Shown here: in pieces, positions 1 to 15,318 of the stretch
How positions within the stretch are numbered: the first letter of the stretch is position 1
Layout of the letters: the number at the start of each line of letters is the position of its first letter
Source: Promethearchaeota archaeon
GTDB lineage: Archaea > Asgardarchaeota > Lokiarchaeia > Sigyniarchaeales > SOKP01
Assembly: GCA_016840165.1 (NCBI GenBank)
Contig: JAEOSU010000069.1
Coordinates: 1-15,318 of the forward strand
DNA length: 15,318 nt
Direction of reading: 5' to 3'
Translations under genes and position numbers: made by a program
Notes under the pieces: model-generated
The model's input: only the letters and a program-made list of their open reading frames with translations
The model's database searches: none
Told to the model about the DNA's origin: nothing

Positions 1-30
1 GATTACATAGTTATAAAATTCATTCTAAGT

Positions 31-261
31 ATGATCATCGATTTGGAACTCAAAAATTTTCTTGAATATAGCCTTGAGACATTTAAACGATTAGAAGATG
101 AAAAATTGAAAAAAATAGCTATATTTCCAATACTAAAATTTGGAGAACAAAGTTTGCTTCTTGATTTAAAGAATTATATGAAAGAAAACCAAGAAGTAGG
201 AAAATTTGTCATGCAATTTCTCAATATTTTAGAAAGGAATGAGTGGAGATTTTATTATTAA
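31..261 (+). CDS. Hypothetical protein (possibly the 3' end of a gene starting before the window)
   Basis: 76-aa ORF. The frame is open back to position 1, so it may be 5'-truncated. It converges on the next gene with a 19-bp gap. No motif recognised. Confidence 0.5.
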   Translation: MIIDLELKNFLEYSLETFKRLEDEKLKKIAIFPILKFGEQSLLLDLKNYMKENQEVGKFVMQFLNILERNEWRFYY

Positions 262-280
262 ATTACCTTGAAATAAATTT

Positions 281-934
281 TTATGGTTTTTCATGAAGAA
301 TTACTATTTTGGGCAAAACAGAAGGATATTCTATACCCAAGTGTTGCCAAAAATCAACAAAAATCCACTCATCTCCGAGTGAATAGGTATCACTCTCAAA
401 CGCTTTTTTAAATAAAAGATTGGATCTGTTTTCTGAAGTAATAGAAATCAAATAAGGGGCAATTATTTGTTCATCTACCTCAAAATAGAATGCTAATTTT
501 TTTAGGTTTCCTTGAAATGCTTGGAAATTTTCTTTTTGTTCGTATTCTTCAGGATAGGAACAAAATTGATCCAGCACTTTTCCATTATAAAACAAAAAAT
601 GATACCATAGTTCCGAATCTATAACTTTGATTAAGGAAATAAGTGTGTGCAATTCGAATGATAAATATGTACAGATTTCTTTTTCTTCAAATTGACAGTT
701 ATTATATATAACTACTGACCATCTATTTTGCGGTTGATAAATAGTGGTCATTGAAATCGGTTGGCTGATGATATTATGAATATCTATATCTAATTCATTA
801 CGCGATGAAACCCATTCTGCATATAATGCCACATGTGCAACAATATCTTTTCTTTTGGCATATTTGGTTATTGCACTAGCAATTTCTTCCGGAGATGTAT
901 TTTTTATGGCTGAAGTGAACAGAAATAATCCCAT
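281..934 (-). CDS. Hypothetical protein
   Basis: 217-aa ORF with ATG preceded by TAGTGAAAAA (GTGA RBS-like) and an upstream TATA-like box. No family recognised with confidence. Confidence 0.75.
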   Translation of the reverse strand: MGLFLFTSAIKNTSPEEIASAITKYAKRKDIVAHVALYAEWVSSRNELDIDIHNIISQPISMTTIYQPQNRWSVVIYNNCQFEEKEICTYLSFELHTLISLIKVIDSELWYHFLFYNGKVLDQFCSYPEEYEQKENFQAFQGNLKKLAFYFEVDEQIIAPYLISITSENRSNLLFKKAFESDTYSLGDEWIFVDFWQHLGIEYPSVLPKIVILHEKP

Positions 935-964
935 TTTTTCACTATTTATATACTAATATTCACT

Positions 965-977
965 TTAATAAATTTCC
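965..977 (-). promoter_or_regulatory. Putative archaeal BRE/TATA box (GGAAA-TTTATTAA) for the 934..281 gene
   Basis: Purine-rich element directly followed by TTTATTAA, about 30 nt upstream of the ATG. The AT-rich background limits specificity. Confidence 0.35.
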
Positions 978-1120
978 TATTAAGCTTCTATCTATTAAAA
1001 TTGAGAAGATTAGATTGAATAAATCGAATTTTGTAGATCCACAAAATTGTCTATAACAATAAAAAGTATTGATGCCTATCACATATAATAGCGAAATTTA
1101 CCAATTTTTAAGATTTAAAA

Positions 1121-2488
1121 ATGAATTTTAAAGAAATTTTAGGTAACATTCCAGACTATAAGGAGTTCATGACGATAAGTGAACTAGATAATTCGAGTAG
1201 AATATTAGCTAAAAAATATAGCCATGTTGAGCTGAAAGGGATTGGAAAGTCCAGTGAGGGAAGAGATATTCAATGCTTAAAAATTGGAACAGGTGACAAG
1301 AATGCACTACTTATTGGATTTCCCCATCCGAATGAACCAATAGGAAGCATGAGCGTAGAATTTTTATCTTGGTTTTTAGCAGAAAATCCAGATTTTACTG
1401 ATAAAACTGGTTATACATGGTATTTAATCAAAGCTGTCGACATTGATGGAGCCATTTTGAATGAGGGGTGGTTTAAGGGAGATTTTGATCCTATAAAATA
1501 TGCCAAACATTATTACAGACCTGCTACTTATGAACAAGTCGAGTGGAGCTTTCCGATAAAATATAAAAAACTAGAATTCAGCACTCCCCCATCAGAAACC
1601 CAAGCTCTTATTTCATTGATAGATGATATTAGGCCTTCTTTTATTTATAGTCTTCATAATTCTGGTTTTGGCGGAGTTTATTATTATATTACTCGTGAAA
1701 TTGGTTCAATATTTGATGATTTAAACAATTTTGTAAAACAAGAGCGTTTACCAATGCATTTGGGAGAAGCAGAGGTCCCATGGCTGGAAAAATTACATGA
1801 CGGAATATTCAAAGAAGCTGGGGTCCGAGATTTATATGATTCAATGATTATTCAAGGGATAGAAAATCCTCAGGATGTTATCAAAATGGGAGGTTCTTCG
1901 ATGGATTATCTTAAAAATAACCTTGGTGAGCCTTTTTTCAGTTTAGTTTGTGAAATTCCCTATTTCTATAATGAAAGTATTGAAGATACGTCTTTAAGTG
2001 ACTACAAAAGAAGAGAACTTCGTTTAAACTCATTGAACTATTCAGAAAGTATTTATCTTCATTCAAAAAGAGTTTTTAGAAAGATTAAGAAATATTGTAA
2101 AAAGACTTCACGCTTCTACAAAGCATTAGAAAACTGGATGTGGAGAAGAGGGGCAGAGATTAAAATGGATATTCATGAAACAAAAACCTCATTTCGATAT
2201 GATGGTCAAGCTACAATTGCTCAAGCATTCGATTTGAATATCGCAAAAAAATATTATGATCTGTTATATATTTCAATGGTTCCAAGATTATGTCACGAAG
2301 CTATTTTGAATAGCCCGGAAAATGAAGCAGAAATTAAGGAAATTAAGATTGATTTCGAAAGATGGGTAGAAAATGAAATTAAGGACTTACTTGAAGATGT
2401 TAAATTTCAGATTATTCCTATCCAAAAATTAGTCCGAATCCAAGTCGGGAGTGTGTTTATTGTTCTAAAAAATCTTACAATCGAATAA
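1121..2488 (+). CDS. M14 family zinc carboxypeptidase
   Basis: IGKSSEGRDI N-terminal motif, HPNE (HxxE Zn ligands) and SLHN third His ligand. Confidence 0.85.
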   Translation: MNFKEILGNIPDYKEFMTISELDNSSRILAKKYSHVELKGIGKSSEGRDIQCLKIGTGDKNALLIGFPHPNEPIGSMSVEFLSWFLAENPDFTDKTGYTWYLIKAVDIDGAILNEGWFKGDFDPIKYAKHYYRPATYEQVEWSFPIKYKKLEFSTPPSETQALISLIDDIRPSFIYSLHNSGFGGVYYYITREIGSIFDDLNNFVKQERLPMHLGEAEVPWLEKLHDGIFKEAGVRDLYDSMIIQGIENPQDVIKMGGSSMDYLKNNLGEPFFSLVCEIPYFYNESIEDTSLSDYKRRELRLNSLNYSESIYLHSKRVFRKIKKYCKKTSRFYKALENWMWRRGAEIKMDIHETKTSFRYDGQATIAQAFDLNIAKKYYDLLYISMVPRLCHEAILNSPENEAEIKEIKIDFERWVENEIKDLLEDVKFQIIPIQKLVRIQVGSVFIVLKNLTIE

Positions 2489-2547
2489 GATTTTAAAAAA
2501 TAATTAATTTAACTTTTATTAAAATTAAACAGTTGAAATTTGATACT

Positions 2548-2725
2548 ATGAAGTACTATAACTCCATTATAATTCTTATTTTATCCATTCTCGTAATATT
2601 TTTCCTACCTTTTCGCATTCATTTTAATAGATTACTTATTTCACTTTTAATTAATTACTTCGGTTGGTACGAATTATAACCTTTCAAGTCATTATCTTTT
2701 TTTTTTCCTTCATATTATTATTAAT
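2548..2725 (+). pseudogene. Decayed partial duplicate of the 4508..4948 membrane-protein gene
   Basis: ORF 2548..2679 reads MKYYNSIIILILSILVIFFLPFRIH..., 18/25 identical to MKRYTSILILVISILVIFFLPFGVH. Similarity continues (LIS, WY), and after the stop resumes in another frame (FQVIIFF vs FQFYIFF). Confidence 0.7.
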
Positions 2726-2726
2726 A

Positions 2727-4400
2727 ATGTCACTTCAATTTATAGAAACTGAACAATTTTGGTATGTCAGTGCTTTCTTAAATAGCTCGAAATTAGTTGG
2801 TCGAAAAATAAGCGCTGAAATTGAAAGCCTCATTAAAGCAAAATTAGACAGTTTAACAGACGATGATATTTACCGCAAGGAATTAAAGGAAGACTTATTT
2901 GAGATGGTAAAAAATGTCTCAATTGTCTGTAAATGGGTTCCTTACCTTGAGAGCTTTCCATATCGTGATGAAAACTCCGATTATCTTTATAATACGCTAG
3001 GATACTTTGAATTTGAGGTTAATTATTATCAAAATGATCCCGCTAAGAAGGAATTATTAAGTCCTATGCTAATCCAGCAAATTCCCTATATTGTTTTGAC
3101 TAGCTTGAAAACGTATGATGAGAGACCAGAAAATAAAGCGTTTCTTTTAGATACAGAGAGCCCAATTTATGTTTTTGCCACTTCGTATAAAACTATACCC
3201 CAAGAAGTCCAATGGACGCAAGAGAATATTGAAAAATATAAAAAAATTATTGGTGATTGGACAGAAATTTACTCAGGACAATGGGAAGATTATTCCGAAA
3301 AACTTTATGATCGACGTATTCAAAATAACTTATCAAATCGTTTATCGGAACTCCATTTTATACATCGGAATTCAGGTTTTATCTATATGGCAGAATACAA
3401 TTATAAAAAATTCTTTGAGTCATATATGAAGCCTTTTGTGTTAGATCCTACTCCTAGGATGCGTGCTGTTTTATTTGCATTGCGTTCAATAAATGAATCG
3501 TTAGATTTACTATTTTTAAAAACTCAATTAGAAGCGTTCCAAGATTTAGAAGCAATTGAGCGAAAAATCACGAATCTACGATTACTCCGAGGCTTGATTC
3601 AAACTAATTTAAGTATAATTTATAATGAATTGGATTATAACCGACGACAACATTATACCACTATTCTGAAGCATCTTTTAAATGAATTTGAAATCCAAGA
3701 TATTGTATCTCGATTAAATGAGAAATTCACTCTGATATATGATGCAATTCAAGTGTTATACCAGAAGAAAAATGAAGAGAATCAACGGAGAACGGAACGT
3801 GGATTGAGTTTATTAAACTTATTGTTTGGAGCAGGTGTTCTAGCTGATTTAGCGGGTTTGATTATGATTACTTTTGCCATGCAAGAGGGTTTTTTTGGTA
3901 CAACGCTACTAAATGGATTAATCGCAACAATAATCATATCTATTTTAGTCATTACCATTGGATATTATCTTTATGCTAAGCAAAAAATCAATAAAGCAGA
4001 AGTAAAGTATACTATTGATGCGGTTATCACCACGGAGGATTTTGGTGTGGTATTAATAAAAAGAAAGTATCCACCATTTCGAGATTATTATGCTCTCCCC
4101 GGGGGTTTCATCAAAAAAGGGGAAACTGAGAAACAGGCACTTTTTCGGGAAGTAAAAGAAGAGACAAATTTGGATGTAAGAATTATTGGAAAAGTTGGAT
4201 ATTATGACGAAGAGGGAAGAGATCCTCGAGGAAGAGTAGAAAGTACGGCATTTAAGTGTATTATTATTGGTGATCCTTCAGAGATGAGAAGCGGTGATGA
4301 TTCAAAACACGTAGAAATCATATCCAAAGACCGATTAGATACAATAGAACTTGCTTTTGATCACGAGAAAATTTTACGAGATGCTGGTGTTCTAAAATAA
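2727..4400 (+). CDS. Membrane protein: large soluble/helical N-terminal region, 2 TM helices and C-terminal NUDIX hydrolase (ADP-ribose pyrophosphatase-like)
   Basis: Nudix box GGFIKKGETEKQALFREVKEETNL with RDPRG and LAFDH motifs. Two hydrophobic segments precede it. Start moved from TTG 2664 to ATG 2727 (MSLQF...) because 2664-2726 lies within the pseudogene remnant. Confidence 0.8.
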   Translation: MSLQFIETEQFWYVSAFLNSSKLVGRKISAEIESLIKAKLDSLTDDDIYRKELKEDLFEMVKNVSIVCKWVPYLESFPYRDENSDYLYNTLGYFEFEVNYYQNDPAKKELLSPMLIQQIPYIVLTSLKTYDERPENKAFLLDTESPIYVFATSYKTIPQEVQWTQENIEKYKKIIGDWTEIYSGQWEDYSEKLYDRRIQNNLSNRLSELHFIHRNSGFIYMAEYNYKKFFESYMKPFVLDPTPRMRAVLFALRSINESLDLLFLKTQLEAFQDLEAIERKITNLRLLRGLIQTNLSIIYNELDYNRRQHYTTILKHLLNEFEIQDIVSRLNEKFTLIYDAIQVLYQKKNEENQRRTERGLSLLNLLFGAGVLADLAGLIMITFAMQEGFFGTTLLNGLIATIIISILVITIGYYLYAKQKINKAEVKYTIDAVITTEDFGVVLIKRKYPPFRDYYALPGGFIKKGETEKQALFREVKEETNLDVRIIGKVGYYDEEGRDPRGRVESTAFKCIIIGDPSEMRSGDDSKHVEIISKDRLDTIELAFDHEKILRDAGVLK

Positions 4401-4404
4401 AAAA

Positions 4405-4428
4405 TTTTCTTATTTCTTTTTTTCTTTT
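4405..4428 (+). terminator. Putative archaeal-type oligo-T terminator
   Basis: TTTTCTTATTTCTTTTTTTCTTTT begins 4 nt after the NUDIX gene stop codon. Confidence 0.4.
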
Positions 4429-4507
4429 CAAGATGTTATTTATCGAATAAAATTATAAATTATGGCGAAATTAAATACTTATTATTGAATGTTGTTAATT
4501 TAAGAAT

Positions 4508-4948
4508 ATGAAGCGCTATACTTCCATTTTAATTCTTGTTATTTCTATTCTAGTGATATTTTTTCTACCTTTTGGAGTTCATATTGATTTAGGACCCGGT
4601 CCAAACGCTCTTATTTCCATGATTTGGGAAATTCCATTTGAACCCGCTTGGTATTCGATAAGATTTTTCAGCGCATTTCAGTTTTATATTTTCTTTTGTT
4701 TTTTTCGATTATTCTTTTTACTTGAACTGATATTACTCTTGACCAATAAATATAATAGAACTCGCTTTATTTTGATGGGAGTTATAAGTGAGTTGATTCC
4801 GTTAATATTGTCTATACCTGCGATGTTTATTCTTAATTCACAAGGAGATAATCTCCTTCCAATTATATTCCCCATCCCATTCTTATTAGTTTTTGATATA
4901 TTATTAGTTATTTTTAAATCAATTAATATCAAGAATTTAAAAACTTAA
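4508..4948 (+). CDS. Hypothetical integral membrane protein (about 4 TM)
   Basis: 146-aa hydrophobic ORF with a decayed paralogous copy at 2548. Confidence 0.75.
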   Translation: MKRYTSILILVISILVIFFLPFGVHIDLGPGPNALISMIWEIPFEPAWYSIRFFSAFQFYIFFCFFRLFFLLELILLLTNKYNRTRFILMGVISELIPLILSIPAMFILNSQGDNLLPIIFPIPFLLVFDILLVIFKSINIKNLKT

Positions 4949-4961
4949 CGAGAGTAATCTT

Positions 4962-5609
4962 ATGAGTATCATCATAACTATTTGCCTTGAACTAGCTTTT
5001 ATCGTTAACCTAATGTTTTTTTGGTTTTGCTATTTGAATAAAGAAAATAGATCAAAATTTCATCAGCTTTACAAGAACATCTTTCCTTATATTTGGACTA
5101 TTTGCCTGGTGGGGGCTTTAATAGTTAACTCGAATTTCTTACAAATTATCTTTCCTACTAATTTCAGTTATTTCCAAGACTTATGGATTTGGTTTTTGAT
5201 GCTAGGGATAGTATTTATCTTAATTGGTGTAAAAATTATTTCTATGGTTAAGAAATTATTTAAAGTGAAGGTAGTAAATTCAGATAATCCTAAATTAGTA
5301 TCTTCAGGACCATATTCATTAGTGAGACATCCAATATACTTAGCTTGGATATTAATTTTTACAGGTTGGAGCTTTATTTTAGATTCACCACTGGCAATAC
5401 TATTCATTCCTTTTCTCATCATTTCTTTATACGTTCACATTGTTTATGAAGAAAAACACATGCTTATCCCAAAATATGAGGAAAGTTATCTTAGATATGC
5501 TGAAAAGATTCCATATCGCATGTTCTCTCCTCCTTATAATTATTTAACAATTATAATTGCCATTATTGTGCTATATATAGGTTTTGTAAATTTTCTCCTT
5601 CCAAATTAA
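4962..5609 (+). CDS. Isoprenylcysteine carboxyl methyltransferase / PEMT family membrane methyltransferase
   Basis: LVSSGPYSLVRHPIY motif, EE...L...Y..Y C-terminal motif and multiple TM helices. Confidence 0.85.
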   Translation: MSIIITICLELAFIVNLMFFWFCYLNKENRSKFHQLYKNIFPYIWTICLVGALIVNSNFLQIIFPTNFSYFQDLWIWFLMLGIVFILIGVKIISMVKKLFKVKVVNSDNPKLVSSGPYSLVRHPIYLAWILIFTGWSFILDSPLAILFIPFLIISLYVHIVYEEKHMLIPKYEESYLRYAEKIPYRMFSPPYNYLTIIIAIIVLYIGFVNFLLPN

Positions 5610-5627
5610 AAGTAAACCGACTAAATA

Positions 5628-7130
5628 TTATATTCTTACTTGTATACCTTTTTTTAAAAGATATCTTTTTAGGTCTCGAATTAACATTAATCTTTTATGG
5701 AATAATGATGCTGCTAATACAGCTTCAGCTCCCATATTCAAGGCGTTATAAAAATGATCATAGGTCCCAGCTCCTCCAGATGCAATGACTGGGACCGAGA
5801 CTGCTTTACAAAGTTCTCGAATTAAGCACAGATCATATCCAGATTGTGTACCATCTCTGTCCATGCTGGTAACTAATAGTTCTCCCGCTCCATAATCTAC
5901 AATTTTTTTTGCCCAAGTTATTCCATCCAAACCTGTGGGCTCAGTACCAGATTTAATATAAACTTCCCATCCAGAACCTTTTTGTTTGACATCTATTGCC
6001 ACCACAATCGATTGACTCCCGAATTTTTTAGCACTTTCTCTTATTAACTTAGGGTTTTTTACTGCTGCAGTATTAATACTTACCTTTTCAGCTCCTGCTT
6101 TAATGATACGACGGACATCAGTTAGATTCCTAATACCTCCTCCAACAGTGAAAGGTATATATACTTCCTCCGCTACTTTCTTTATGATTGGTATCATACT
6201 ATCTCGATCCTCAAGAGTAGCGGATATATCCAAAAAAACTAACTCATCTGCTCCTTCTTTATTATAAAATTGCGCTAGTGCAACCGGATCTCCGCTGTCT
6301 TTTAAATTGTTAAACTGAACTCCCTTCACTACTCTCCCATCTTTTACGTCGAGACAAGGGATTACTCTTCTGGTAAGATTAGTTGGATTATACTCAAGTT
6401 TTAGTTTAAATAAGTCATTGATATTTATTTTGTTGTCATATAACGCTTTTCCAATCACTACTCCATCAGTATATTTTAGGCATTTTTTTACATCTCTTAA
6501 ATTACCGATTCCACCTGCTGCAATTAGCATAGTATCAATATTTTTAATTTTGCTAAGAGCTTTATACATTTTTAAATTAGGTCCGGATAATGTTCCATCT
6601 CGTGAGATATCGGTGACAAGAAATTCTACAGCACCTTGGGACTCAAATTGAGTGAATAGAGTTGTTAATCCAATATAAGAGTCCTTTAACCACCCATGTG
6701 TACTTATAGCATTATTCTGAAAATCTAAAGCTACGATAATATCGTTCTTATAGTTATCCAATAATCTTTGGAAGAGTAATTGATCTTGAATAGCAAGAGT
6801 CCCGATTATAGCTTTAAAAAGTCCAAGATCTAATAATTTCTTAATAATTTTTTCAGTTCGGAGCCCTCCTCCTAATTGAATTTTAACTCTCCATTTGTTA
6901 CTTTCCTCGATGAGAGATCGAATGAGTTTATAGTTTGGACCTTGTTCAAATTCACCTGAACGAGCACCATTTAAGTTTATAACATGTATTAGATCAAATC
7001 CTTTTTTTGTAAAATAACGTAAAAGAGAAGATGGATCTTCAGAATAAGTAGAAAGCTTATTAAAATCTCCTTGATATAACCTGACCACCTTTCCATCATA
7101 GAGATCGATTGCTGGGATTGGTTTTTTCAG
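5628..7130 (-). CDS. hisA-hisF: Fused HisA (ProFAR isomerase) and HisF (imidazole glycerol phosphate synthase cyclase subunit)
   Basis: N half has IPAIDLYDGKVVRLYQGD, QLGGGLR, TDISRDGTLSGPN and IAAGGI (HisA). C half from about 6377 has RRVIPCLDVKDGRVVKG, GADELVFLDISAT, TSMDRDGT and PVIASGGAG (HisF). Single frame with no stop at the junction. Start placed at CTG 7130 to include the PAID motif. Confidence 0.93.
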   Translation of the reverse strand: MKKPIPAIDLYDGKVVRLYQGDFNKLSTYSEDPSSLLRYFTKKGFDLIHVINLNGARSGEFEQGPNYKLIRSLIEESNKWRVKIQLGGGLRTEKIIKKLLDLGLFKAIIGTLAIQDQLLFQRLLDNYKNDIIVALDFQNNAISTHGWLKDSYIGLTTLFTQFESQGAVEFLVTDISRDGTLSGPNLKMYKALSKIKNIDTMLIAAGGIGNLRDVKKCLKYTDGVVIGKALYDNKININDLFKLKLEYNPTNLTRRVIPCLDVKDGRVVKGVQFNNLKDSGDPVALAQFYNKEGADELVFLDISATLEDRDSMIPIIKKVAEEVYIPFTVGGGIRNLTDVRRIIKAGAEKVSINTAAVKNPKLIRESAKKFGSQSIVVAIDVKQKGSGWEVYIKSGTEPTGLDGITWAKKIVDYGAGELLVTSMDRDGTQSGYDLCLIRELCKAVSVPVIASGGAGTYDHFYNALNMGAEAVLAASLFHKRLMLIRDLKRYLLKKGIQVRI

Positions 7131-7137
7131 AATTTAA

Positions 7138-7737
7138 TCACCTTCCCATTAATGAGATGAAAAATTGAATTACATTATCTCCCGTCTGCTTACTTTTCTC
7201 GGGATGGAATTGCACTCCAAGAATGTGCTCTTTTAAAATGATAACCGGTATAAAACTTCCATGATTAATGTAAGAGATGACAAGAGTTTCATCACTTGGG
7301 CTACAATAATAGGAGTGATTGAAATAGGCATACCCATAAAAGTAGGGGGCTGATATTGGAATAAGCCGATTCCAGCCAGTATGAGGTAGTTTAATTGCAT
7401 TTAATCTCATCGTTTCAATATGAAGAACATTCCCAGGGATGATATTTAAACCATGAATTCCTCGCGACTCTTGAGATTGGGAGAATAATAGTTGCATTCC
7501 TAAACAAATTCCCATCGTTGGGACTTGATTAATTTTCTCTATGAGTATTTCATAAAGGTTATTTTGTTGAAGTTCCCTAATCGCATCTCCAAAAGCCCCT
7601 ACTCCTGGAAGAATGATTCCTTTTGCTTGTTGTATTAAATCTAAATCTTTTGTTATAGTTACTTTAGGATAAAACCGAATAATGCTTTTTTGGATGGAAC
7701 GCAAATTCCCACTCCCATAATCAATTATAGTTATCAT
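7138..7737 (-). CDS. hisH: Imidazole glycerol phosphate synthase glutaminase subunit
   Basis: IIDYGSGNLRS, LPGVGAF, GICLGMQ (catalytic Cys) and QFHPEKS. AAGGAG RBS. Confidence 0.96.
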   Translation of the reverse strand: MITIIDYGSGNLRSIQKSIIRFYPKVTITKDLDLIQQAKGIILPGVGAFGDAIRELQQNNLYEILIEKINQVPTMGICLGMQLLFSQSQESRGIHGLNIIPGNVLHIETMRLNAIKLPHTGWNRLIPISAPYFYGYAYFNHSYYCSPSDETLVISYINHGSFIPVIILKEHILGVQFHPEKSKQTGDNVIQFFISLMGR

Positions 7738-7750
7738 TTTAATAAACTCC

Positions 7751-8356
7751 TTAAAGCAACCCTTTACTCGATGGTATTGTACTTTTACGTTTTGGATCTA
7801 TGCGGGAAGCAGAATCTAATGCTTTACCTAAAGCTTTAAATATTGCTTCTGCGATATGATGATTATTTTGTCCATATAATACTCTAATATGAAGAGTCAA
7901 TTCAGCTTGCACTGCAAAACTATATAAAAAGTGCTCAAGTAAATCAACAGGAATTAAATTTTCTTCCTTGGATCCCAAAAACGGATTTACCCATTCAATC
8001 TCTTTGCTGAAGTATGGCCTTGAGGAGAGATCAACAGCAACAAACGCAAGGCTTTCATCCATTGGAAAGAAGCAATGCCCAACTCGGTTAATCCCTTGTT
8101 TATCTCCCAAAACTTTTTTGAACGCTTTTCCCAATACAATGGCAGTGTCTTCTATTAAATGGTGATTATCAATTTCAAGATCACCATCTGCACGAAGGTT
8201 GACATCAAAAGAGCCATGAATTGCAATTTGTGTGAGCAAATGATCAAAAAATGCAATAGAGGTTTTTATCTCATGGATCCCGGATCCATCGATATTAAGC
8301 TCTATTTTAATATCAGTTTCTTCGGTCTTTCTTGCTATTTGCGTCTTTCTTTCCAT
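7751..8356 (-). CDS. hisB: Imidazoleglycerol-phosphate dehydratase (monofunctional)
   Basis: RKTEETDI, FFDHLL, DNHHLIED, PMDESL, NNHHIAEAIFKA and PSSKG motifs. No N-terminal phosphatase domain. Confidence 0.96.
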   Translation of the reverse strand: MERKTQIARKTEETDIKIELNIDGSGIHEIKTSIAFFDHLLTQIAIHGSFDVNLRADGDLEIDNHHLIEDTAIVLGKAFKKVLGDKQGINRVGHCFFPMDESLAFVAVDLSSRPYFSKEIEWVNPFLGSKEENLIPVDLLEHFLYSFAVQAELTLHIRVLYGQNNHHIAEAIFKALGKALDSASRIDPKRKSTIPSSKGLL

Positions 8357-8357
8357 T

Positions 8358-9491
8358 CTATCTCCCTCCTAAAAATGATTTAATTATTTCTATTACTTTC
8401 TTCATTTGGTTTTTCGTACCTATTGAAATACGAAGGCAATCTGCCAGCTGTCCCTCAAATTTACGAAGTTTAATATTATGAGTGAGAAAATATTCATAAA
8501 GTGATCGTGCTATTTCTAATGATTGGAACCGTAATAACACAAAATTTGCTTCACTTGGGTGTAAATAGAATACCGTATATTCTTTTTGTAGGTTTAATAA
8601 ATCGTGGTAAAATTCATCTCGAAGTGATCTGATTTCTGCGATATTCTTCATAATTATAGCCTTTTCCTGCAAGAGGATTGAGCCAAAAGTGAGCGCAACA
8701 CTATTAACATTATAGGGGCCTTTTACTTGAGTTAGAACGTTAATTATACGAGGGTGAGCTACAGCATATCCCAGTCGTAAACCAGCGAGAGAATATGATT
8801 TGCTAAAGGATCGCAATATGATTAGATTTTCGTATCCTTTTATTAAGTCAATCAGACTTGATTCATCACTAAAATCAATATAAGCTTCATCAACGATGAC
8901 CAATTTACCAAGTTTTAATAATTTAATTATGAAGTTCCGAGAAATTGCCATGCCATCGGGATTGTTTGGTCGAGCTAAGATAATAATTTTCGAATCTTTC
9001 GCCTTTTTAATAAAATTCGATTGATCTAATTCATACAATGCAATTCCAGTCTCTTGGTTTATTCTCAAAATTAAGGGTATGGTTACGTATCGAGCCCCGT
9101 TCAGGTTCACATAGAACTCATACATTGAGAATGAGGGAAATATTCCTAAAACTATGGAATTTCGCATGGTATAAGTCCTAATAATAAGATCTAGCAGAGC
9201 ATCAGAGCCCGATCCCGCAAGCAAGTAAGATGTTGGAATATGTAATTTGAGGGATAAATTATTTAGGAAATTAGCAGCGTTTGGATCGGGATATTGTTTT
9301 ACCATATTTATGAATTCAAAGGAATCAGGCATTTGTATAGGAGGGGCAAATGGATTTTCGTTCTTATCAAGAAATTCTAATTGATTATTGTTCTGCTGTT
9401 TCTCGAAATATGATTCTATGACTAAATTTTGCGATTTCAGAAGTTTCTGAATGTTCGGAACTGGTTTGATAAGGTTGCTGTTCTTAGTCAT
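8358..9491 (-). CDS. hisC: Histidinol-phosphate aminotransferase
   Basis: LDKNENP, YPDP, PNNPDG, VDEAYIDF and RSFSKSYSLAGLRLGY (PLP Lys). Confidence 0.95.
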   Translation of the reverse strand: MTKNSNLIKPVPNIQKLLKSQNLVIESYFEKQQNNNQLEFLDKNENPFAPPIQMPDSFEFINMVKQYPDPNAANFLNNLSLKLHIPTSYLLAGSGSDALLDLIIRTYTMRNSIVLGIFPSFSMYEFYVNLNGARYVTIPLILRINQETGIALYELDQSNFIKKAKDSKIIILARPNNPDGMAISRNFIIKLLKLGKLVIVDEAYIDFSDESSLIDLIKGYENLIILRSFSKSYSLAGLRLGYAVAHPRIINVLTQVKGPYNVNSVALTFGSILLQEKAIIMKNIAEIRSLRDEFYHDLLNLQKEYTVFYLHPSEANFVLLRFQSLEIARSLYEYFLTHNIKLRKFEGQLADCLRISIGTKNQMKKVIEIIKSFLGGR

Positions 9492-10824
9492 TAGTATCCC
9501 TCTCTTTATTATTTTTAAAATTTAATCTTCTCAACTTGGCCGCATTCGCATGTGCAGTAAGCTTTTCAGCTTTAGCAATCTCTTCGGCGTATTGAGAAAG
9601 ATTAAGAGCACTCTCTTTATCGAAATTGATATAACTTATTCTTTTAATGAAATCATTGACCGATAATGCGGAAGAATAACGTGCAGTGCCACTAGTCGGC
9701 ATCACATGACTTGGACCAGCAACATAATCTCCTAAAACTTCAAAAGTGTTTTCTCCAATAAAAATTCCTCCCGCATTTTCAATTTTATTTAAAAAAGCTA
9801 TAGGATCTTCTACCATGAGAGTTAAATGTTCAGGTGCGAATTCATTTGATATCTCGATTGATTGGTTTGTGGATTGTGTAAATATTATTCCCCCATTATT
9901 TTCAATTGATTCTTGGATAACTGAGTTTCTATCTAAATTGATAATTTGACGTTCATATTCTTTTATTAAAGAATCAATTAAGGTTTGAGAAGATGTAATT
10001 ACTATCGGAATTGCACGCACGTCGTGTTCTGCTTGAGCGAGTAAATCTGCTACAATGAGAGATGGATTTGCCGTATCATCAGCAATAATTAGTGCCTCTG
10101 TTGGTCCATATAGTCCGTCAATACCAACAATTCCAAATACCTCTCTTTTCGCCAGAGTTACATAGATATTTCCCGGCCCTACAATTTTATCGACTTTCGG
10201 TACTTGTTTGGTTCCAAAAGCCATAGCTGCAATTGCTTGAGCTCCCCCCATCCTATAAAGGCGAAAATTTGCACCAAGTCGTTTTATTATTCCACAAACT
10301 GCGAAAATAACATCCGATAGCTTTCCACTTTTATTAGGAGGTGATGCTAAGATCAATTCCTTTGTTCCGGCGACAATAGCAGGAATTGCGGTCATCAAGA
10401 GTGAAGAGAATAATGGAGCAGAGCCTCCTGGAATATATATTCCTACTCTTCCAATCGGTTGTATAATTTGCCCTAGCTCTCCTCCGAGATCAAAATTCAT
10501 CCATGAAATAATTGGCTGAGATTTATGAAAACGGAAAATTCTATCTGCTGCAACCTCCAATGCGTTTCGTAATTTAGGGTCAACATTGTTGAGTGCTTCC
10601 TCAAAATCAGCATTTAAAACTTCAAATTCATCAAGATCTGCCTTATCCAACTTTAGGGTCCACTCTCTAACTGCTTGATCTCCTCTTTTTCTTACATCCT
10701 CAATTATCTTTCTTACAACTAGGTCAGGGTTTTCCTGTTGCCCCTCACTTTTAACAATCGAGAAAAGGTTTCTTTTCAATATTTTTTCTTTTGCCTCTTT
10801 TACGGAATATACTTTAATCGTCAA
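9484..10824 (-). CDS. hisD: Histidinol dehydrogenase
   Basis: GIYIPGG, GGAQAIAAMAFGT, KIVGPGN, DLLAQAEHD, APEHL and GDYVAGPSHVMPT. TTG start behind GGGGATGA. Confidence 0.97.
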   Translation of the reverse strand: MTIKVYSVKEAKEKILKRNLFSIVKSEGQQENPDLVVRKIIEDVRKRGDQAVREWTLKLDKADLDEFEVLNADFEEALNNVDPKLRNALEVAADRIFRFHKSQPIISWMNFDLGGELGQIIQPIGRVGIYIPGGSAPLFSSLLMTAIPAIVAGTKELILASPPNKSGKLSDVIFAVCGIIKRLGANFRLYRMGGAQAIAAMAFGTKQVPKVDKIVGPGNIYVTLAKREVFGIVGIDGLYGPTEALIIADDTANPSLIVADLLAQAEHDVRAIPIVITSSQTLIDSLIKEYERQIINLDRNSVIQESIENNGGIIFTQSTNQSIEISNEFAPEHLTLMVEDPIAFLNKIENAGGIFIGENTFEVLGDYVAGPSHVMPTSGTARYSSALSVNDFIKRISYINFDKESALNLSQYAEEIAKAEKLTAHANAAKLRRLNFKNNKERDTND

Positions 10825-11833
10825 TCATCCCCAATTCCATTTTTAATTGCCTGTATCTTAATGGTTCTTCTTCAAAAATATATAAAGTTGGAGCAATAAC
10901 GACACCACTGCCCCCAATAGCTCGTAAATTTGTGATAGCTTGTTGTAATTTTACTTTTTCTACAATTACATGAATCGCATACATTTTCTCCCCACTTTTG
11001 GTAAATACTGGAGAAATTGTCGGTCCTTGAAGTCCTTCTAACCCCTTTTTAGAAAAAATAGCTTGTGCAATCTCTTCGCTACTTTTTCCCCTCATATTGA
11101 CAAATAGTGAAACAAAATTTTGAGCACGCAAAGTAGCTTCAATATATTCAAGTAACTCACGTGCTAAAGTTAATACTGAGGTATGATTTAATGCCGTCCG
11201 ATTTCCAATCAAAACAGCTTCAGAATCAATTATTTTGCCTCCTTTAATTCGCTTTAAACGATTATCTTTTAAAGTCTGCCCTGTAGACACAAGATCTACT
11301 ATTATATCGCTATAATCTAATTCCGGATAGACCTCAAGAGAACTATTTCCCTTAATTAATTTATAGGAGATATCATGTTTAGCAAGAAATTTCTTTGTTA
11401 GATTTGAGAACTTAGTTGCGATTCGGATTGGTTTTTCTTTTTGTTCGATCTCTTCAATAGAATTTTCAGGCCAATCTTCGGGTATAGCGACTTCAAGACT
11501 ACATTTCCCAAAATTTAACGCATCGTGGATTATTATTAATTCATTTTCACTCGAAGTTAGATTTTCTAATACTAAGTCATAACCTACTATTCCCAATTCT
11601 AATGAGCCGTTTAGTATCCCTCTAATGATATCTAACTGTCGTTGATACACCAGTTTGACATTGATTGATTCTCGAATGAAACCAATATATTGTCTTTTCT
11701 TTCTTTGTATATTAAAGCCGCAGCTCTTTAAGAATTCCTCAGTCTCTAGTTCCATCCTTCCTTTTGAAGGAATGGATAGTCTCACATCTCGGTGTTTATA
11801 CTTAGGTGTTTGATTGAATTTCGATCTGTTCAT
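10814..11833 (-). CDS. hisG: ATP phosphoribosyltransferase, long form with C-terminal regulatory domain
   Basis: [31 protein letters not shown] and C-terminal [10 protein letters not shown]...[13 protein letters not shown] overlap with hisIE and GGAGG RBS. Confidence 0.96.
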
Positions 11834-12732
11834 TTACTTCGCCTCCGTAATTCATTTACAATCTCGCGAGGAGTGATCTTTTGGGTAGCCATTAAAACAA
11901 GTATAAAGTAGGTAAGATCTGCAATCTCCCAGATTAAATTATTGCGATCAGTATAATTAATGACTTCTAGTGATTCCTCTTTGATTTTCGCGAGTAATAA
12001 GTCATAATCCTCGGAAAGTCTTTTCGTATATGAATCTGTGGAGTTAGCATTCTGAATCCGACTTCTTAATATATTAAAAAGATAAGGAATAGAAAATCGT
12101 GAATTTTGAAAGCAAGAATATGAACCAGTATGACAAGCAACCCCGTTTTGATCTACTTGAAATAATAATGTATCAGCATCACAATCATAATAAATTTTTT
12201 TAATTATTTGAGTATTTCCCGATTGCTCACCTTTTATCCAGAGTCGGTTTCGCGATCTGCTAAAATAGATTGCTTTCCTCGTAATTATTGTACGTTTTAA
12301 TGATTCACGTGATGAATATGCTAACATTAATATGATATTATCAAGATCTTGAACGATTGTCGGAATTAATCCTTTTTGCTTTTCGAAATCTAAAGTATCT
12401 AGTAATAGATTATCTATTGATTCAAGATTGGTCTCATTATTAACACTGATAAACTTTTGATTGTTATTAGGATTAAAAATTCCTATTCTATATTTATTTA
12501 GCAAGCTTTTAAGCTCACTATTATTTCCTTTGGCTTCTATATCTATATCGATTTTTTGAGATATTTGGTCTATAATTTTTGTATTTAATAATTTAATTAG
12601 TTGTTCATTGTCTATTTCAAGCACTAGAGACAAAAATAAATCCCAATTTCTCTTTATAAATACCTCTTCAATAAACTCAAGTAAATCCCCAACCGATTCC
12701 ATACCATTCATATCAATTTTTAATTTTATCAT
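11830..12732 (-). CDS. hisIE: Bifunctional phosphoribosyl-AMP cyclohydrolase / phosphoribosyl-ATP pyrophosphohydrolase with about 110-aa extra N-terminal region
   Basis: HisI: [33 protein letters not shown] and [10 protein letters not shown]. HisE: [15 protein letters not shown] and EIADLTY. ATG 12732 has a GGGGG RBS 7 nt upstream and is preferred to TTG 12780. Confidence 0.93.
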
Positions 12733-12840
12733 TTTATAACCCCCAAAACTGAATTTAGTTTCAGTTTTTTTTAACCCCAATGAAAGTTAGACCATAAATG
12801 TCATTATCATTGGGATTATAGATGATAATGCCAATGATGC
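12733..12840 (-). promoter_or_regulatory. Putative his attenuator RNA (alternative helices between the leader ORF and the hisIE RBS)
   Basis: mRNA-sense pairings: CAUUAUCAU(12830-12822):AUGAUAAUG(12810-12802); AUCAUUGG(12838-12831):CCAAUGAU(12813-12806); UAAUCCCAAUGA(12818-12807):UCAUUGGGGUUA(12783-12772); AAAACUGAA(12768-12760):UUCAGUUUU(12753-12745). Confidence 0.7.
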
Positions 12841-12980
12841 GCTTTAAAAGAAGAGTTTTCAAAAATTTCTGCGTTTACATCATTGATTTTAATAAGAAAA
12901 TCCTTATTAGAAGTAATTGGAAAGGAGATACTCAATATGGTAATTTCCGGTTTAATTGTACCAAATTGAAGATCAATCAT
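12816..12980 (-). CDS. Putative his operon leader peptide, 54 aa: MIDLQFGTIKPEITILSISFPITSNKDFLIKINDVNAEIFENSSFKAHHWHYHL
   Basis: Translated by hand. ATG 12980 is preceded by TAGTGAAAAATA, the same context as the 934 gene start. All four His codons (CAT) fall in the last 7 codons. The stop is 83 nt before the hisIE ATG. Confidence 0.75.
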   Translation of the reverse strand: MIDLQFGTIKPEITILSISFPITSNKDFLIKINDVNAEIFENSSFKAHHWHYHL

Positions 12981-13340
12981 TATTTTTCACTAATATTGAG
13001 TATTTACTACTACATAAGATTAATTAGGATCTTTAGGTTAACTACACTAAAAAATATTTGCTTTCAAACATAAATTTCTAAAGAAAGAGAATATTCATGT
13101 CTTTTAATAAAAGGAGAGTTTTAATAATTGATAATATTCTCATCCCAATTATATGCCTTATTATTTTATTCATACTTTCTATAGATCAAGGAGAATAGAC
13201 TGGGATTTTTGAACCTCCTGGTCTTTAGTTTATAGAATATATTTTTTAAAAAATCCTAATACTCTTTTAATTTTTAAGTTATTAAATTATTTTTAAATTA
13301 CCCCTATAAAAGACATAAGATAATTGAAGGTTGAAATCAC

Positions 13341-14222
13341 GTGCAAATTGAATTTTTAGATAAAAAGACAGCTTCCTCAGTTATATCAGAGAAGGATTTG
13401 TATCTTAGCAACTTTAGTAAATTTGACATTCAATCTCGATTAGGAATTATCGAGGAAGCAACTTTGAACGATTTGATGGAATTTCTTTCATATCAAACAC
13501 TTAACTGGGATGAATTTGAAAGAGAGACCGTTGAAAAAATCTTTTCTGACTTGGAGCGAGCTTATATGCCCTATAAAGAAAATTTTCCTAAACACATAGA
13601 ATTAATAAAAACCACAGGAAGAGAAGAAGCTGATGCTGCATATACAAGAAAAAATAGAATTTATATCCCCATTTCAATGCTAGAATGGAGCTATAATGAA
13701 TTAAAAGAACTAATAGCCCATGAACTATTCCACGTCTTTAGTAATATGAACCCCAAACTAAGAAATGGGTTATACACTAAATTAGGATTTATTCCCTGTC
13801 CAGATTTACAGATTCCAAAGGCTTATCAAGATTTTTATGTAACTAACCCTGATACAATAGGAAAAAATTGTTACCTTCAATTTCTAGAGAATGGAGAACT
13901 TGTAAAAGGTGTTTCTTTTCTCTATTCTAAAGGTCCATATCGCGGAGGGTACTTTTTTCAATATTTCCGCTTTTCTTTTCTCATAGCTGAAGTGACTTCA
14001 AACAGATGTACCCCCCTGTACGATGGAGATCATATCAGGTTTAGCAAAGTCCCTCAGAGTCTCTATGATTTATGTACTGAATTAGATCCCTATAATAATC
14101 AGCACCGAATCCATCCTGAAGAAATTTTAGCATATTATTGGAGTTTACTTCCTTTCAGATTCTCAGAAATTAGTTTCAATAAAAGAGTTTTTTTAAAAAA
14201 AATCAAAAGCAAAATAATGTGA
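13341..14222 (+). CDS. Putative zinc metallopeptidase (HEXXH)
   Basis: AYTRKNRIY...LIAHELFHV and a downstream HPEEILA third-ligand motif. GTG start behind GAAGGTTGA. Divergent from the his operon. Confidence 0.75.
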   Translation: MQIEFLDKKTASSVISEKDLYLSNFSKFDIQSRLGIIEEATLNDLMEFLSYQTLNWDEFERETVEKIFSDLERAYMPYKENFPKHIELIKTTGREEADAAYTRKNRIYIPISMLEWSYNELKELIAHELFHVFSNMNPKLRNGLYTKLGFIPCPDLQIPKAYQDFYVTNPDTIGKNCYLQFLENGELVKGVSFLYSKGPYRGGYFFQYFRFSFLIAEVTSNRCTPLYDGDHIRFSKVPQSLYDLCTELDPYNNQHRIHPEEILAYYWSLLPFRFSEISFNKRVFLKKIKSKIM

Positions 14223-14247
14223 GGATTTTCCTCATATAAGTAGATAC

Positions 14248-15018
14248 TTAATGCAATTTTAGATAATAGTAATAATATGCCTTTCTGAATTCTAAATCCT
14301 CATATAGTTTATTTGCAATACGATTCTGTACCTCAACTTGAAGCCAAATATATCTAGCATTATTCTTTAATGCCCATTCATCTATAAGTGTAAAAATCAT
14401 CGAAGTTGCAATATTATTTCGCCTATGGTCTGGAGCAACTAAGAGATCAGAGACATAAACGTATCCTTCAGAATTTAGCACTCCCATCAGTGTACCTACT
14501 ACTTTTTCTTTGAATTTCGCAAGAATAAAACATTTCTTAGGAATAGTTATTCTTCTTGAAATTTCAGTTATAATTTCTTGTTGTTCCTCATCTTTATTGG
14601 TATACTGGGCTAATAGATTCGAAAATTCTGGTATTCTATTATTATAAATTTCATAATTATAATATCTATTAATTTCACTCCTTTTAATTTCATTAATCTC
14701 TGAAATTAACGCATTCGTATGAGAATCCTCTTTATATCCACGAATTTTTAATATCTCATCCAAATTCTCAGGTTTAAAATAGTCATGCATGGTAAAAATT
14801 GTCGGTAAACCATATTTTTTATACTCTTTCTCTACAACTTCTATATCCTTTTCAATCTGGGTTTCATCTCCGATGTAATTTATAGGAAAAACCGAATTCG
14901 CTCGATAGGTTATCCCTCCCGTAAAACGCACGACCCATCCGTTTAAAAAATAGTAAAATTTTGATGGAAACGCATTCATTATATACTCTTGGAATCTTTT
15001 TACTGAATAAGGATCCAT
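14248..15018 (-). CDS. GNAT family N-acetyltransferase
   Basis: C-terminal motif A (LLVAPDHRRNNIAT) and motif B (IWLQVEVQNRIANKLYEDLEF). N-terminal GWVVRFTGG.TYRANSV. Confidence 0.88.
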   Translation of the reverse strand: MDPYSVKRFQEYIMNAFPSKFYYFLNGWVVRFTGGITYRANSVFPINYIGDETQIEKDIEVVEKEYKKYGLPTIFTMHDYFKPENLDEILKIRGYKEDSHTNALISEINEIKRSEINRYYNYEIYNNRIPEFSNLLAQYTNKDEEQQEIITEISRRITIPKKCFILAKFKEKVVGTLMGVLNSEGYVYVSDLLVAPDHRRNNIATSMIFTLIDEWALKNNARYIWLQVEVQNRIANKLYEDLEFRKAYYYYYLKLH

Positions 15019-15132
15019 TTTTCATCAATTACTGATTTTATGTTTATTAATCTATCTTTAGAAAATAATGATCCTATTCATATGAATGAACCTGCTAAGA
15101 CTATTGATTGTCTTTTAGAGTTAACACTATTA

Positions 15133-15318
15133 TTACTCTATTTTTTTCAATAATAAATTATAAATCTCATCAACATTCTTCTTAAAATCAAAAGGGTCAA
15201 ATTTTATTCCTAATCTTGTTTTTAAAAGAGGAGGTATATGATCAGGATCGTTAAAAATAGGGATAATTGGTTTTTTCATTATATCGGCTGCCGTCCACTC
15301 TTTTTCAACAGGTTCAGA
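15133..15318 (-). CDS. 3' end of a TIR-domain protein (partial, runs off the window)
   Basis: Hand translation: SEPVEKEWTAADIMKKPIIPIFNDPDHIPPLLKTRLGIKFDPFDFKKNVDEIYNLLLKKIE*. The S..V..EW..A....KPIIPIF...IP..L pattern matches the C-terminal half of TIR_2 domains. Confidence 0.7.
   Translation of the reverse strand, partial: SEPVEKEWTAADIMKKPIIPIFNDPDHIPPLLKTRLGIKFDPFDFKKNVDEIYNLLLKKIE

Follow-up and report, generated by a model that had tools for sequence, protein, structure and literature searches.

The his operon of the Asgard archaeon studied here is preceded by a short leader ORF that ends in a cluster of His codons, and we propose that this 5′ leader works as a ribosome-mediated histidine sensor, in which an RNA helix that begins at the leader stop codon (2:3) would be the ON helix and occlusion of the hisIE ribosome-binding site (RBS) the output. 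We regard this reading as slightly better than an even bet (roughly 55%). The evidence for it is computational throughout and comprises a translated frame, the enrichment of His codons, the placement of the leader stop codon within helix 2:3, and the conservation and covariation of 2:3 and of a second hairpin, P4. From these we infer that ribosomes would pause in a His-dependent manner, which states correspond to ON and OFF, and that the output would lie in translation rather than at the transcript level; the output step is probably translational.

Genomic context of the leader

The stretch of DNA analysed here (the window; 15,318 nucleotides) is a whole 15.3-kb contig of a 3.6-Mb genome with 31.6% G+C. 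All the closest relatives of its HisIE protein (50-63% identity, full length) are held by metagenome-assembled genomes (MAGs) titled Promethearchaeota or Promethearchaeia, and contigs of 235 and 273 kb are among those that bear them; Promethearchaeota is the Asgard phylum in the NCBI taxonomy. A complete his operon runs on the minus strand from position 12980 to position 5628 and opens with the leader ORF (Table 1). Behind the leader, Pfam matches give the gene order hisIE-G-D-C-B-H-AF (PRA-CH plus PRA-PH, HisG, Histidinol_dh, aminotransferase, IGPD, GATase and a double His_biosynth), with hisG in its long form and hisA and hisF fused. HisIE carries an N-terminal extension of ~135 aa, its ATG is invariant in 19 of 19 sequences, and 104 nt separate the His codons from this start.

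The 3′ end of the 16S rRNA reads GGAUCACCUCCU (also given as CACCUCCU), and GAGG, GGTG and GTGA are enriched upstream of genes in the genome, indicating that initiation led by Shine-Dalgarno (SD) sequences is in use and that GGGGG(U) is a credible SD for hisIE. The variants found at this place in the orthologs remain SD-like (GAGGG, GGGAG and GAGG). Further upstream, a motif of the form (A)A..YTTTTTTAG lies at a similar distance from the leader in about 12 of the related sequences that were read (e.g., L100, L101, L026-L029, L033 and L065), and the corresponding element of the window may function as a promoter; a promoter and terminator scan gave promoter-like matches only at the level of shuffled sequence.

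Table 1. Features of the his leader region, in window coordinates.
Feature	Position	Strand	Description
Candidate archaeal BRE/TATA element ATATTTTTTAG	13047..13057	-	~66 nt before leader ATG
P1 5′ arm AUACUCAAUAU	12993..13003	-	Leader 5′ UTR; pairs with 12938-12928
Leader ORF Shine-Dalgarno AGUGA	12987..12991	-	6 nt before ATG
Leader ORF	12816..12980	-	54 codons, ends HHWHYHL-stop; no Pfam match
P1 3′ arm AUAUUGAGUAU	12928..12938	-	Leader codons 15-18
P2 hairpin UCUAAUAAG / CUUAUUAAA	12888..12911	-	Inside leader ORF
Segment 0 UCAAUGAUGU	12877..12886	-	Pairs with His codons (helix 0:1); hairpin -10.8 kcal/mol
His-codon block (segment 1) CAU CAU UGG CAU UAU CAU	12822..12839	-	Cognate codons
Segment 2	12807..12818	-	Begins with leader stop UAA (12818-12816); 5′ arm of 2:3
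2:3 loop, U-rich	12784..12806	-	Variable, 63% column identity
Segment 3 UCAUUGGGGUUA	12772..12783	-	3′ arm of 2:3
P4 hairpin AAAACUGAA-ACUAAA-UUCAGUUUU	12745..12768	-	9 bp, -6.8 kcal/mol; abuts GGGGG (12744-12740)
hisIE Shine-Dalgarno GGGGG	12740..12744	-	7 nt before AUG (AUG at 12732)
hisIE	11830..12732	-	300 aa from conserved ATG; first gene of the operon; Pfam PRA-CH, PRA-PH

Evidence for a translated leader ORF with clustered His codons

Searches of the relatives' genomes, GTDB genomes and metagenomes yielded 19 distinct orthologous leaders from two genera, which are related sequences and not independent of one another, and the leader lies directly upstream of hisIE in every one of them. 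L100 and L101 belong to sister species of the window organism (HisIE identity 72-73%). The leader frame is free of stops in all 19 sequences over an open stretch of 38-63 codons, compared with 2-9 and 5-15 stops in the two other frames. Alignment gaps inside the ORF are all multiples of three (3, 6, 9, 12, 15 and 42 nt), and gaps after the stop codon measure 1, 2, 4 or 13 nt. In the orthologs that were read, an SD of the form (A/G)GUGA or GGGA precedes an ATG or TTG start by ~5-8 nt. The open frame, the indels in multiples of three, and the conserved SD and start at similar spacing thus support translation of the leader ORF, whose length ranges from 36 to 54 codons across the orthologs.

The last 10 codons hold three to six His in each of the 19 leaders, nearly all of them CAU, and in most leaders these form two pairs located near -7/-6 and -3/-2 from the stop. 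In the window leader, the first 47 codons include no His and the last 7 include four.

Frameshifting was considered as a route from the His codons into hisIE and was rejected for this family. Only in the window does the +1 frame extend as far as P4, and nearly all other +1 frames stop ~20-30 nt past the 0-frame stop; the -1 frame stops at once.

Conserved helices around the leader stop codon

A first-pass annotation of this DNA had described a set of competing helices linking the His codons to the hisIE RBS, and every one of them is present on the minus strand at the place it had been given. The region 12860-12720 folds beyond chance (-31.5 kcal/mol vs. -18.8 ± 3.0 for dinucleotide shuffles; z = -4.2; 0/200 as good), and its minimum free energy fold has 2:3 and P4 side by side. 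Conservation was counted on an alignment (A5) of the 19 leaders, using 500 column shuffles and slid helices as controls.

Helix 2:3 consists in the window of 12 bp with one G·U (12818-12807 with 12783-12772; duplex -15.2, hairpin -16.6 kcal/mol). Across the 19 leaders it is 96% paired and 5 of its 13 pairs show double changes; no column shuffle out of 500 equalled this level, and slid controls reached 15-61%. The leader stop occupies alignment columns 203-205 in 17 of the 19 sequences, tandem UAA UAA being found in 2/19, and the 5′ arm of 2:3 begins with column 204, so that the stop codon sits inside the foot of the helix, as had been proposed. The distance from the leader stop to the hisIE AUG is 82-87 nt in 18/19. 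P4 is 95% paired and near-invariant, with a single G-C to A-U change among the 19 leaders, and its 3′ arm is the best-kept block of the leader (96% column identity). The covariation in orthologous leaders that the first-pass annotation had named as a check is therefore found in 2:3, and the anti-RBS helix described below pairs no better than its controls across the 19 leaders.

The leader ORF itself is folded into further conserved helices. P1, whose arms flank the SD and AUG of the leader itself, is paired in 85% of cells with 5 double-change pairs (0/500 shuffles equal; 19 sequences), and P2 is 80% paired with 4 double-change pairs, including a compensatory change from AAC/GUU to AAG/CUU. 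In helix 0:1 (81% paired, 2 double-change pairs), the codons of an 'NDV' stretch pair with the His codons, and columns 137/188 alternate between A-U and G-C. The His codons can also pair downstream with segment 2 to form 1:2, for which two registers had been described: one of 9 bp, joining CAUUAUCAU (12830-12822) to AUGAUAAUG (12810-12802) with a hairpin of -5.7 kcal/mol, and an 8-bp one (7-8 bp, hairpin -9.2 kcal/mol). A 5-bp core of 1:2 is conserved, whereas the 9-bp register belongs to the window only, inspection of the sequences and the alignment finding it in none of the relatives. Covariation runs along the column chain 137-188-210-246, the pattern that two alternative partners for the His codons, one upstream and one downstream, would produce. 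Two sets of helices are thus mutually exclusive: 1:2 and 2:3 compete for segment 2, and 0:1 and 1:2 for the His codons.

The RBS had in addition been thought to be sequestered by a stretch at the 3′ end of the 2:3 loop that overlaps segment 3 (12789-12781). This anti-RBS helix exists in the window (UAACUUUCA with UGGGGGUUA; 9 bp, 3 G·U, duplex -6.0) and recurs only in L100 and L101, as (U/C)UUUCA:UGGGG(G/A), a pairing that lengthens P4 and shows a single C-G to U-A change. Over the 19 leaders its pairing (66%) is the same as in the controls (slid, 42-67%; shuffled, 207/500). Likewise, the near-direct repeat between segment 3 and the SD is present in the window (TTGGGGTTA / TTGGGGGTTA), but the same inspection found this TTGGGG repeat in none of the relatives.

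Two other pairings were tried and discarded. A nested fold, in which segment 2 pairs with the P4 3′ arm plus the SD and segment 3 with the P4 5′ arm, is far weaker than 2:3 plus P4 by estimate, and an antiterminator made of the 3′ half of segment 3 and the P4 3′ arm has 10 bp in the L026 clade only and consists mostly of wobble pairs elsewhere. The idea that P4 represents a repeated genomic element or a family of protein sites was also dropped, since its motif is unique in the genome.

These patterns bear on whether the RNA switch could be illusory, the conserved blocks being instead due either to a small protein that has a function of its own and a His-rich tail that binds metal or histidine, or to DNA operators for a transcription factor. 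The leader peptides do share motifs (LS..F, SN and VI(R/K)S.DV), and in one clade the DNA of segment 2, segment 3 and P4 is partly palindromic. The peptide motifs, however, coincide with arms of P1, P2 and 0:1, and the changes in them are compensatory and non-synonymous, which suggests that constraint acts on the RNA and the frame and not on a folded peptide; the ORF also matches no Pfam family. As to operators, segment 2 is non-palindromic in the window, L100 and L029, yet 2:3 is kept in them, and G·U cells outnumber A·C cells by 64 to 20 over five helices and by 18 to 2 in 2:3, indicating selection on the RNA of the minus strand and not on DNA palindromes. Operators would also leave the stop-in-helix geometry and the indels in multiples of three unexplained. 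We consider both forms of this explanation improbable.

Predicted effect of ribosome position on the hisIE RBS

Ribosome positions were modelled by folding only the RNA 3′ of the ribosome, with the leading edge assumed to lie ~12 nt past the A-site, the size of the Asgard footprint being itself an assumption. With this footprint, 2:3 is untouched while the ribosome stands at the first His pair; from the last His pair (-3/-2) the ribosome opens the foot of the helix, and from the stop it unwinds the helix fully. The models hence agree with the earlier proposal that a ribosome stalled on the His codons favours 2:3. The mean unpaired probability of the SD over the 19 sequences was 0.61-0.64 for a ribosome on the first His pair and 0.41 for one at the stop, with a drop in 15/19; in L028, L030 and L032 accessibility was unchanged or reversed. 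In the window, masking the His codons or the stop changed RBS accessibility in the direction that had been predicted, the SD unpaired probability going from 0.83 at the His codons to 0.34 at the stop, where the predicted fold is the anti-RBS helix stacked on P4. Because the change has the right sign in most of the leaders and the occluding helix is conserved within the window's sub-clade, we lean, weakly, towards RBS occlusion as the output.

The controls temper this preference. When the freed segment was replaced by dinucleotide shuffles, the mean accessibility was 0.47 vs. 0.41 for the real sequences, and 29 of 150 shuffles of the window occluded the SD at least as well as the real segment. 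With segment 2 removed, the consensus fold of the 19 sequences retained only P4, and consensus folds made clade by clade gave differing AU-rich pairings with the SD or the AUG; no occluding helix conserved across clades was found in the 19 sequences. Since a shuffled freed segment gives nearly the same drop, the loss of accessibility looks like a generic effect of U-rich RNA beside a G-run and is not demonstrably selected. The predicted effect amounts to less than two-fold, which is small for a switch. The proposed sequestering helix is present in the window and its sister species, and the predicted drop does not exceed that of shuffled sequence.

We propose that the sensor would operate as follows. 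The leader of 36-54 codons would be translated, its stop codon forming the first base pair of the 12-13-bp helix 2:3. With charged tRNA-His scarce, a ribosome would wait at the first His pair, which lies ~20 nt short of the stop; 2:3 and P4 would then stay folded, and the hisIE RBS, located right after P4, would be single-stranded (ON). With His plentiful, ribosomes would reach the stop and unwind 2:3, freeing ~50 nt of U-rich RNA (the loop plus segment 3) for which either the G-rich SD or the start codon could serve as pairing partner (OFF). In the window, the OFF pairing would be the (U/C)UUUCA:UGGGGG helix stacked on P4. Against occlusion counts the stability of 2:3, which is ~10 kcal/mol greater than that of any alternative, so that 2:3 would be expected to re-form once the ribosome departs.

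Two further observations concern this model. Pausing at the last His pair would itself open 2:3 in part, which counts against the model, and the strict sequence conservation of P4 is left unaccounted for by RBS occlusion.

Alternative outputs at the transcript level

The first-pass annotation had offered termination at a hairpin followed by UUUU as a way of reaching the OFF state, which would make P4 and its U-tract an intrinsic terminator controlled by the upstream helices, as in classical transcription attenuation. P4 does follow the leader and is itself followed by U3-U4, and the chain 0:1, 1:2, 2:3 and P4 resembles the A:B to E:F series of the enterobacterial his leader. The suggested OFF mechanism nevertheless did not hold. 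P4 does not overlap 2:3, is not exclusive with it, and forms in all modelled ribosome states, which makes it not credible as a regulated terminator. Only freed segment 3 could disrupt P4, and it would do so when His is plentiful, which inverts the logic; on inspection, the pairings between segment 3 and P4 have 4-5 bp or are confined to one clade, GAAUU:AGUUU being 96% conserved by column counts alone. The U-tract is limited to U3-U4 and runs into GGGGG, and a terminator scan returned no terminator-like site. The same annotation had remarked that so weak a U-tract argues against classical Rho-independent termination, and these findings bear it out. Archaeal RNA polymerases stop at longer oligo-U runs without requiring a hairpin, and the rules for bacterial terminators do not hold in an archaeal host. 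We judge classical attenuation very improbable.

A less easily dismissed possibility retains the same sensor but places its output in the transcript. Melting of 2:3 would expose U-rich RNA to a termination or cleavage factor (an aCPSF1/FttA-like β-CASP nuclease) or to an endonuclease, ending or destabilising the transcript before hisIE, while a ribosome paused at the His codons would let 2:3 fold and hide that RNA. Such a scheme would be the archaeal counterpart of Rho-dependent leader control of the mgtL/mgtA and tnaC type. It acts in the right direction and uses 2:3, the only conserved feature that depends on state. Many species have U4-U7 tracts in the U-rich 2:3 loop (U7 in L100 and L028, U5 in L106), and in L047, a distant His leader from a MAG labelled Nanoarchaeota, a U7 tract lies between the leader stop and hisG. 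Archaeal termination depends on U-tracts and on aCPSF1/FttA, and the weakness of the translational occlusion signal also speaks for an output of this kind. On the other hand, the loop U-tracts vary in length and position, the 2:3 loop is unpaired in the ON state too, and no protein in the genome reaches the curated aCPSF1 cut-off (TIGR03675), its only β-CASP nucleases being one of 434 aa without KH domains and a divergent one of 689 aa. We hold a transcript-level output to be unlikely, and continue with RBS occlusion as the favoured reading.

Comparison with known leader-controlled systems

At the sequence level, the locus has the components by which an attenuator is recognised, namely a co-oriented ORF upstream of the operon, an enrichment, towards the end of that ORF, of codons for the amino acid that the operon makes, and mutually exclusive helices; a terminator competing with an antiterminator, the mark of a classical transcription attenuator, was not found. 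Leader-peptide attenuation is a textbook bacterial mechanism. The full-text literature that we searched contained no report of it in archaea, and one tool paper names archaea, citing reviews, among the domains in which uORFs regulate downstream genes.

The closest likeness is to the enterobacterial hisL attenuator (RF00514), which shares a translated leader whose His codons are clustered shortly before its stop, a position directly upstream of the his operon, a stop codon at the edge of the second segment, and a chain of helices 0:1, 1:2 and 2:3 among which the position of the ribosome chooses. The differences are considerable. The host here is archaeal, and the leader has no Rfam match to His_leader (RF00514), either at the gathering threshold in a cmscan of the whole window or at E ≤ 10 in 12600-13400; the T-box riboswitch (RF00230) likewise has no match at E ≤ 10 in 12600-13400. 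The leader is 36-54 codons long compared to 16 in hisL, its three to six His codons are scattered compared to seven in a row, a G+C-rich terminator followed by a U-run is lacking, and the last hairpin can coexist with 2:3. Super-attenuation, unlike in hisL, is not expected here, since the downstream RNA folds alike whether the leader is untranslated or its translation has paused.

In attenuation of the ermC/cat type, and with the mycobacterial poly-Cys leader ORFs (bioRxiv 10.1101/834739), a ribosome on a short uORF sets access to the next RBS and no terminator is involved, as we propose here. The SD of ermC, however, is buried inside a stable, conserved 3:4 hairpin that a paused ribosome opens, whereas the hisIE SD is open by default and its occluding helix is weak, clade-specific and not above shuffles. 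The mgtL-mgtA and tnaC-tnaA systems of bacteria, which depend on Rho, resemble the his leader in that leader translation decides whether unstructured RNA is exposed, which fits 2:3 hiding a U-rich stretch. To our knowledge archaea lack Rho; the factor here would presumably be a β-CASP nuclease, of which none in this genome stands at the aCPSF1 cut-off. Eukaryotic uORFs such as those of GCN4 and the arginine attenuator peptide also tune amino-acid genes, and the Asgard lineage is related to eukaryotes. They act by scanning and reinitiation or by nascent-peptide arrest, whereas both ORFs here have their own SD and what is conserved is the cognate codons and not the peptide sequence.

It appears to us evenly balanced whether Asgard archaea possess ribosome-sensing attenuators of their own, in which a paused ribosome preserves a protective hairpin and the OFF state exposes U-rich RNA that either occludes an RBS or admits an archaeal termination or cleavage factor. 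Such a mechanism would work without a terminator hairpin and without a bacterial homologue, and would mean that the prokaryotes most closely related to eukaryotes use functional transcription-translation or translation-translation coupling to sense metabolites. More narrowly, if the sensor is real, control by ribosome position on a leader of cognate codons exists in Asgard archaea, and as this architecture cannot use a terminator of the bacterial type, its output step would be new. The leader also offers a compact, testable cis element of ~250 nt on which translation initiation, coupling and the remodelling of RNA could be studied in a lineage for which hardly any genetic tools exist, and may help to identify archaeal small ORFs that gene callers skip.

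Distribution of the leader

The family to which this locus belongs has been sampled well, and the placement of its stop codon within the helix is clear. A covariance model built on the part from the His codons to the AUG found exactly one copy per genome in 15 of 135 family genomes, the matches falling in two genera (8/42 and 7/54 genomes). A His-rich leader was found neither in Lokiarchaeum ossiferum nor among the bacterial relatives of the window HisIE, and none of the organisms that carry the leader is known in culture. A crude scan of the genome for sister leaders with His- or Trp-rich tails on other amino-acid operons returned only the his leader, and since neither Chorismate_bind nor LeuA_dimer has a match in the genome, it offers no trp or leu operon for comparison. 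Three other MAGs have more distant His-tailed leaders ahead of their his operons: L047, described above; L034, from another archaeal MAG, with eight consecutive His; and L060, from a Heimdallarchaeota MAG, whose leader ends in the tail HHHHIHHHL.

RNA structure in the leader and the hisIE start region

The leader ORF upstream of hisIE is itself heavily structured RNA, comprising the P1 helix, within which the leader's own Shine-Dalgarno sequence and AUG lie, the P2 hairpin, and helix 0:1, in which the "NDV" codons pair with the His codons. Covariation was found in all three elements, and P1, P2, and helix 0:1 jointly account for the conserved motifs of the leader peptide.

Segments 2 and 3, the partners in helix 2:3, are each able to form a small local hairpin in the L026 clade of orthologous leaders (UAAUUC-CGAU-GAAUUA and AUUC-AUYG-GAAU, respectively), and the loops of these 2 hairpins are mutually complementary. 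The local hairpins may be co-transcriptional intermediates en route to helix 2:3. Relative to the leader, the +1 frame is open for 33 codons in the window, from upstream of the His codons to a UGA in the 5′ arm of P4, the hairpin abutting the hisIE Shine-Dalgarno sequence; this open frame is specific to the window, being absent in 15 of the 19 relatives.

Features of the leader and hisIE, related archaeal leaders and candidate termination factors
Feature	Position	Strand	Remark
Leader ORF RNA structure	window 12877-13003	minus	
P1 helix	13003-12993 with 12938-12928	minus	
P2 hairpin	12911-12888	minus	
Helix 0:1	12886-12877	minus	pairs with His codons
Segment 2	12807-12818		window counterpart of the L026-clade segment 2
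Open +1 frame	12761-12862	minus	
hisIE (extension: residues 1-135 of HisIE)	11830-12732	minus	
L034 leader	L034:1174-1455		eight consecutive His
L060 leader	L060:1358-1554		Heimdallarchaeota MAG; tail HHHHIHHHL
L047 leader	L047:~228-362		HHHHN, then U7 tract, ahead of hisG
aCPSF1/FttA candidates	G000:C54:89074-90375; G000:C51:33546-34703		

Distant leaders and the HisIE extension

Other His-tailed leader ORFs precede the his operons of more distant archaea (L034, L060, and L047). In L034, the leader stop codon lies in the loop of a His-codon hairpin, and the start region of hisIE is a further potential pairing partner of the sequence directly 3′ of this stop. HisIE carries an N-terminal extension of approximately 135 residues that has no Pfam match and is kept in the Asgard relatives (alignment A2). 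Some relatives of the same genus have HisIE forms of approximately 400 aa and no leader.

Candidate termination factors and amino acid pathways in the host genome

Every protein of the host genome (G000) fell short of the curated TIGR03675 cut-off, which defines aCPSF1/FttA, an archaeal termination factor. The 2 strongest candidates are a pair of proteins, one a beta-CASP RNase of 434 aa without KH domains and the other a divergent MBL/beta-CASP protein of 689 aa, whose N-terminal ~270 aa have no Pfam match. Neither Chorismate_bind (trpE) nor LeuA_dimer was matched anywhere in this genome, which is 99.7% complete. The host is probably unable to make Trp or Leu, yet a His pathway, itself probably regulated, is retained.

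Follow-up and report, generated by a model that had tools for sequence, protein, structure and literature searches.

Bacteria provide the textbook cases of leader-peptide attenuation, which needs transcription and translation to be coupled. In the enterobacterial hisL leader (RF00514), a small ORF rich in His codons lies 5' of the his operon and is followed by stable hairpins, and ribosomes stalling within this ORF report the charging of tRNA-His. The trpL, leuL, thrL, ilvL and pheL leaders, along with their Actinobacterial and Bacteroidetes variants, likewise carry a cluster of cognate codons near the end of an upstream ORF whose stop codon lies beside a hairpin. In leaders of the ermC/cat type, a stalled leader ribosome remodels the downstream RNA beside the Shine-Dalgarno (SD) sequence of the regulated gene. 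For archaea, our full-text literature searches found no report of leader-peptide attenuation.

Here we describe how a locus of an Asgard archaeon, a member of the closest prokaryotic relatives of eukaryotes, resembles these systems in the features just named, or would do so under the mechanism proposed below. The locus lies on the minus strand of a 15,318-nt stretch of DNA (the window). From sequence comparison we consider it likely that a 54-codon upstream ORF (uORF) is a translated leader peptide that senses His-tRNA and sets expression of the his operon in cis. We have high confidence in the role of this putative leader as a sensor, as judged from comparative data, and from the same data we infer translation of the uORF, ribosome stalling and the direction of regulation.

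Host, operon and upstream reading frame

The genome to which the window belongs is 3.6 Mb in size with 31.6% GC, a value that the window matches, and its completeness and contamination are estimated at 99.7% and 6.3%, respectively. Among its genes are four for actin-family proteins (up to 442 bits), two for TBP and 56 for Ras-family GTPases; eukaryote-like actins, TBP and many Ras-family GTPases form a combination that is typical of Asgard archaea. NCBI taxonomy places Promethearchaeota within the kingdom Promethearchaeati. In one relative (G008; JAUVNS01, Promethearchaeota CSMAG_616), the leader and hisIE are located at ~136 kb of a 273-kb contig; this contig holds three genes for Ras-family GTPases as well, of which one is 16 kb from the leader locus. 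Because the leader shares this contig with Ras-family GTPases, a bacterial contaminant as the origin of the locus is excluded by the sequence comparison. A reading made from the letters of the window alone (the sequence-only reading) had let most of the novelty of the locus depend on contig taxonomy, which the actins, TBP, the 56 GTPases and the relative's 273-kb contig show to be archaeal.

The his operon comprises seven genes, all co-directional, at 5628-12732 on the minus strand. It is led by hisIE (11830-12732; PRA-CH plus PRA-PH), assigned by Pfam, alignment and an AF2 model, and continues with hisG, hisD, hisC, hisB, hisH and a hisA-hisF fusion (5628-11833), read from the ORF list and its translations; Pfam covers hisIE and hisAF only, and the remaining his gene names derive from the translations. 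In most cases the junctions between these genes overlap or abut, which means that control exerted at the first gene can spread. HisA and HisF are joined in a single 486-aa chain (5628-7088, minus strand) with two His_biosynth domains (Pfam E 4e-139), an uncommon type of his fusion.

Upstream of and co-oriented with hisIE, the uORF occupies 12980-12816 of the minus strand and consists of 54 codons plus TAA, translating to MIDLQFGTIKPEITILSISFPITSNKDFLIKINDVNAEIFENSSFKAHHWHYHL*. His residues are absent from positions 1-47 and appear at positions 48, 49, 51 and 53, giving the C-terminal end HHWHYHL*. The 3' end reads CAT CAT TGG CAT TAT CAT CTA TAA, with the proposed sensing codons at 12822-12839, and 83 nt separate the stop codon (ending at 12816) from the hisIE ATG at 12732. 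In all these elements, from the length, orientation and spacing of the ORF to the confinement of His to the codons after the 47th, the sequence-only reading had described the uORF correctly. The same goes for its observation that the start context is shared with another gene of the window, since TAGTGAAAAA is also found 5' of the gene at 281-934. No Pfam match was obtained for the uORF peptide.

The cluster in the window holds just four His residues, broken up by Trp and Tyr, which weighs against a sensor. In the genome, 3056 large ORFs were called, with 5081 small ORFs upstream of them. The uORF carries the top His cluster of all 5081 (4/6; binomial p ~3e-6, at a His background frequency of 1.7-2.2%); other top single-residue clusters in the same scan of this genome precede unrelated genes. 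Judged by its retention at all orthologous loci examined, the uORF of the window is far beyond what chance would predict.

Several signals upstream are consistent with transcription and translation of the uORF. An SD-like GTGA (12987-12990, minus strand) has its first base at position -10 from the ATG. A 16S rRNA was not found in the genome assembly, and the SD preference was derived from gene starts in place of the 16S anti-SD: GTGA is the most enriched 4-mer 5' of 1491 ATG gene starts of this genome, peaking at -10/-11. It is found at -10 in nearly all leaders (21/23; GGGA or GGTA in three), and the start codon is ATG, or TTG in two clades. The uORF start is preceded, at a distance of approximately 70 nt, by a T-rich, promoter-like box (13047-13058, minus strand; AATATTTTTTAG, or ATATTTTTTAG as it reads in the window at ~13047-13058), of which the core TTTTTTAG is present in 21 of the 23 aligned leaders between variable flanks. 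The box, almost invariant and reading AACTTTTTTAG in relatives, is a candidate archaeal TATA box or operator; a TATA box at this distance would place the uORF within the transcript. No sigma-70 promoters scored above shuffles around the leader. In some relatives, though not in the window, the 5' UTR contains an additional small hairpin of palindromic sequence (TAGCTA...TAGCTA).

Conservation of the frame and of three helices

The sequence-only reading had named conservation of the His cluster at orthologous loci as one test of its proposal. This cluster is kept at the C-terminus at all of them, a set of ~27 distinct leaders drawn from two genera within one family, over which HisIE identity ranges from 50 to 73%. 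The loci examined came from genomes (10), metagenomes (18) and a second genus (6), and every orthologous locus with enough upstream sequence carries a co-linear uORF of 36-54 codons, so that the unusual length noted for the window holds across the family. A HisIE protein search within the same GTDB genus gave a match in 21 of 41 other species. The His-cluster uORF was present in each of the seven genomes whose match was full-length (HisIE of ~300 aa, the genome of the window included), in one species with a 394-aa variant, and in 18/18 metagenome loci having both a full-length HisIE match and upstream DNA. The uORFs of relatives end in ...SHLHHHQHHK*, ...SEHHHLHYK*, ...SHFHHHQHHE*, ...LHHCQHHY*, ...VVHHWLHH* or ...HHLHHCLRNE*, and those of four close metagenome relatives of the window (HisIE 71-73% identical) in ...SLIHHWLHHL/Q*. 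Among the 23 aligned leaders, four to six His residues fall within the last 12 codons and zero to two in the remainder, and the cluster uses CAT 102 times and CAC five times. The distance from the uORF stop to the hisIE ATG stays between 75 and 87 nt, and uORF and hisIE are arranged in the same way in the second genus.

A covariance model built from 21 leaders found exactly one copy in each of 15 out of 151 genomes sampled from the order: 8/42 in the genus of the window (g1), 7/53 in another genus belonging to the same family (g12), and 0/56 in 22 other genera. The model had no match among 93 other hisIE loci, bacterial or archaeal. Within the genus of the window, the leader co-occurs perfectly with the type of HisIE N-terminus. 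The HisIE of the window has an N-terminal extension of ~135 aa (residues 1-135; 12328-12732, minus strand), of which the first ~115 form an alpha/beta domain of beta-alpha repeats (AF2 pLDDT 78) with no Pfam match and, in a fold search, no PDB match at E<=0.001. The eight leader genomes of g1 are the same eight that have this or the related L006-type N-terminus, and relatives with another extension (~210 aa; HisIE of 397-405 aa) or a bare HisI have no leader, even though they share the same divergent neighbour gene. Any hisIE match at all was obtained in just 22 of the 42 species of the genus, and the genomes concerned include many that are at least 95% complete; histidine biosynthesis thus seems patchy in the genus by gene content, with the operon type varying by clade.

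The uORF frame is open in 23/23 aligned leaders and is the sole frame on either strand that is open over the full length in all of them. Differences in leader length are all multiples of three, including a deletion of 14 codons in one clade and of three codons in another, and in most informative leader pairs pN/pS lies between 0.3 and 0.9. These ratios indicate that the peptide is under weak purifying selection, as would be predicted for a leader of little-constrained sequence. The peptide is partly conserved, with a central motif LS..F...SN..VIR/K.xDV. An antisense ORF of 83 aa (12822-13073, plus strand) was rejected as a real gene, being interrupted by stop codons in all relatives and open in the window only. 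A fusion of uORF and hisIE through readthrough or frameshifting was discarded as well, as the 75-87 nt that separate them do not keep a constant phase.

Three helices, here called hp0, hp1 and hp2, accompany this frame. In hp0, the N-D-V codons of the uORF body (12871-12886, minus strand; TCAATGATG...CGC) pair with the first His codons, the 3' arm (12831-12842, minus strand) being GCG CAT CAT TGG, that is, the codons for Ala, His, His and Trp. This helix reaches -13.0 kcal/mol in the window (RNAduplex), and pairing between uORF body and His cluster averages -15 kcal/mol (z = -1.97 versus dinucleotide shuffles; significant in 15/21). One hp0 pair switches from G-C to A-U in five sequences, and the helix reads GAUGAUG/CAUCAUC in one clade and CCAAUGAUG/CAUCAUUGG in another. 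In the closest relatives, the TGG of 'HHW' pairs with an upstream CCA. As such, the pairing of hp0 accounts for the odd Trp codon in the cluster and for part of the peptide conservation, and, because a conserved helix joins upstream codons to His codons, also for part of the length of the leader.

In the MFE fold, hp1 starts with the T of the uORF's stop codon (TAATCCCAATGA, 12807-12818, minus strand) and closes with TCATTGGGGTTA (12772-12783, minus strand). According to RNAalifold and pair counts, 97% of its cells are paired, with compensatory changes at two pairs among 15 sequences and at 5/10 pairs among 21. Downstream of it, hp2 is a 9-bp A/U-rich hairpin (12745-12768, minus strand; AAAACTGAA / TTCAGTTTT) in which 12760-12768 pairs with 12745-12753, including two G-C pairs. 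Its 3' arm ends in U4 in the window, and in U3-4 among the leaders, directly before the hisIE SD (GGGGG, 12740-12744, minus strand); a G-run is conserved in all leaders at 5-7 nt before the hisIE ATG. For hp2, 99% of cells are paired and one subclade shows a G-C to A-U double change; the helix is missing in the L006/L082 variant with the 394-aa HisIE. Taken together, 92% of cells are paired in the three helices versus 29-50% when the partners are slid, the covariation score exceeds that of all 500 shuffles, and each helix contains compensatory changes.

In the form of the window, the hp2 motif is unique within the genome. A similar pattern, AACTGAA-N-TTCAGTTTKGRGG, belongs, in dozens of Collinsella genomes, to a palindromic repeat that is unrelated, and a scan of genome contigs for the hp2 pattern returned mostly this repeat and otherwise six archaeal records. 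Read on the opposite strand, 12745-12775 presents hp2 followed by T8 (AAAACTGAATTTAGTTTCAGTTTTTTTT), which could stop antisense transcription in the window; the A-run behind this plus-strand T8 is not conserved in relatives.

Could this conserved region be something other than a sensor of histidine? The uORF might encode a small functional protein that acts in trans, for example a metal-binding or regulatory one with a His-rich tail, in which case its position would not reflect His sensing. A length of 36-54 aa is indeed large for a leader, the central motif is kept and pN/pS is below 1, and yet constraint on the peptide is weak, without a Pfam match, and the loss of 14 codons is tolerated by one clade. 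RNA pairing with the His codons already explains why the N/D-D-V codons are conserved. Moreover, genomes with the element carry a single copy, always before hisIE, and His is the only residue confined to the end adjoining hp1. We consider such a protein highly improbable.

Much the same judgement, very unlikely, applies to a non-coding structured RNA binding a protein, a ligand or a tRNA, in which the frame and the His codons would be by-products of a CAUCAU helix arm. The good conservation of the three helices, with the His codons themselves forming one arm of hp0, speaks for this, and the N-terminal domain of HisIE, which co-occurs with the leader, could in principle bind it. A non-coding RNA would nonetheless leave unexplained why the frame, the start with an optimally spaced SD, and the position of the stop are kept in all leaders, why indels come only in multiples of three, and why His codons outside the hp0 pairing are retained too; no Rfam family was hit either, the T-box included. 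As for an open frame arising by chance in an AT-rich intergenic region, or an artefact of a contig from a bacterial contaminant, the small size of the ORF and the contamination estimate of the bin (6.3%) are all that would favour it. With ~27 distinct sequences in two genera keeping the feature, the same locus lying on the 273-kb contig with Asgard-type GTPases, and the GC content of the window matching that of the genome, this explanation is already effectively refuted by the comparative data. A translated leader that senses His-tRNA remains the reading that we carry forward below.

A proposed route from ribosome position to his expression

In the proposed mechanism, the C-terminal cluster of His codons would report how fully tRNA-His is charged. 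Under a shortage of His-tRNA, ribosomes would stall on these codons, the 3' arm of hp0 just upstream of the stop; when His-tRNA is plentiful, they would reach the stop codon, which lies in the base of hp1. Given this location, a terminating ribosome must melt hp1. In a bacterial ribosome, mRNA is unwound from approximately +11 and covered to approximately +15, counted from the first base of the P site, and it should be noted that our reasoning on hp1 uses these bacterial dimensions, which may not be those of the host. With these dimensions, a ribosome whose A site holds the stop codon would open practically all of the conserved hp1 stem, and one at the last one or two His codons would open at most the basal zero to five pairs. 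At the earlier His codons a ribosome would open no pairs of hp1. Stalling would also keep hp0 open. That histidine limitation would leave hp1 folded, and free flow to the stop would melt it repeatedly, is in our view a robust inference. The folding state of the leader (hp0, hp1 and hp2) would thereby be coupled to the supply of histidine and would set expression of hisIE-G-D-C-B-H-AF in cis.

So through what step does the leader act on the operon? The sequence-only reading had proposed a His-sensing attenuator, and its His-sensing part is supported by the comparative evidence. Within 12500-13400 there is no bacterial-type terminator, no terminator-like site scoring above shuffles. The U4 of hp2 sits inside the stem, and throughout the leader only U3-4 is kept, mostly paired within hp2. 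Genome-wide, the first 30 nt after stop codons are enriched in runs of at least five T that no hairpin signal precedes, and T7+ occurs in 23% of post-stop flanks of this genome versus 7% for A7+. The terminators of this uncultured lineage thus look like oligo-T runs of the archaeal type that function without hairpins, as far as these frequencies can tell. Published archaeal terminators are U4-containing U-tracts that act with aCPSF1 and do not require a hairpin (PMC8716108), and the enrichment of T-runs without hairpins in this genome matches them.

Two alternative pairings within the leader, of the sort that a classical switch requires, are possible. The His codons could pair with the 5' arm of hp1 in 80% of cells, and the 3' arm of hp1 plus linker with the 3' arm of hp2 in 89% of cells. 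For both of these helices covariation does not go beyond shuffles, and both are thermodynamically weaker than hp0, hp1 and hp2; hp2 stays the favoured fold under every ribosome-occlusion constraint that was tried. A classical antiterminator, in which the 3' arm of hp1 would pair with the 5' arm of hp2, was rejected for lack of complementarity.

The ribosome-binding site (RBS) of hisIE was examined in the same manner. Complementarity between its SD/AUG and the uORF body, the His cluster, or the arms and loop of hp1 is not above that of dinucleotide shuffles, with duplex energies against leader segments giving mean z values of -0.4 to +0.5. A companion idea of the sequence-only reading, which placed an anti-SD inside the first hairpin, holds in the window, where RBS-hp1 pairing has a z of -1.4, and in a few relatives such as L050 (z -4.0), but does not extend to the family: sequestration of the SD by the loop or 3' arm of hp1 is not conserved (mean z -0.39). 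An anti-SD in the uORF body (TTTTCCTTT) is not above chance either. When hp1 was blocked, no conserved partner of the RBS was found. Blocking the 5' arm of hp1 raises the opening energy of the RBS in 9 of 10 leaders, which was set aside since any freed segment would do so.

With the His codons in a helix arm, a stop codon at the foot of the helix that follows, and no recognisable terminator, the architecture suggests an output unlike the bacterial one, and any mechanism of attenuation probably differs from that of bacteria. Tentatively, the output might be premature termination or processing of the archaeal type at the conserved U3-4 after hp2 (U-tract/aCPSF1-FttA type). Control of hisIE translation initiation beside hp2, spreading by translational coupling and polarity, is only slightly less probable, and stabilisation of the mRNA by a stalled ribosome or by the folded leader we consider unlikely. 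A role for FttA as a quality control of coupling is no more than a hypothesis (PMC11616081).

In broader terms, we see an even chance that Asgard archaea control an amino-acid operon by stalling on a leader of cognate codons, with an archaeal output in place of an intrinsic terminator of the bacterial type; such an output could be FttA/aCPSF1-dependent termination at a U-tract, or re-loading could be controlled at the first cistron. In this genome neither trpB2 nor the single leuA-like (HMGL-like) gene has a cognate leader in front of it, which weighs against the proposal. Being long and partly conserved, the peptide could also have a function of its own. Should a conserved Asgard His leader prove true, ribosome-based sensing of amino acids would exist on the archaeal side of the tree. 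Furthermore, the compact element, ~330 nt when counted from the promoter-like box up to the start of hisIE, would provide a test bed for communication between archaeal RNA polymerase, FttA/aCPSF1 and the ribosome, and it would improve the annotation of small ORFs and of operon regulation in uncultured archaea.

Comparison with known leader systems

How does this leader relate to the systems named at the outset? With the ermC/cat type it shares the remodelling of RNA beside the SD of the regulated gene that a stalled leader ribosome would bring about. The signals differ, since a drug causes the stall in ermC/cat leaders, whereas in the proposed Asgard leader uncharged tRNA would do so. In addition, the SD of ermC is sequestered in a hairpin, and in the Asgard leader no segment exceeds chance in its complementarity to the SD/AUG. 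On SD sequestration, the leader thus falls outside the ermC-type translational class.

Among the amino-acid leaders, the classical attenuators are bacterial and operate through intrinsic or Rho-dependent termination, whereas a terminator/antiterminator pair is not identifiable in the Asgard leader. Relative to hisL, the uORF is three times longer (36-54 codons versus 16), and its four to six His codons are interrupted and located at the extreme C-terminus, where hisL has seven in succession. In hisL these codons make up the 5' arm of the first switch helix; in the Asgard leader they are the 3' arm of a helix lying upstream, and the G+C-rich terminator hairpin with a long U-run that characterizes hisL has no counterpart here. 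A cmscan of 12500-13500 against all of Rfam at E<=1 gave no match, including to RF00514 His_leader and the T-box. The Asgard leader is therefore not a member of RF00514, and hisL is nevertheless the closest known system. Two features of the general class of leader-peptide sensors are present, a conserved uORF that is predicted to be translatable and an enrichment of cognate codons before a his operon, and the leader would work in the manner of that class.
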